Shown one piece after another: positions 1-64,000 of a stretch of DNA of 64,000 nucleotides (within the stretch, counting starts at the first letter, position 1; each line of letters opens with the position of its first letter). Below the pieces are notes generated by a model that saw nothing but the letters and a program-made list of their open reading frames with translations, made no database searches and was not told the origin of the DNA. Position numbers and translations under genes: made by a program. Origin of the DNA: Candidatus Sigynarchaeum calidifontis. GTDB lineage: Archaea > Asgardarchaeota > Lokiarchaeia > Sigyniarchaeales > Sigyniarchaeaceae. Location: assembly GCA_030587475.2 (NCBI GenBank), contig JAUQYZ020000189.1, positions 1-64,000 of the forward strand, written 5' to 3'.

Positions 1-61
1 ATACGCCCCGCTCGGCCTTGACGAGTATTTTATCGTTGAAATTTCCAAAGATAATCAAGAT

Positions 62-1018
62 TTAAAATGCTAGGCCAAAAGCGTTTAATAAAATCACGAT
101 CGCGCTAAACCCGAGCAATCCTGCTGCGAAAAAAGATGACTTTCCTTTTTCCTTTTCAGGAATGACTTCTCGCATAATGATATATAAGAGCGCACCAGAA
201 ATGAAGGAAAATAACATGTAAATGAACTCCGTGATATCCAAGAATGTTAAATCCAGGATCACGCCGATAATGATCCCTATGGGTGCTGCAAGAGCAAGCT
301 CCGCCTTTTTTTTCCTGGTTTCGACGTAATCCATTTCAATGTCGAGATTTATAAAAATCCGCTGCCTGCTTTGCGTGTGGGAGATGATTGCCATCAAGAT
401 GGCATTGATATAGAAGAGCAATGCCTCGGCCAAGTTCACGAACAATAACCCCGCGAGGATAATGCCGATGATGCAATGATAGATGAATTCGGTCATGTCG
501 TGAAATTCTTCGAGCCGCGCGTTCACGTGGTCATGCAACACCTTTTTAAGAGCTTTCAGCTCTGCTTCGACATCACTCTCTGTTTTGATGAGCGTTTTCA
601 AGATATCTGCCATGCTTTCGAGCTGGGTCTCGTCTACCTTCTTTTTCTGCACGCTTTCTGCCATTGCTATCGAAACACGATCTTCCACGGCGTCGATCAT
701 CTCTTTTTTCTTGATCAAGCTCTCCGCCTTTTCCCGGCTGCGAGCCTCGACGTGCTGCAAGATATACTTTTCAAGGAAATGTGCGTATGATATTCCAACA
801 AGGATGAACACGTATTCTAAGGAAGGAAGCCCGAAAATAGCCATCTGCATCTCCCCTGCTATCTCGGGAAGCACGACAAGGAAAAAATAGGACACTGACG
901 TCCCCGCGATGAATGACGGGTTCACGTGCACCTTCTGGTTGTACATGTCCGCGAAGAAAAACACAATGCCGAGTATCGCAGCGAGGCATAGCACCATCGG
1001 CATGGCAATTTCCATCAT
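62..1018 (-). CDS. ZIP-like (zinc/iron permease-type) membrane protein with a central helical insertion
   Basis: About 7-8 TM segments; SFIAGTSVSYFFLVVLPEI and SFISGALLYIIMREVIPE resemble ZIP-like permease motifs; charged helical loop of about 85 aa. Confidence 0.6.
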   Translation of the reverse strand: MMEIAMPMVLCLAAILGIVFFFADMYNQKVHVNPSFIAGTSVSYFFLVVLPEIAGEMQMAIFGLPSLEYVFILVGISYAHFLEKYILQHVEARSREKAESLIKKKEMIDAVEDRVSIAMAESVQKKKVDETQLESMADILKTLIKTESDVEAELKALKKVLHDHVNARLEEFHDMTEFIYHCIIGIILAGLLFVNLAEALLFYINAILMAIISHTQSRQRIFINLDIEMDYVETRKKKAELALAAPIGIIIGVILDLTFLDITEFIYMLFSFISGALLYIIMREVIPEKEKGKSSFFAAGLLGFSAIVILLNAFGLAF

Positions 1019-1132
1019 GGAACACCCGTTTCACGGATCAAATGCTCCCAGTTCTTTAAGAAGATGAAGGACAGGTGTATCGCTCTCATCAGGCGCACGA
1101 GCGGCTGAATGATTCCTCGCGGCGGCGATATT

Positions 1133-2527
1133 TCAGCTGGATGCAGGAATCGGTTCCGAGTGGATGATCACCCGGAAAAGCGATGGGATAGCGGCGCGGA
1201 GCTTCAACTCGATGTCCTCGACCCTGGCGTGTGCTTCGGAGAGCGGAAGTTGGCCGGGAATGTTGACGTGCAAGGAGACGGTCGGCTTGCCATCGACGAT
1301 CTGGACGTTCACGCTATGACATTTCATGTCGGATGCGACGCGATCCAAGACCTGGTTGATACGGGCTTTCAGTTTCGTCGTGTCGCTTTCATTCACGTTG
1401 CTCTCGGTTATTTTGCCAACAGGTTCCATGTGACTGTTTATCTCCTTGACACGCGGGTACTCATCACGGATTCGCTTCTCGATTCTCGAAGTGATCGCGT
1501 GTGCCTGGATCAAGGGAAGCGAGCCGTCCATCTCCAGATGATCCTCTATCCAGTACTCGCCGTTCACTTCGCGCACCCAGATCTCGTGCATGTGAGCGCC
1601 CTCCCCTATTGCGATACGGCGGAGCGATGTGGCAATGGTTTCATGTGTATCATCGGTTTCCCGTCTGCCTTCTGGCTCGACATGGATCGTCACGTCCTTG
1701 AGATCGGGGTCAAATTGCCTGAGTTTATGTTCCACCTCGTGTGCAATCGCGTGGCTGCCCTCGGTGCTCATGCCCGGATCGACGCGGATGTGCAAGTCGG
1801 CATAAACGGCTTGCTCGTGCCCTCTACTCCGCACGTTGTGGACGGAGCGGATACCCGGTACTGACTTGACGATCTGCTCGACCTCGCCGACGGGCATTTT
1901 TTCCTTGTCGATGAGCGTGGGCACCGATTCCTTGATGATCCCGATGCCGATGTTGATGATGACGACGGCAACGACGATTGTAAGAATTGGGTCTGCTAAT
2001 GGCAGGCCGAAATGGATGAACACCAGCCCGCCGCCAACAGAAATAGATACAAACACGTCTGCACGGGTATGCAGCGCGTCTGCAACCAAAACATCACTTC
2101 GTAACCGCTTTCCCTCCTTTAACTCGTATATAACCACGCCAACATGTACCACGATGCTAACACCTATGGCAACGAAGCTCCACGCATTCACGTTTGCAGC
2201 GATGAGGGCCGGGTTCACCACATGATCGATCGCGGTCTTGACGAGCTCCCACGCCGTGATAAAGAGCAAGAAACAGATCACGAGGGCGGTCATCGTCTCG
2301 GCTTTTCTTCTACCGTAAGGATATTTCTCGTCGGCTGGCTTGCTAGCGACCCATATGCCAACGAGACCGACAACGTTCGATCCGGCATCGAACACGGAGT
2401 CGAAACCATCCGCGATGATGCTCAGCGTGTTTGTCATCCAACCGACCGCGAGCTTGACAACGGTCGGTATCAAGTTGAGGAACATGGTTATCCATAGAAC
2501 CCGTCTTATTCCTTGAATCGTGTCCAT
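1133..2527 (-). CDS. Cation diffusion facilitator (FieF-like) with three tandem C-terminal dimerisation domains
   Basis: SIIADGFDS, YPYGRRKAE and ADALHTRAD motifs; three H-x3-H...IHVEP/SHMEP/IHSEP repeats; start placed at ATG 2527 (MDTIQG). Confidence 0.9.
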   Translation of the reverse strand: MDTIQGIRRVLWITMFLNLIPTVVKLAVGWMTNTLSIIADGFDSVFDAGSNVVGLVGIWVASKPADEKYPYGRRKAETMTALVICFLLFITAWELVKTAIDHVVNPALIAANVNAWSFVAIGVSIVVHVGVVIYELKEGKRLRSDVLVADALHTRADVFVSISVGGGLVFIHFGLPLADPILTIVVAVVIINIGIGIIKESVPTLIDKEKMPVGEVEQIVKSVPGIRSVHNVRSRGHEQAVYADLHIRVDPGMSTEGSHAIAHEVEHKLRQFDPDLKDVTIHVEPEGRRETDDTHETIATSLRRIAIGEGAHMHEIWVREVNGEYWIEDHLEMDGSLPLIQAHAITSRIEKRIRDEYPRVKEINSHMEPVGKITESNVNESDTTKLKARINQVLDRVASDMKCHSVNVQIVDGKPTVSLHVNIPGQLPLSEAHARVEDIELKLRAAIPSLFRVIIHSEPIPASS

Positions 2528-2878
2528 AGGAGATCCTTCAGAGTATAGAGATTCAGATGTGCCCCGGCCGGGCGCTGACCTCGTGATCGAGGGAAAGATA
2601 ATGCTCGAATCCCTCTTTAGAGGCAATTGCGGGTAGTGATCGGCCTTTCATCATCGCAAAATCACAACGATGATAGGATCGCGAGCAAGTCCACAGAGGT
2701 AACTCGAAGATAAAAGAATGTATCAAAGAATTAGGCTCGCCTCAGAAAAAGCATCTTTCGTTAGGTTTACCTCATAGAATTGCGAGAATCGTCGTGCCTG
2801 GTAGAATTAAAAAGTGATATAAAAGCCGGAAGCGCGGGCAATGAACATCGAAGCGATGTGGGACAAATTCCCATGTTT

Positions 2879-3595
2879 TCATGATAGAAGGAGTTTAGCC
2901 TCTGCATACGCCTCGACTTGCTCCCTCGTCCACAGCATCTTCGCGTACTCGCCCTTGTACCACAGCAAGAACATGTCCTGGTAATGCGGGCTTGCCAGGT
3001 TCCCCGACTGGCCAGGCGGGATGACGACGAGAGATTTGCTTAGGTCGCCCAGGTCGACGATCTGGCGGTAACTCGGTGCCCAGTTTTTTTCGGAGAATTC
3101 CATCGGCGGGGAGCCTATCTGGCAGACCGTGTTCTTGTCCCCTCCGATTGGGAGGTTCCCCACGTTGAAGACCTTGTCGAGCGGTTTCTTCAAGGCCATG
3201 GCATGGGGATACACCATCTTGTTCAGCCGCCCCCACGACCACATCGCGGGATCCTTGCCCAGCTTGGCGCGCAGCCAGGCCACTGCTTTGCCCAGTGCAC
3301 GTTCCAATACGGCGTTCTTGCCCCCTGCTTGCTCCACCCATTATGATTTCGGATTGTCGAGCAAGTTAAGCAAGATATCCGTGTGGCTATGGAATAGCTC
3401 CGTGGTCGCCTTGAGCACGGGGTGGAAACTTCGTCCCATGATATCGAGCGCCAGTGTTTCCCCGAGCTTAGCTGCAAATATCTCCTTGTAGACGAATGGC
3501 AATGCAGTTTCATATATCGTCCCGCCCGTGCAATCGGCGGTTAAATTACCATCCCATTTTCCGAGCATATCGATAGCGAGACGGACATCTGGGTT
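2879..3595 (-). pseudogene. Penicillin acylase (Ntn hydrolase) C-terminal remnant with an in-frame TAA
   Basis: LGKWDG, WSWGRLN, GGDKNTV, PSYRQIVDL and PGQSGNLASPHYQD motifs; ORFs 3341-3568 and 2879-3337 share a frame and are split by TAA at 3341-3343; the N-terminal portion is missing. Confidence 0.85.
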
Positions 3596-3608
3596 TTATC
3601 GCAAAACA

Positions 3609-5069
3609 TCACAACGCAACAACACCAAACGCAACTAGGGCAATGACCAATGCATAAAACCCGGCGAACGCGAGATTCGCGATGATCAGTGCCCGTTCCT
3701 TCCCATCGACCTTCCGTCCCGTTTCGACCACGTGCTGGATCATCTTTTCCGGCTTGTAAAGGATCTCATCCATCTGCATGCGGTCTCCACTGCTCGATTT
3801 TCCAGACAAGGCCAGATTGGTTAACCATTCAAATGAACCAATGAACTTGGCCTTTTCCCACGCCCAGAGAATGAGGTGCCACATGAAGAACAAGAGCAGC
3901 AGCACGACACCGAGTTGCCAGTCCACGAGCGCCCCCTCGAGGATCGGCCACGAGGTCGCGAGTTCTATAACGATCACGGGGCCGACCATGAAGTACTGGA
4001 GCATCCAGAGCGTGAGGGTCATGATGCCGAACCGCCGGATCCAGCACGTGCACCGCGTGAACAGCGCGATGTTAGTTTTCTTTCGGAAGTCGATCATGTA
4101 AAGTAAAAACGTGGTACTCATTATCTCCAGGCCGAGGATGAACATCTGGTAGAACACCACGCGTTCTCGGGAGCCGAGCCCGATATCATCCAACGCGATA
4201 CCAACGATGAACGAGATGCAAACGAAAAGCAAGCCTCCATACAAGAATTTCCTCAGCGTTGAAGGCTTGATCGCGTTCTCGTTGATGTTAATGGCGAAGA
4301 GCAGGCCCGCGGCGGCGCAAGAGAAGTATGGGAACAAAGGTGTCAAGCGGCCTATGAAGGGCGCGAGGACCAATCTCACGGGCCATTGCCATGCAGCGAC
4401 CGATGGATCTCCAAGGCCATTCGAGAACGTATCCGTTCCAAACAACCCCTTTGCAATGTTTTGTGTTAATGGCATCAGCGCCGTGCACGCGATAACCACG
4501 ATGATCAACGATATGGATATCCTTTCTCGGCTGAAGCCATTCTTCAAATATAATAGCTGGATAAAGCTCGTGACGATGATGGAGATGCCGATCGTTGTTA
4601 GGATATTCGTCAAGAAAAAACCACTTAGAAACCACCACGGCGAAATATCGGACAGGGGTTCTCCACGCCAAATTTTGACGATAGCTTCCAGCAGCGTCGC
4701 GAAGATCGTCTCGGAGAGGTACCCGAACGCGCATATCATGATACCCCGTATGAATTGCGACGTGAAGATCGACTTGAATGCCTTGTCCTTGTCCACATGT
4801 TGTTCCCCGGTCAATCTCTCCCATTGCTTGTGAACAGAGATGGAATTGCTAGCAGCAGAGATCATCAAGAACATGCCGTTAAAGGCTCCCAGGATGAGAA
4901 GCACCGGCCCGAGAATGTACCAGTAAAGCTCGACCGTCCCCGTCCCGTTTATCACGGCATCCTTGATCTCTTCTACTCGCTGGCTGAATGCAATGTTAAG
5001 CACGTGGAACAAAATAACGCCGATGATGGCGATTCCCCTGAGGAAGTCAAATGCTAGGACACGCTTCAT
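3609..5069 (-). CDS. Multi-pass membrane acyltransferase, HGSNAT/DUF1624-like
   Basis: N-terminal RVLAFDFLRGIAII..H motif, PLFPY, about 12 TM segments, GSFEW near the C-terminus. Confidence 0.65.
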   Translation of the reverse strand: MKRVLAFDFLRGIAIIGVILFHVLNIAFSQRVEEIKDAVINGTGTVELYWYILGPVLLILGAFNGMFLMISAASNSISVHKQWERLTGEQHVDKDKAFKSIFTSQFIRGIMICAFGYLSETIFATLLEAIVKIWRGEPLSDISPWWFLSGFFLTNILTTIGISIIVTSFIQLLYLKNGFSRERISISLIIVVIACTALMPLTQNIAKGLFGTDTFSNGLGDPSVAAWQWPVRLVLAPFIGRLTPLFPYFSCAAAGLLFAININENAIKPSTLRKFLYGGLLFVCISFIVGIALDDIGLGSRERVVFYQMFILGLEIMSTTFLLYMIDFRKKTNIALFTRCTCWIRRFGIMTLTLWMLQYFMVGPVIVIELATSWPILEGALVDWQLGVVLLLLFFMWHLILWAWEKAKFIGSFEWLTNLALSGKSSSGDRMQMDEILYKPEKMIQHVVETGRKVDGKERALIIANLAFAGFYALVIALVAFGVVAL

Positions 5070-5167
5070 GGTGTATCGACCTCGATCAAGATAAAAGTAC
5101 TTGCTCCGAAGTTCCTAAATAATCCTTGCATCTGTTGCTAAGGGGAACCGTGGACGCATGGTAACGG

Positions 5168-6214
5168 CTAATGCTTCGTGCTTGAAACATGCTGGTTGAT
5201 ACGGTCGAGTTCCTCGGGCGTGTTGAACGACATCACGTCTTCCGGCTTGGTTAATGGGACAGCAACGATTTTCTTTCCATCCTCGGCGAGGATCTGCAAT
5301 ATATCTGTCAGGTATTCCTCGTTTTGGGCATTGTTAGACGTGATTCGTTCGATGTACTCGTAGCACGTGGCGGCACTACACAAGTAGATCGACACGTTCA
5401 CGTACCGCGTGTCTCGCTGTAGCGCCTCGGCATCGAAGAATTGCCCCTTTATCGTGAAGCCGCGAGGGGATCGATCAAGAACACCCTCGATGATAGCGCA
5501 GGCAGCGTTGCACGCGGCGGCTGTGGATCCGGCCTTCTCGCAATCGATGATTGCCTGGTAAATAGACGGGAAGACCTTCCGGATGCGCCTTTCTTCAATC
5601 AACTCGGTCTCGAGCAGCTTCTTGATACCATGAAGCGCGGCCTCGGTGCTTGCACTTCCCTTGCCACAGTCCGACATCATGAGGGCCATTCGCTTGGTCA
5701 AGATGCCCTTCATGATGTCCCAGTACTCGATCGACCCGAGCACCGAGCCGTCCTTGTCTTGCACGACGTGGCCGAACTCGCGGCCATGTGCCTTGTCCAT
5801 GACGAGGATGGCCATGTCGGTCCTGGACGAGCGATACGTCTTGATGAGCGTCCGCAAGATTGCGGGCTCGATGATGGCATCGCCAGGCACGATGAGGATA
5901 TCACCTTCAAAGCCAGCGGCCTTGAGCGCGCGGATACCCATCTTCGCCGCATTGCCCGTGCCTTTCTGCACCGGTTGGAACGTGTACATCGGGGTATGGT
6001 TGCTTTTTGTAGAGATAACGCCCATCAATTGCTCGGCAAACGCGCCAACCACGAGAATGTTGAATCTAATGCCCACTTCCTCGAGCTGGTCGAGCAAGCG
6101 GATGATCGCCGGCACTCCCGCGATCTCGAACGTGCCCTTGTGCTTGTCAGCAACGCCCATGCGGGTTCCCTTGCCTCCCGCCAAGATGATCGAGGCCATC
6201 TCCGCTCTTGTCAT
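5168..6214 (-). CDS. Sugar-phosphate nucleotidyltransferase (GlmU N-terminal-like) with an internal insertion
   Basis: ILAGGKGTRM, QKGTGNA, PGD, NNAQNEEYLTD and SFNTPEEL motifs; no hexapeptide-repeat domain. Confidence 0.85.
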   Translation of the reverse strand: MTRAEMASIILAGGKGTRMGVADKHKGTFEIAGVPAIIRLLDQLEEVGIRFNILVVGAFAEQLMGVISTKSNHTPMYTFQPVQKGTGNAAKMGIRALKAAGFEGDILIVPGDAIIEPAILRTLIKTYRSSRTDMAILVMDKAHGREFGHVVQDKDGSVLGSIEYWDIMKGILTKRMALMMSDCGKGSASTEAALHGIKKLLETELIEERRIRKVFPSIYQAIIDCEKAGSTAAACNAACAIIEGVLDRSPRGFTIKGQFFDAEALQRDTRYVNVSIYLCSAATCYEYIERITSNNAQNEEYLTDILQILAEDGKKIVAVPLTKPEDVMSFNTPEELDRINQHVSSTKH

Positions 6215-6286
6215 GTCATTGCACGCTCAAGTCTTGGGGAATCCACGGATACACAAGCATCTCGAAACCTTTAAAGCCGGTGCGGG

Positions 6287-6772
6287 TCATTTTGCTGGCT
6301 GGTCATCACCGGTTGGCTCTAGCCTCGGCGCGGCCGCGGCCCCCTTGTCCAACTTGAACAGCCACATTGCCCCTTGTTCATAGGATTTATTGCCGAACGT
6401 GCATCTTCCAAGCCAGATGCCGAAGAAATACCATAATGGATAGGAAAGGGCGAGGATGGCGGCGATTTGACCCATGCCCGCGGGCATATCGAGCAGCACT
6501 TGCACGCCGCTGAACTGCCAGATCTGCCAGCTGTTCCACATCCATGCGCGCCCCGATTGTGCTGGGATCCATGGAAAGACCGCGGCGAGCATGGCGGGAA
6601 GCGGGATGGCATCGATGTACACGAGATATTGCACGATCCACGTGGCAAGCACGATGACGAGACCGAGGAAAAACTTGGCATCCTTCCAGCGCGCCCGCAA
6701 TGACCGGTGGTACCACCACTGGATCACGAACCCGGCGACGATCATGTAGACGATGGTCGAGACGAAGCCCAC
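6287..6772 (-). CDS. Hypothetical membrane protein (3 TM)
   Basis: Hydrophobic Trp-rich ORF starting 3 bp after the stop of the upstream SDR gene. Confidence 0.7.
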   Translation of the reverse strand: MGFVSTIVYMIVAGFVIQWWYHRSLRARWKDAKFFLGLVIVLATWIVQYLVYIDAIPLPAMLAAVFPWIPAQSGRAWMWNSWQIWQFSGVQVLLDMPAGMGQIAAILALSYPLWYFFGIWLGRCTFGNKSYEQGAMWLFKLDKGAAAAPRLEPTGDDQPAK

Positions 6773-6775
6773 GTT

Positions 6776-7933
6776 TCATGCCACCTCCCATTGTTCCTTT
6801 TCAAGCCAGCCATGGTCCAGGTACCAATCCACTGTTTGCTTTGTCCCGAGAAACATGTCTGGATATTCGAATTTGAAACCAAGCTGCTTGATCTTTTCGT
6901 TACTGAAGAAATACTGGTGCGTGATGTACTCGGCCATCGGGGCATCGTACCTCGGTCGCTTCCCCTTGCGTGCTATTCTTTTCATCCGCCCGATGGCACT
7001 TTTATACGTGATTTTTGCGAGGATGACGTAGACGAACCACGGTACCGAGATGTGGGCATAATTTGCGCCCAGAAGGCAAGCGATGTACTCCATGAAGTCT
7101 TCCTGGAAGCCACAATCCCCGATCACGTTGAATGCCTCCCCGACGACTTTCTCGGCCGGTGCGTTGGCCAGGAATTCTGCAGCACGCACCAAGTCTTGCA
7201 CGTGCACCATTGGCATGCGTAAGCGCTTCGACCGGGGATACAAGCAGACGACAGGTACGACACCGATAGTACGGACGAGATGGTAAATGTGGAACATGCC
7301 GTAGGCTTGATACGGGCCATAAATCGGCGCGGGCCTGATGATGACCGTCGGGACGCCCTTCTCGCGGTGCCATTCCCCGAGCAATTGCTCTTGCAGCACC
7401 TTCGACTTGCTGTAGTTGTTCGGGGGATTGTATGGTGCAGTCTCGTCGGCCGGGACATCCCACCGCTCGTATTTTGGCTGCCCGTAGACGCCGCACGTGC
7501 TCCAGTGGATGAACCGAGGGAGTATAGATGGATTACCCGTGTTTCCCTGGCAATGCTCATAGTAGGTCTCGAGCAAGTTTTGCAAGCCGCCGACGTTCAC
7601 CTTTTCCAGGAGCTCGAAGGGTGCGAAATAATCGTAGAGCGATGCCGTGTGGAACACCGTGTCGAAATCCTTCCCGGCAAAGACCGGCCGCAAGGAATTC
7701 TTGTTGGTCAAGTCCGCGGGGATGAATTCGACCCCGGCCCGGTCGATGGACAAGCGCTCGCGGGGAATTGCAAATATCTCCTCCTTCGTGATGAACCGGG
7801 ACCTGCGAGCCGGATCAAGGTCGGTTGCCGTCACGTGCCACCCGTGATCCGCGAGCAAGTTCACGAGAAAAGACCCCGTGTGACCCAATGCGCCTGTTAC
7901 CAGTGCCTGACGGGGCGATCCAGAGCCTGGCAT
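6776..7933 (-). CDS. Extended SDR, NAD-dependent epimerase/dehydratase (3-beta-HSD-like)
   Basis: VTGALGHTG Rossmann motif, HWSTCGVYG, catalytic YSKSK, RPAPIYGP. Confidence 0.9.
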   Translation of the reverse strand: MPGSGSPRQALVTGALGHTGSFLVNLLADHGWHVTATDLDPARRSRFITKEEIFAIPRERLSIDRAGVEFIPADLTNKNSLRPVFAGKDFDTVFHTASLYDYFAPFELLEKVNVGGLQNLLETYYEHCQGNTGNPSILPRFIHWSTCGVYGQPKYERWDVPADETAPYNPPNNYSKSKVLQEQLLGEWHREKGVPTVIIRPAPIYGPYQAYGMFHIYHLVRTIGVVPVVCLYPRSKRLRMPMVHVQDLVRAAEFLANAPAEKVVGEAFNVIGDCGFQEDFMEYIACLLGANYAHISVPWFVYVILAKITYKSAIGRMKRIARKGKRPRYDAPMAEYITHQYFFSNEKIKQLGFKFEYPDMFLGTKQTVDWYLDHGWLEKEQWEVA

Positions 7934-8033
7934 GCATGACTGTTCGGGGTTGGATCTTTTAAAGTATGGAATTGAAAAAAGGGGAGAAAAAAGGGCGGAT
8001 GGAGCGTTATTTCGAGGGTATCAATTTCGAGCA

Positions 8034-8384
8034 TCAATTTAGCCAGTTGACCGTCTTGTGATTCGCGCCAAGGAACTTGGCCAGGTTCTTGATGACCTGG
8101 AGCGGTTTGGCCCATTGCATGCCCCAACCAAACGTGAGTCCCACCCAAACATGAATGGTCGTCCCGCCCGCGCCTTCCTTGAACACCAGCTGGTAAGTCT
8201 GCCCGTTCGACGTGAAACTCATCAGCTGCTCGACGATCATCCGGCGAGAACCATCGGGCAGGTTTTCCATGGTCGGCGGCTTCGTTCGTACTTTTTGATT
8301 CTTCCAAAAATCGAAAGTTTTGGTCCAGGCATCCTCCATCGGCATGTTGGCGATGAACTCTAACTCTCTCAATTTTCCAGACAT
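8034..8384 (-). CDS. Small hypothetical alpha/beta protein
   Basis: Clean 116-aa ORF flanked by AT-rich spacers and a downstream T-tract. Confidence 0.65.
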   Translation of the reverse strand: MSGKLRELEFIANMPMEDAWTKTFDFWKNQKVRTKPPTMENLPDGSRRMIVEQLMSFTSNGQTYQLVFKEGAGGTTIHVWVGLTFGWGMQWAKPLQVIKNLAKFLGANHKTVNWLN

Positions 8385-8545
8385 GATTATCCATCACTTA
8401 CGTTGATACTGCTTGTCGCGATTTACATGGCGGCAACAGAATCAAGTACCCATTCAAAACATTTAAGTTTTAAATCCATCGACAAATACCCTCAAAACAA
8501 ATCGATAATAAAAAAGGAGATGTGCGAAAAAAGCACGCAAAAATT

Positions 8546-9160
8546 TTATTCCTTGAGCACGATCTCGGCACTCCCTTGGAGCGAGAGCCGCCACAAGAAC
8601 TTGAGCTCGCCGCCGTCCTTCCATTCTTCCACGGATTCCTGGTATTTGCCTCCGGGGAACATGGGATCCCAGGTTGTCTTGACCCATTTCAGCGGGCCTG
8701 CAAGTTGCTCGGTTTTCACGAGCTGCATGTCCTTCTCGGGCACCCACTTTCGTTGCTCGCCTTCAAAGTGGTATTCTTTCCCATTCGAGATGAGAACGAG
8801 CGGGCACTTCGCGTACTGTTCCCAGGAAAACTTGACCGTCTTTCCCGAGATCTCCTTCACCGTGAAGGTGGAATACACGACATCTCCTGGTCTTACCATG
8901 CCGCGCATCTCGCAATCGATCGCTGTCAATTTACCTGTCCCGGCGAGCCAGTTTTCGATCTCGGCTATCGTTGTCCCGTACGAGAGCATCCCGTGCGCGA
9001 TGACCCCACCAAGTCCCATCTTGTACGCGAACTCGTCGGACATGTGGATCCCGTTCTCGTCCTTGCTGGCCTTGCCGTAGGCATAGATCTCGCCTCGGGT
9101 GATGGGCCCGTGGACGAACTCGATCTTCTGGCCCACCTTCAAGTCGTTTACCTTCACCAT
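8546..9160 (-). CDS. MaoC-like (R)-specific enoyl hydratase, catalytic subunit
   Basis: Hydratase motif ASKDENGIHMSDEFA...GVIAHGM; VRPGD; AGGAGG upstream of ATG 9160. Confidence 0.85.
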   Translation of the reverse strand: MVKVNDLKVGQKIEFVHGPITRGEIYAYGKASKDENGIHMSDEFAYKMGLGGVIAHGMLSYGTTIAEIENWLAGTGKLTAIDCEMRGMVRPGDVVYSTFTVKEISGKTVKFSWEQYAKCPLVLISNGKEYHFEGEQRKWVPEKDMQLVKTEQLAGPLKWVKTTWDPMFPGGKYQESVEEWKDGGELKFLWRLSLQGSAEIVLKE

Positions 9161-9161
9161 T

Positions 9162-9632
9162 TTAGAACCCTCCTTTGCGGCAGATCGCGCCGATGTTGGT
9201 CTCTTGAATGACCGTCCCGTCTTCTTTCTTGGTAACCATGTCCGCGTACAAGAATAACATGTCATTCTTCACGAAAATTTTCGTGAGTTTCCCAGTCGTG
9301 ATCAACACGTCTCCATCCTTGACCGCGTCAAGGTTTAAATAACGGTATCCCATGCTCCCGTGCAAGATCTTCCCGGGGTTCGTGATCAACTTCACGTCCT
9401 CGCCCTTGTCGTTCTTGACAGCGGCGTCAGCGAGGGAGAACAGCCCCTTGACGACCAACGTCCCGATGTAGGCCGGGCTGATGGCCGCCCCCTCTCCGAG
9501 ATATTTCTGGTCCTTGTGGCCGATTGCTTGCGCGAGGGCCGTGGTATTCTTGTTGCGAATTTTGCTTTTTATCGGTTCAGTTTGTAGATCCTTGAACTTT
9601 TCCAAAAGTTCGGGTGTAAGCCTAGCAGACAT
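9162..9632 (-). CDS. MaoC dehydratase N-terminal-like hotdog protein (partner subunit)
   Basis: AQAIGHKDQKY, ISPAY, ILHGSMGYRY and VKDGDVL hotdog pattern; directly upstream of the MaoC gene. Confidence 0.75.
   Translation of the reverse strand: MSARLTPELLEKFKDLQTEPIKSKIRNKNTTALAQAIGHKDQKYLGEGAAISPAYIGTLVVKGLFSLADAAVKNDKGEDVKLITNPGKILHGSMGYRYLNLDAVKDGDVLITTGKLTKIFVKNDMLFLYADMVTKKEDGTVIQETNIGAICRKGGF
9169..9174 (-). promoter_or_regulatory. Shine-Dalgarno (AGGAGG) for the MaoC catalytic gene
   Basis: Minus strand reads AAAGGAGGGTTCTAAAATG, with the upstream stop 1 nt before the ATG. Confidence 0.6.
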
Positions 9633-9737
9633 GATATACTTCACCTCGTTAAAGCCAACCTTGATGGCTTCAGCGAATGGATATTAATTGTCCCAGGGCC
9701 ATATAAAAATTACTGTCAAGGTACGAGAGGCTTCCTT

Positions 9738-10706
9738 ATGAATGACTATGAACTCCTCGAACGGACAAGGGGTATCATCGCCCCGCTCGTGACGTGGCTC
9801 GACGCGAACGGCGACGTAGACACGGGTTCGATGTGCCAGCATGTCGAGTACGTGCTGAAAAACGGTTGCACCGGGGGTGTTTTCATCCTCGGGAGTACTG
9901 GCGAGGGTCCGTACATTGCTATCGAAGAAAAACGATCTGTAATGCACGAAATCGTGAATTGCGTGAAAGGCCGCGTTCCGGTGATTGCTGGGATTGCTGC
10001 TCACGGGGTGCGATCCGCTTTAGAGCTCGCTCACGTGGCAAAAATGGAAGGAGTTGACGCGGTTATGGTAATCGTTCCACAATACTTCGACTTAAAGCCA
10101 GCTGACGTTGAGATCTACTATCGCAAACTGGCTATTGGTTTAAAGAAGGAGATTCCTATCTTCATGTACTATGCTCCCACGATCACGACAAGCCACCCTA
10201 AAATCTCCCCCGAGCTCGTTTTCCGGCTTGCCAAGGACAAGGTGATATGCGGCATCAAGGCAACGGTCATGGAATGGGAATACATCGCCGACCTCAAGCG
10301 CCTCTTGAAAAGTGATTACACGGCATCGTGCAATGTCTGGTGCGGAACCGACGTCGTTCTCATAGACTGCTTGAAGAACGGGGTTCTCGATTTCGATGGT
10401 GTCATCGCGTCCGCAGCGAACATGTTCCCGGACTTCTATAACGTGCTCATCAACGCATTCAAGGAAAAACCCCGGAACGAGCCAAAATGCAATGGACTTG
10501 AAAAGATCAACGGCATCATCCGCCAGATGTTTTCTGTCGAGAAAGCAGAGATTCCCGCACTCGTGAAATACGCTTTACACTGTGCAAATCTCCCGTTTGC
10601 AAAAAATGTAGGTGTTTCACCCCCCCTTCCATCGCTGGGCCCCGAGGGGCGGGATCACGTGCTCACATGCATCAAGCAATTGAAAGCGAAGGGCATCACC
10701 TTTTGA
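9738..10706 (+). CDS. DapA/NanA-family (class I aldolase/lyase) protein
   Basis: GIIAPLVT, LGSTGE, GRVPVIAG, conserved Tyr (MYYAP) and Schiff-base Lys (GIKAT). Confidence 0.9.
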   Translation: MNDYELLERTRGIIAPLVTWLDANGDVDTGSMCQHVEYVLKNGCTGGVFILGSTGEGPYIAIEEKRSVMHEIVNCVKGRVPVIAGIAAHGVRSALELAHVAKMEGVDAVMVIVPQYFDLKPADVEIYYRKLAIGLKKEIPIFMYYAPTITTSHPKISPELVFRLAKDKVICGIKATVMEWEYIADLKRLLKSDYTASCNVWCGTDVVLIDCLKNGVLDFDGVIASAANMFPDFYNVLINAFKEKPRNEPKCNGLEKINGIIRQMFSVEKAEIPALVKYALHCANLPFAKNVGVSPPLPSLGPEGRDHVLTCIKQLKAKGITF

Positions 10707-10785
10707 TCGTGTCTGCTTTGGTGCTCTATTGAGGGTCATTTTTCCCTCTCGCAATAATTATACCTTTTTTATCATTCTCCCGCGC

Positions 10786-12609
10786 ATGAACGGCTGGCAC
10801 GGCACGCTGCTTCGGATCGACCTCTCTCATGGCAGCGTGAAAAAAGAGTCAATATCCAAGGATGTTCTAAGGGCATATTTGGGCGGCAGGGGCATCGGTG
10901 TCAAGTACCTCGCGGATGAAGTGCCACCGAAAACCGATCCTCTCGGCCCTGGCAACAAGGTCATCATCGCGACCGGCCCGCTCAACGGCACGACGGTTCC
11001 AGCGGCTGGCCGGTTTGCAGCCGTGTCGAAATCTCCTCTCACTGGTACCGTGTTCGATTGCAATTCCGGGGGCTCCTTCGGCGTGTACTTGAAGTCTTGC
11101 GGTTTAGACGCGGTCGTGATCGAGGGCAAGGCGTCCGAGCCAGTGTACCTGTATGTCACCCCGACGGGTTGCTCGATCGAGGCCGCCAAGGGCCTCTGGG
11201 GCAAGGACATCAAATCCACGACGGATGCTCTCCGGGACAAGCACGGGAAAGCTGCTCGTGTGAGTTGTATCGGCCCGGCTGGCGAGAACCTCTTGCTGTT
11301 CGCCAACATCGAAAATGATTACCACCATACGCTCGGCCGGGGCGGGCTCGGTGCCGTTTTCGGGTCTAAAAACCTTAAGGCGATAGTGGTCGACGCGGGG
11401 GAGAAAGAAACGAGAGTACCGACGTCGATCGCACAACCTGACTTACTCCAGGTCGTGATCCAGGAGATCAACAAGCGCATCCAGGCGAGCCCGATGACAG
11501 GCAAGGGACTCAAGATCTTCGGCACCGCCCAACTTGTTAACCTCATGAACGCGATGGGCATTTTCCCTATCAACAACTTCCAGTACGGAACGCACCCCGA
11601 CGCTGACAAGATCAGCGGTGATTCAATAATCGACAAGCTATTCATGTCCAACACTGCGTGCCACATGTGCCCCATCGCGTGTGGCAAGATGACCAAAACA
11701 AGTACCGGGGAAGGGAAGGGTCCAGAATACGAGTCCGACTGGGCACTCGGCGCGGACTGCGGGATATTCGATCTCGAAACCGTCGCTAATGCAAACTACG
11801 CATGTAACGAGCTTGGCATCGACACGATAACGGCCGGGGCCACGATCGCGTGCGCCATGGAACTCAACGAAAAAGGCAAGTTGCCCGCTGCGTGGAAGGA
11901 TGTCACGTTCGGCAACAAGGAGATTTTGCTCCCGCTGGTACAGAAAATCGCTCGCAAGGAGGGTATCGGGAGCGATCTCGCACTGGGCTCCAAGCGGCTC
12001 GCGATGAAATACGGCGCTCCAGAGTTAGCAATGCAAGTCAAGGGCTTGGAAATGCCCGCCTATGACCCGCGCGGCGCTTTCGGGATGGCGCTGGCCTACG
12101 CGACATCGAACCGAGGCGCTTGCCACTTGCGAGCATACACGGTTGGTGCGGAACTGCTCGGCCTCCCGAAATTATTCGACCGGTTTTCATTCTCGGATAA
12201 ACCTGATTTGGTCGTCAAGTTACAAAACGTGAATGCTTTTTTCGATTCGATCGTTGCATGCAAGTTCACCGGTATGGGCGTGCCGGACGATTACTATTCA
12301 CGCGCGGTTTCCGCCGTCACGGGCGAGGATATCACGATCACCGAGGCCGAACATATCGGGGAACGAATCTGGAATTTGGAACGGCTCTATAACATCGCGG
12401 CCGGGCTTGGCAAGGCCGACGACGTGCTTCCACCGCGTTTCTCGACGCCGTTACAGTCTGGTGCATCGAAAGGACACGTTCCCCCGATGGACATCATGCT
12501 CGACATGTACTACGATATCCGAGGATGGTCGAGCGAGGGCGTTCCCAAGCCTGAAACGATCCAGAGACTTGGCTTGGAATCCGATCGAGAGAGGCTTGAT
12601 GTAAAATGA
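10786..12609 (+). CDS. aor: Tungsten-containing aldehyde:ferredoxin oxidoreductase
   Basis: LGGRG, KSPLTG, GRGGLGAVFGSKNLKA, CHMCPIAC, GPEYE, LGIDT, AYDPRG and RGACHLR motifs; start placed at MNGWHG. Confidence 0.95.
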   Translation: MNGWHGTLLRIDLSHGSVKKESISKDVLRAYLGGRGIGVKYLADEVPPKTDPLGPGNKVIIATGPLNGTTVPAAGRFAAVSKSPLTGTVFDCNSGGSFGVYLKSCGLDAVVIEGKASEPVYLYVTPTGCSIEAAKGLWGKDIKSTTDALRDKHGKAARVSCIGPAGENLLLFANIENDYHHTLGRGGLGAVFGSKNLKAIVVDAGEKETRVPTSIAQPDLLQVVIQEINKRIQASPMTGKGLKIFGTAQLVNLMNAMGIFPINNFQYGTHPDADKISGDSIIDKLFMSNTACHMCPIACGKMTKTSTGEGKGPEYESDWALGADCGIFDLETVANANYACNELGIDTITAGATIACAMELNEKGKLPAAWKDVTFGNKEILLPLVQKIARKEGIGSDLALGSKRLAMKYGAPELAMQVKGLEMPAYDPRGAFGMALAYATSNRGACHLRAYTVGAELLGLPKLFDRFSFSDKPDLVVKLQNVNAFFDSIVACKFTGMGVPDDYYSRAVSAVTGEDITITEAEHIGERIWNLERLYNIAAGLGKADDVLPPRFSTPLQSGASKGHVPPMDIMLDMYYDIRGWSSEGVPKPETIQRLGLESDRERLDVK

Positions 12610-13268
12610 GCGAGACAAACCAATCAAAAGGAAAGTTACTCACCGAGGCTATCATCGCCGAGATCTACCCGCAGTTCAAGAAATTCGGGGATTTCCTCCG
12701 GGAGCGCCAGTACAACTCTGCCTCGTCGGGTAACATTGCCGTACGCCGCGGTAACAAGATGTACATCACGAGGCGTGGTTCTATGAAAGGCGATCTGTAT
12801 CCTGGCGATATCGTCGAGGTGAGCATGGATAAGGACGATAGCAACATCGTCATTGCCTCGACAGAAGCCTACGTGCATCGGAACATCATGCGCGAGACAC
12901 CCGCGCTTGCGACGATGCATTGCCACCCGGCCCACACGGTCGTCCTTTCGATGTATTACACGACCGTCATGAAACAAGATTACATCATCCCCATCGACGT
13001 GGAAGGGAATTACGTGCTCAAGAAGATCCCCATCGTCACGCTCAAGAACCCGACTGGCTCGAAAGAGATGGAGGAGGAGATTCCCAAGGCTCTCAAGAAT
13101 TACAACATCATTGTATTGAACGGTCACGGCGTGTTTAGCCGCGGTCCAAACCTTACAGAAGCATTTAACTGGATAACCGTGCTCGAGGAAGCATCCACCT
13201 ATATCTTCAAGGCCATCCAGCTGGGCCTCGATATCAAGGCATTCGAAGGCCGCTACGAGAAATGGTAG
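12606..13268 (+). CDS. Class II aldolase/adducin family (L-fuculose-phosphate aldolase-like)
   Basis: SSGNIAVR, STE, HCHP and NGHG zinc ligands; 4-bp ATGA-type overlap with aor. Confidence 0.88.
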   Translation: MSETNQSKGKLLTEAIIAEIYPQFKKFGDFLRERQYNSASSGNIAVRRGNKMYITRRGSMKGDLYPGDIVEVSMDKDDSNIVIASTEAYVHRNIMRETPALATMHCHPAHTVVLSMYYTTVMKQDYIIPIDVEGNYVLKKIPIVTLKNPTGSKEMEEEIPKALKNYNIIVLNGHGVFSRGPNLTEAFNWITVLEEASTYIFKAIQLGLDIKAFEGRYEKW

Positions 13269-13288
13269 AAAAATAACTTGCATGCTCC

Positions 13289-14230
13289 CTATTTTTTCAG
13301 TTCCTTGATCTTTTCCTGTACTTGCTTCAATTCCCTATGCAATTCGGCCGCGATCTCTCGTTCATCCTTTCCATCCTCGACCATCTGCTTGAGCCGCTCC
13401 ATGTCTTCCGGGTTCCATGACTTGAGAACCCAGCCTTTCGCCCTGACCTTTTCTATGAGGTCTTGTTGCTCGGGCGTGAGCATTGGGTTTGTATCTTTCA
13501 TGCCCGTCCCGCTTTTCGTCCCGAACTTGAGTGTAGAAAACCTTCTAAGTCCCGGGATGCTGGTAGCGTCGCCCTCGTTCGGCGGTGGCGCTTGCTTGGC
13601 TTTATAAGCGGGAGTGCTAGGTCCTTGCTTCGCAAGCAGCAATTCCGGTCTTGCTCGTGATGGCTGGGAGTCAAGCGTGGTTCGCACCTTGACTGCAGGT
13701 TTCACTGGCCGGGAAACATGGGGTACCTGGTCTGACGAAGTCTGGACGACGGGCGCGGTCGCCGGAGTGGCTGATCCTTCCTTCACGATGGAGCTAGTTC
13801 CCTCCTCGAGCGCCCTCACGATCTGGTCTTGAATCATCACGAGCTCGGGTATCGTCTCTTGCTTGTAGACATCGAGGAACGGGTCAACGACCTTCGCGAT
13901 CCGCTCGATCATGCTATAGCTCGTCTCGATCGGCACGAAAACGACCAGGATGAACGGGCGTTTACCGCCGCGTACCTTCTCATCGGGGATGACATCGAAG
14001 AATACCACTGCCAGCTTCTTGATTGAAACCATGGGCACTGAAAAATTAATTTTTGAAAAGTCAGCACGTGCAAAGATGGATTGAGCGTTGATATAGCACC
14101 GCGTGACGAGTACTTCCGGGCTATCATCGACATCTCCTAGTTGCTGCTCTGGAAAAATGGAATCGATGATCAGTGGTCCGCGCTCCTCGTTCCAATCCGC
14201 CAATATGATAGAAGGCTTCTCCGCGGTCAT
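13289..14230 (-). CDS. uDENN/longin-like domain, disordered linker and Myb/HTH-like C-terminus
   Basis: IILADWNEERGP and DEKVRGGKRPFILV motifs; Pro/Ala/Lys-rich linker; WNPEDMERLKQMVEDGKDEREIAAELHR. Confidence 0.6.
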   Translation of the reverse strand: MTAEKPSIILADWNEERGPLIIDSIFPEQQLGDVDDSPEVLVTRCYINAQSIFARADFSKINFSVPMVSIKKLAVVFFDVIPDEKVRGGKRPFILVVFVPIETSYSMIERIAKVVDPFLDVYKQETIPELVMIQDQIVRALEEGTSSIVKEGSATPATAPVVQTSSDQVPHVSRPVKPAVKVRTTLDSQPSRARPELLLAKQGPSTPAYKAKQAPPPNEGDATSIPGLRRFSTLKFGTKSGTGMKDTNPMLTPEQQDLIEKVRAKGWVLKSWNPEDMERLKQMVEDGKDEREIAAELHRELKQVQEKIKELKK

Positions 14231-14298
14231 GAGGGTAGCACTGCTTTTCTGCAATCATGAAACTTAACGTTTAATGATAAATACGTTGCGGAAGTTAA

Positions 14299-15498
14299 TT
14301 GCTTGGTAGATCCATATTGATCTCGATCGTGCAAGTCCCGGCTGCCCGCACGCCGCGGGATGCTCAAAGGCCGATGCAGCAGCTGTTGGCGCAACTCGGC
14401 TTCAAGCCATCATCCCGGAAGGTATTCATCAAGCCGAACATGGTCGATGCGACCGCCCCCATCGAAGCAGTCGACACCGATCCTGCCTTGGTCGGGGGTC
14501 TCGTACTCGCCTTGAAAGAGCGCGGTGCGGACGAATTCATCATCGGAGACGGAACAGGTTATTTTAACGAGGAAAAAAACTGGCTCCGCCTTCTTGATGA
14601 CTCTGGTTACAAGGCAATGGTCGATGAACTAGAAAAGAATCATGGCATTCATGTACATCTGATGAACCTCGAGACCGTGCCTCGCGAGGACTTTCCCTGG
14701 AAATACGGCACGATCAAGCTACCATCCTTGTGTAAAACGCACGCGTATATCAATTTCGCAAAGATGAAAACCCACGTGCACACGCAAGTGACGCTAACGT
14801 GCAAGAACCAAAAGGGCTTGCTATTACTGGCTGACAAGAAGGCATTCCACCTCGCCAAGAAATACGGCAACTTGCACGAGAATATCAAGGAACTTGCACG
14901 CACGGTGCGTCCAGAACTCGCGATAGTCGATGCTACCCGGGCTCTCGAGGGGACCGGTCCCACGACCGCGCCTGCCGGCCAGACGAAAGTACGCCGCTTG
15001 AAGATGTGCATCGGGGGAACAGACATGATAGAAGTAGACAACGCGGCATGCCAAATAATGGGCATCCCCGTCGAATCCGTGCTTCATTTGAGCAAAGTTC
15101 CCGTTACCATCGCGCCCGGCAGCGAGCCTCTCGTGCCTGCTGTTCCCCCGTTCGCGCGTCCCAATCCGGCGATCATGGCAACTGAGAATTTCTTTGTACA
15201 CATGTCCGAAACTTGCTGCACGGGCTGTCAGATGTCGCGATCCCGGATGTTTCGAAAAATCGCGTTTGTTCCCGAGATAAACCAACGTTTTAACTCGTTC
15301 CGGAACAGGCACGGGCGCATTGATTTCGTCATGGGTGCAATGACCGACGAAAATATCGAAAAAATCCACTCTCACGGGGGATTACTCGTGTTCTTCGGTA
15401 ACTGTACAAAAAAAATGGCCGAAAAGCGGGGTTCCATGCACGTACCCGGCTGTCCTCCGGATCATAACGATGCTATCAACGGGCTCATCGGAAAATGA
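14299..15498 (+). CDS. DUF362-domain protein with a C-terminal Cys-rich (Fe-S) module
   Basis: VFIKPN, TDP, AKMKTH, LEGTGP and D..AC..MG motifs; CCTGC, GNC and PGCPP; the true start may be GTG 14329. Confidence 0.85.
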   Translation: MLGRSILISIVQVPAARTPRDAQRPMQQLLAQLGFKPSSRKVFIKPNMVDATAPIEAVDTDPALVGGLVLALKERGADEFIIGDGTGYFNEEKNWLRLLDDSGYKAMVDELEKNHGIHVHLMNLETVPREDFPWKYGTIKLPSLCKTHAYINFAKMKTHVHTQVTLTCKNQKGLLLLADKKAFHLAKKYGNLHENIKELARTVRPELAIVDATRALEGTGPTTAPAGQTKVRRLKMCIGGTDMIEVDNAACQIMGIPVESVLHLSKVPVTIAPGSEPLVPAVPPFARPNPAIMATENFFVHMSETCCTGCQMSRSRMFRKIAFVPEINQRFNSFRNRHGRIDFVMGAMTDENIEKIHSHGGLLVFFGNCTKKMAEKRGSMHVPGCPPDHNDAINGLIGK

Positions 15499-15625
15499 AA
15501 GTAAAACGATCGATCCCGATTCTTTTATGGCTATTCTTAGCTGGATCTTTCAGTAACCAGCGACGGTTTTATTACCTACTTCATGATATATTTCCTTAAC
15601 ATACGGCATGTGGTGCCCCCAAATC

Positions 15626-16285
15626 ATGGAACCAGGCACGACTGTAAAGGACTTGTTTTCCAAGATGAAAAATCCCGTGCGCCTCAAGGTCTTCACGAGT
15701 AAGACCGCGGAGGGATATCGGCAATGCCCTGCATGCGAGGATACCGTGGCGATGGTTGGCGAACTAGCAAAGCTGGCTGGTGGCAAGATCGAATGGGAAG
15801 AAGTGTCGATCCACGTGGATAAAGAAAAATGTGAGACGTATGGCGTGACCAGGGTTCCCACGATCTTGTTCCTGGACTACAACATACGGTACACGGGCGC
15901 GCCCATCGGCCTTGAGACCGCTCCATTCATCCAGACGATAGTGATGGCATCAACAAGGGAATCTTTGCTCGGAGACACGGTAGATGCCCAGCTTGCCCGG
16001 ATCAAGAAGGCAGCCAAGATAACGGTCATCGTGACACCCACTTGCCCATATTGTGCCCAAGCCGTTCTCCTTGAAAACGCGCTCGCGATTCAATCGAAGG
16101 ATAAGGTCTCCGTCGAGATCGTTGAATCGTACGAGAACCCGGACATAGCGCGCAAGTACGAGGTTACAGGGGTTCCCGTCACGATCATCAACGACACGAA
16201 AAAGATAACGGGAGTTCCGAATGTCGCGCTCTTGCTTTCGGCTATGGTCGACGACAAGGCCAAGATGAACGAGATCTATGGTTAA
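15626..16285 (+). CDS. Protein disulfide oxidoreductase (two thioredoxin folds)
   Basis: CPAC and CPYC sites, RVPT, IRYTGAP, GVP. Confidence 0.9.
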   Translation: MEPGTTVKDLFSKMKNPVRLKVFTSKTAEGYRQCPACEDTVAMVGELAKLAGGKIEWEEVSIHVDKEKCETYGVTRVPTILFLDYNIRYTGAPIGLETAPFIQTIVMASTRESLLGDTVDAQLARIKKAAKITVIVTPTCPYCAQAVLLENALAIQSKDKVSVEIVESYENPDIARKYEVTGVPVTIINDTKKITGVPNVALLLSAMVDDKAKMNEIYG

Positions 16286-16317
16286 TCAAGGAAAAAAAGA
16301 AATATATTATTAACTTT

Positions 16318-19092
16318 TTAGATCTTCGTCGATTTTCGCCGCTTTGGTAACGTGAGTACGCGCCGGTTGTACGCAAGGATGTATCCAAATATCATGTTCA
16401 CTGCGATTGAAGCGATCACGATCATTAAGAGCCATGGAAACTCCGGCGCGGTAGAAACCTTCGTAAAGCGTATCGTCAAGGTTAATCCAGGCGCGATCGT
16501 AGCGAACTTGATATAAACACGCCCGGGCAACACGGGTGTCGTGTAATAGGTTAGGTTAACGACGAAAAAGCCATAGAAGCGCTCGAACGTGCTCGTGGCG
16601 TTGGTTCCCGCGCTGGACGTGAGCATCCCATTGATGATCAGCGTGTCCAAGCCAGATTTCTCGATAGCTATCCCGTACTTGTATCCCGGTTCTAGATCGA
16701 CATAATAGTATTGGTAAAAGTCGGGGAGTTGATACGTGATCCCTATCTGCGTGTACTCCAAGTTGCTCCTCACGTTGGTTCCATCCTGTATCTTGACGGG
16801 ATTATAAGCTTTCTTGGAAACGCTCGTGGAAAAGTTTTGCACGATTGATCCATCGGCCATGATGACCAGGTAACCGACTTGGTTCGCCTGGATCAAGGGA
16901 TTGTACCCGAACACCTCCCGCGTGAAGCTTGAATAGGCAGGTTCAGCGTAGTAACCGAACATAGAGTAAATCTTGTTGGGGTAGATTATGTCGACTTTTG
17001 GGCGATTAAAAGCGGTGCTTTCGCTGGCAATGTGCCAGTAAAGCGCGCTCCCACCGCTGTTGTCTACTTGTGTCCACTTCGAGAGGTCATTCTGGAAGTC
17101 ATCGAAAAAGATGGCTTGAGTCGTGTTACCGACCCGGACGTCGTCGATGACCGGACCCAGTTCACCAGATCCCATGTTGTTCGTGGAAAAGTTGAAGATA
17201 ACCTGAACTTGTGCGCCAGAGTGAGCCGTGATGGCAAAGTTTCTAGTCGTGGGCGAAATGATAGTTCCTGACTCTGTCGTGACAAGTGTCATTGCTGTTT
17301 CATTCTTCACGTACACGTTGAGCACATCACCAGCTTGCATGCGGCCTGAAATCACGTAACTCAAGGTAATAGTTCCAAGGAGGCCTGTCGTGCTGAATGG
17401 GTTGGAAATAAGCGCATTGTTCAAATTGCGGGGGTAGATACCATCGTCATTGCAGTACAAGTTTGCATCGGCGCTCACTGGGGTCACGTTCCACGACCGT
17501 ATGCCCCACTTGAACTGCGCGAAATCTTCGAAACCGAACTGGCGAACGTGGAACATGTCGAAGGAGCCATGGGGATAACCGAGACTCGTGCCGATATTGA
17601 CACTTTCCCCCGAGTTGAGAGCGGGGATCGGCATCGAAGTAACGTTGACCAGGCATGAAAAGTTCAAGTATGCTATTGTTGGCGTGGCCGTGATAATGAT
17701 ACCTAGCCGCTGCGTTCCTGTGGATGTTGATACAGCTGGAGTTGCACTCCCCAGACCGGCGAACCAGTACTGATAGGTGGAAAACGAGTTGCTCGTGAAG
17801 GACGTGGCCGAGTTCAAGTACACGTTGTTCTGGCTTGTTGCAAAGATCGTCGCACTTTCGGTCTCGTTCACGCCTCTCAAGTTGAGGTTATATAGTAACC
17901 CGTTATCTTTACCTAGGGCAAAGAATTGTGCAGCTACGTTCCAGTTCAACTGTGTATTTAAGACATTCTCGGTGAACTCGATGTTAAAGAGGGTAGCACC
18001 CGAGATCTCGATCACGCGGAACGCACGGTTCAATCCTTCGAGCGTGAAGTTGATGATGTTATCGGCGAGTGGCATCGTGGAAAACGTGACCGATTGATCC
18101 GTGATGGCGGAGAAACTCCACGACAGACTTGCGTCAGCAACCGTGTTCGAGTTGATGATAAACCCCGGCAGCCCGCTCCCGTCAAGATTGATATTGCGGA
18201 ACGAGGGCACGTACACGTCGTTCACAACACCAATGCTGGGCATGGTATACCTTCTCACGTTCCCGCTCAGGTCCTTTCGCCACTGTATCAATGTCAAGGT
18301 ACTGTTCGATACGATGGTCTCGTTGAGAATGCTGTCTGTTAAAACGGAATTTCCCAATGTACTCAATTGGACTAGATTCATCGATTGAGGTTCGAAGACC
18401 GTGGAGACATTCGACGTCGTGCTCGTGTAATTTAATCTCATGGCAGGTGTCGCGAGCGAAATCGTCGTCCATTCCAGCGTTGCGAGATTATTGTATGTAT
18501 CCAACGTGGACCGCAAGATAATGAGCAGTTTACACGCGATCTGCTCCTTTGCATAGTTAGAATCAATGTACACGAGAAATGATTTGTTCGTGCCACTTGA
18601 AATTGTTACACCTTGCGTGACGCGGCTCGAAAACGTGATGCTATTCCAATTATTGTAGCCACCCCACAATGGCACTCCCGCAGAAATTAAGATGTCATCC
18701 GAGTACTCGCTCGCGCTTTTCTGGTTATAATAATCAGTGACAGTCACGTTGTGGACGAGCGTCACATCGAAAGTTGCAGCACCCGTGCTCGTTGCGGTGA
18801 AGTTGTACATGTTCCCGCGAGACAAGATAACCGTGTGGGCTTCATACGTACCCGTTGCTTGCAAACTCATGTTGACATCTATCGAGCCAGAAGCTTGGCT
18901 AGCGATAGGCTCGACCGGAATTAATTGCATTCCATCTTCCAAGATGTTCTCGCTGGTGGCAATATTGCCTGGTAGCGATATTCCAATAAATACAGGGGTG
19001 AACAGCAGCACGGCGAAGGTAATGACCGTGCCGAGCTTGATCCGAGGTTGAGTATATCTGTTCATATGTATCGGGGTCATCGACCCATACAT
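16318..19092 (-). CDS. Large secreted beta-rich surface glycoprotein with a C-terminal TM anchor
   Basis: N-terminal hydrophobic signal; S/T/N-rich with many N-x-S/T sequons; C-terminal TM followed by KRRK tail. Confidence 0.8.
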   Translation of the reverse strand: MYGSMTPIHMNRYTQPRIKLGTVITFAVLLFTPVFIGISLPGNIATSENILEDGMQLIPVEPIASQASGSIDVNMSLQATGTYEAHTVILSRGNMYNFTATSTGAATFDVTLVHNVTVTDYYNQKSASEYSDDILISAGVPLWGGYNNWNSITFSSRVTQGVTISSGTNKSFLVYIDSNYAKEQIACKLLIILRSTLDTYNNLATLEWTTISLATPAMRLNYTSTTSNVSTVFEPQSMNLVQLSTLGNSVLTDSILNETIVSNSTLTLIQWRKDLSGNVRRYTMPSIGVVNDVYVPSFRNINLDGSGLPGFIINSNTVADASLSWSFSAITDQSVTFSTMPLADNIINFTLEGLNRAFRVIEISGATLFNIEFTENVLNTQLNWNVAAQFFALGKDNGLLYNLNLRGVNETESATIFATSQNNVYLNSATSFTSNSFSTYQYWFAGLGSATPAVSTSTGTQRLGIIITATPTIAYLNFSCLVNVTSMPIPALNSGESVNIGTSLGYPHGSFDMFHVRQFGFEDFAQFKWGIRSWNVTPVSADANLYCNDDGIYPRNLNNALISNPFSTTGLLGTITLSYVISGRMQAGDVLNVYVKNETAMTLVTTESGTIISPTTRNFAITAHSGAQVQVIFNFSTNNMGSGELGPVIDDVRVGNTTQAIFFDDFQNDLSKWTQVDNSGGSALYWHIASESTAFNRPKVDIIYPNKIYSMFGYYAEPAYSSFTREVFGYNPLIQANQVGYLVIMADGSIVQNFSTSVSKKAYNPVKIQDGTNVRSNLEYTQIGITYQLPDFYQYYYVDLEPGYKYGIAIEKSGLDTLIINGMLTSSAGTNATSTFERFYGFFVVNLTYYTTPVLPGRVYIKFATIAPGLTLTIRFTKVSTAPEFPWLLMIVIASIAVNMIFGYILAYNRRVLTLPKRRKSTKI

Positions 19093-19186
19093 GCTTAAAA
19101 ATAACTAGGGCATAATTGTTCCCCGCACATCGTGTTGTTTGTCTGGATCATAAAACAAAAGGCTGATGAAAAACAGATGATTAATA

Positions 19187-20380
19187 TCACGTCATGATTC
19201 CGACACGTTTCTTGATCTCTTTTTCTGGCACTTCCTTGTTAATGTTCTGGGTCACGAATCCCTCGTCCTTCTTGGCCTGGAGCAAGATCGAGCCAATGAG
19301 TTTCCCATCGCGCACGACGAACTTCTTGAAGACACCCTTCACCTCGTCTTTCGAGATGAACACGCGGCAGTCCTGGTCTGCGTCGTCCAGGATCGCCGAG
19401 CCCGCTGACATGACGTCGAGATCCATGATCTTGAGCTTGTTGGAGGGAACCGTCGGTACGTACGGGTCACATGGTTCGCCTGCAATCTTTTTTGCAGCGA
19501 CGGCGGCCTGTTCAAGAGCAGCTGGTATGATGCCCCACCCCTTTCCTCCGAATTCAACGACATCGCCCGCCGCGAAAATATTTTCGTCACTCGTTTGCAT
19601 GAACTCGTTCACGACGATGGCCTTGTTCACTTTCAAACCAGCCTTGATTGCTAGATCGATCCGTGGCTTGATGCCCGCAGAAACGAGCACGATGTCCGCA
19701 TCGAGTGTCTTGTTACCGGCGAGCTTGACACCCGTGACATGTTCGTTTCCTATTATCTCCTCCACGGTCGTGCCCAAGACCGTGTCTATGCCGAGCTGGT
19801 GAATTTGCTCGGTCAACATTCCCGCGCTCGTGGAGCATAACTGCTTGGGAAGCAGTCTGGGAAACACCTCCACGACGGTCGTGTCTAAACCGGATTTCTT
19901 CACGTTCCGCGCCGCTTCAAGGCCGAGCAACCCGCCCCCGATGCACACGGCCTTTTTTTTCCCCTTGATATATTCCTTGATGGCAAGGGCATCGTCGATC
20001 GTCCGGAGGGTAAACACGCCCTTGACGCTGGCATTCTTGAACGGCGGCATGTTGCACGTGGCACCCGTGGCGATGCACAGCTTGTCATAATCGACGACAG
20101 CCCCTGAATCGACCTTGACCTTGCATTTCTTGGGATCCAAGTCAATCACGAGGCTATTTGGATGGAAATCGATCATTTTTGAATCATACCACTTGGCGTC
20201 ACGCATGATGATGCTTTCAGGTGTCTTGAGCCCCGAGATTATCTCCGGTAACCAAACCCGCGAGTAGTAACCGTATTTCTCGTCGCTGAAGACTTCTATC
20301 TTGGCCGAGCTGTTGTATTTGCGGACATCCTCCGCGACCTTCATGCCCGCCACGCCGTTGCCGATGATCACGACTTTCAT
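19187..20380 (-). CDS. FAD/NAD(P)H oxidoreductase (NADH:rubredoxin oxidoreductase / NirB N-terminal-like)
   Basis: IIGNGVAG, IATGA, IGGGLLGLE and TSDENIFAAGD motifs. Confidence 0.92.
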   Translation of the reverse strand: MKVVIIGNGVAGMKVAEDVRKYNSSAKIEVFSDEKYGYYSRVWLPEIISGLKTPESIIMRDAKWYDSKMIDFHPNSLVIDLDPKKCKVKVDSGAVVDYDKLCIATGATCNMPPFKNASVKGVFTLRTIDDALAIKEYIKGKKKAVCIGGGLLGLEAARNVKKSGLDTTVVEVFPRLLPKQLCSTSAGMLTEQIHQLGIDTVLGTTVEEIIGNEHVTGVKLAGNKTLDADIVLVSAGIKPRIDLAIKAGLKVNKAIVVNEFMQTSDENIFAAGDVVEFGGKGWGIIPAALEQAAVAAKKIAGEPCDPYVPTVPSNKLKIMDLDVMSAGSAILDDADQDCRVFISKDEVKGVFKKFVVRDGKLIGSILLQAKKDEGFVTQNINKEVPEKEIKKRVGIMT

Positions 20381-20590
20381 TGAATCTGCACCAAGCGATC
20401 AGCTAATCCATCCGATATCCGCATAAGGTGGTGCGCTGCATACTTTAAGATTTTCGAGGCGCGTGCATAGGTGATTATGGTTGGAAAACGTGTGTTTTTT
20501 AACGAGGCAGAGAGATCAGAGAATAATACCGTGCGGGTTAATACGACGAATATTTCCCGCTCGAACGATGATTTAAGAGGAATGTTGATC

Positions 20591-21100
20591 ATGGATGAAA
20601 AAACGCTTGAGGACTTGAAAAGCGCGTTTGCAGGAGAATCACAAGCGAACCGGAAATATCTAGCCTTTTCAAAAAAGGCTGCAGATGAAGGATTTAAAGG
20701 GATCGCCTTGCTGTTCAAGGCAATAGCCGAAGCAGAGACCGTGCATGCTTTAAACCACTTGAGACTATTTGGGGTTGGAACGACTGTAGAAAATCTCAAG
20801 GCTGCCATTCAAGGCGAGAATTACGAAGTGACGACCATGTATCCCACTTTCAAGGCCGATGCGGAGAAAGCAAATGAAAAGGCAGCGATACAGAGCATCA
20901 ATGGTGCCCTGGAAGCAGAAAAACTTCATGAAAGGCTGTATATCGAGGCTCTACAGAAAGCCATGGACAACAAGGACTTGGACGTGAAAAAAGTCTCTGT
21001 CTGTAGCATATGTGGTTATACGGTCATCGGAGATGCGCCGGACAACTGCCCGGTTTGCAAAGCTAAGAAAGCCTTGTTTAAGATCATCGACAAGCTTTAA
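20591..21100 (+). CDS. rbr: Rubrerythrin
   Basis: AFAGESQA, AETVHA, GENYE..MYP and EKLH di-iron motifs; C-terminal CSICGY...CPVC. Confidence 0.95.
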   Translation: MDEKTLEDLKSAFAGESQANRKYLAFSKKAADEGFKGIALLFKAIAEAETVHALNHLRLFGVGTTVENLKAAIQGENYEVTTMYPTFKADAEKANEKAAIQSINGALEAEKLHERLYIEALQKAMDNKDLDVKKVSVCSICGYTVIGDAPDNCPVCKAKKALFKIIDKL

Positions 21101-21224
21101 CTCGTGCTTCATGTATTTATTCTTGGCTCATTTATCCCTTATTGGCGTCCTTGGCACTGCAGCTTCACTAATTCAGCGGTGTCCTTCCTTTAAATGTAAC
21201 CGGTGCAAGACGATATCGAGGCAC

Positions 21225-21932
21225 ATGGCAGCCACGGATGAACAGCCCGTACCAAGAAATCCAAAGGTTCTTATGGATTATCGAGAACCTGCCGAGATCA
21301 AGGCTTGGCTCGAACAAGAAGGTGTCGTGGTCGAGCAAGGCCGGTTAGAAGTCGGCGATTATTCTGTTTCCAAAGATGTCATCGTCGAGCGTAAATCGGG
21401 CAATGACTTAACATCATCCATTGTAGACAACCGTCTCTTCGAACAAGTGAACCGCCTTTACGAGAGCGCGTCGACCCCCATTTTAATCATCGAGAACTTT
21501 AACGGTATCTTTGACAACACGGATATGAATCCCGCCTCAATTTTCGGGGCACTCGTGTATCTCGCGTGGCGGTTTAGCCTGCCCGTCATTCCCGCACGAG
21601 ACTGGCGCGACACGGCGCTTATCCTCAAGAGACTGGCCATCCGGGTGCAAATCAAGGATGAAGATCCGATTCTTGCCCGTGGCGTTCCCAAGCTCATGAC
21701 GATCGACGAGAGAAAAGCTTTTCTGCTCGAGGGCTTGATCGGGGTCGGGCCAAAAACTGCCATGAAGCTGATCGACGAGTTCAAAAGCCCGATGCGCGTG
21801 TTCAAAGCGATCCAGGATTCGAATGTCTTGTACACGAAGACGGGAAATCCCAAGGGCATCGACGGTCCACTGGCTAACATCAAGGGTATCGGGCCGAAAT
21901 TCTTGCTAGAGAACAAAAAGCTTTTTGAATAA
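21225..21932 (+). CDS. xpf: Short XPF/ERCC4-type structure-specific endonuclease with HhH motifs
   Basis: MDYRE, GDY, VERKS..D, two HhH motifs (IGVGPK, IKGIGPK); start placed at MAATDE. Confidence 0.9.
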   Translation: MAATDEQPVPRNPKVLMDYREPAEIKAWLEQEGVVVEQGRLEVGDYSVSKDVIVERKSGNDLTSSIVDNRLFEQVNRLYESASTPILIIENFNGIFDNTDMNPASIFGALVYLAWRFSLPVIPARDWRDTALILKRLAIRVQIKDEDPILARGVPKLMTIDERKAFLLEGLIGVGPKTAMKLIDEFKSPMRVFKAIQDSNVLYTKTGNPKGIDGPLANIKGIGPKFLLENKKLFE

Positions 21933-21945
21933 GGTAATTTCCTTT

Positions 21946-22437
21946 TCAAGCGAATAGGGCGGGAAAAAATTCAACGAGCTGCGGGTATTCTTGTTGTAAT
22001 TTCTCGAGCCACAAGTCTTTCTCCATCATTTCCTTGTATGCGTTCTTGTCGTGCTTTTTCATCTGTTTGAAGATGCGATCAAGCGTGAGGCTGGCAGTCT
22101 TCGTCGATGGTACGTACAACCATGCTTTTCTCGGCATTTGAGCATTATCAAGCGAGTTCTCGGCATTATGGACGACATGTACTGGCACCTCGATCCGGTC
22201 GTAAAGTTCCGGATAGCCTTCATAGGTATCCGTCGCCGAGAGGAGCGTCCCATCAACATCTCGGATGAGCAACCCCCGGCACGTGGCGTCCGCTTTGGTT
22301 ATCACGAAGGGATACCAGAGGCCATAATCATCACCTGGGTGGAAGATCCGCTTGAAACCCTTGATTTCCGCGACGATCTTGTTTTCCCGGTAATGTTTCG
22401 GGATCAACGTTCCATATCCGAATATGAACGAGTCCAT
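21946..22437 (-). CDS. Gamma-glutamylcyclotransferase-like protein
   Basis: IFGYGTL, DTYEGYPELYDR and AWLYV motifs. Confidence 0.8.
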   Translation of the reverse strand: MDSFIFGYGTLIPKHYRENKIVAEIKGFKRIFHPGDDYGLWYPFVITKADATCRGLLIRDVDGTLLSATDTYEGYPELYDRIEVPVHVVHNAENSLDNAQMPRKAWLYVPSTKTASLTLDRIFKQMKKHDKNAYKEMMEKDLWLEKLQQEYPQLVEFFPALFA

Positions 22438-22565
22438 GTGTCCCGCCCAAGCTAGATGCCGAATGCTGCCTATTCCCTAGACACGTTCAGCCATAAAAAA
22501 GCATTGCGACGCCATCGACGTGCGCATACGAAAGGCGAAAAGAAAGGTATCAATCAGCGGTGATA

Positions 22566-23612
22566 CTAACGGGCGTGCGCCCGGAGACGGTATACGTCGA
22601 TGGCCAAGCCCAGCAAGGCGGAGATGATCGCAAATGCTTCCAGCGCGCCGACGATGCCCTTGAAAGCCTGCAATGCCGACTCGGCGCCGATGGCAGGGAT
22701 GACGTCCATGTATGGCCGGAAATCGTTGATATAAAGCACGATCAAAAGTGTGAGCACGACGCTGGCACCGAACGCAACGACCATCACTTTTCTTCGCGAG
22801 GCGAGCCCGAGCACGATGGCGACTCCCAAGAAAATCATGCCGTATCCTGCAGTATTCGATATTTGCTCCAGCCAGGCGTGATACGGTGCGTAATTCGTGA
22901 CGATGTCCACCGTGCCGTTGCTCAACGAGACGCTCGCGGAGATGAGCAAGATCACCCCCACGAGGGCGACGACGATGCCAAGAGCTGGAAATAACTTATT
23001 TGGCACGGCTTTCTCGCCAGTCTTCCCCGTCGTCTTGCTTGCATCTTCTACCTCTTCCGAAGATGTCAGGGAGGTCGATTCCTTCTCGCCCTCCTTCGTC
23101 CTGGCGGGCAATTCATCGAATTCCTTTAATTTCTCGATCATTTTCCTGACTTCCTCGCGCGTCTCGAATTGGGGTAGTTCCTCGATTAATTCTTTCGTGT
23201 TCTTGCCTTCTTTATATAATTTCTTGAATTTCTTGATGACAGCGTTGGAGTAGTAGATGTACTCACCTTTGACGAGGATTGCGATACCAGATGCCTCCGG
23301 GTTCCTGGAAATGTCGTGAAGGAATGCATGGACATCTTGGATATAGGCGCCCGAGAGACGAGCGAGGTCCCTTTCGTTTATCTTTTCAATACCTAGCAAA
23401 TTCCTAGAAATCGATGCTTTCTTTCTCTTTTTTATGAAGAAAATGAATACGATTATTACAAAGAAGAGCATGACCACTACGATGCCCCATTGAAAAGTAA
23501 CCGATCCGATGCCCTCTTGAAAGCCATTGACTAAAAGGAAAATTGCTACAATCCAATACAAAACCCACCAGTTCTGGCTCAAAGACTTGAGGAATCGTGC
23601 TCCAAAACTCAT
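22566..23612 (-). CDS. Hypothetical membrane protein (2 TM, soluble helical domain, 4 TM)
   Basis: Hydropathy pattern; the central domain has an HTH-like INERDLARLSG segment. Confidence 0.7.
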   Translation of the reverse strand: MSFGARFLKSLSQNWWVLYWIVAIFLLVNGFQEGIGSVTFQWGIVVVMLFFVIIVFIFFIKKRKKASISRNLLGIEKINERDLARLSGAYIQDVHAFLHDISRNPEASGIAILVKGEYIYYSNAVIKKFKKLYKEGKNTKELIEELPQFETREEVRKMIEKLKEFDELPARTKEGEKESTSLTSSEEVEDASKTTGKTGEKAVPNKLFPALGIVVALVGVILLISASVSLSNGTVDIVTNYAPYHAWLEQISNTAGYGMIFLGVAIVLGLASRRKVMVVAFGASVVLTLLIVLYINDFRPYMDVIPAIGAESALQAFKGIVGALEAFAIISALLGLAIDVYRLRAHAR

Positions 23613-23686
23613 GGATAGATCGAAGGCCCTCCCGTATATGAATCATTCATGTCCATGAATAAGGGCAGTAATGAAAGAGTGACCGC

Positions 23687-25927
23687 TCAATCGATTACCG
23701 GGGGGCGCTTGATGCGTTGTCTCCTGGTGATGAAAAACCACAGCAAGATCAAGACGAAGGCAGCCGGCGTGCCGATGGCGAGCACCCATACCATGACCTC
23801 CTCGACGAGCCGAGACGTTATAGAGACAGTAAAGAACTGGTTTTGTGTGGGGGTCGCGATGACGTAGTTTCCTGAGGCATCAAAGGCAACGACATAGAAC
23901 CGGATCGTTTCTCCAGGTGGCAGTGCTCCCGGATACTTGAACTTGAACGACGTGCCGTTCCCGTCCACGCGCGTCCTTGCCATGGCGTGAATGGCTGCCG
24001 TGTTTCCCGTTTCGTCGACGACGACGATGAAGGCATAGCGAAGGCCGGAACCGGCGTCGATTCCCGATGCATTGATCACCAAGGATCCCCGGTAATCGAC
24101 GGCTTCTGACGGAACGTCAACATGCAAGGATGCAGGGGGCTGCGTGTCCTCTATCAAGAGGATACTGTCCCGAGCTACTTTCATGTTGTGTCCGGATAGC
24201 GTGATGTTCACGTATTTCCCGACCAACGCCGGGTCGTGCGGGATCCGCACTGAAGCGATGCCTTGTGCGTTGGCGCGGGCCACGATGTAATAACCGGACC
24301 CGTTCACGAGCACCCTCGCGTTCGGGACGGGCATACCTGCATTGTCCACGATTCCCACCACGAGCGTGTCGCCGATGCTCGCGTTCTGGCCGAAGATATC
24401 AGTGGCAAATTCCCTTGGCGTGTTCGTGTATATCGAGATTTCTGGATCTCCGAGGAGGTTGTAGGTCAGCAGGTTCTTGCGGAACTTTTCCTCTTGTCCT
24501 ATATAGCTGGGATCCTTCGCGAGTTCGGGGTCGTGGTTCAATTGCACGTTCCAATACTTGTTTATGAACTGCTTGATGTAACTTTCTTGAGACAAGTACA
24601 AGGCACGGCCGGGTTGATATTCCCGGTTCACCATGAACTCGCGCCAGAAGAAACGGTTCTGCCCCTCGTTCAATGCCTCGAAGAGCGGGTCGACCGTGAA
24701 ATAATAGGTCGTGCGGAGGGCACTCACGACCGCGATGGCCCCGCCGTTGGCATTGAGCACCAATTCCTCAGACAAGCAGTTGGTCGTGGCTAAAGGCGCG
24801 ATTTCCTTGTAATCAAACGCCCCGGACGAGCAAGAAAATATGTAGGCGAGAGGTAATTTGCCGCCGTTGGTCAGGTTTTTTGCTTCCCACTCCGTGAGGT
24901 ACGTCGTGTACGACGGGGCATAACCCCCGAATGTTCCCGGATTACCATGGCCCGCCAAGTTGATAATCGACGAGCCTTGGTTCCACGCGTTTCTCAAAGT
25001 GATCATAGTTAGGGTGGTATACGGCGACGGCGGGGTGTAACTCGTGGAGACTTGATAGATGCGCTTGTTGGCCATGCCCGCGAAATAGGAGTCTATCATG
25101 AACTCGCTCAGCTCGGCCTCGTCGACCGACGGGGTGCCTTCGACGGGATTCTCGTATTGGGACACGGCACCCGCGAAGACCGCCGTGTTTAGCCACGTGC
25201 CTGAAGGCGGGTTCGTTTCGTAATCAATAATTTTTTGCACCATGATTTGTGCTTCGGATATGTTATTTGCCGGTATGCGACCAACAAACACCTCCGCGGT
25301 CCAATCTACCTCGTCGCCCGAGGTTCCAACGACACCCATCTCGCCAAATTTACCGTCATTGTCCGCATCCCAAGTACCTTCAAGGCAAGCGTAATAATGA
25401 TCTGTCGGCTTGTAGAGGCTCCGGTAATTCACTGGCGTAGAAGGGAAGCTGGATTCTTCTGTATCCGGGTTATAGACATACCGGATAGGGATGATATTAA
25501 CGTCCCCGCCTAAAATCACGAACTCCGTGTTGTTGTGGTCGTGGTAATGCTTGATGGCGTTGCGGATCCACGCGGCGTGATCCGGCCCCGAAGAAATAAA
25601 CCTTGTATCAATGTAGATCGATTGAACTGTGATGATGATCGTGTAGACCCCGCGGCTCGTCTTGAGATTCGCGAGCGGCTCGAACGTCGCGACGAAAGCC
25701 TGGTCTGTGATGATGAGACATTCGACGTCAGGATCCCGCCATGTCGTGTCGTTCGGAAAAAGCATGGCCGCCGTGATGGGATGGAACCCCGTGTTCACGC
25801 GGTTGTAATCCGTAACGTGAATGATTGGCACGATCGCGGCATTGCTTGCCGTAATACAAGTGTTGAAAGCCATGCAACAAAGAAGGAGGATTATGCCAGC
25901 ACGGCCGAGCCTTCTTTCACGATGCAC
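23687..25927 (-). CDS. Peptidase C25 (gingipain-like), secreted and membrane-anchored
   Basis: FVILGGD, TDHYY, VGRIP, catalytic His (AGHG) and Cys (FSC), YNLLGDP; signal peptide and C-terminal TM; start placed at GTG 25927. Confidence 0.9.
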   Translation of the reverse strand: MHRERRLGRAGIILLLCCMAFNTCITASNAAIVPIIHVTDYNRVNTGFHPITAAMLFPNDTTWRDPDVECLIITDQAFVATFEPLANLKTSRGVYTIIITVQSIYIDTRFISSGPDHAAWIRNAIKHYHDHNNTEFVILGGDVNIIPIRYVYNPDTEESSFPSTPVNYRSLYKPTDHYYACLEGTWDADNDGKFGEMGVVGTSGDEVDWTAEVFVGRIPANNISEAQIMVQKIIDYETNPPSGTWLNTAVFAGAVSQYENPVEGTPSVDEAELSEFMIDSYFAGMANKRIYQVSTSYTPPSPYTTLTMITLRNAWNQGSSIINLAGHGNPGTFGGYAPSYTTYLTEWEAKNLTNGGKLPLAYIFSCSSGAFDYKEIAPLATTNCLSEELVLNANGGAIAVVSALRTTYYFTVDPLFEALNEGQNRFFWREFMVNREYQPGRALYLSQESYIKQFINKYWNVQLNHDPELAKDPSYIGQEEKFRKNLLTYNLLGDPEISIYTNTPREFATDIFGQNASIGDTLVVGIVDNAGMPVPNARVLVNGSGYYIVARANAQGIASVRIPHDPALVGKYVNITLSGHNMKVARDSILLIEDTQPPASLHVDVPSEAVDYRGSLVINASGIDAGSGLRYAFIVVVDETGNTAAIHAMARTRVDGNGTSFKFKYPGALPPGETIRFYVVAFDASGNYVIATPTQNQFFTVSITSRLVEEVMVWVLAIGTPAAFVLILLWFFITRRQRIKRPPVID

Positions 25928-26055
25928 GTCGATGACCTCGTAGATTACAAGAGATAAGGAGGGCCGACGGTATATATTATTAATGCGCAAATACCAAAAG
26001 ACGAACCTCCGAACCCCCGAGGGCAGTTCCCTTGCGGGTCGTGGCCGTGTCTCGA

Positions 26056-29000
26056 TCAATCGTGCTTGGTCAGTATCAACTGGATGAGCTTGTCGTCCCC
26101 GTTCTTGATCGATTCGGCGATGAAGTCCCGCGCCTTGATCTCTCCTTTCGATACCTTTTCAAAGGCAGCCTTGTATTTTTCCTTGGCATCGGCCGTAAAC
26201 GCAGCCAAAAATTCCTCCATGCCATCTTTTTTCAGCTGCTTTATTCGCTTGGAAACGAGATCCAGGGATTGGCTGTCGTCCAGCAAGCTTTGAAGGGTTA
26301 CCGTTCGTAAACGCAAAGGCCTGTCCAGCTTCGCCAGGTTAGCATCCAGGTAGAAGAGCTGGTTGCAGAACTTGCACGTGCCATAGCCATCCGGCACGAG
26401 TTTTTCCTTGTCGAGCGGCGCGTTGCACTCGACGTTCGGGCATTCGAACACCTCGATGAGTTCCTGGAACATATTCAGCAGGTTGTGGAAGATGAGCGTG
26501 TCCTGGATGTAAAATTCCAGCTTGACGTTAGACTCGCGCTCGTTGACATCGCCAGAAATGATGATCTGGATGAGTGTCGAGAATTTTTTGATGCGAGGCC
26601 ACCTGCTCTCGCCGTACAAGCGAAGCACGCCGAAAAATTGGTTGGCGATCTCGTTATAATCCCTTTGCACGACCGTGAAGGGCAATCTCTTCAATATACC
26701 AACGATCTTCTTCCATGCTAGGTAAACGTTAAAGGGAAGCACGAGCTCGTGGATCTTCTTCTCCATCTTCTGTCGGGTTTTTTCGAACTTGTCGACGTTG
26801 ATGGTCTTCGGCTCGAAAAACTTGAAGCCAGCGCTCGTGTTCGGCGGTTCCAGGTCGATGATGATCGTAGACTCGCTCACCGGGTCAAAGAAGCTGATAT
26901 CCGATTCGATTGCCTTGACCGGAACGATGTCCCGCTTGGCGATGAAGTTGAACTCGCAAATGAAGGTACCGTTTGGCTTGAGCACCTGGATCTTTTGCAC
27001 GTTGTCGTGCATGAGTTCCAGGTACTCGCCCGCGTATTTCTTGATCCGGCAGAGCAGCTCGGTGACCTGGACACGCGCGTGGTTCGTGATCTCGATCGAA
27101 TAGATCAACTCGCGCTTTTTTTGCCAGAGTATCGACTGCTTGTACACGATGTCCGATTTGGAAACCTTGTAATGATCTTTCTGGATGGCTTCGGTCTGAA
27201 GCTGCTGGAGGCTTGGCTGGGTCGTTTCAGTGAACGTCTGCAAGTACGTGCGCAGCCGTGCTATCTGTTCTGTCACGAAGGCATGCTCGTAGCGGTCGGT
27301 CGTGCCGTTCATCATGAAAAGTGCCTCTTCATACAACTTGATCGCGTTTTCGAGGCCTTTCTGCGTGTGCGAATCGACTTCTTCCTTCGCTTTCGCCATG
27401 ATCAAGTTATACTTCTGGCGTTTTGCCTCCTCCTCGGCCTCGAACAGCGTCATGTACACGTTCATCGCTTCCGTGGCGATATCGTGCAGGGCGACGGTCT
27501 TGTTCGTGACCTTGACAAGATACAAGTTGGCGTCTTGGATGGCATCCTCTAGCAAGATGAGGGTACCGTCAACATCGTATTGGCGGGTGATGATCGTGCG
27601 GGCAAGTTGGATCCGCGCGTCGATGCGTGCAGTCGGCTTCGTTACGTTGATGAGTTCATCGAGACACGCAGAGATCACGTCTTGTGCCTTGGGAATGCTG
27701 TTCAGCTCGTAGAATGCTTGACCGATGGAGGTGGAGACGAAAATCCTGTCATCCAATGCATCGATCCGCTTGGATACATCTATGCAATGGTCGAGCAACT
27801 CGATATTTTTTGTAGAAACTGCATATTCAACCATTGATAGAAGGATGGATTTGAGCACGTCATTTTTTATGTCTGGAAGGCCATAATTGAACGTCAACCC
27901 TATGGCCTTCTCGAGATACTCGACGCGGGCTGGCCGGGCGAGCTTGAAAAAGCTCACGACGCCTCCGAGCACTTGCGCGATCCATTCTTGCAAGTTCTTG
28001 CGAAACTGGCTCGAATGAAGCAGTTCATTGAGTAAAGATTCGATCCCCGTGAAGAATGCGGTTGAATCCACGAGAATTCCTTCGAGTTGAAGTCGCATGA
28101 TGCGAAACGAGACGTAATGCGATGGGCCGAGCTTTGCCTTGTCCGTCGCGTCCAACACCGCGAGGAGTTGCTTGATGCGATCAGGTTCGAGTTCTATCTT
28201 GTCCTTGTATGTCTTGGTCAAGAAGCCGAAGATGCTGTCGATCTTGATACGCATCTTTTCCATGGCGAGGATCTTCTCGATCATCCAAACCGTGTTTTGT
28301 TTAAGCCAATCGACTTTTTCGTTGGCGAAAATGTGCTTGAATATATCCCCATACACGAGATCCGTGTCATCCACGTGTTCGTATTTCTTCACTAGATCGA
28401 TGGCTTTCGTTAAATATTGTGTTTTATCTTGATGCGTCGTTTCTGCGATCGAAATGAACATGTTTACGACTGCCCGCAAGATCTCGCCCTTCAACGAGCG
28501 CTCGATGCCGTTATCGAGATGATTGAGCACGGTGGCGAGGATCTCGTTGGCTCGTTTTTCATCGTTCTTTATCATGAAGTGCTTGTACACGAGCATGTAA
28601 CTATCTATTTTCACGACGAGCGGGCTTGTCGAGATCTCGATGGATTTCAAGATTCGCTTGAGCAATTCCTCATAATTTTCCATTTCCTTAAGTCCTTGCA
28701 TTATCGCCGTGATTTCAATCAAGACCTCGACCCGGAGGGTTAGATCCTTGATCCGGCGGGCCTCTTCCTCAATCTTCCAGACCAAATTGAGTGCTTGTAT
28801 CTTCATGCCCATGCTGCGATACGTAACATCTGCGATGCGGGCTTGCTCCCTCAGACCATTGAACTCGAAAACAAGCTTGCTAACCTTGTTCGAGTGTTCC
28901 AGTGCACGATTCAATATTTCCGGATTTCGTGTTTTTTCGGCGATTTTCGTGTAAATACGCGTGATGTTGCATAACACGTCCGTTCTCGAGCTAAGATCTT

Positions 29001-29085
29001 CGATTTTCATACCTATATTCGATATGTTTTCGAAAATTCCGAAGATGCGGTCTTGATCGGACACGGACGCCATGGCAAGATTCAT
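26056..29085 (-). CDS. Alpha-solenoid protein with an adaptin-appendage-like C-terminal region and a Zn ribbon
   Basis: About 620 aa of amphipathic helical repeats; beta-rich segment, KFFEPKTINVDKFEK linker motif, platform-like alpha/beta region; CPNVEC...CKFC. Confidence 0.6.
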   Translation of the reverse strand: MNLAMASVSDQDRIFGIFENISNIGMKIEDLSSRTDVLCNITRIYTKIAEKTRNPEILNRALEHSNKVSKLVFEFNGLREQARIADVTYRSMGMKIQALNLVWKIEEEARRIKDLTLRVEVLIEITAIMQGLKEMENYEELLKRILKSIEISTSPLVVKIDSYMLVYKHFMIKNDEKRANEILATVLNHLDNGIERSLKGEILRAVVNMFISIAETTHQDKTQYLTKAIDLVKKYEHVDDTDLVYGDIFKHIFANEKVDWLKQNTVWMIEKILAMEKMRIKIDSIFGFLTKTYKDKIELEPDRIKQLLAVLDATDKAKLGPSHYVSFRIMRLQLEGILVDSTAFFTGIESLLNELLHSSQFRKNLQEWIAQVLGGVVSFFKLARPARVEYLEKAIGLTFNYGLPDIKNDVLKSILLSMVEYAVSTKNIELLDHCIDVSKRIDALDDRIFVSTSIGQAFYELNSIPKAQDVISACLDELINVTKPTARIDARIQLARTIITRQYDVDGTLILLEDAIQDANLYLVKVTNKTVALHDIATEAMNVYMTLFEAEEEAKRQKYNLIMAKAKEEVDSHTQKGLENAIKLYEEALFMMNGTTDRYEHAFVTEQIARLRTYLQTFTETTQPSLQQLQTEAIQKDHYKVSKSDIVYKQSILWQKKRELIYSIEITNHARVQVTELLCRIKKYAGEYLELMHDNVQKIQVLKPNGTFICEFNFIAKRDIVPVKAIESDISFFDPVSESTIIIDLEPPNTSAGFKFFEPKTINVDKFEKTRQKMEKKIHELVLPFNVYLAWKKIVGILKRLPFTVVQRDYNEIANQFFGVLRLYGESRWPRIKKFSTLIQIIISGDVNERESNVKLEFYIQDTLIFHNLLNMFQELIEVFECPNVECNAPLDKEKLVPDGYGTCKFCNQLFYLDANLAKLDRPLRLRTVTLQSLLDDSQSLDLVSKRIKQLKKDGMEEFLAAFTADAKEKYKAAFEKVSKGEIKARDFIAESIKNGDDKLIQLILTKHD

Positions 29086-29569
29086 GTCTTTGCTTTTTTT
29101 TGTAAAAATGCCTGCATCGATTACGGATATTTGGTTAAGGATCTAACTAGATAAAGGCTAATCGAGCCATATAAACTTTTTTTGGTTGATAATTTCTTCG
29201 TATTCCTTTCAGTTGATTAATTTTCATGAGTTTATGTCAATATTGACTTGAATTCTTTAGATCATCGAGTTTTCATGTAGAATATCAAATTATTTTTTTT
29301 TGTCAATTTCGGAATTCTGTTGGTAATATTGCTTGATCCAATTATCGAATCATTCTTGATGATCGCAAGGTTGGTTAAATCCCGGCGTACCACGGGTGTA
29401 ATACCCAACGCAATTGCTCATCTTGTCATTTTTCCTTGCGGCATAAAGTGACAAAATTAAGAATGAACCAACACGCGAAAACGCAAGATGAATAATCGTT
29501 TCATCTACATTTAAGAGTCGATTTCCCCCGCGCGGAACCAGAACAAATCGGTATTCCTTCCGCATCAAC

Positions 29570-29616
29570 TTTTTTTTTCAATAATCCATCAAGTTGATGG
29601 ATTTCTTGAAAAAAAA
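29570..29616. terminator. T-tract and inverted repeat immediately 3' of tRNA-Thr
   Basis: TTTTTTTTCAA-T-AATCCATCAA-G-TTGATGGATT-TC-TTGAAAAAAAA; oligo-T on both strands. Confidence 0.6.
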
Positions 29617-29713
29617 TGGAGGCGACAGGGGGAATTGAACCCCCGACCATTTGATTTCTCGGCGCGTGTTTCGCCTACAAGTCAAACGCTCCACCGGGCT
29701 AAGCTATGTCGCC
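29617..29713 (-). tRNA. tRNA-Thr(TGT) with a 20-nt intron at 37/38 (29656-29675) and encoded CCA
   Basis: Acceptor GGCGACA/TGTCGCC; anticodon stem TTTGA/TCAAA with loop CT-TGT-A^A; T arm GGGGG-TTCAATT-CCCC; discriminator U then CCA; BHB with CTTG:CGAG helix. Confidence 0.95.
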
Positions 29714-29862
29714 GAATGCTCGTGGTGAACAGTCAATGCCGATTTTTGAGTTTTGCTTTAACAAATACCGTGCACCTTAATACAAAATCTGAAAAACAGA
29801 ACCCTCGTTCATGCATGTAACCCTCGCGCCATGCGGATCGAGGCGCTTCTGGGGGTGTGCTC

Positions 29863-32800
29863 ATGGCAAAAAAGGCTATCACGGGTGGCAAGAAAGCGAC
29901 AGGCGGTGCCGGCAGCGGCCCATCGCTGTTCAGCTTCGGACCGAGCCCGGCTGGTCAAGACACCAAAGCACGAGACGCTGCTCTGGCAAAAACGAAGCCG
30001 GTGGCCAAGCCCCAACCGATAAAAGGAACATCGATGACTGACAAAGGGCAATCGTTACCGATCCAACCAAAGCCCCCCACGGCTTCACAACATCCAGTGT
30101 CCTCCAAGCCGGCCCCGGTAGAAGCGGCCAGACCCATGGATAAGCAGAAATCCGCTGCTACTATCATGGCCGGCAATTCCCTATCGGGAAGTCCCTTTCC
30201 TACCAAAACCCCGACATCCGTTCCTAAGCCAATCGCCCAGCCTTCCCAGAAACCAGCGATCGAGATCACCTCCGGCACCACCAAGGCACCCGTGTCCTAC
30301 GACGAGATAGTCCGGCGGTTCTCGTTTGTCGCGCTGGAGCGGCCGAACAAGGAACCTGTTAACGTGCCCGTGCCCCTGGCCCCCTCTACCTTCCAGAATT
30401 ACTTGCTGCTCAACGTCGAGTATGACCGCGACTCGAACAAGGCGTTGATGCGGTTCTACGACCCCGTGGCCAAGCGCATCTATTTCTTGACGGATCCGAC
30501 CGGTCACGAGCCATATTGCCTCTCCCGGCGCCCGAAGGCGGAGCTCGAAGCGAACCCGCAGCTCACTAGCATCGATGGCTTCAAGCGGATCGAGGTCGTG
30601 AAGAAGCGCGATCTCCTCCGGAACCAGGATCTCGATTTTTCCAAGATCATCGGCACAACGCCTCTAACCATAGCCAGCGGGAATCCGAGCATCAAGGACG
30701 TTTATCCTGACGTGCTCGAGGCCAATATTCGGTACCACCTCAATTACATCGCCGACCGGCACCTCGTACCTGGCTTGTATTATTCGTTCAAGAATGGCGT
30801 GCTCGTGCTCGATCAAATACCCCTGGCCGACGACGTGCGGAAGGAGATCGACGAGCTCATGAAAAACGAGCGGCCTGAATACAAGCAATTCTTCACGGAA
30901 TATTTCGAGTATTTCGTTCCCGAGGTGCCGGACATCCCGCGCGCTGCCATCGACCTGGAGATCTACCAGGCAACGACCGACAAGTACCCCGACCCGGGTG
31001 AAGCCCGCGACCCGATCATCGCCGCGTCGGTCGTCGCATCGGACGGGCGCAACGAAGTCTTGGTCTGGAAGGGGCACAAACTCTTCGATATCGGCAAGTG
31101 GCACGACGATTTCCCCTCGAGCCTCAAGGTGCGCGTGTTCGAGAGCGAGGCCGAGCTCATACGGGAGCTGTTCCGGTTGATCTGGCGTTATCCCATCATC
31201 ATCACGTTCAATGGTGACGAGTTCGATCTCCGATATTTGTACAACCGGTCAAGAAACAAGAAGATCGCGATATCAGATGATGAAAACCCCATAAAAATGG
31301 AACGTGGTATCGGCGTGTCGAAAAATTCGGCATTTCTGAAATACGGCCTCCATCTCGACCTCTACCAGTTCTTCAGGAACCGGTCCATCCAAGGTTACGC
31401 GCTGGGCGGTGCCTACACGGAACATTCGCTCGACGCGGTGTCGCAAGGCCTCCTCGGCGAGAAAAAGTTCGCGTTCGAGGGCGGCATTTCCGAGCTATCG
31501 TTTCTCGACCTCGTGTATTACAACTGGCGAGACGGCATGCTCACGCTCGAACTCACGCGTTTCAAGTCAAATCTCACCTTGAACCTGGTCATAACGCTGA
31601 TGCGCATCTGCCGGCTGCCCATGAACGAGATCGTGCGGACGTGGGTGTCCGCGTGGGTGAAGCAGCTGCTCGTGTGGGAACACCGCAAGCGTGGCTACGT
31701 GGTACCAAATCAATCGGATATCCAGGCAAGGGATGTCAAGCGGGACAAGCTCGTGGCGTCCCAGCTCATTGCTGACGATCAAGACGCTGAAGCCGAGGCA
31801 GAAGCTGACGAGGACGACGAGCTGGGTGGCAAGCGGTTCGAGGGTGCCTTCGTGCTCGACCCGAAGCCGGGCGTGTACTTCGACGTGATCGTCATGGACT
31901 TCTCTAGCCTGTATCCGAGCATCATCAAGGAGTGGAACCTGTCCTACGAGACGATCAACTGCTCGTGCAAATCGTGCACGAAGCGCCAAGTGCCGGGCAT
32001 GCCGCACGTCGTGTGCGGCGACCGGATCGGCATCATGTCGCTGGTCACGGGGGTCATCCGGGACTTGCGGGTCTTGTACTTCAAGCCAAAGGCAAAGAAA
32101 AACCCCTTCTACAACGTGCTCCAGGCAGCACTCAAGGTGTTGATCAACGCGAGCTACGGCGTCTATGGGGCGGAGACATTCGCGCTGTATTGCCTTCCTG
32201 TCGCCGAATCGACGACCGCGATCGGCCGGTACTCGATCAAGAACACGATCGAGAAAGCGACGTCGATAGGCGCGACCGTCTTGTATGGCGACAGCGACTC
32301 GGTCTTCCTCATCAACCCGGGACCAGACAAGGTCAAGATCCTCAGCGCCTGGGCGGACAAGGAGCTGCACCTGGAACTCGACGTGGACAAGGCTTACAAG
32401 TTCCTTGCCTTGTCGTCCCGCAAGAAGAATTACCTCGGCGTGTTCAAGAACGGGGAGATAGACATCAAGGGGCTCGTTGGAAAAAAGAGCAACACCCCAG
32501 CGTTCATCCGCGATGCCTTCTTCCAGTTCACGGAGATCATCAAGGACATCGCCGGCGAGGAGGACTTCAAGGCGAGGAAGGAGAGCATCAAGGCTTTCAT
32601 CAGGCAATGCTGGTCGCGCATCAAGAAAAACCAATTTCCCCTGGAATCCTATGCCATCAAGGTGCAGCTCCAGAGCAAGATCGTCAAGCAGATAACCGAC
32701 CCGAACCCGCCCACGCTCAAGATCCAGCATCTCATGGCTGCCAGGGAGCTCTACCAGCTCAAGAAGGTGAAATTCGAGGCCGGCCAATCCTTCGCCTTCG

Positions 32801-32967
32801 TGAAGGTGAAATCCGGCGCCAAGGCGCTGGAACTCGCGCATCTCGACGAGATCGACCGGGACAAGTACATGGACCTGTTCAAGAGCACGTTCGAGCAAGT
32901 GCTCGATGCGTTGGGTATCTCGTTCACGGAAATCATCGGGATCAAGAAACTGGACAGCTTTTTCTAA
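29863..32967 (+). CDS. polB1: Family B DNA polymerase (PolB1-type)
   Basis: Exonuclease motifs DLE, FNGDEFD and YNWRD; polymerase motifs DFSSLYPS, K..INASYG, YGDSDS and KKNY; C-terminal PIP-like KKLDSFF. Confidence 0.95.
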   Translation: MAKKAITGGKKATGGAGSGPSLFSFGPSPAGQDTKARDAALAKTKPVAKPQPIKGTSMTDKGQSLPIQPKPPTASQHPVSSKPAPVEAARPMDKQKSAATIMAGNSLSGSPFPTKTPTSVPKPIAQPSQKPAIEITSGTTKAPVSYDEIVRRFSFVALERPNKEPVNVPVPLAPSTFQNYLLLNVEYDRDSNKALMRFYDPVAKRIYFLTDPTGHEPYCLSRRPKAELEANPQLTSIDGFKRIEVVKKRDLLRNQDLDFSKIIGTTPLTIASGNPSIKDVYPDVLEANIRYHLNYIADRHLVPGLYYSFKNGVLVLDQIPLADDVRKEIDELMKNERPEYKQFFTEYFEYFVPEVPDIPRAAIDLEIYQATTDKYPDPGEARDPIIAASVVASDGRNEVLVWKGHKLFDIGKWHDDFPSSLKVRVFESEAELIRELFRLIWRYPIIITFNGDEFDLRYLYNRSRNKKIAISDDENPIKMERGIGVSKNSAFLKYGLHLDLYQFFRNRSIQGYALGGAYTEHSLDAVSQGLLGEKKFAFEGGISELSFLDLVYYNWRDGMLTLELTRFKSNLTLNLVITLMRICRLPMNEIVRTWVSAWVKQLLVWEHRKRGYVVPNQSDIQARDVKRDKLVASQLIADDQDAEAEAEADEDDELGGKRFEGAFVLDPKPGVYFDVIVMDFSSLYPSIIKEWNLSYETINCSCKSCTKRQVPGMPHVVCGDRIGIMSLVTGVIRDLRVLYFKPKAKKNPFYNVLQAALKVLINASYGVYGAETFALYCLPVAESTTAIGRYSIKNTIEKATSIGATVLYGDSDSVFLINPGPDKVKILSAWADKELHLELDVDKAYKFLALSSRKKNYLGVFKNGEIDIKGLVGKKSNTPAFIRDAFFQFTEIIKDIAGEEDFKARKESIKAFIRQCWSRIKKNQFPLESYAIKVQLQSKIVKQITDPNPPTLKIQHLMAARELYQLKKVKFEAGQSFAFVKVKSGAKALELAHLDEIDRDKYMDLFKSTFEQVLDALGISFTEIIGIKKLDSFF

Positions 32968-33003
32968 TAAACTTGCAAAAAAAAAAGGAATCAAGAGATA
33001 GTT

Positions 33004-35004
33004 CTATCCCGTGCTTTGTTTTTCTTCTTGTTTCTTGCGCTTCAACAGCCGGAGGAGCCATGGGGCGGTGGCCGAGACTGGTTTCTCGTACTTCACGGCC
33101 GTCTGGTTCTCCTTCATGATCATGAGCTCTTCGATCTCCCTCGCGGCGCTCGTCCAGTCGATCTTGTACTTGTTGTGGTACCTGGATCGCCTGGCGCCGA
33201 ACATGATGGCCTTGAACATGAGCATCGCGACCGGCTTCGTCGGGCCGCTGAGATCAACGGCCTTGCGGAAAGTGAGCATTTGGAAGTCGTCCCAACCCCC
33301 AAGATAGCCCGTGAGCGGCAAGAACACGAACAGCGGGAACACGAGCAGCCCGATGAGAACGAAGATGGCCGCCGGCCCGATGACCGCGTACTCCTCGAGA
33401 AAACTGAAAAGGCTTTTCAAGGGCTGGAAGGCGAACGTGTAATAGAGAATGCCGGCGGCGAGCACTGGGATCGAGGAGACGAGCGGGACGATGAACGTTT
33501 GCATCCAGTTGATCCGCACCTTCATGACCCGCTTGTTGATGAACACCCAGCACGCGATCATCTTGATGATGCGCGGCCAGAAATGTTCGAAGGCGAGGAT
33601 GTAGACGATGCCCCCGATGCCAAACACGATGTTCAAGTTGAACACGTAGAGATACAACCACACGAAAAGGACCTGGTTTGCTTCCTCGATAACGCGATTG
33701 ATCGTGTAGAAGTTGATGTGCAGCGTCCCGATCAGCACGGTGTCCGGGATGCTTATCCACGGCATGAAGAGCTTGTGGATGAGCGAGGGGACGAGAAACG
33801 GGACGGCAAGGAGATAATTCTCCAGGCCGGGCAGCTTGATGATCTCGGTTATGAGCATCGGCATCACAGAGATCAAGGTGAGCGTGAGAAAGCACATGAG
33901 GAAGCCGTTCCACTTGAACGTGGTCTCCACGTAAAACTTGGCGAGCTCCTTCTTTCCGTTCATGTAACTCTCGGCGATGGCGGCCGTGAGGTTGAAGGAT
34001 CCCTGGTCAACGATGCCGCTCACGCCGCTCGCGAGCCCGGCCAGCACGATCCATGTCGAGTATTGCGGCAACCTTTCGACGTACATGAGCAACATCCACG
34101 TGGACGTTGCGGTGTTGATCAGCGGCACGATAGAAACTTGTAGGCCAAACCAGAGGCATTCCTTGACGACATCCTTGGAGAAATCTACCCGCATGCAATC
34201 CCTTGCCGTGACGCCGAACGGCTTCATCGCCTTGTTAAAATAATGCACTGACAGCCACATGGCAAAGAAATCGTCAACGTAGGCCCCGATCGCAGCCCCG
34301 AACACCATGCCCATGAGCTCGCCGACCGCGGGGTTCTGGTTGCCGAGGTAACGACCCAAAATGATGAAAATGATGTTGGTCAAGTTCTGAAACACCTGCC
34401 CGCTGATGAGCCCGAGGACTTGCGTTTTATTATAGAGCTGGAGCCCTTCCAGGACACTCTTGAACATGCCAAGCATCGCAGGCCACTGCTTTTGCAAGAT
34501 AATGAGGAATACCCATGTCAAGTAGGCGAATTGATTGAACCGGAACACGTTGAGAATGATGACCGAGATGATGAGAATCTGGACGATGCCCGTGAACATC
34601 TGATACCATATATAGAAGCGCACGTACTCAAGCATTTTATTTGGGTTTTTGACACGCCACTCGGCTATGAACCGGACGATGCCAAACGCCGTGCCGACAT
34701 CAAAGAGCTGGTACACGATTGCAAAGACACCGCCAGCAATGCCGTTGTATCCTTGAATTTGCGGGTAAGGCCACAACCACTGGTACACGAAGCTCACGAG
34801 CACGATGCCTATTATTGTGGTGGCGATGGTGATCATGTACCCGTAAAGAAAATTACCGAGCGGCCTTTGGAAGCCGATGTCCTCCCAGTGGTTGAACTTC
34901 ACCGAGTTAAATCGCTCGTCGTCGGTGTATCCCGTGATCTCGGTGAGCCGCGGGATGCTCACCTTTTCCCGTTCCTTCTCGATCGGTTTCGAGTCATCGG
35001 GCAT
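33004..35004 (-). CDS. MOP-superfamily (MATE/flippase-like) multi-pass transporter
   Basis: About 14 TM segments; FDVGTAFGIVRFIAE and AAIAESY repeat motifs typical of MOP/flippases. Confidence 0.7.
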   Translation of the reverse strand: MPDDSKPIEKEREKVSIPRLTEITGYTDDERFNSVKFNHWEDIGFQRPLGNFLYGYMITIATTIIGIVLVSFVYQWLWPYPQIQGYNGIAGGVFAIVYQLFDVGTAFGIVRFIAEWRVKNPNKMLEYVRFYIWYQMFTGIVQILIISVIILNVFRFNQFAYLTWVFLIILQKQWPAMLGMFKSVLEGLQLYNKTQVLGLISGQVFQNLTNIIFIILGRYLGNQNPAVGELMGMVFGAAIGAYVDDFFAMWLSVHYFNKAMKPFGVTARDCMRVDFSKDVVKECLWFGLQVSIVPLINTATSTWMLLMYVERLPQYSTWIVLAGLASGVSGIVDQGSFNLTAAIAESYMNGKKELAKFYVETTFKWNGFLMCFLTLTLISVMPMLITEIIKLPGLENYLLAVPFLVPSLIHKLFMPWISIPDTVLIGTLHINFYTINRVIEEANQVLFVWLYLYVFNLNIVFGIGGIVYILAFEHFWPRIIKMIACWVFINKRVMKVRINWMQTFIVPLVSSIPVLAAGILYYTFAFQPLKSLFSFLEEYAVIGPAAIFVLIGLLVFPLFVFLPLTGYLGGWDDFQMLTFRKAVDLSGPTKPVAMLMFKAIMFGARRSRYHNKYKIDWTSAAREIEELMIMKENQTAVKYEKPVSATAPWLLRLLKRKKQEEKQSTG

Positions 35005-35109
35005 GCAATACAGCCTCTGGTGGATTGCATCTAATCTAGCATCGCCGGGCTGCCATAAAAAGGTGCGCTGCCCGCGTGGGGATATACCTGGATATCCATG
35101 ACCTGGCGT

Positions 35110-35898
35110 TCAATCCTCGTATTCGAAGACGGTGTACTTGCCGCACGCCCGGCAAAGGATCTCGGCCGTGACGAACGTGACGCACGTGCCGAGGGTCTCC
35201 TCGTACCAGATACACGTGGTCTGATCGCTCCTGCACGCGGCGCAGCTGAAGCGCGGGCACGGCTTGCCCAACGGGTCGTCGGATATTGCATGCGTGCGGC
35301 GATGCTTGACCGCCAGTTCCCATCGTCCCCCCGGGATCCTGGGTTCCGGTAGCACGTGGTAGTCCGGCTTTATCGGCGGTTCTGCTCCCGTCCGGCGGTA
35401 GTGCTCGGACAGCGCCTCGGCGGCTGCCTCGCGGGTCCAGTGATCCGTGCTCCCGAACGCGGCCTTCAACGCATCGACCGTCGTGCTGATGTCGTGGCCT
35501 CTCAAGGCGAGCCCCCAAAGCACACTGGCCGAGTTGCGTGCCACTTCCGGGAAAGATTCCCACCGCGACAAGCAGGCTCCCAGTGCTGCAAGGGTTCTCG
35601 GGGGCGGTTGGCTGGCTATCTGCACGAGTCTCAAGGCGTAGCTCGCGTGCCGTCGTATTTGCGGGTCGGAATCCTCCAAGCCAAGGGTCATCGGTTCCAG
35701 CAAGGCATTGCCGCGCAAGGCCAGGTCGTCTCCGGCCTCCACGACCTTGCGGAGAGCCGTGGATGCGCATTGGAACGCGGTCGTGCCCGGCGCGCTCGAT
35801 ATCAGTTTTTGGAGCACGGGCATGGCGCCAGGCGGCCCGTACCGCTCGAGGATCGAGACGAGTTCCGGGAGTTTCTCCTCGCCACCCCCTTTCACCAC
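35110..35898 (-). CDS. HEAT-repeat protein with a C-terminal Zn ribbon
   Basis: LEDSDPQIRRHASYAL and STDHWTREAAAEAL HEAT-like units; CAAC...CRAC. Confidence 0.7.
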   Translation of the reverse strand: MVKGGGEEKLPELVSILERYGPPGAMPVLQKLISSAPGTTAFQCASTALRKVVEAGDDLALRGNALLEPMTLGLEDSDPQIRRHASYALRLVQIASQPPPRTLAALGACLSRWESFPEVARNSASVLWGLALRGHDISTTVDALKAAFGSTDHWTREAAAEALSEHYRRTGAEPPIKPDYHVLPEPRIPGGRWELAVKHRRTHAISDDPLGKPCPRFSCAACRSDQTTCIWYEETLGTCVTFVTAEILCRACGKYTVFEYED

Positions 35899-35937
35899 GT
35901 TTGGATCTCCCCGTTTTTTCCGGTTTCGATTAGGCGT

Positions 35938-38900
35938 TTATTCCATCAATTGCTGCATGTCCTTCAACCATTTTGCCTTCTCGATGAACGTCTCCCGCGG
36001 GAACCGCTCGAGGAACCCGATGCGATCCGAGAGCATCTGTTTCATCTTCCCGGTAAGATCGAGCCGGATGATCGAGTCCTCCATGTAGAAACGAACCTCC
36101 TTCAAGCTCATCCACTGCATGTTCAAGATGCCGCGATCGAGCAGCGCGGCGAGGTCGATTTCGATGGGAAATTCCATCCACATCGACTTGCTCGCCTCGG
36201 TCACGATGAGTTTTTTGCTCGTTCGCATTAGATAAAAAAAGTGTTGGCCACTTGCAATGATCTCGAAAACATCCTCGTTTAGGTCATTCTCCTCAAATGT
36301 CAAGGGCATCTTGATGGTTCCATCGCTTCCGGCGAACCCGATAACGTATTCGCCGGTCTCTTTTTTCGCCAAGAAATGCGTTCGTGCGGACATGTTGTCC
36401 CATTTCACGCTGATGGGCTTGATCGGCGTGTCAAGGGTGAATCGAAAGATCTTGTCGGTTCGTATGTTGATGTACGTGAGCGCTTTGTTCTCCGTGCTGA
36501 GGATCGCCAGGAGTTCCTGGTTCGGGGAGGCGGCGAGAAAGTCGTTTTCGCCGATTTGCAGCCGTGTTGACTTCTGGTTCAACGATGTTTCGCCCGGCGT
36601 CCATCGCATGAGGATCCCGTTTTTCAACAGCGCCTGGAACGTCGTGTCGTCCTTCCATCCGATGGCGACGGCGCTTTGATCGAGCTCGATCATCGTGACG
36701 TGCTGCTCGAGGGCTGCATCGTCCAGGGCGAGCATGAGGCTACCGGGATTGAACATCGGATCGCTGGCAAGATCGAGCATCATCAACTTGTTATCGTGTT
36801 GCATCAATGCCTTGATGGTACGTTTTTCGAGCTTCGACTCTGACACGAGCAGCTTCTTCCCGTCCGGGCTCCACTGCACGACGCTCGGCTTGATCCTGGC
36901 CGTCTTGCCCGTGAAGATAGCGGACTCGATCGGCTGGAAGTTCTTGGTCATGAAGACAAGCTTCGGCTCCTTCGTGATGACGGCCTGGACGTCCGCGGCC
37001 GGGTGCGGCTGGATCGAGATGATCGGCTTGGGTACCTTGAGCACGCTAGCTTCCGTTGTCCTGATCTTCGCGCTAGCGGTATGCGTGTACGTCGCGAGCT
37101 GATCGAATACCTTGATGACGCCCTGGCCATTCTCCACGAATTCGAGGGCATCATATATTTCCTTGATGGTAAGTGACAAATCTTGCCGCAGAAAATTGAT
37201 AAACACGACGCTATTGTTGATTTTCGTGGTGTCGGACTTGAACAAGAACATGTTGAACAATCGATCGAGGAAAAACTTGAGATCATTCAGCACGAGGATC
37301 CGGGCTCGAGCGATCGTCTCATTCCCCGAAGCTCTGCTCCCCTTCCAGTCCCCGATAGCAGTATAATGGGACGGCAGCCCAGAAGCACCAAACGACTCGA
37401 GCACCCGTAGTGCATTGACATTGCGCTGCGTGGATGCAATGGCTGCAAGATCGAAGAAAAATTGCATGATTTCTTGATACACGTGCCCTATATGTATCCG
37501 GTCGGCGTGCATGAACGGGACGAAGTTCATGAAGCTGTCCAGGTAGGCCTTGAGAAGGTTCGTCGTTTGCGCGAGTGCTTGGATGGTAGTAGTGGAACCT
37601 ACGACGATCTCCTTGAAGGTCTCGATCGCGGCCTGGAGGACGAACTCGTCCGTAGAATCGACGATCAAGCTCGCCCACTCTTCCAACGCCTTGTCAAGGA
37701 ATTCCAGTGCCTTGTCGATGTGCCCTTCACCATTCTCGACACTAGCGATCCCGACGAGCGCGAACGGATGATTATTAGCGATGGACAGTGCTTTTTGGAA
37801 GTGCTGGCGTGCGTGGACAAGATCCTTCTGTTCTAGAGCCTCGAATCCCATGTCGCAATAATCGTCAATTATCAAGGATTGCACTGCCTTGGCCTTTTCG
37901 TTATCCGGATCCAACGAGAAGATTTCCTTGATGTCTTGCAGTGCATCATCATATTGTTTTGCGTTCTTGTGCTTGGTAGCGAGATCGTAGTAGGCATCGA
38001 TCATGCTTTCCTTGGCACCAAGGGTTCCCTCGTCCAGGCGCAAGGCCTCGCGGAGAGCCTTGATTGCCTCCACTTGTTGTCCTTTCAAGAGATAATTTTT
38101 CCCCAACCACGTCCATGAATTCGCGTCGTATGGGTATAGTTCGATGGCCTTGTGAAGGAATTTATCAGCCTGAACGGTGTCACCATAAATATGGAAGTTC
38201 ATGCCTTTCTCGAAATTGACATCCGCGACTTTCTTCCGGTATTCCCAGTTTTCTGGTTCCAGCTCGATGATCTTTTCAAGTATACGTATGAAGTTATCTC
38301 GAGAGTCGAGAAACTCGTATTCCTTGGCATAGATCTTGTAGGGTTCTATGGAATCCGGGTTTATTTCGATTGCCTTGTCCAGGCACCGATTGACGTCTGA
38401 AAATTCAATTTGTTGTATCTCGCGATCCTTTGTCTCCATCGCGGACTGGCATTTGATGTCCGCGAGCAAGATCCATGCTTCCAAGAAATCATCCTTGATT
38501 TTCGTGGCCTTTGAAAGCAGGTTCTTGGTCGCCTCCATGTCGCCCGCGTTGTACGTCTCCAGTGCCTCCTCGTACAACTCCAGGTGATCGAGCGGGAGCC
38601 CTTTCTTAATTTTCTCCTTCCGAGTTTGGCTTTCCCACGCTGCCACCGCGTCCTCGTCGAACGGGTCGAGCTCGAAGCCAGCTTCTTTCTGGAGCGTCTC
38701 CACCTTCTCTTTCATGATAGCGCTTGCTGCACCTTGGATGCTGGACGCGTTTCCCAATCCAGATGATGATAACCGCTTTTCTTGCGATATCTGCATTTCC
38801 AAGGCCTTTTTCGCGCAATACAGGGCGAGGGGCTTCTTGTTCATGATCTCGTAGATCATGGTCAGTTGGTCCCAGTAGGCTTTTTCGTTCGGATCGAGCT

Positions 38901-39672
38901 GAACTGCTTTTTTTATGGCATTCCTTGACTCGTAGAAATCCGTTAAATCCTTGTAATGCGCCTCGAACGAGTAGGAAAACACCCCGACCCGCTTCTGTGC
39001 ACGCTTCAAGAAGGCCTGGGAAAGGTTATACCAATCGATGGCGTTGTCGGCCTTGAGTGCCAAGGCTTTCTTGTAGATGGATATGACATCATCGATGTCC
39101 TGGTCAGCATAGGAATATAACTTGCCACTCGCAGCTCGGATGAGATCCTTGTAAGTTTCTTCTTTCTTTTGGTTGGCTATTTTGTCGGCTTCTGTGATTT
39201 CCTCGAGTTGCTGCTTGATGGCATCAGAATCCGTGATTTTTTCGCTTGCAATACTGTCACCGAAAATATCCTTGAGGTCTGTATCGATATCGTCGAGGGC
39301 AGTCGATTTTCCAGGCTTCGTACCTTTTTGTATTGCTTCCTTCGCATTGCCCGGTTTGGATGGAATTTCCGTGGACTTTTCGGGAGATTCAAGCAATTCT
39401 TCGAGATTCTTCAAATTCGCGATGAAGGGTTCTAAGGCATCCATTTCCTGGAGCGTTATCTTGAATTCCGAGGCGATCTTCGGGTCAGATTCGAGCAACG
39501 ACGTGAATTTTTTTAAAACCACTGGATTCTGCTGAAGGCAAGTGATAAGCAATTTCCGGGTCTGATCATTCAAGGTGCTCGTGATTTGTGACCACAAGGC
39601 CATGTCCCCGGGGGATTTTGTCAAGCGGTCGAGCTTCTCCTTGAATTCGCTTTCAGCCATGATCTTTGCCAT
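35938..39672 (-). CDS. TPR-repeat protein with a C-terminal beta-propeller-like domain
   Basis: Many TPR units (AVQLDPNEK, AIEINPDS, AIELYPYDANSW); C-terminal QWSPDGKKL, AIGWKDD and AASPNQELLA blades; start placed at MAKIMAE because the longer ORF overlaps the divergent GH gene. Confidence 0.8.
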   Translation of the reverse strand: MAKIMAESEFKEKLDRLTKSPGDMALWSQITSTLNDQTRKLLITCLQQNPVVLKKFTSLLESDPKIASEFKITLQEMDALEPFIANLKNLEELLESPEKSTEIPSKPGNAKEAIQKGTKPGKSTALDDIDTDLKDIFGDSIASEKITDSDAIKQQLEEITEADKIANQKKEETYKDLIRAASGKLYSYADQDIDDVISIYKKALALKADNAIDWYNLSQAFLKRAQKRVGVFSYSFEAHYKDLTDFYESRNAIKKAVQLDPNEKAYWDQLTMIYEIMNKKPLALYCAKKALEMQISQEKRLSSSGLGNASSIQGAASAIMKEKVETLQKEAGFELDPFDEDAVAAWESQTRKEKIKKGLPLDHLELYEEALETYNAGDMEATKNLLSKATKIKDDFLEAWILLADIKCQSAMETKDREIQQIEFSDVNRCLDKAIEINPDSIEPYKIYAKEYEFLDSRDNFIRILEKIIELEPENWEYRKKVADVNFEKGMNFHIYGDTVQADKFLHKAIELYPYDANSWTWLGKNYLLKGQQVEAIKALREALRLDEGTLGAKESMIDAYYDLATKHKNAKQYDDALQDIKEIFSLDPDNEKAKAVQSLIIDDYCDMGFEALEQKDLVHARQHFQKALSIANNHPFALVGIASVENGEGHIDKALEFLDKALEEWASLIVDSTDEFVLQAAIETFKEIVVGSTTTIQALAQTTNLLKAYLDSFMNFVPFMHADRIHIGHVYQEIMQFFFDLAAIASTQRNVNALRVLESFGASGLPSHYTAIGDWKGSRASGNETIARARILVLNDLKFFLDRLFNMFLFKSDTTKINNSVVFINFLRQDLSLTIKEIYDALEFVENGQGVIKVFDQLATYTHTASAKIRTTEASVLKVPKPIISIQPHPAADVQAVITKEPKLVFMTKNFQPIESAIFTGKTARIKPSVVQWSPDGKKLLVSESKLEKRTIKALMQHDNKLMMLDLASDPMFNPGSLMLALDDAALEQHVTMIELDQSAVAIGWKDDTTFQALLKNGILMRWTPGETSLNQKSTRLQIGENDFLAASPNQELLAILSTENKALTYINIRTDKIFRFTLDTPIKPISVKWDNMSARTHFLAKKETGEYVIGFAGSDGTIKMPLTFEENDLNEDVFEIIASGQHFFYLMRTSKKLIVTEASKSMWMEFPIEIDLAALLDRGILNMQWMSLKEVRFYMEDSIIRLDLTGKMKQMLSDRIGFLERFPRETFIEKAKWLKDMQQLME

Positions 39673-39846
39673 GGTGGGCTTGTCGAATACTAGTGAAAAA
39701 TAGATTGCAATGGATTTATACGCGCTTTTAGAACGAAAAAAGAGGATATTACCCTCGTCTGTCGAGGATAAAACCAAAAATAATAAGTGATCTCGACTAG
39801 AACATCGTATCGAGCCACGCTCGCTGTTCGTGGGCATATCCTTGCT

Positions 39847-42800
39847 ATGGAGGCACGTGTCGTGTTCTCGGTGGATGCTTGGTTCAAGCAGCATGATTTT
39901 TCCTCGTATCACGCATATCTCATTCCCGATACTTCTGAAAAACCGAGTAACGCGATGAAGCGCGGCAATTGCTGGATGTCGCGGAGCCCGGATGGTTTCA
40001 CGATTGGTAATAGCCACGTGTTTGCAGCCATCGGCATTCCCCTCATGGAAGCCGAGCAGATCAACGAATTCTATACCAATCCCCGCAATGACGTTCCATT
40101 CATCAAGGACTGGGACCTCTCTCGGATGACGGCGCTCGTCGGGCCGGACAAGGCGACCGCCCACTTGCAATGCATCCCCGCCGTGTACAAGATACAAGAG
40201 TTCCACGCGAGCTTTACCCTGGACGGGAACCTGGTGGACACGTGGTTCAAGGATGCACCGCGGCAAGTTGCTATGCGTGTCAAGAACACGTCTATCGTGG
40301 CCACGCGCAGCGATGCAGGGCACGTGACCCTCGAGACCATCAACTTTATTCCAAGGCTCCCGGATGAGCCTGTAATTCACCGGATCGTGTCCGTGAAAAA
40401 TAATGGCCCTGCAGCCTTGGGGGATCTCGCCATAGATGTCACGTTCGAGAACCGGGCATCGTCTTGGGCTTGGAAACTCGATACGAGCAGAAGGCTACTC
40501 GTTGTAATCGAGGAGAGAGACCGGACGTCCTTCACCGTGAAAGCCACATGCATTGATGAGGCACTGGGTGTCGGTGCATGCTCCCGGGAAGAAAAACTGA
40601 GCAGCCTATCTGGATGCGGTAGCGACTTCAAGGAAATAGCAGGCGACGGCGCGGGTTTCCTCGCCTTGCGGCTTTACCTCGGTCATCTCCCGCCATGGGC
40701 AGAGAGAACCGTGTACGTGTCTATTTTCCCCACACTGCCCGTTAGCCCGATGGAGCCATCGATCGATTCTCTCGATGCTTCCAAGATACAAGCCAGCCTC
40801 GAGCGAACGGAGAAGGCAAGTGCCTCCGATCCGGGTATCGGCAAGTTGACCTCTTCGAATCCCCGCATCACTGACCTCTACGATAGCATTCTCACCATGG
40901 GCACGTGCCACGTCGGCGAAAAGGGCATCCACGCGGGTTCCGTGTACTATTCCCACGGTCGTGCATGGACCCGGGATAATTTCTGGATCCAGAAGGCCTT
41001 TCACCACGTCGGGTGCCATGACGCCGCCATCAAGAATTGTAAATTCTTTCTCGACGCTTGGAACCACAACGGGCGTCGATTCGCGAACAGCTACGGGCTC
41101 ATCTCGTACGGCCCATCCAATCCCGGTAACGAGGTGCTCGTGGAGCTGCCATGGTATTTCGTCCTCATGATGACCGAGGCATGGAAATGGGCACCGGAGC
41201 TCGCGCGCCAGCAGCTTCCCTCAGATTCTGTGGCCGAGCTCGTGCACGCGGCCATCACCGAAGCAAAGTATTTCCCTGGTTATTTGTTCCCGTTGAACAG
41301 CGACGAGACATGGATCTGGGCCTGCGACGTGTCGGAAACCGGCTTCGTGCTCGATAATGCCATTCTCGCTCTTGCAGCACTCGTATCGGCACGCCGCTGG
41401 CTGCGTGTGCTATTGGCCCCGTCACTGATACAATCCATCGACGATCTCGCAACACGGATCACCGCGTCGATTAGAGAGCATTTCTTGATCCCCCATCGAA
41501 ACCGCCTAGCTGCGGCGCGCGACGATGATGGAACGCTCGACGAGAGTGCCATCGTGGTTCCTATGTCCATGCTATTCATCCACGACGTGCTGGACGAGTA
41601 TCCTGACCTCCTGGATCCTTGCATCAACAGCCTCGCCGCGTGCTGGCATTCTTGCAGCATCCATGTCGATGGAGGTGGCAAGGTCGTCCGGTCACACTCT
41701 GCAACTACTTCCCTTACCGGGAACACGACTGGCCATTTCATCGAGGCCATGGGCCGCGTGAATGCACGGAGACAAGGTGATGAACTGCTCGAAGGGATCC
41801 TGAATTTTGTCAATGCGACCGGAGCGGTGAATGAATTACACGACATCTACGATCCATCGTGGGGGACGGAACATCGCCGGCTCTGGGATTCCATGTCCGT
41901 GCTGCAAGGCATCGTCCAATATTTCATCGGGACGAGGATCCTACCCGGGGCAATCGTGTTCACGCCCTACTGCCCGGAACGAATCGGCGCGATTTCGATC
42001 GATGACATCGCGGTGCGGGATCACGTTTTCTCGTTTCGCATGGCGCGAAAAGATGGCCGGCTGCTCTGCGCGGTAAAGATGGACGGGAACGAGATCGCGC
42101 GGTACGAGGGCTTGCACGACGTGTCGATCGATGCCAGCACCAACGACGTGAAAATATCTCCTGTCCGGGATCTCGTCGGGTCAAAGTTCAAGGATAGGCC
42201 TCGCGGGGATTATTGGGGGCGGATCATCCCGTCGATTGCCAATGCAGACACCACGGGAACCTCGATGGCGTTGATCCACGATGGCACGAGCAAGAACCAT
42301 GCCATCGAGATCGAGCGCCAGCTCGCCTTCTCGTTGGGTCGCTTGGTGCCGATTCACGCCGACTCCGATTTTCCTTCGATAAATGAACAATACGACCATT
42401 TCATCTGGATCTCTCGTGAAGTTCCCTCACTGGTTCGTGATGCCATTATGATCAAGGACGTGTTGGACGAGTTCATGGCAAGGGATTACAACATCGTTGC
42501 CTTCGACACCCGGTTGCCCAATCGTACGGTCTGCTGGATACCAAACAAGGGGCACGTCTACAAGGACACCAACAGGTTTATCCAAGACATCCGGTTGAAC
42601 GTCCTCCCGAAGCGGCACAAGCCCATGAGCATGCACCCGCACGGCTTCTTGCGCCTCTCTGACCTGGTCGGCGCACCGGTCGATGATCCGGTCGGCATCG
42701 TCGTGGACTGCCGCCCTTTAGCCGTGCCCGGCACGGGTGAAGCGTCCCGTCCACCAGTACACGATTTACATCTGTTCATTCAAGGGGACGCCGTGCATTC

Positions 42801-43230
42801 CTTTGCGGGGGGTACCGGCTCGTGGCAAGGGACGATCGAGCCAACATCGAGCCCGCGAGCGATGCCGAAACGCGAAGACTACGTGCTCGTGACGGCCGTG
42901 ACCCCCTTTGCACCTTTCGATCTCGCGGCGGCTGGCATTGCCACAGGAAAGCACGCGGTTCAAGTTTGCATCCAGGCAGATGCCAGGATCCCGCTCGTCG
43001 TTGACATCACGTTGAAATTGCCCCAGCGATGGCACCCGCAGAACCTCCGGTCGCCGCAATGGGAGCGTGTCGATGATCCCGTCCGGTACGTGAAACTTGC
43101 AAACGGAGAGAAGGTGTTCCGGATAACATTGCATCCCGGGCGCCCCGTGAGCCGCCACATGAGGACGAAGCTGCCGGACACGTGCCGCCACCTCACGTTC
43201 GTCTTCGTGAAGTACCCGCGCCTCGCGTGA
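39847..43230 (+). CDS. Large six-hairpin glycosidase-like protein (GH15/GH65-like barrel) with extra C-terminal domains
   Basis: AWTRD motif, helical barrel region, GAVNELHD, GH65-C-like FTPYCPERIGAISI segment. Confidence 0.65.
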   Translation: MEARVVFSVDAWFKQHDFSSYHAYLIPDTSEKPSNAMKRGNCWMSRSPDGFTIGNSHVFAAIGIPLMEAEQINEFYTNPRNDVPFIKDWDLSRMTALVGPDKATAHLQCIPAVYKIQEFHASFTLDGNLVDTWFKDAPRQVAMRVKNTSIVATRSDAGHVTLETINFIPRLPDEPVIHRIVSVKNNGPAALGDLAIDVTFENRASSWAWKLDTSRRLLVVIEERDRTSFTVKATCIDEALGVGACSREEKLSSLSGCGSDFKEIAGDGAGFLALRLYLGHLPPWAERTVYVSIFPTLPVSPMEPSIDSLDASKIQASLERTEKASASDPGIGKLTSSNPRITDLYDSILTMGTCHVGEKGIHAGSVYYSHGRAWTRDNFWIQKAFHHVGCHDAAIKNCKFFLDAWNHNGRRFANSYGLISYGPSNPGNEVLVELPWYFVLMMTEAWKWAPELARQQLPSDSVAELVHAAITEAKYFPGYLFPLNSDETWIWACDVSETGFVLDNAILALAALVSARRWLRVLLAPSLIQSIDDLATRITASIREHFLIPHRNRLAAARDDDGTLDESAIVVPMSMLFIHDVLDEYPDLLDPCINSLAACWHSCSIHVDGGGKVVRSHSATTSLTGNTTGHFIEAMGRVNARRQGDELLEGILNFVNATGAVNELHDIYDPSWGTEHRRLWDSMSVLQGIVQYFIGTRILPGAIVFTPYCPERIGAISIDDIAVRDHVFSFRMARKDGRLLCAVKMDGNEIARYEGLHDVSIDASTNDVKISPVRDLVGSKFKDRPRGDYWGRIIPSIANADTTGTSMALIHDGTSKNHAIEIERQLAFSLGRLVPIHADSDFPSINEQYDHFIWISREVPSLVRDAIMIKDVLDEFMARDYNIVAFDTRLPNRTVCWIPNKGHVYKDTNRFIQDIRLNVLPKRHKPMSMHPHGFLRLSDLVGAPVDDPVGIVVDCRPLAVPGTGEASRPPVHDLHLFIQGDAVHSFAGGTGSWQGTIEPTSSPRAMPKREDYVLVTAVTPFAPFDLAAAGIATGKHAVQVCIQADARIPLVVDITLKLPQRWHPQNLRSPQWERVDDPVRYVKLANGEKVFRITLHPGRPVSRHMRTKLPDTCRHLTFVFVKYPRLA

Positions 43231-43524
43231 TCATGGCTCTGAGGGCGGGGCTCGTGGCAGGTCCTTGTGGCACCGGTGACAAGTGCCGATGAAAAAGCTG
43301 GCTTTCACCAGGAATTCTCCGCAGTAGATGCAATAGGAGATCGACTTGTCGACGTCCGCCGATGCTGGCCCGCCGAGCCTTGCGAATCGCTGGACCGGCC
43401 GGTATTGCTCGGGGATCTCCGCGCCGCAGCCCGGGCACCTCGTGACCTGGACGTCCACGGGAAATGCGATGCCACAGAACACGCAAAAACGAGGTCTTTT
43501 CTCCTTTGGTGGGCTTTTCAACAA
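43231..43524 (-). CDS. Small double zinc-ribbon protein
   Basis: CVFC, CPGC, CIYC and CHRC; start uncertain (TTG near 43524). Confidence 0.65.
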   Translation of the reverse strand: MLKSPPKEKRPRFCVFCGIAFPVDVQVTRCPGCGAEIPEQYRPVQRFARLGGPASADVDKSISYCIYCGEFLVKASFFIGTCHRCHKDLPRAPPSEP

Positions 43525-43579
43525 AATACTGCACTCGATCAAGTTAATGAAAAAAAAGAAAAGACCAATGTTAAAATAT

Positions 43580-44374
43580 TTATTTCTTCCTGGCAACTAT
43601 AACGGCCACGATGGACAAGATAAGGCCATTTACTACAGCAAAGATGATCGAAACGATGCTGGTTTCGACCATTAGATCGACCATTTCTTGAGAATAATAC
43701 GCTGCAATTGGATCGCTCATTCCATCATTCACCCATGCGTTCAATGCATTTCCCCAATGCATGTACACGAACTGCGTGAACGCCGGGTTAATCGACATCA
43801 TTGCCGTGAACTTCCAATCTAATGAAATTATGTTCATGTAGATGTGGATTATGTTCAGCACTATGCCGCCCACTCCCACGATGATAAATGCCAAGAGCGC
43901 GTTTCCAATCGCTTGTTTCTTTTCCTTTGCAACCAAGCCTGCGACTATGCCTGTAATGATGAAAGGCACCACGAGTTTGATTAACCAAAGCAGCGCTGGA
44001 AGGAAGTATTCGGGCACGGTGCTCCACGGGTGAGCCTCGATCATGATCGGGACAAGGCCAAAAGGACTCCAACTATACGCTCCAGTCGAGATATAACTCA
44101 AGCCGGCCGGATGGACGAACACGTAACTGGCCACGATTTCCAGATCTTGTGCCGCGCCAAGCAATGTATACGAAAACCACCCGAGCGTGTCATCGATCAA
44201 GAATCCCGTGTATCTCTCGATGTACGTGGCTTCGGTGTTATGACCCGGAAAGTTCCCGAGGCTTGCTAGGAAAATCGCGTTATCCCCGGCAATCAATCCA
44301 ATGAGGAACTCGATTCCGATCATTGACGCTATAAACACAGCGGCCGTGATGATTAACTGTACGATTCTTTTCAT
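43580..44374 (-). CDS. Hypothetical membrane protein (4 TM)
   Basis: Hydropathy; PFIITGIVAGLVAKEKKQA; GGAGG upstream. Confidence 0.75.
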   Translation of the reverse strand: MKRIVQLIITAAVFIASMIGIEFLIGLIAGDNAIFLASLGNFPGHNTEATYIERYTGFLIDDTLGWFSYTLLGAAQDLEIVASYVFVHPAGLSYISTGAYSWSPFGLVPIMIEAHPWSTVPEYFLPALLWLIKLVVPFIITGIVAGLVAKEKKQAIGNALLAFIIVGVGGIVLNIIHIYMNIISLDWKFTAMMSINPAFTQFVYMHWGNALNAWVNDGMSDPIAAYYSQEMVDLMVETSIVSIIFAVVNGLILSIVAVIVARKK

Positions 44375-44390
44375 GTTCAAGTCGCCTCCT

Positions 44391-44954
44391 TCAGCCCCAA
44401 CCTTTGCTGGTTATGAACACTCCTACAGCGCACCAGATAAACGCGTTGAGCGCGCTCATGATCAACCCGCCGGTGATGAATTTCTCCCATTGTTGAACAG
44501 GAAACCCGTTCATGTAAACGAAAACAGGAGCTTCCGGCCAGTCCACGATTTGAAAGATGATCCCGATAGTTGCGGCAACCATCAAGCCCAGGAAAGTTGA
44601 TAAGAAAATGTATTTCACACTACCCGATTTCTTTTCCGCTACGGATCCGACCAAAGCCGCCACGATCACCGGGACGATGCAACCAAGGATGTTAAGGAGG
44701 AGACTGATGTCGGTTGGATCATCTATGTAAAGATTAATTCCGTAGAATACGCCCATGATTACTGGGTTAGCAAGATACTGATAGAAAATGGGCGATATAG
44801 ATCCAAGACTTGCGAAGAGTGTACCTATGTCCTCTGGTGCATTCATATATGTTACTAATATCTTGAATAGCATCGATAACCCGATGTACAGCGCGATGGT
44901 GATCACGAAGCCCTTTACGAATTTCATGTCAATCGTTCTCCGTTTAGTCTTCAT
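44391..44954 (-). CDS. Hypothetical membrane protein (4 TM), probable distant paralogue of the downstream gene
   Basis: PVIVAALVGSVAEKKSG and a terminal NAFIWCAVG helix parallel the neighbour. Confidence 0.75.
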   Translation of the reverse strand: MKTKRRTIDMKFVKGFVITIALYIGLSMLFKILVTYMNAPEDIGTLFASLGSISPIFYQYLANPVIMGVFYGINLYIDDPTDISLLLNILGCIVPVIVAALVGSVAEKKSGSVKYIFLSTFLGLMVAATIGIIFQIVDWPEAPVFVYMNGFPVQQWEKFITGGLIMSALNAFIWCAVGVFITSKGWG

Positions 44955-45208
44955 GCATCGACTAATTCAAGTAGAATGCTTGATACGGATATAGTTCTCT
45001 TTTTTCTTTTACCTTATAATATTAATCCCCCGTCCAAGCATCGATCGCAAGGTTGGAGAATTGCGATGATCTCTAAAAAAAGCGATTTTAACAGCTAGCT
45101 CGATATCGCGCGGTGCCGGGGCCTCGTTCAAGCAAAAATGGCTTCACGTGCCACCGACGCACGTTCATCTTGGGCAACAATTAATAATCCTGGTGGTTAC
45201 AACATCGC

Positions 45209-47515
45209 ATGAAAATCGAGTTTCTCCCGATCCCTAAGGTCTTGAACATAGGAGCCGGCTCGTTCCGGCTACACGACGGCCTCAACGTTTTCGTGAACAA
45301 GGCAAAGGTGCAGGACCACGTCATCGACTTGTTCGGGTTTTTATGGCGGAATTTCAAGGTGAACTTGAAGATCTCGGCTATCCGGGATCGCGACTTCAAG
45401 GACGAATACGAGCGCGGCTTTTTTCTCTACGCCACGGCCGAGGAGGCGCTGCCCGAATCGTTTCCGGACATGCTGGTTGGTGCCCTCGCCCGGTGCAAAG
45501 GCGAGGGCTATCACTTGCAAGTGCAGGCTCGGTCATTGTTCCTTTGCGCCCACACGACGCGCGGCTTCTATAACGGGGTCATTACTATCCAGCAATCGAG
45601 CGATGCATTCCAGGTGGATAGCAATCCGGAAACGGGGAAGAAAGAAATCATCATGCCTGAGATGGACGTGGATGACCATCCTGACCTCGAGCTCAGGGCG
45701 GTCCACGTCGACTTGAAACGGCAAATGCACTCGCTTGAATACTTGAAGGATTACATCCGATTGCTCGCCCGGTTCAAGATCAACGCCATCGTTTGGGAAT
45801 GGGAGGACAAATTTCCCTTCAAGCGCCGGCCCGAGATCAAGCATCCGCTCGCGTTCAACAGCCAGGAAGCGACCGAGCTCGTCGAGCTGTGCCTTGCTCA
45901 CGGCATCGAGGCCATCCCTCTCGTGCAGACATATGGCCACCTCGAATTCGTGCTGAAAAAAGACCAGTATGCGCATTTGAAAGAAGATCGCAACGCGAGT
46001 TACGACCCGGATCATACCCTCGATGCATGTGCCATGCAAGACGAGACGATGCGGTTGATCGAGGACATGATCGCCGATGTCGTGAGTTATCACCATCGTT
46101 CTCGCTATATCCATATCGGTGGCGACGAGGTCTACACGATGGGATCTTGTGAAAAATGCAAGGCATACATCAACGAGCACGGGAACGGCGACGCCATCAC
46201 GGGCAAGAGCAAGCTCTACACCATGCACATGAACCGTGTCATAAAGGTCGTGAAGGGATTCGGCAAGATACCCATGCTCTGGCACGATTATTTGCTGAAA
46301 TACCCCGCGTACATCGACGAGCTCGACAAGGATGCCGTGGTCGTATACTGGATGTACGGGAAAGATAAGAGTCCCGCTGATTTTGCAAAGGAAATCGAGT
46401 TCTTCAAGAAGAAGGGATTCAAGGTACTCGTCGCCAGCAGCGTGAACAGCGATTTCCAATACGCGATTCCGAACTATGATCTCCGCTTCCAGAACATCCA
46501 CGACCTCAACAAGGCGTTGATGCAAAACACGACGTGGAGCGTCGGCGCGCTAGCGACCAACTGGGCTGGCTGCCGGGCGCCCATGGAGACATCCGTCCCC
46601 GCCGTCTTGTTTTTCGCCGATGCATCGTGGAACACGCGCCAGACACCATACTCGAACGACATTGTACACGCGTTCGCTCCGAGGCTCCTACGCCGGTTGT
46701 TCTTGCTGCGCGATGACGAGATACCCCGGCACGCGCGAGCGGTCAGCTTGCTCGTCGAGAGCACGACCAACCCGAACCACGTGCCACCCCATGAGCTCGC
46801 ACGCGTCGATACACTCCTCGGGGAAGCAATAGATTCGTGGAAAAAGCTGGCCGATGATGCCCGAGCATCGAGAAGTGTCGCGGAAAACATCGTCCAAGGC
46901 TTGAAACTCCAGCGGTTAAAAGTTCACCTCTTCCAGCTAGCGCGGCAGATTGAAAAAGCATTCGATGTCGATAATCCCCCTCGTATGCAGGATTTACGGG
47001 CATTGGAATCTGACATCAAGGCACTGGCGCAGGAATTCGAGATCAACAAGGCTCAAGCGAAACAGCTTTACGAGAAGGTCATGTATGACGAGGAGGTGGC
47101 GGATGAAATGGAGATACGGTTTAAAAAACCCATTGCATACTTGGAACACCTGAGTTCCTATTTTCTCACGCTCCGGGACAAGTTGGAACGCCTCGATACT
47201 ATGCTCGCTACGTTGGCTTCGATGATTCGTGATATGGCGGATTTAACGATAAAAAGCGGTTTGAACACCGCTCACGAGGGCCTTTCGAGAGCAATCAAGG
47301 GATTTTTGCAAGGAACCTCGCCGCTGCCCCTCGTGGATGAATTGGACGGGCATGCCACGCGCTTGGAGGTTTTTTTAAACCAAGTGCCCGGAACGGCGAA
47401 GGAGCATGTCCGCGGGATCGTTAGCGCCATCAAGGACGTGAGTACATGGTTGGATTCTTTCCTCCTTGAAACTGCGAGGAACGCTATGGACACCAGCTTT
47501 CTCGGCCGGTTCTAA
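45209..47515 (+). CDS. Glycoside hydrolase family 20 (beta-N-acetylhexosaminidase)
   Basis: EGYHL, RAVHVDLKR, PLVQTYGH, catalytic HIGGDE, WHD. Confidence 0.9.
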   Translation: MKIEFLPIPKVLNIGAGSFRLHDGLNVFVNKAKVQDHVIDLFGFLWRNFKVNLKISAIRDRDFKDEYERGFFLYATAEEALPESFPDMLVGALARCKGEGYHLQVQARSLFLCAHTTRGFYNGVITIQQSSDAFQVDSNPETGKKEIIMPEMDVDDHPDLELRAVHVDLKRQMHSLEYLKDYIRLLARFKINAIVWEWEDKFPFKRRPEIKHPLAFNSQEATELVELCLAHGIEAIPLVQTYGHLEFVLKKDQYAHLKEDRNASYDPDHTLDACAMQDETMRLIEDMIADVVSYHHRSRYIHIGGDEVYTMGSCEKCKAYINEHGNGDAITGKSKLYTMHMNRVIKVVKGFGKIPMLWHDYLLKYPAYIDELDKDAVVVYWMYGKDKSPADFAKEIEFFKKKGFKVLVASSVNSDFQYAIPNYDLRFQNIHDLNKALMQNTTWSVGALATNWAGCRAPMETSVPAVLFFADASWNTRQTPYSNDIVHAFAPRLLRRLFLLRDDEIPRHARAVSLLVESTTNPNHVPPHELARVDTLLGEAIDSWKKLADDARASRSVAENIVQGLKLQRLKVHLFQLARQIEKAFDVDNPPRMQDLRALESDIKALAQEFEINKAQAKQLYEKVMYDEEVADEMEIRFKKPIAYLEHLSSYFLTLRDKLERLDTMLATLASMIRDMADLTIKSGLNTAHEGLSRAIKGFLQGTSPLPLVDELDGHATRLEVFLNQVPGTAKEHVRGIVSAIKDVSTWLDSFLLETARNAMDTSFLGRF

Positions 47516-47810
47516 AGGCGCCACTTTTTTCACGAAAAGTTTTTTCCCTGGCATTATATGCTTGTAGGGATTGTTCGCGCATTGATGGTTTGTTTGCGGG
47601 CATTAACATCGTGATGTGGAAAGGGTGGATGGAAGTTAAATAGTAAAAACATCTTTGATCCAATAGATCCGCGCGAGCCGGTTAGAACGCACTTGGCATA
47701 GAGCAGCCAATTTCATTCAATATTCGAAATCGTGAATCCAGTGCTTGATCTTTCTCCGATGGACGAGGATCTACGTTTGATGATGGAACTCACGGGTGAG
47801 GCTAGGAAAG

Positions 47811-50558
47811 ATGGCGAAAAAATGGAAGAATTCACCAATGAAATTGATCACCATCGCCATTTTCGCCGTTAGTATGCTGACTCTTGTCTCTGCTTGCACC
47901 ACGAAGCACCTTTTTGTTGTCAGTGGTGCAAAATACCATGGATCCGAAAACATCTTTAACCCGGTTAGCCAAGCGAAGAAATCAGCATCGCCCCTTTCAG
48001 GGATCACGGTTGCCGTCTTGAACGAAGCCGCGAGCCCTTCTTATTTCTCCGGCACGTTACAAAACGATTATTCATCCATCATCACGGCGCTCGCCGTGGA
48101 GGGCGCCTCCACGACAGCGATAACATCGTCCCAGATAGCATCGGGATCGCTCGCCGGTTACGACGTGTTCATCATGATCGACAACGCGCCGACTGCTGCT
48201 TGCATGGCCAACATAAGGGCGGCATGGATGGCAGGTACCGCGATAATGGCGTTCGATAGCAGCATCTGCGCCCTATGCTATTTCGGCATCCTCCCCGCAA
48301 GTTCTAGCGGCAGCAACGGACAAAACACCTATTGGACATACGGCGATACCGCGGCATCTCGCGTCACGATTGCCCACCCGATCACGGCAAATTATACCGT
48401 TAATGCTGTCGTATCCGGCACGTCTGGCGACGCATATTGGTTTTCTACCGCGATGAATGGCGTCAGTGAATTTTCCAGGATAACCGTGCTCACGAGCTTG
48501 AACGGCGACCAGGGTAAATGGACGACCATTCTTTACGAGCCCGCGTCAAGCGGGGCGGTGTTCTTCTGCTGGGATCAGGCGCACGTGACGAACACGGCCT
48601 TGAAACCGATGATCATCCAAGCGGTCAAGTATCTCGCTTCCTCGACCAACCAGGCACCGGTGCTCCTGTCTGGCAAGGTAAGCCCCATGGTCGGAACGTC
48701 GTCGACGGCGTTCACTTTCACGGTCACGTATATCGATCCGGAAAACGTGCAGCCGGCATACATCAGGGCACGTGTCGGCGGGTACACGTTGAACCTGGTC
48801 AAGCAATTTCCTTCGGACGTGAGTTACCGGGACGGGTGCACGTATAGCGGCTCGATGACTTTGCCAACGGGTTCCTACACGTACTACTTCGAAGCGAGCG
48901 ACGGTGCTCGAAATGTCACCACGCCCGCGGAAAATGGGCCTTACGTCGGCACATCACCACCGGCGTTGTACTTGAGTCAATCGTCCGTATCCCCATCGAT
49001 CGGTTTCTCTTCCGACGTGATTTACTTCTATGTAACGTACACCCACTCGAGCAACCTTATGCCTTCGTCCATCTACGTGAAGATCGATTCCACCAGTTAT
49101 CCTATGTCCAAGGTGTATCCGTACGACAACACTTACACGGACGGTTGCATGTACTATTGTTCCAAGGCCCTTGGCTTGGGATCGCACACGTTTTCATTCT
49201 ATGCGTCCGACGGCTCCACGTCGGTCTACTCGCCAACGTATTCCGGCTTGACCGTGAGAAGCTTTGCCTCGACGACCAGCTTGACGCAAATCTCGTGCTC
49301 CCCTGCATCGGGCAACACGGATAGCGATTTCCAGTTCCGCGTGTTGTACACGCAATCATACAACCTGGCTCCAGACTTCGTGGCGATCTACATCGACAAT
49401 ATGTATAACGAGATGTCGAAGGAATCCTCAGCGGATAACGCTTACGATGACGGTTGTTTCTACGTTTATTCGACCCGGCTAAGCGCCGCTAATCACACGT
49501 ATTACTTCGAGGCAAGCCGATCGAATGACAAGATCTCCACCAACCCCTACATGGTAGAAGTCCGGGCGGTGCCTATAATCAACGAACCATCGTCGCTGTT
49601 CGCCTTGGTATTCATCATCATAGGCTCCATCGCAACCATCTCGACTGCCTCCATCGCTTACAAGATCAAGGCAAAGAAAATGCTCACGATCCCCTTATCA
49701 ATGAACGCGGCATCAACAAGCCGGCTATCGCCAGGGCAGCCGGCAAATACGTCGAGTGGATCATCAAGAATGGTACCTGCTCAAGGGGGGTGGAATGGTG
49801 TTTCCGGCGGCGCGATACCGGTATCGCCCGGGTTCTTGCCCCCGAGCGCGTTCGTGATACAACCATCCCCCGCCCTCCCGGCAGGGATCCCGGGGGTTTC
49901 CCCGGTTCCGAATGCCCCGGCTCGTGATGCGACATCCCCCGCGGGCATGCCCGATTCGAGGCGCTCCTCCGCGCCGGAGCCGATATTGCCCGGGTCGCAA
50001 AAATGGATGCGACTCGCGAGGTTCGACATCTCCATGTACATGGCGCCGCTCGGGGGTAGCGATGTTAACGACGTGAATGCTGCGAATGACGAGCCCGGTC
50101 TTGCTGATGACGTGGACCCTTCTGATAATCCCACGGAAGATCTCGATCTAGAAAACGACACACAACTCGGGGAAATTAACTTCGAGGATTCGATGCCCGT
50201 GGAAAGTGTAAATGAGGCGGCACTCTTGGCTCCAGAAGCAGGCGATGACGAGTCGCCCTCGATAGCCAGGCCCGCGATGCTCGTCGTGCGCCGATTTGCA
50301 GCGGAGAACTTGATACACCCTGGCCAGCAAGTCGGCAAGTCATATCTTTTTATCTGTCCCGCGTGCAAGAAAGAAATCTCGATTACCGGGAACGACGATG
50401 GTGTGTTGTACGATTGCAGGACTTGCAATCGCCACTTGCTCTACGTGGCCACGTGCATCGCGTGCCAATCCCGATCCGAGATCGAGCAAGACGAGTTGCA
50501 AAAGGCCCGCGGGGGTGGCATCCGCTGCCCGGTGTGCTGGGAGAATATAAACATGTAG
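47811..50558 (+). CDS. Single-pass membrane protein: GATase-like extracellular domain, 3 beta-sandwich repeats, TM, disordered tail and double Zn ribbon
   Basis: Signal peptide; three repeats; TM LFALVFIIIGSIA; Pro-rich then acidic region; CPAC, CRTC, CIAC and CPVC. Confidence 0.8.
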   Translation: MAKKWKNSPMKLITIAIFAVSMLTLVSACTTKHLFVVSGAKYHGSENIFNPVSQAKKSASPLSGITVAVLNEAASPSYFSGTLQNDYSSIITALAVEGASTTAITSSQIASGSLAGYDVFIMIDNAPTAACMANIRAAWMAGTAIMAFDSSICALCYFGILPASSSGSNGQNTYWTYGDTAASRVTIAHPITANYTVNAVVSGTSGDAYWFSTAMNGVSEFSRITVLTSLNGDQGKWTTILYEPASSGAVFFCWDQAHVTNTALKPMIIQAVKYLASSTNQAPVLLSGKVSPMVGTSSTAFTFTVTYIDPENVQPAYIRARVGGYTLNLVKQFPSDVSYRDGCTYSGSMTLPTGSYTYYFEASDGARNVTTPAENGPYVGTSPPALYLSQSSVSPSIGFSSDVIYFYVTYTHSSNLMPSSIYVKIDSTSYPMSKVYPYDNTYTDGCMYYCSKALGLGSHTFSFYASDGSTSVYSPTYSGLTVRSFASTTSLTQISCSPASGNTDSDFQFRVLYTQSYNLAPDFVAIYIDNMYNEMSKESSADNAYDDGCFYVYSTRLSAANHTYYFEASRSNDKISTNPYMVEVRAVPIINEPSSLFALVFIIIGSIATISTASIAYKIKAKKMLTIPLSMNAASTSRLSPGQPANTSSGSSRMVPAQGGWNGVSGGAIPVSPGFLPPSAFVIQPSPALPAGIPGVSPVPNAPARDATSPAGMPDSRRSSAPEPILPGSQKWMRLARFDISMYMAPLGGSDVNDVNAANDEPGLADDVDPSDNPTEDLDLENDTQLGEINFEDSMPVESVNEAALLAPEAGDDESPSIARPAMLVVRRFAAENLIHPGQQVGKSYLFICPACKKEISITGNDDGVLYDCRTCNRHLLYVATCIACQSRSEIEQDELQKARGGGIRCPVCWENINM
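48648..49570 (+). repeat. Three tandem Ig-like protein repeats of about 100 aa
   Basis: Recurring SP..G.....F.V.Y.....P.........M/L.K....D..Y.DGC.Y.....L....Y.F.AS consensus. Confidence 0.85.
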
Positions 50559-50618
50559 TAAATCATCGATATGCATCAAAGCGCGTGAAAAAAAATCAAA
50601 CTTCTTATCCTCATATGC

Positions 50619-50864
50619 TTAATCGCTGCGAACACGCTTCTTGTAGCGCTTTGTCGTTTTATGATCGAAATATTCAAGCAAGCCATTTCTTGATAGATTT
50701 TCGAGTGCCCGCGCTACGAAAGCTGTCTTGCTGCGGTTATTCGAAGGAATTCCCATCAATCGTCGCACGTACTTGGCCTCGATTATTGCCCCGTCCGGAA
50801 AATGATCCTTGATGACCTTTTCGACATCCTTCACGAACGCGGAGAAAAACCCGTCGTCAACCAT
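50619..50864 (-). CDS. Small basic winged-helix-like protein
   Basis: Helix-turn-helix followed by VARALENLSRNGLLEY and a wing; AGGGAGG upstream. Confidence 0.65.
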   Translation of the reverse strand: MVDDGFFSAFVKDVEKVIKDHFPDGAIIEAKYVRRLMGIPSNNRSKTAFVARALENLSRNGLLEYFDHKTTKRYKKRVRSD

Positions 50865-51078
50865 GTCTCCTCCCTCGCAAGATCACGTGCGATCACGGGT
50901 ATGCAATTGCTCCATTTAAAGATACACGTGAAACTGCCAGTCTTGTATACGGTTCATGTGTCATAGACACGACCTTCGATCATGGCTCTGATTTGAATAG
51001 ATCAAGCCCAGCTACTCCAAAAAGCCAACTTCGATCTCCCGACAAACGCATAAAAAAACTCCACGCCATCATTGGTTC

Positions 51079-52452
51079 ATGAGTCCCGATTACTCGTTAA
51101 AGGAAATGGTCGCCGATTTCCAGAAGGTGATCGAGATCGTCGGCCGGTACAAGCCCCGGATCGACCCTTCACGGCAAATTTCGACAGATGAATTTCTCGC
51201 CCGGCAGCACAAGGTCATCGCTGGATTGAAAGAAAGAGGATACGATGTTGGCATGGTTTTTTCTGACGAGCATTATGCGGGCGATGTTCCCTATCTTGCC
51301 GGCAACATCAACATCTCTATCGAGCAAGTTGCAGGCATCATCGGCACGACCGGCTTCCACGTGGTCGCGGGGCTCGAAGGCGGTTACGTGGTCGAGCAGC
51401 TCGCGGGTCGTTCGAGATCTATCGTGCACAAGGTCGAGATGTTGCAGCTCGCCGACGAAAAGTACCCGATCGCTGCGGAAAAGCTCGAAGATGTCATCGA
51501 GGCGGCGGCGGGAATGCCCCTTTCGAGCGTGAAAAAGATCGCCCTGCTTACCCCGCGCCAGATCATCCCCGCCAGCATCGTTTCCTACCTCGAGGGGCTG
51601 TTCGGCAGGGACGGCGTGGTCGACGAGCAAGAGATCTATTACAAGATCAAGTACATCAAGTCGGACATGGAGCTGGCCTTGGTCCGCGACGCGTCGCTCA
51701 TCGCGGATGCCATGATGCGCGCGATGCTCGCGGTCATCAAGCCCGGCATGCTGGAGACCGAGGTCGCATCGTGGGCGTATTTCACGGCATCGATGCTCGG
51801 GGCCGAGGGCATGGGTTTCAAGGTAATACTCGGGGCGGGCGAGGCGAACCGCACGCTGATCGGGCTTGCCTTGAACCGGCGGATAGAGAAGGGCGACTGG
51901 GTTCATCTTGGCGTTTCGCCGAAGCGCGACGGCCTTGCATCGTGCGTCCGCCGCTCCATCATCGTCGGGGTTTCCGAAGCGGAATGGACGGATAACCAGC
52001 GCTACTGGTTCGATTTTATCGAGGCTGCCTACAAGGTCGGGTTCGAGGCCTACGTCGACGTGGCCAAGAACAAACGGCCTGCTAAATTTCAAGAGAAGGC
52101 ACTCGTGGATTTCTTCAAGTCGCGCAGCGATGAGGTTTCCGCGCGCTACGGGAAGCATATCAAGCTCGACACATTGAAACCTTACACTGGGACGCATAAT
52201 GCGGGATATACAGAGTGCCAGGAATTCTATGGTGCCATCACGCTCGATTCAGAAGATCCGCTCGGCGAGCAGATCGTCACGATGCTCGACGTGGCCCTTC
52301 GAGGCATCGGAGATCGCTGGAACGACGTCATCATCCCAGACCTCGATTACATCGTCATCGAGAACACGCTTGGCAAGTTCGGAACCCGCGTGGAATGTTT
52401 CAACGAGCTGCCGTTGCGCGTGCAACATCTCGTCGGGAAAGGGATCGAATAA
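51079..52452 (+). CDS. M24 (pita-bread) fold protein, Xaa-Pro peptidase/creatinase-like, with a non-canonical active site
   Basis: IKSDMEL, IKPGMLETEVA, RIEKGD, THNAG and IENT motifs. Confidence 0.8.
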   Translation: MSPDYSLKEMVADFQKVIEIVGRYKPRIDPSRQISTDEFLARQHKVIAGLKERGYDVGMVFSDEHYAGDVPYLAGNINISIEQVAGIIGTTGFHVVAGLEGGYVVEQLAGRSRSIVHKVEMLQLADEKYPIAAEKLEDVIEAAAGMPLSSVKKIALLTPRQIIPASIVSYLEGLFGRDGVVDEQEIYYKIKYIKSDMELALVRDASLIADAMMRAMLAVIKPGMLETEVASWAYFTASMLGAEGMGFKVILGAGEANRTLIGLALNRRIEKGDWVHLGVSPKRDGLASCVRRSIIVGVSEAEWTDNQRYWFDFIEAAYKVGFEAYVDVAKNKRPAKFQEKALVDFFKSRSDEVSARYGKHIKLDTLKPYTGTHNAGYTECQEFYGAITLDSEDPLGEQIVTMLDVALRGIGDRWNDVIIPDLDYIVIENTLGKFGTRVECFNELPLRVQHLVGKGIE

Positions 52453-52467
52453 CTCGTTTTCACCGCT

Positions 52468-53361
52468 CTATTTTTTGCCGGTTATTTCCTCGACCAGCTT
52501 TTTGTAAGGTGCATAATCAAGCCGGGGACGCGGGTCGACGGCCATGTACAGCTCGATATACCCGCCGGTAGCCACCCGTCTCTCCTTGCGATTCTCCAGG
52601 ATGCCCTTGATGATGGCTTGCTGCGACGCGAACGATTGCAACGCCTCCTGTACCCGACGTTCATCGCTTTCGCTGGCGACGATCGCAAGGTTTGCTGGCA
52701 TAGCCGGCCGGCCCGCAATCACAGCGCCGCGCCGGATTGATTCGACCGGGTCGAAGGTCCCCCAAACCGAGTATTCCATGAACGACGATATGGCCCAGGG
52801 TTCTGCCCAATCGACCACGACGGGGTCGCCCGCTTGCGGGCCATAGTAGAACCCGGACGCAGCGACGGCGGTGTGGTCGATGTGCTCGCGAAAATCGTTC
52901 GCGAAGAGGAGCCTCGTAGCCCTGGTTTTTCGCAAGAAAACCAGCAACCGCTCGAATGTTCCAAGCGGCGGTTCATCACCATCGCCAGTCGGCTTGCGAT
53001 GGCCGACGTACGCGTTCCCGCTGAAATCGGGTAGTTCGAGCCGGAGCAAATATTCCGGGGAGATGCCGAGGACCCGGTAAGCCGCTTCCGTCTCGCGCTT
53101 TCGCGTTCCCACGATCGTCGATTTTTCCGACTCAGTGCTGTAACCAGCATCTCCTCTATGGAATATCACGATGCGAACACGTGCTCCTTGAGCAAGTGAA
53201 GCGAGAATGGCATATCCTGCCCCGAGGATCGCATCATCATCGTGTGGCGAGAGGATGACAACCGTTTCTTCTTTAGGCGAACGCCAGTTCGGGAAAAACT
53301 CGCTGATACCTGCCAGCTCTCGCCTCGCATCGAGGTCGAAAAAGCGGAAATCGAGGCTCAT
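52468..53361 (-). CDS. PIG-L/LmbE family de-N-acetylase
   Basis: SPHDDDA and HIDH zinc motifs, RKRETEAAY..LG, SFASQ. Confidence 0.9.
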   Translation of the reverse strand: MSLDFRFFDLDARRELAGISEFFPNWRSPKEETVVILSPHDDDAILGAGYAILASLAQGARVRIVIFHRGDAGYSTESEKSTIVGTRKRETEAAYRVLGISPEYLLRLELPDFSGNAYVGHRKPTGDGDEPPLGTFERLLVFLRKTRATRLLFANDFREHIDHTAVAASGFYYGPQAGDPVVVDWAEPWAISSFMEYSVWGTFDPVESIRRGAVIAGRPAMPANLAIVASESDERRVQEALQSFASQQAIIKGILENRKERRVATGGYIELYMAVDPRPRLDYAPYKKLVEEITGKK

Positions 53362-53397
53362 GACGGATACATCCAGCCAGGTCGCGTTTAACTCTTT

Positions 53398-54717
53398 TCA
53401 CGGGTTGCTTTTTCGCCTCGCCGACGCCCGGGCACTCGCGAGGAACAGCGGCAAGCAGAAAGTGGCAACGATCACGGCGTTGATCGCATAATTTAGGCCT
53501 GGATCGATTGCTATCAACGCGCCGGCAACCAACGGTGCCACGCCGAACCCGATACCGTTGTAAAACTCGTAAAACGTGGCGTATTTGAGCGAGTTCTCCA
53601 CGGCACCGTACTCCAGCATGATCATCGACGTGAAGGTATAAAGCCAGCCGGACAAGATGCCATTGACCACGAACGCGATGGTGAGCAAGGCCGGGCTCCC
53701 GGCCAGCCACAAGCAGGCCAGGAATGCCACGTTCGCGACCATGGCGATTATCCAAGCCACATGCCCTGACTTAACCCCTTTTCGGCTCCAGATCATGATG
53801 GTCACGGTCTGCAGCCCTTGGTGAGCGAACGTCACGAGGTACACGATGTACGAGGGGATACCTGCCTCGTTCAGCACGATCGGGAGGACGAAGGGATAAA
53901 AGGCCTTGATATAGGCGTAGACCAGCGTGCCCACGAGGTAGAACGCCGCGGAGAAGGACAAGAGGTAGGGCGAGTTGCCGGTCATGAGCCGCCGTGAAGT
54001 GCTTTTCACTTCCAGGTTCCTGGTCGTGGTTTCGGGCACGGTTGGCTGTCGCGCCGTGCTTTCCGTCGCGACGAGGACGGTGCCGCGCACGGCGATGCCT
54101 ATGCCCGGTCGTTCCATGGCCAGGGCACACGGCAGCATGGATATCATGATCCCCCACGAGATGATCAAGGCGAGATATTCGTTTCCAGCAGCCAGGAACA
54201 CGATGAAATACCCGCCGATATCCCCGATGATGATGCCCAGGTTCCAGCTCATGCCGTACACCTGGAAAAACGAGCCACAGGTTTTCCCTGGGACGGCGCG
54301 CTGCCAGCGCGAGAGCTCCATCTGGAGATTAGGCCAGAAGAACCCGAGGAGGAAACCATCCACGGCTCGGAGGATCACGAGCACGACGGGATCGAACAAG
54401 ACGAGCTGGCACGAGACGAGCAAGATCGAGGCCACGACCGACATCAAGACGCCATTGCGGGCGCCGATGAAGCGGGTGACGGGCATGGCGACCAGCGGGC
54501 CGGCGATGTATGCGATGGAATAGATAGAAATGATAACGCCGAGCATCCCCGCGGGAACGTGGAGGAAGTAGATCAAGAAGTTCGGGAGGGCCAGGCCATA
54601 GATGGTATAAGACAGCGTGCGGGTGAACGCCGCGGTGTAAACTGGCCAGAGCCGGTAGCGCCGGGATCCCGCGAGCTCGGTGGTCGAGGGGGGTCGTTGG
54701 AATGGCGGGTCGGGCAT
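53398..54717 (-). CDS. MFS transporter
   Basis: 12 TM segments in two halves; LRAVDG and GFGVAPLVAG; start placed at MPDPP. Confidence 0.85.
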   Translation of the reverse strand: MPDPPFQRPPSTTELAGSRRYRLWPVYTAAFTRTLSYTIYGLALPNFLIYFLHVPAGMLGVIISIYSIAYIAGPLVAMPVTRFIGARNGVLMSVVASILLVSCQLVLFDPVVLVILRAVDGFLLGFFWPNLQMELSRWQRAVPGKTCGSFFQVYGMSWNLGIIIGDIGGYFIVFLAAGNEYLALIISWGIMISMLPCALAMERPGIGIAVRGTVLVATESTARQPTVPETTTRNLEVKSTSRRLMTGNSPYLLSFSAAFYLVGTLVYAYIKAFYPFVLPIVLNEAGIPSYIVYLVTFAHQGLQTVTIMIWSRKGVKSGHVAWIIAMVANVAFLACLWLAGSPALLTIAFVVNGILSGWLYTFTSMIMLEYGAVENSLKYATFYEFYNGIGFGVAPLVAGALIAIDPGLNYAINAVIVATFCLPLFLASARASARRKSNP

Positions 54718-54836
54718 ACGGGGATTGAGGTTATCAAGCCCCCCGCACCGATAAAGGTTGGTAAATCCCCCGTTGCTTGCGGGCACGTGGCCTGGGCAAT
54801 GCCCTTTTCTCCCGCGAACCATGGACGTTCCACGCC

Positions 54837-55349
54837 ATGGCGACGGAGTTCGTCCGCGCGACGCGGGATATGATGGTGCACGTGCAAGACATCATCAACA
54901 GCAATTATCACCTCTACGAGGGAATCGTCGACCCGCGTGACGCGGGTGAGCACTGGGTTGACGGCGCGTGGGCGGAACGGAACTTTGCAACCCGAGAGTT
55001 CTACTTGTTGCGCGAGGTTGGCACCACCAATTACATTGGATTCGGTTCGTTCCAAGTACTCGGGGATTTTGCATACGTGGGCTATTTGTACGTGCGATAC
55101 GGTCACCATCAACACGGTTACGGCAAGAAAATCATCTCGTTCCTGGAACGGCGAGCGCTCGATGCCGGCGTCCACGATTTACGATTGTTCGTCAACGAGA
55201 AGGCAACCTGGGCGCGAAAATTCTACGGGAAGATGGGCTTCACGGTTTTCTTGTCCCGGAAAGAGGATATCCTGCAATTCAATGGCGGGATCATGGCGCC
55301 GTTCTACGAGGAGGGTTCCTTGTTCATGCGCAAGGCGCTAGGCGCGTAG
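54837..55349 (+). CDS. GNAT acetyltransferase
   Basis: HQHGYGK motif A; ARKFYGKMGF motif B. Confidence 0.85.
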   Translation: MATEFVRATRDMMVHVQDIINSNYHLYEGIVDPRDAGEHWVDGAWAERNFATREFYLLREVGTTNYIGFGSFQVLGDFAYVGYLYVRYGHHQHGYGKKIISFLERRALDAGVHDLRLFVNEKATWARKFYGKMGFTVFLSRKEDILQFNGGIMAPFYEEGSLFMRKALGA

Positions 55350-55413
55350 CGGGGTACAGACCTTTTCGGGTGCACGACAGAAGAAAATGAGGGCAATAAA
55401 ATGAGAGTCGAGT

Positions 55414-56064
55414 TCACGGCGTGGGAGTGCTTTCGGTCTCGGTTGTCGTGGCGACTTGCTCCCCGCTCTTAAGTTTTTGATAGTGCCGCAATACGCATTC
55501 GCGGGCCGCGAAGACAAAGGCGCGCTTGACATTGGTCCCAGTGATGGCGACCGTCTCGAAGATGACCGTGTTCGGCATCTTCGCCGCTTTTAGCACGTCC
55601 TTGATCTTCTCGATCGGCGTCACGTTCGGCAGGTCGCGCTTGTTGGCGCACACGATCAAGGGCACCTCGGGCGGGGTCTTGCCACCGTCGGGGCTGAGCA
55701 CCTTGGAACCATACATCTGGAGCAATTCCTTGAAAGAATATATATTTTCGTTCCACTGGGTCTTGTCCGAGTCCCAAAAGAACACCAGGGCGTCGGTACC
55801 CTTGAGCACGGTCTGGCGCTGGAACTTGTGCCGCCGCTGGCCCGCGACCGTGTACACCTGGAACACGACGTTGCTCACCTTGGCGACGAGCCGGTCGAAG
55901 AATAGCGTGCGGCCTGTCGGGTCGGATATGCTCTGGAGCTGCCCGGAAGCCAGGCCTTCCCGTTCATACACCCAGGCCAATGCAGTCGTTTTTCCGCCCA
56001 TGCTGGGCCCCCAGAACACGAGTTTAAAGACCAGCGTTCCATCGGCTCTTCTACTTGGACACAT
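55414..56064 (-). CDS. mglA: MglA-like small GTPase (Ras-like superfamily)
   Basis: G1 GPSMGGKT, intrinsic Arg in GRTLFFD, G3 YTVAGQ, G4 NKRD, G5 TVA. Confidence 0.88.
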   Translation of the reverse strand: MCPSRRADGTLVFKLVFWGPSMGGKTTALAWVYEREGLASGQLQSISDPTGRTLFFDRLVAKVSNVVFQVYTVAGQRRHKFQRQTVLKGTDALVFFWDSDKTQWNENIYSFKELLQMYGSKVLSPDGGKTPPEVPLIVCANKRDLPNVTPIEKIKDVLKAAKMPNTVIFETVAITGTNVKRAFVFAARECVLRHYQKLKSGEQVATTTETESTPTP

Positions 56065-56544
56065 TGCGTGAATCACGTGGTATTTTTGTCATTGATCGTG
56101 AAATACGTGAACCTTTAACAGGATCACGACCATTACTTCCGCAGACAACCGAACCGGCTCGCGCGGCCCATCGCGCCCGCAGCACGACCCGTGGGAGTGC
56201 GTGGGCATTCCCGCGCGCTTCTCGATTAAACTATCCGCGATGTTGCTATTTATAGCTACGAGTAGGTCATGGGTTTTAAAAATGTTATCTTGCGCCACGA
56301 TAACCCCGGTTTTCAGTGGCGAGCGCCTTCGAGCGCGTGCCCGGCGATGATCCCATCACGTGCCTGGCCCGCCGTGCCCGTGTCAGGCTTGACGATTGCA
56401 TGACCGACAAATCTCCCCTCGCATCGTATTGCCATCTATCGGGAGCCATGGCATAAAATATCATGGATCCCGGACTTCCAAGAGGGTCTCGATCGAAATG
56501 TGCATGAATGCAATGGGAATACCCTGGTAGATAATTTTCCCCTT

Positions 56545-56979
56545 TTACTTGCGTTGCTTGTCGACGATTTTCTCGATGGCCTTTGCTGCGAACGCTAAAT
56601 CCGCCTTCGATGACGCCGTGACGAGCACGACCACCATTCCCGTGTCTCCCGACCTCGCACCCGCAAGCAGCACGTGTACCCGCTCCTTCTGGAAGACGAG
56701 CACGGGCACGCCGCTATTCGATGGCTCCTTGGATAGCAAGTACCACGTGTCTCCTAATAACTGCACGGCGAGGTCTTGCATGGTTCTCCGGTAGTCCAGC
56801 AAGGATCCAGCCAAAACATGCCACGTCTCTACCGCGAGGACGTGATCCGTGCAATCGTATTCGATCGTCCGCTTGAGCACGCTCTCGAGCAACGCCCTTG
56901 ACAGCGGTAAAAACTATATCTCCTTGATCTCTGGCGCTATGTTATTTGCCATGGCGATTCGACGTTCTTGGTTTTCCAT
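56545..56979 (-). pseudogene. Profilin/roadblock-like small protein with an in-frame TAG at codon 22 (or a shorter CDS from 56892)
   Basis: ATG 56979 MENQERRIAMANNIAPEIKEI*FLPLSRALLES is in frame with ORF 56545-56892; strand-rich core and an amphipathic C-terminal helix. Confidence 0.45.
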
Positions 56980-57239
56980 GGGTTCCCTTTGCCATGACGA
57001 GCACGTGCATGACTCGACCCGACGCGCCCAGCAAGGTTGCCCGGGTATCCCGTCGTGTTGCCACCTTAAATAATCCGCGCGTATCCTATCCCTCTCGACC
57101 TGGCGCCCGGAACCAGCACCAGACTTGAGCCAGTGCCAGCCTCCAAGTTTTTAAGCCAGATCGCCCGTGACTACATAAGCCGGCGCGCTCCGAAACGAGA
57201 CCCGTGCGCGCTCGAGACCCTTCTCGTGTCCGGGGTTTG

Positions 57240-58907
57240 ATGTCGATGCAGCAGAGTAGCAACAACGCGACCTCGTTGGAACCGTGGCTTTCACGAACCT
57301 ATGTACGGTTTTTGCAAGCCTTACAAGCGTTGCAGGAACATGCTGGCAAGGCAAGCACTAGCGAGAAGGGGCGAGGGAGCGAGTTCATCAATATGTCTCC
57401 TTTCTTGTCCTTGGATATCGACGCGCGTTTTCTCGAATCCGCCACGAAAAAATACGCCCTCGATCTTGCCGGCGCGTTGTACCGCATGTTGGATCTCGTG
57501 ATCGACGTGCCGGCGAAGCGTTTACTCGCGGCGAGCGTGATCGTTCAAGACACGGGAAAACCTGCGAGCGTTATCAACATCGACGTGAGTTCGATCCAGG
57601 ATCGAGTAGCGGCGATTCTTGGAAAACAGGCCTCCGTTGCAGATCTTGACGAATCGGCTCTTAACAGCTTGTTCAAGTTAGCATGTTCCATGACACTTCC
57701 AAACGGAAAGGCGATGCCGCCAATCGACATCATCAAGGTCATTGATGCGAAGCTGTTCGAGCAGCTCATGGCGATCGACGAGATGGAATCCCCGCCCTCT
57801 AGCGTCGAATCCATGGCGCGAAGGCTCGCCGCGCTGCTTGCCGCGTGCCGCGATGGCCTCGTGCGGTTCTATCCCATCAAGGACAAGCTCGCCTCATTCG
57901 CATGCAAGGTCGGATCTGCCATCCAAGGCCGGTTGCTCGAGGATATCGCCGGCATGGCTAGCACGTTCTTGCCATCAGGGTCGGCTGCCATCGTGGTTCA
58001 CACGGGCGAGGCGATGGCTATGTTCCGCGTGAAGCGTTCAATGCGTGGCGAGGCCAGCATTGCCGCGTTGTCCATCGCCGGCATCGACGGCTTCTTGCCG
58101 GTTGTTCCGGACATCCTCGATGCCCTTGCTGACAAGATTCGCCGCGATGCAGGCGTTGACGTGGTTTTATTCTTTTCGCTGGACGAAATCATCGACATCA
58201 TCACGATGACGATCGATGGCATCATTGCCAGGGAGCACGACAAGAATGGTCCAGGGCTCGCGCGCGCGATCTCGGAATCGATCGGCCTTTACGCGCGCAC
58301 CTTCAAGCTCACGTGGTACTCGCGACCCCGGGCGATGCTCACCAAGTTATTCCCCCGCTTTCTCCTCCGGTTCGCCAAGATCCGCCTCGACTTGCCTCGA
58401 TTTCTCCACGACCGCGCGGCGATGGCTGTCGTGTCTGCGTTCCTCGATAATTTCGGAAAAGATTTTTCGATGGTTGCATGCCTTCCTGTCCGGCAGCATG
58501 GGCAGCGTACCATCAAGGCGATCGAGATCACGGTCAAGAATCTCGTTCCCGTGCGGTTTTCTTCTGTCGATCCGGCCACGTTTGCTGGAATCCGGCCAGA
58601 CATGATTGACGCGAGCGATGTTGCACGAACGGTGCATTTACGGCTCGGAACGACGTCGCCCGTGCCCGTTTTAAGGTACGTGCTGGTGATCGCGCCGAAG
58701 ATCGCTGAAACCATCGCGTCTGCATGGAAAACGATGTTCCGCCGCGTCGCGTGGAACCCGTTCGCGCTGCTCGACGTGCTCAAGCGCTGCCGTGATCCAC
58801 GAGCGTTCGGATTACACCCGATGCCCCGTCAGATCGGCGACATGCTCAAGTCGAAGCCCAAGGACGTCGTGCGGCGGCTCTCGAATGCTTATATCTTGAA
58901 ATATTGA
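57240..58907 (+). CDS. Hypothetical protein (about 555 aa, soluble)
   Basis: Long ORF filling the gap between neighbours; no recognisable motif. Confidence 0.7.
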   Translation: MSMQQSSNNATSLEPWLSRTYVRFLQALQALQEHAGKASTSEKGRGSEFINMSPFLSLDIDARFLESATKKYALDLAGALYRMLDLVIDVPAKRLLAASVIVQDTGKPASVINIDVSSIQDRVAAILGKQASVADLDESALNSLFKLACSMTLPNGKAMPPIDIIKVIDAKLFEQLMAIDEMESPPSSVESMARRLAALLAACRDGLVRFYPIKDKLASFACKVGSAIQGRLLEDIAGMASTFLPSGSAAIVVHTGEAMAMFRVKRSMRGEASIAALSIAGIDGFLPVVPDILDALADKIRRDAGVDVVLFFSLDEIIDIITMTIDGIIAREHDKNGPGLARAISESIGLYARTFKLTWYSRPRAMLTKLFPRFLLRFAKIRLDLPRFLHDRAAMAVVSAFLDNFGKDFSMVACLPVRQHGQRTIKAIEITVKNLVPVRFSSVDPATFAGIRPDMIDASDVARTVHLRLGTTSPVPVLRYVLVIAPKIAETIASAWKTMFRRVAWNPFALLDVLKRCRDPRAFGLHPMPRQIGDMLKSKPKDVVRRLSNAYILKY

Positions 58908-58912
58908 CCTGC

Positions 58913-59356
58913 TTAGAGATCTTTCCGTAGCTGGATGGCGAACTCGGTAAAGCCCATTTTCATAAAAAATTTCGTGGCTGAATCCGTGGTCGCACGAAGG
59001 TTTGCTTTAACGACGGGCACGTGGTTCTCCCGCAAGAAGTCCATCGCCGCTATGATCAGCCGCTCGCCAACGCCCTTGTTGCGGAATTCCGGTGCGACCA
59101 CGAGATTCGTGATATATCCGACTCGCTCTGGCGACATGCGGATTTCGGTGACGAGCATGCCGATGGCCCGCCCGTCCTTATCCGCGACGAACATCCGAGC
59201 ATTATCAGAATGCTTGAACTTTTCCTCGAGCGATCTCCGCCATCTTGCCTCGTCAAATTCCACGTGATAAACGTTGCACAGTTCCTTCATGAGCGTGGTA
59301 ACGTACAGCTTGTCTTGCTCGCTATAGGTGCGAATGCGGATATCCTCGTCGTTCAT
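58913..59356 (-). CDS. GNAT acetyltransferase
   Basis: LVVAPEFRNKGVG motif A; ATKFFMKMGF. Confidence 0.9.
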   Translation of the reverse strand: MNDEDIRIRTYSEQDKLYVTTLMKELCNVYHVEFDEARWRRSLEEKFKHSDNARMFVADKDGRAIGMLVTEIRMSPERVGYITNLVVAPEFRNKGVGERLIIAAMDFLRENHVPVVKANLRATTDSATKFFMKMGFTEFAIQLRKDL

Positions 59357-59473
59357 CGCGGGTCGCGGGGGCATGATGCTGTCAAATTGGAAAGGATGCT
59401 TCATGACATGTTATGAAGGCTTAAAACAGAATCGGATCATCGTCATCCAGCCATGCCCGGCTTGGCGAAGTGC

Positions 59474-59530
59474 TATTTATAAAGCTTCGAGTGACTTTAT
59501 ATAGAAGTCCTAATCGATAAATTTTTTTTA
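59474..59530. promoter_or_regulatory. AT-rich divergent promoter region with TATA-like boxes upstream of the thermosome
   Basis: TATTTATAAA and TTTATATA elements between the divergent GNAT and thermosome genes. Confidence 0.45.
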
Positions 59531-59588
59531 CCCGCGATCATTTAATCGTTCAATACCAATCGACACCACGAATCAAGGTAGAAAAAAC

Positions 59589-61241
59589 ATGGCATACTTA
59601 GTTGGTGGCGGAACCCAGCCATTACTCGTGCTGAAGGAAGGAACCGAACGCACTCAAAAAAAGGACGCGTTTTCGAATAACGTGGCTGCCGCGCTTGCAA
59701 TTGCGGAAGCCGTGCGGTCAACTTTGGGACCAAAAGGACTTGATAAGTTACTTGTCGATAGCCTTGGTGATCTCACGATCACGAACGACGGCGCGACGAT
59801 TCTCAAAGAGATTGATGTTCAGCATCCCACTGCAAAGATGATGGTCGAGGTTGCAAAGACCCAAGATGGTGAGGTCGGCGATGGAACAACATCCAGCGTG
59901 ATTCTTGCCGGGGCAATTCTCCAAAATGTCTCCGAACTCATCCAGAGCGGGGTGCATCCGAGCATCGTCGCATCGGGTATCTCCAAAGCTCGTGCCAAGG
60001 CTGTGGAAATCATCGACAAGATCGCGTACAAGGTCAAACCGAGCGAGAAAGAGCTCATGAAGAAGGTCATTGGCACGTCGATGAACAGCAAAGGCATCGC
60101 CTTCGGCAAGGATCGATTGTCGGAGCTCGTCCTCGAGGCAATGCTCACCCTCCAAGCTGCTGGGGTCAAAAACCTGAACAAGAACGTTAACAAGGTCAAG
60201 ATTATCAAGAAGGAGGGTGGTGATGCCTTGCACGACACTGCTCTCATCAAGGGGATCGTGCTCGACAAGGAGATCTGCCATACGCAGATGCCCCGCGAGG
60301 TCAAGAACGCGAAAATCGCCTTGCTTGGCTATCCCCTCGAGGTCAAGAAAGGTGAATGGGATGCGAAGATCTCGATCGACAGGCCGGATCAAGTCATGAG
60401 CTTCCTCGATGAAGAGGACAACATGATCAAGAAGAAAGTACAGAAAGTGCTCGATCTTGGTGCTAATGTCGTCTTATCTTCGAAATCGATCGATGACACG
60501 GCCGTACACTTCTTGAAGCAAGCCGGCGTCATGGCCATCAAGAGCATCACGAGCAGCGACATGAACCTCATCGCCGATGCGACCGGCGGTACCATCATCA
60601 ATTCGCTCGAGGACATCTCGCCGAAGGATCTCGGGACGTGCGAGATCATTCACGAGCAGACGGTCGCGGGCACGAAATACGTTTATCTCGAGGGTTGCAA
60701 GAACCCGAAAGCTCTCACGATATTTATCCGGGGTTCCGGCGGCAAGAGTCTCGATGAAACGGAACGTGGCTTGCACGATGCTCTCTGCATAGCGGCGACT
60801 TTGCTCACCGATCCAGCAATCGTTGCGGGCGGTGGTGCAGTGGAGGTGGAGCTCGCCAAGCAGCTCAACGAGTATGCGAAAACATTTTCCGGTCGCGAGC
60901 AGTTGGTCATCCAACAATTCGCCAAGGCGATGGAATCCATCCCGATCAGCCTCGTGGAGAATGCCGGCCTCGATGCAATCGAGATCGTTGGTCAAATCCG
61001 TGCCGCGCATAACGACAAGCCAAATAGCGCCTTTATAGGGTATAACTTGTTCACGAACAAGGTCGAGGACATGAAGGCGGCGGGAGTGCTCGAGCCAGCG
61101 GTCTTGATCAAGACGGCCATCAAAACAGCGGCAGAGGTGGCTGTCATGATCGTCCGCATCGATGATGTCATCAAGGGTTCCAAGCTCGGCCATGGCGGTG
61201 GTGGCGGCGGCAAAGGCACGCCTCCGATGCCCGAGGATTAA
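59589..61241 (+). CDS. ths: Thermosome (group II chaperonin) subunit
   Basis: [31 protein letters not shown] and ENAGLD motifs. Confidence 0.97.
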
Positions 61242-61313
61242 AATTTCCCCCGGTTACTTTTTTTTTTCTTCTCGTGCGCAACATTTTAAAGCAGCGGTCG
61301 CCTTCTCGCATCG

Positions 61314-62111
61314 ATGGATTCTCCTCTCAAGTGGGTTGGCTCGAAGCGCTTGTTAAAAAGGCGCATCTGCTCGCTCATCCCGCGAGATCACGACACCTAC
61401 GTCGAACCATTCGTCGGCTCGGGTGCCGTGTTCTTTTTCAAGAATTCCACGCGGATGAATAACGAACCGAAACCATCCAAGTTGGAGGTACTCAACGACA
61501 TCGATGCGCTGCTCATTAATTTTTACAAAGTCATTCAAGACCCGCGCACTTTCAATGAATTCCTCGAACGGCTCGATTGCACGCTGGTTTCCAGGGATCT
61601 CTTCATGGAATATCGCCAATCCGATTGGAATACGCTCGATCCTGTCGAGAGAGCCTTCCGGATGTATTACATCGTAAAAACATCATTCGGCGGGCTCTTC
61701 CGGTTCAACCAGGAAGGCAAGTGCAATTCGCCCTTCGCGTCAACGCCGGACAAGAAGGCGCGCTCCTTTCTTTTCAAGAAAGAACCGCTCATCGCGGCAC
61801 ATGACAGGTTACAAGGCGTCGTGCTGCTTGATCTCGACTATGCAGCGGTTCTCGAAAAATACGACTCGCCCTCCACGTTCTTCTATATCGATCCCCCTTA
61901 TGAGACCGATTACGCCTATAACAAGCCATTCGACCACGATGCACTCGCCCGCCGATGCAAGCGCCTAAAGGGCAGGTTTGTCTTGTCCCTCAACTCGAGT
62001 TTCTCTGATCGATTCGCCGAATTTTCCATCGAGACAATCAAAGTGAATTATAGCGTAACTTGCAAGCCAGGCGACAACGCGTGGAGCGAGATCATCGTGA
62101 AAAACTATTAG
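61314..62111 (+). CDS. DNA adenine methyltransferase, D12/Dam family
   Basis: PLKWVGSK, EPFVGSG, LNDID and catalytic YIDPPY motifs; EIIVKNY end. Confidence 0.93.
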   Translation: MDSPLKWVGSKRLLKRRICSLIPRDHDTYVEPFVGSGAVFFFKNSTRMNNEPKPSKLEVLNDIDALLINFYKVIQDPRTFNEFLERLDCTLVSRDLFMEYRQSDWNTLDPVERAFRMYYIVKTSFGGLFRFNQEGKCNSPFASTPDKKARSFLFKKEPLIAAHDRLQGVVLLDLDYAAVLEKYDSPSTFFYIDPPYETDYAYNKPFDHDALARRCKRLKGRFVLSLNSSFSDRFAEFSIETIKVNYSVTCKPGDNAWSEIIVKNY

Positions 62112-62136
62112 CATTTGGTTCAATCGAGAGATCTAA

Positions 62137-62860
62137 CATGTATAAAGCACCCGCCAGTTTGTCTACATGGAGCGAATTTGCCCAGCAATTGAACCGTATT
62201 CTCCACGAATCACTTGCATTGTGCGAGCCTTGGTTCGGGCACGGGTCATTAATCTTTTCACCTTGCAAGCTGCATTTCAAGGTAAACGTGATCAACGATC
62301 CCGGGCAAGGCCTGTTAAAACTCTTCGAGATGGTTCGCATCGACAAACGCGCCCTCCGTGAAGCAATGGCGCATGAGCTGATCCAAGCTTGTTTACCGCA
62401 GTTCTCTAAACGATCTCCTTTCTTGAAAACGTCCAGTGATATAATCGATGGTGTTTCCGCCTTCCGCTTTTGTGTGGATCGCTTGATCATTGATCCGGTG
62501 GCAGCCACGGCGAACGATGCAGCATTCTCCGAGGCCATCGCTACCATTCACGAGAAACTCGTACCGGTTCTCGTTGAAAATTTACCTGTTACTGAATTCA
62601 TCAAGCGGTTCGACAAGCCATACACGGTTTTTTACATCCCCAAGTTCACTGGCGGCATCGCCGGTTCATTGGAAACTATTGGCATGTCGGTAAATCACTT
62701 GCAAGGGTGCCTCTTGATCGAGGCGAATAATGTCGACGAGATAATTAGTACCCTCCAGCGCTTTTTAAAAGACATCCGGTTGGCAAAAGTCGGCACGGTT
62801 GACTTCCCCACACGGCTGGACAAGAAAACGCGTCTTTTCATCATAAAACAAGGGGCATGA
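62137..62860 (+). CDS. Catalytically degenerate Dam-family paralogue (pseudo-methyltransferase)
   Basis: EPWFGHGSLIF, VINDP, IHEKLVPVLVENL, RFDKPYTVFYIPKF and LQGCLLI are colinear with the upstream MTase; DPPY is absent. Confidence 0.75.
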
Positions 62861-63584
62861 CTTTTGTAGAATGCAAATCTGCGTCCTTCTCGAGTATATT
62901 GTTGACACGATCGAGATGCTGCCAATGCACGACAAAGAATGGCTGCTGAAACTCGTCCACGAGCTTGAACATGTATTCATCGAACGGAAATGATGGGAGA
63001 CAAGGACGTGGACGGCCGCCGTGGACGATGATCCGCCGAACGAGCTTGCCCCGGATTTCGGGGGTCCGCCGCGACAATCTCGCTTGTGGTGGGTTCATCA
63101 TGACCACGCCGTCAACGTCTTTGAGGAGGACGATCACGGGAAAGGCGGGGTCACACGCGAGCGCCATTGCGAGCCAGTAGGTAATGCTGTCTGAGGTTAC
63201 CTCCCACGAGCGCGGCAAGTGGCCCTCACGTTCTCGCAGAAGACGAGTAACTGGCGGGAACAAAAGGTTCTCGATTCCTCGGCATTCTTTATGCATCATT
63301 TGGGCGCGCTCGTCCATTATACCTATCGCGAGCCAGTGCGCAGCTTCCAAGGGGTTTGTATTTTCCCCGCTGCGCTCATGCCAATCTTGGCAAATCCGGT
63401 TTGGATCCGATTCGTATTGCTCCCGTATCGAGTCAACGGGTTTTCCACCACCACATATCACATAAAATAAGTTATGCGGCCATGATCTTGCTAGATTCTT
63501 CAAGTCATGAGCTATTTTTTCCCGAAAAATGGAATTATCGAGCACTCTTCCGCATATTTTCAAAAAAACAAGTTTACCAACCAT
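62841..63584 (-). CDS. mfnE: Amino-acid-kinase family protein, MfnE-like (methanofuran biosynthesis)
   Basis: GGG..VD.IR, AHWLAI..MD, LPRSWEVTSDSI and LLKDVDG motifs; overlaps the mfnF-like gene. Confidence 0.7.
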   Translation of the reverse strand: MVGKLVFLKICGRVLDNSIFREKIAHDLKNLARSWPHNLFYVICGGGKPVDSIREQYESDPNRICQDWHERSGENTNPLEAAHWLAIGIMDERAQMMHKECRGIENLLFPPVTRLLREREGHLPRSWEVTSDSITYWLAMALACDPAFPVIVLLKDVDGVVMMNPPQARLSRRTPEIRGKLVRRIIVHGGRPRPCLPSFPFDEYMFKLVDEFQQPFFVVHWQHLDRVNNILEKDADLHSTKVMPLVL

Positions 63585-64000
63585 TGAATCCAACACCCTT
63601 CAAGTAACTGGCGAGTATGTGCAGAACTCCCAGCGCAGATGAAACGGTTGATGATGGCTTGCCTATTTTTTCTGCAAGAGGGATGATCTTGTTGAATCCG
63701 GCCTGCCTCGCCGCTTGCATCGCCAGGAAACCTTCACCAACCCCCGTCAACACGCACGTTAAAGTGCGATCGTATTGCCGGGTAACTTTTTCGAGTCCAT
63801 TTTGTACCATGCGTACTTGTTCTTGGGCGAGGAACCTCGCCATGTTCAGGATCACGTCATCCCCAAGTTCTGCCGCGTCCTCACAAACGATCCTTGCCAA
63901 CCGTTTTTTTGAATCTTCGATCGTGTTGGGACGACCATCGGCGGTGTCGCAATCATATTGTTCTCTCGTGATATTTCCGAGAATGAGGTGGACATCCGCC
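63574..64000 (-). CDS. mfnF: MfnF-like hydantoinase-A family protein (5' part lies outside the window)
   Basis: ADVHLILGNITREQYDCDTADGR...RLARIVCED and TGVGEGFLA motifs. Confidence 0.75.
   Translation of the reverse strand, partial: ADVHLILGNITREQYDCDTADGRPNTIEDSKKRLARIVCEDAAELGDDVILNMARFLAQEQVRMVQNGLEKVTRQYDRTLTCVLTGVGEGFLAMQAARQAGFNKIIPLAEKIGKPSSTVSSALGVLHILASYLKGVGFNGW

Follow-up and report, generated by a model that had tools for sequence, protein, structure and literature searches.

The 64,000-nt window analyzed here (positions 1 to 64,000 of contig JAUQYZ020000189.1 from Candidatus Sigynarchaeum calidifontis) contains two adjacent genes on the same strand, which encode an intact methyltransferase of the D12/Dam type (ORF1, the enzyme) and a protein of the same fold that has lost its catalytic parts (ORF2, the partner). 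The coordinates of both genes and of the features discussed below are collected in Table 1. Only 26 nt separate the two frames, and that of ORF2 is uninterrupted across its whole length. The first-pass annotation of this DNA had thus correctly described a co-oriented, uninterrupted 240-aa frame behind the methyltransferase, while the start (ATG at 62137) and the spacing (25 bp) that it gave are each short by one nucleotide. An alternative in-frame TTG for ORF2 is present at 62060; the ATG is nevertheless the likely start, since the open frame of close homologues extends no more than two codons upstream of the corresponding ATG.

Table 1. Features of the enzyme–partner locus and its surroundings (positions in the window; residue numbers refer to the protein named)
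Feature	Position	Strand	Remarks
550-aa ORF	57204..58907	+	
T-run after thermosome stop	61258..61267	+	Probable archaeal terminator between the upstream gene and the pair; predicted from the sequence
TATA-like box	61284..61291	+	22 nt before the ORF1 ATG; suggests a separate, probably leaderless, two-gene transcript
Methyltransferase ORF1	61314..62111	+	265 aa; intact alpha-class (D12/Dam-like) amino-methyltransferase, L-x-S-R loop subfamily
Insertion after motif I, enzyme residues 44-52	61443..61469	+	9 residues
Enzyme "donor" loop and helix start, residues 86-99	61569..61610	+	Leu91, Ser93, Arg94; main predicted contact
Enzyme DNA-recognition hairpin, residues 122-141	61677..61736	+	Leu128, Arg130 and Pro140 correspond to EcoDam L122, R124 and P134
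Enzyme residues 172-173	61827..61832	+	Leu-Asp here; Glu-Asn/Cys in unpaired relatives
Catalytic DPPY of the enzyme	61890..61901	+	Invariant
Dead Dam-fold partner ORF2	62138..62860	+	240 aa; Rossmann core kept
Partner "acceptor" helix, residues 57-67	62306..62338	+	Leu59, Phe63, Arg67; predicted
Partner residues 93-95 (Ser-Pro-Phe)	62414..62422	+	Conserved; Pro94 and Phe95 in the predicted interface
Partner residues 135-148, helix end and edge strand 3	62540..62581	+	Invariant Glu147
Eroded catalytic motif, partner residues 163-170, strand 4	62624..62647	+	Only one Pro left
MfnE-like gene	62841..63596	-	Stop overlaps the partner 3' end by 20 nt
MfnF-like gene	63574..64000	-	

A transcript shared by the two genes is likely, because the TATA-like box lies before ORF1 and after the T-run that closes the thermosome gene. 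T/A boxes are found at about the same distance before the ORF1 homologues in most of 12 homologous loci. A sigma-70 promoter scan was set aside as not applicable to archaea. The neighbours of the pair are the thermosome gene and the MfnE-like and MfnF-like genes, the latter two being convergent to the pair and syntenic in all loci. The match of the protein resembling MfnE of the methanofuran pathway to NF040622 (E 4e-10) is below the cut-off, and for the MfnF/H4MPT-linked protein TIGR03123 is above its cut-off in a homologue. The 550-aa ORF, which gave no NCBIfam or PADLOC match, is conserved in most loci, where it and a GNAT gene precede the thermosome gene. As had been noted for this locus at first pass, no restriction nuclease is adjacent; none was found among the called neighbours of the methyltransferase genes in the loci examined, and the DpnII-type nuclease family (PF04556) had no match in five genomes of 63-94% completeness. 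A type II restriction-modification system, whether DpnII-like or of the two-methyltransferase type IIS, was rejected on these grounds.

The enzyme scores 110 bits with PF02086, where the cut-off is 22, and 134.9 bits with TIGR00571 dam, where it is 114.85; it reaches only 59 bits against the EcoDam equivalog PRK10904, for which the cut-off is 441. By these scores ORF1 is a member of the D12/Dam family but no EcoDam orthologue, so that of the earlier description, "canonical Dam-family MTase", the family stands and the word canonical was an overstatement. The alpha-class order of motifs (X, I, II, III, DPPY) is intact across 16 loci, over which KWVGSK, motif I, Asp62, Asp175-Tyr176 and DPPY are all conserved, and the orthologues are 67-89% identical across 15 paired loci. 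In EcoDam, GATC is read by K9, L122, R124 and P134 (PMC10073500). The equivalent residues of ORF1 (Lys6, Leu128, Arg130 and Pro140) are all invariant, with Tyr or Phe at the position of EcoDam Y119 and Gly at that of N120. Because all four equivalents are kept by the enzyme and none by the partner, ORF1 most likely reads DNA by itself. Its target is probably a GATC-like site, and it is a predicted m6A enzyme; the same fold with DPPY can also make m4C, as in M.CbeI (PMC8616854). The frequency of GATC in the source genome (observed/expected 1.0) is uninformative on the methylation target. An insertion of nine residues after motif I occurs in 14 of 15 paired loci; it is absent from the unpaired relatives and lies outside the interface predicted below.

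Further D12 genes are present in these and other genomes. The source genome carries two more that are intact (C144:10915-11901 and C249:991-1983, loci L006 and L007), the former of canonical Dam/DpnM type with a GATC-type hairpin and, by eye, beside ParB-like and RelE/ParE-like ORFs. PF02086 genes with comparably high scores are present in G001 and G003. Three of the four genomes of the window's family have, besides the paired gene, a Dam-family gene of canonical type with a higher score, which could mask a GATC signal. In a Helarchaeota genome (G189, L039:8718-10411, minus strand) the enzyme orthologue is unpaired and overlaps, on its upstream side, a methyltransferase gene of CcrM/PRK11524 type, an arrangement which recalls dpnA plus dpnM, and more methyltransferase-like genes lie nearby. 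A viral contig (L054:3001-3783) encodes a stand-alone phage enzyme 51% identical to ORF1; the enzyme clade therefore moves on phages, and the archaeal ORF1 may derive from a mobile copy. In the Dam-like phage genes of four other viral contigs (L099, L101, L125 and L128) DSPY replaces DPPY; with the other motifs intact in the three examined, these are probably an active variant.

The relationship of the partner to the enzyme is supported at several levels. BLASTP aligns the two proteins with 22% identity over 165 aa (E 8e-6), profile-profile comparison by hhalign gives a probability of 97.7 (E 1.8e-12, 193 columns), and a D12 methyltransferase profile run against all frames of the genome picks up ORF2 at E 2.5e-13. 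With the AlphaFold2 model of ORF2 (mean pLDDT 87.5) as a query, the top 17 Foldseek matches are all of Dam type (Dam, M.CbeI, DpnM), with a best E of 3.9e-7 and TM about 0.5, and TM to the PF02086 models in Atlas is 0.59-0.62. VIA-align returns generic class I methyltransferase matches (Z 7.5-9), among which the D12 enzymes align the most residues (187-194). ORF2 is thus D12-derived, with a class I methyltransferase fold and a Dam-type insertion after strand 2; the homology to Dam proposed at first pass is borne out, both in sequence and by the profile and structure searches suggested for it. Of the matching segments listed then, those of motif I, motif II, the strand-3-to-strand-4 region and strand 5 hold, whereas the register of RAFRMY/SAFRFC is uncertain because this pairing sits three residues off the profile alignment. 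ORF2 itself has no match in Pfam, NCBIfam or PHROGs, and PADLOC gives only weak type II methyltransferase matches (E 3e-4 to 1e-3).

The losses noticed in ORF2 at first pass (DPPY, the N-terminal KWxGxK and part of the recognition region) prove to be true of every family member. In all 21 aligned members the N-terminal Trp/Lys SAM/DNA motif, the recognition hairpin and the catalytic (D/N/S)PP(Y/F) are missing, and the motif III Asp-aromatic pair and the donor loop are likewise gone. The motif II Asp is invariant, while the aromatic and the glycine of motif I vary. These losses bear on two of the roles first suggested for the partner, those of specificity subunit and of methyl-DNA reader. A shortened helical insertion does remain at the position of the Dam recognition domain, but at 47-49% identity it is among the least conserved parts of a protein in which two core blocks reach 77-78% and the termini and most of the insertion 40-49%. 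In the partner the counterpart of the enzyme hairpin is deleted or replaced and the N-terminal Lys is missing, and the invariant reading residues belong to the enzyme. The net charge of the partner is below that of the enzyme in 15 of 16 loci, and neutral or negative in 13 of the 16. With none of the EcoDam reading residues and a lower net charge than the enzyme, the partner probably neither reads DNA nor confers specificity, and such a role is given very little credence.

A second function in addition to binding the enzyme, namely sensing of SAM/SAH or another ligand or recruitment of a third protein, has more in its favour and is still improbable. Eight residues outside the predicted interface are at least 90% conserved (Glu30, Ser37, Asn53, Asp54, Arg157, Phe158, Tyr162 and Phe165), and Phe47 and Tyr162 occur only in the partner family; the conserved residues may, however, simply be the core of the fold. 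Most of the SAM-contacting positions known from Dam and DpnM structures, namely the N-terminal Trp and Lys, the motif III Asp-aromatic pair and the Asp of DPPY, are lost from the partner, in which motif I also varies as described, so that the SAM reader earlier envisaged is doubtful, the invariant motif II Asp being what remains in its support.

The partner family comprises about 21 full-length members of 23-65% identity, with source names that point to Ca. Sigynarchaeum and Promethearchaeota. An Asgard origin of the locus is supported by the source names of close homologues (Ca. Sigynarchaeum springense, 65% and 88% identical). Within the phylum, the partner turned up in each of the four genomes that belong to the window's family, probably Sigynarchaeaceae, and in none of the other 396 searched, of which 150 are from the same order. 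Three matches outside the family, obtained in the phylum search of 400 genomes, were rejected as partners, being intact DPPY enzymes. No second copy was found in the source genome, nor any partner among 80 viral D12 loci. A genome deposited as Ca. Bathyarchaeota (G002, L051) and a protein labelled Hodarchaeota (P0015) carry the same locus; these labels look unreliable, since genome-based placement puts G002 in the window's family. An intact ORF1 orthologue lies directly upstream and co-oriented in 16 of 16 distinct loci with enough DNA, at gaps of -37 to +60 nt, with all frames intact and the two genes overlapping in five loci. The tandem synteny for which a test across Lokiarchaeia had been suggested is seen in all of these loci, but its scope among the genomes searched is one family.

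Among eight close loci the partner has a dN/dS (Nei-Gojobori) of 0.28-0.51 and the enzyme one of 0.07-0.20, and in simulations of a neutral copy at 1 substitution per site the frame stayed open in 0 of 4000. By these measures the partner is under purifying selection, in agreement with the earlier proposal of selection for a non-catalytic role, for which a dN/dS below 1 had been named as a check.

The two chains were modelled together with ESMFold2, using both alignments. The predicted complex has an ipSAE of 0.81, as opposed to 0.00 for the best control; this mark is attained by 58 of 80 solved complexes and by 2 of 110 mismatched pairs, and is to be read with the reservation that it was obtained with custom alignments, that near relatives of a genuine partner can reach the mark as well, and that the chains here are homologous. 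The runs share at least 78% of contacts, with a partner pLDDT of at least 82. The model supports an enzyme–partner heterodimer, an outcome in favour of the complex for which structure prediction had been proposed as a check. The predicted interface brings enzyme residues 86-99 and 150-154 together with partner residues 49, 57-67, 94-95 and 135-148, the closest contacts being those of partner residues 144-147 against enzyme residues 91-93. Conservation across 13 diverged members is 76% at the 19 partner residues predicted to lie in the interface, compared to 46% for the rest of the partner core (Mann-Whitney p about 1e-5, the positions not being independent); no other part of the partner is as well conserved as this predicted surface. 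Enzyme and partner distances correlate (r 0.86), with 3 of 13 splits shared at weak support; the correlation is not counted as co-evolution, since shared ancestry alone would produce it. Residue covariation was dropped at an effective alignment depth of only 30.

A pattern of complementary loss in the alignments concerns two residues of this interface. They were followed in 20 paired-type enzymes, in 30 close relatives with about 50-57% identity to ORF1 and in 93 more distant D12 proteins; absence of the partner among unpaired relatives was checked in the Helarchaeota genome and the viral loci. Outside the paired clade, 99-100% of the 123 relatives have Arg94, and 99-100% have Glu172. Arg94 is kept by all 20 paired-type enzymes and is absent in the partner, whereas Glu172 is present in 0 of the 20 and in 100% of partners, where it is Glu147. 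The complex model joins the two halves, the Arg94 loop of the enzyme and the Glu half of the partner. The paired enzyme still has most of the hydrophobic acceptor residues (Leu67, Tyr71, Trp105, His163, Leu166 and Val169), so that its acceptor loss is mainly that of Glu172-Asn173. Modelled as a monomer, the unpaired enzyme from the Helarchaeota genome (TM 0.76 to EcoDam) has its Arg94 loop as a coil with no strand pairing within the chain, which as weak evidence fits a contact between subunits. Among 14 diverse representatives ten have both Arg and Glu, and four have neither the loop motif nor the Glu, two of these four being misaligned canonical Dams scored Arg-positive by column; this co-occurrence is suggestive only. 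PDB searches gave no solved structure of the D12 subfamily with the Ser-Arg loop plus Glu.

Alternatively, the partner might have no contact with the enzyme. It would then be either a protein with a use of its own or a remnant in slow decay, left over for instance from a cassette with two methyltransferases, and would stay linked through conservation of the whole chromosomal block; this possibility has to be weighed against the pattern above. The surrounding housekeeping genes are syntenic too, the dN/dS of the partner is about three times that of the enzyme and its tree 4.6 times longer, and the complex score could reflect family memory. Plain decay is nevertheless excluded by frames that stay intact over 23-35% amino-acid identity; the pair remains joined even where the thermosome gene has moved away or genes have been inserted (L013, L014, L034 and L038), and conservation is concentrated on the predicted interface with its complementary Arg/Glu pattern. 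A partner without interaction is rated a shade below the second function considered above.

In the reading favoured here, with confidence a little better than even, ORF2 is an obligate scaffold subunit which replaces one half of an ancestral homo-oligomer. Both genes would encode a single two-subunit orphan DNA amino-methyltransferase, whereby ORF1 would bind SAM, read DNA, probably at a GATC-like site, and methylate it, and the dead and probably DNA-blind ORF2 would dock on the tip of the recognition domain of the enzyme. Loop 88-96 of the enzyme would pair with the partner's edge strand 144-147 and sit in a pocket formed by partner helices 57-67 and 135-141. Unpaired enzymes of the subfamily would self-associate through the same loop-to-strand contact; a second copy would then have taken over the acceptor side and lost all else, the enzyme would have lost its acceptor Glu-Asn, and it would thereafter be unstable or not fully active without the partner. 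The broader claim, that this is an obligate heterodimeric Dam/D12 methyltransferase arisen by complementary interface loss, and that it reveals the Ser-Arg loop plus Glu subfamily, including its phage members, as homo-oligomers, has somewhat less than an even chance of being right. A homomer-to-heteromer route through complementary losses has been described (PMC10888846), and the trypanosome PRMT1 ENZ/PRO heterodimer mimics a canonical homodimer (PMC10908127); EcoDam, on the other hand, is a monomer (PMC10073500), which counts against an ancestral homo-oligomer.

A regulatory switch would use the same predicted interface in a different manner: the enzyme would work alone or as a homo-oligomer, and the partner would bind the same loop to inhibit, cap or tune it. 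The enzyme retains most of its own acceptor pocket, the partner is predicted at the tip of the recognition domain, beside the DNA-binding region, and the capping of DNMT3A filaments by DNMT3L offers a precedent (PMC10908127). However, the apparent shared promoter and the gene overlaps in five loci suit a fixed stoichiometry better than independent control, and the loss of a near-invariant Glu would be hard to explain if the enzyme still self-associated like its relatives. Such a switch is unlikely, if less so than the other alternatives. As heteromers can become fixed through complementary losses that bring no gain (PMC10888846), the pair does not have to be a regulatory module, and the co-dependence of the two proteins may have arisen neutrally.

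The origin of the partner is compatible with either a tandem duplication of its neighbour or descent from another gene of the subfamily. The free tree puts the partner clade outside the paired enzymes, and the AU test rejects no placement of it (p 0.14-0.69; 121 columns). The close unpaired relatives, 51-57% identical, provide a ready outgroup, so the homomer-to-heteromer question is directly testable in two small genes. If the scaffold reading is true, an oligomeric interface is also predicted for a structurally unsolved D12 subfamily.

Among known systems, the enzyme belongs by score and motifs with EcoDam, DpnM, T4Dam and M.CbeI (PF02086, TIGR00571), and the partner shares their fold and descends from their family; EcoDam and DpnM are without the Ser-Arg loop plus Glu pair, and EcoDam is monomeric. 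Lineage-fixed orphan Dam-like GATC methyltransferases with no nuclease beside them are known from archaea as group HG3 (PMC10609329); in the available part of that survey no dead partner is mentioned for them, and the one complete Asgard genome covered is listed with no methylation data. Bacterial m6A enzymes are typically monomers or homodimers, enzyme/pseudo-enzyme pairs being regarded in 2025 as a eukaryotic elaboration (PMC12485025), and a 2024 review of methyltransferase heterooligomers of this kind does not mention bacteria or archaea (PMC10908127). In the searchable literature, the coverage of which is incomplete, the partnership was found described for eukaryotic methyltransferases and not for the prokaryotic D12/Dam family, for which no description of a dead partner subunit was found. 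The homodimers of CcrM and EcoP15I Mod are prokaryotic m6A enzymes in which one protomer is non-catalytic in a given round (PMC12485025), yet they belong to a different class, both protomers come from one intact gene, and the non-catalytic protomer reads and clamps DNA.

The eukaryotic pairs offer the closer functional likeness. METTL3-METTL14 and the ciliate MTA1-MTA9 combine an N6-adenine methyltransferase with a dead homologous subunit (PMC12485025, PMC10908127), but they are of the MT-A70 lineage, related to CcrM and EcoP15I Mod, whereas the archaeal pair is alpha-class D12; the heterodimer of MTA1c carries its DNA beside the interface, while the archaeal partner has lost the known DNA-reading parts. 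The origin of the archaeal pair is thus independent of the METTL14-type pairs, with no ancestry of, or link to, the eukaryotic pseudo-methyltransferases. DNMT3L resembles the partner as a dead DNA methyltransferase homologue that binds and affects an active one, DNMT3A (PMC10908127), yet that pair is of the eukaryotic C5-cytosine family and includes a chromatin-reading domain, none of which applies here. In Trypanosoma brucei, PRMT1 ENZ and PRMT1 PRO are likewise an active enzyme and its dead paralogue, whereby a heterodimer replaces the homodimer and the enzyme depends on the dead copy (PMC10908127). These properties were shown experimentally for a eukaryotic protein arginine methyltransferase; for the archaeal DNA methyltransferase the dependence and the ancestral homodimer are inferred.
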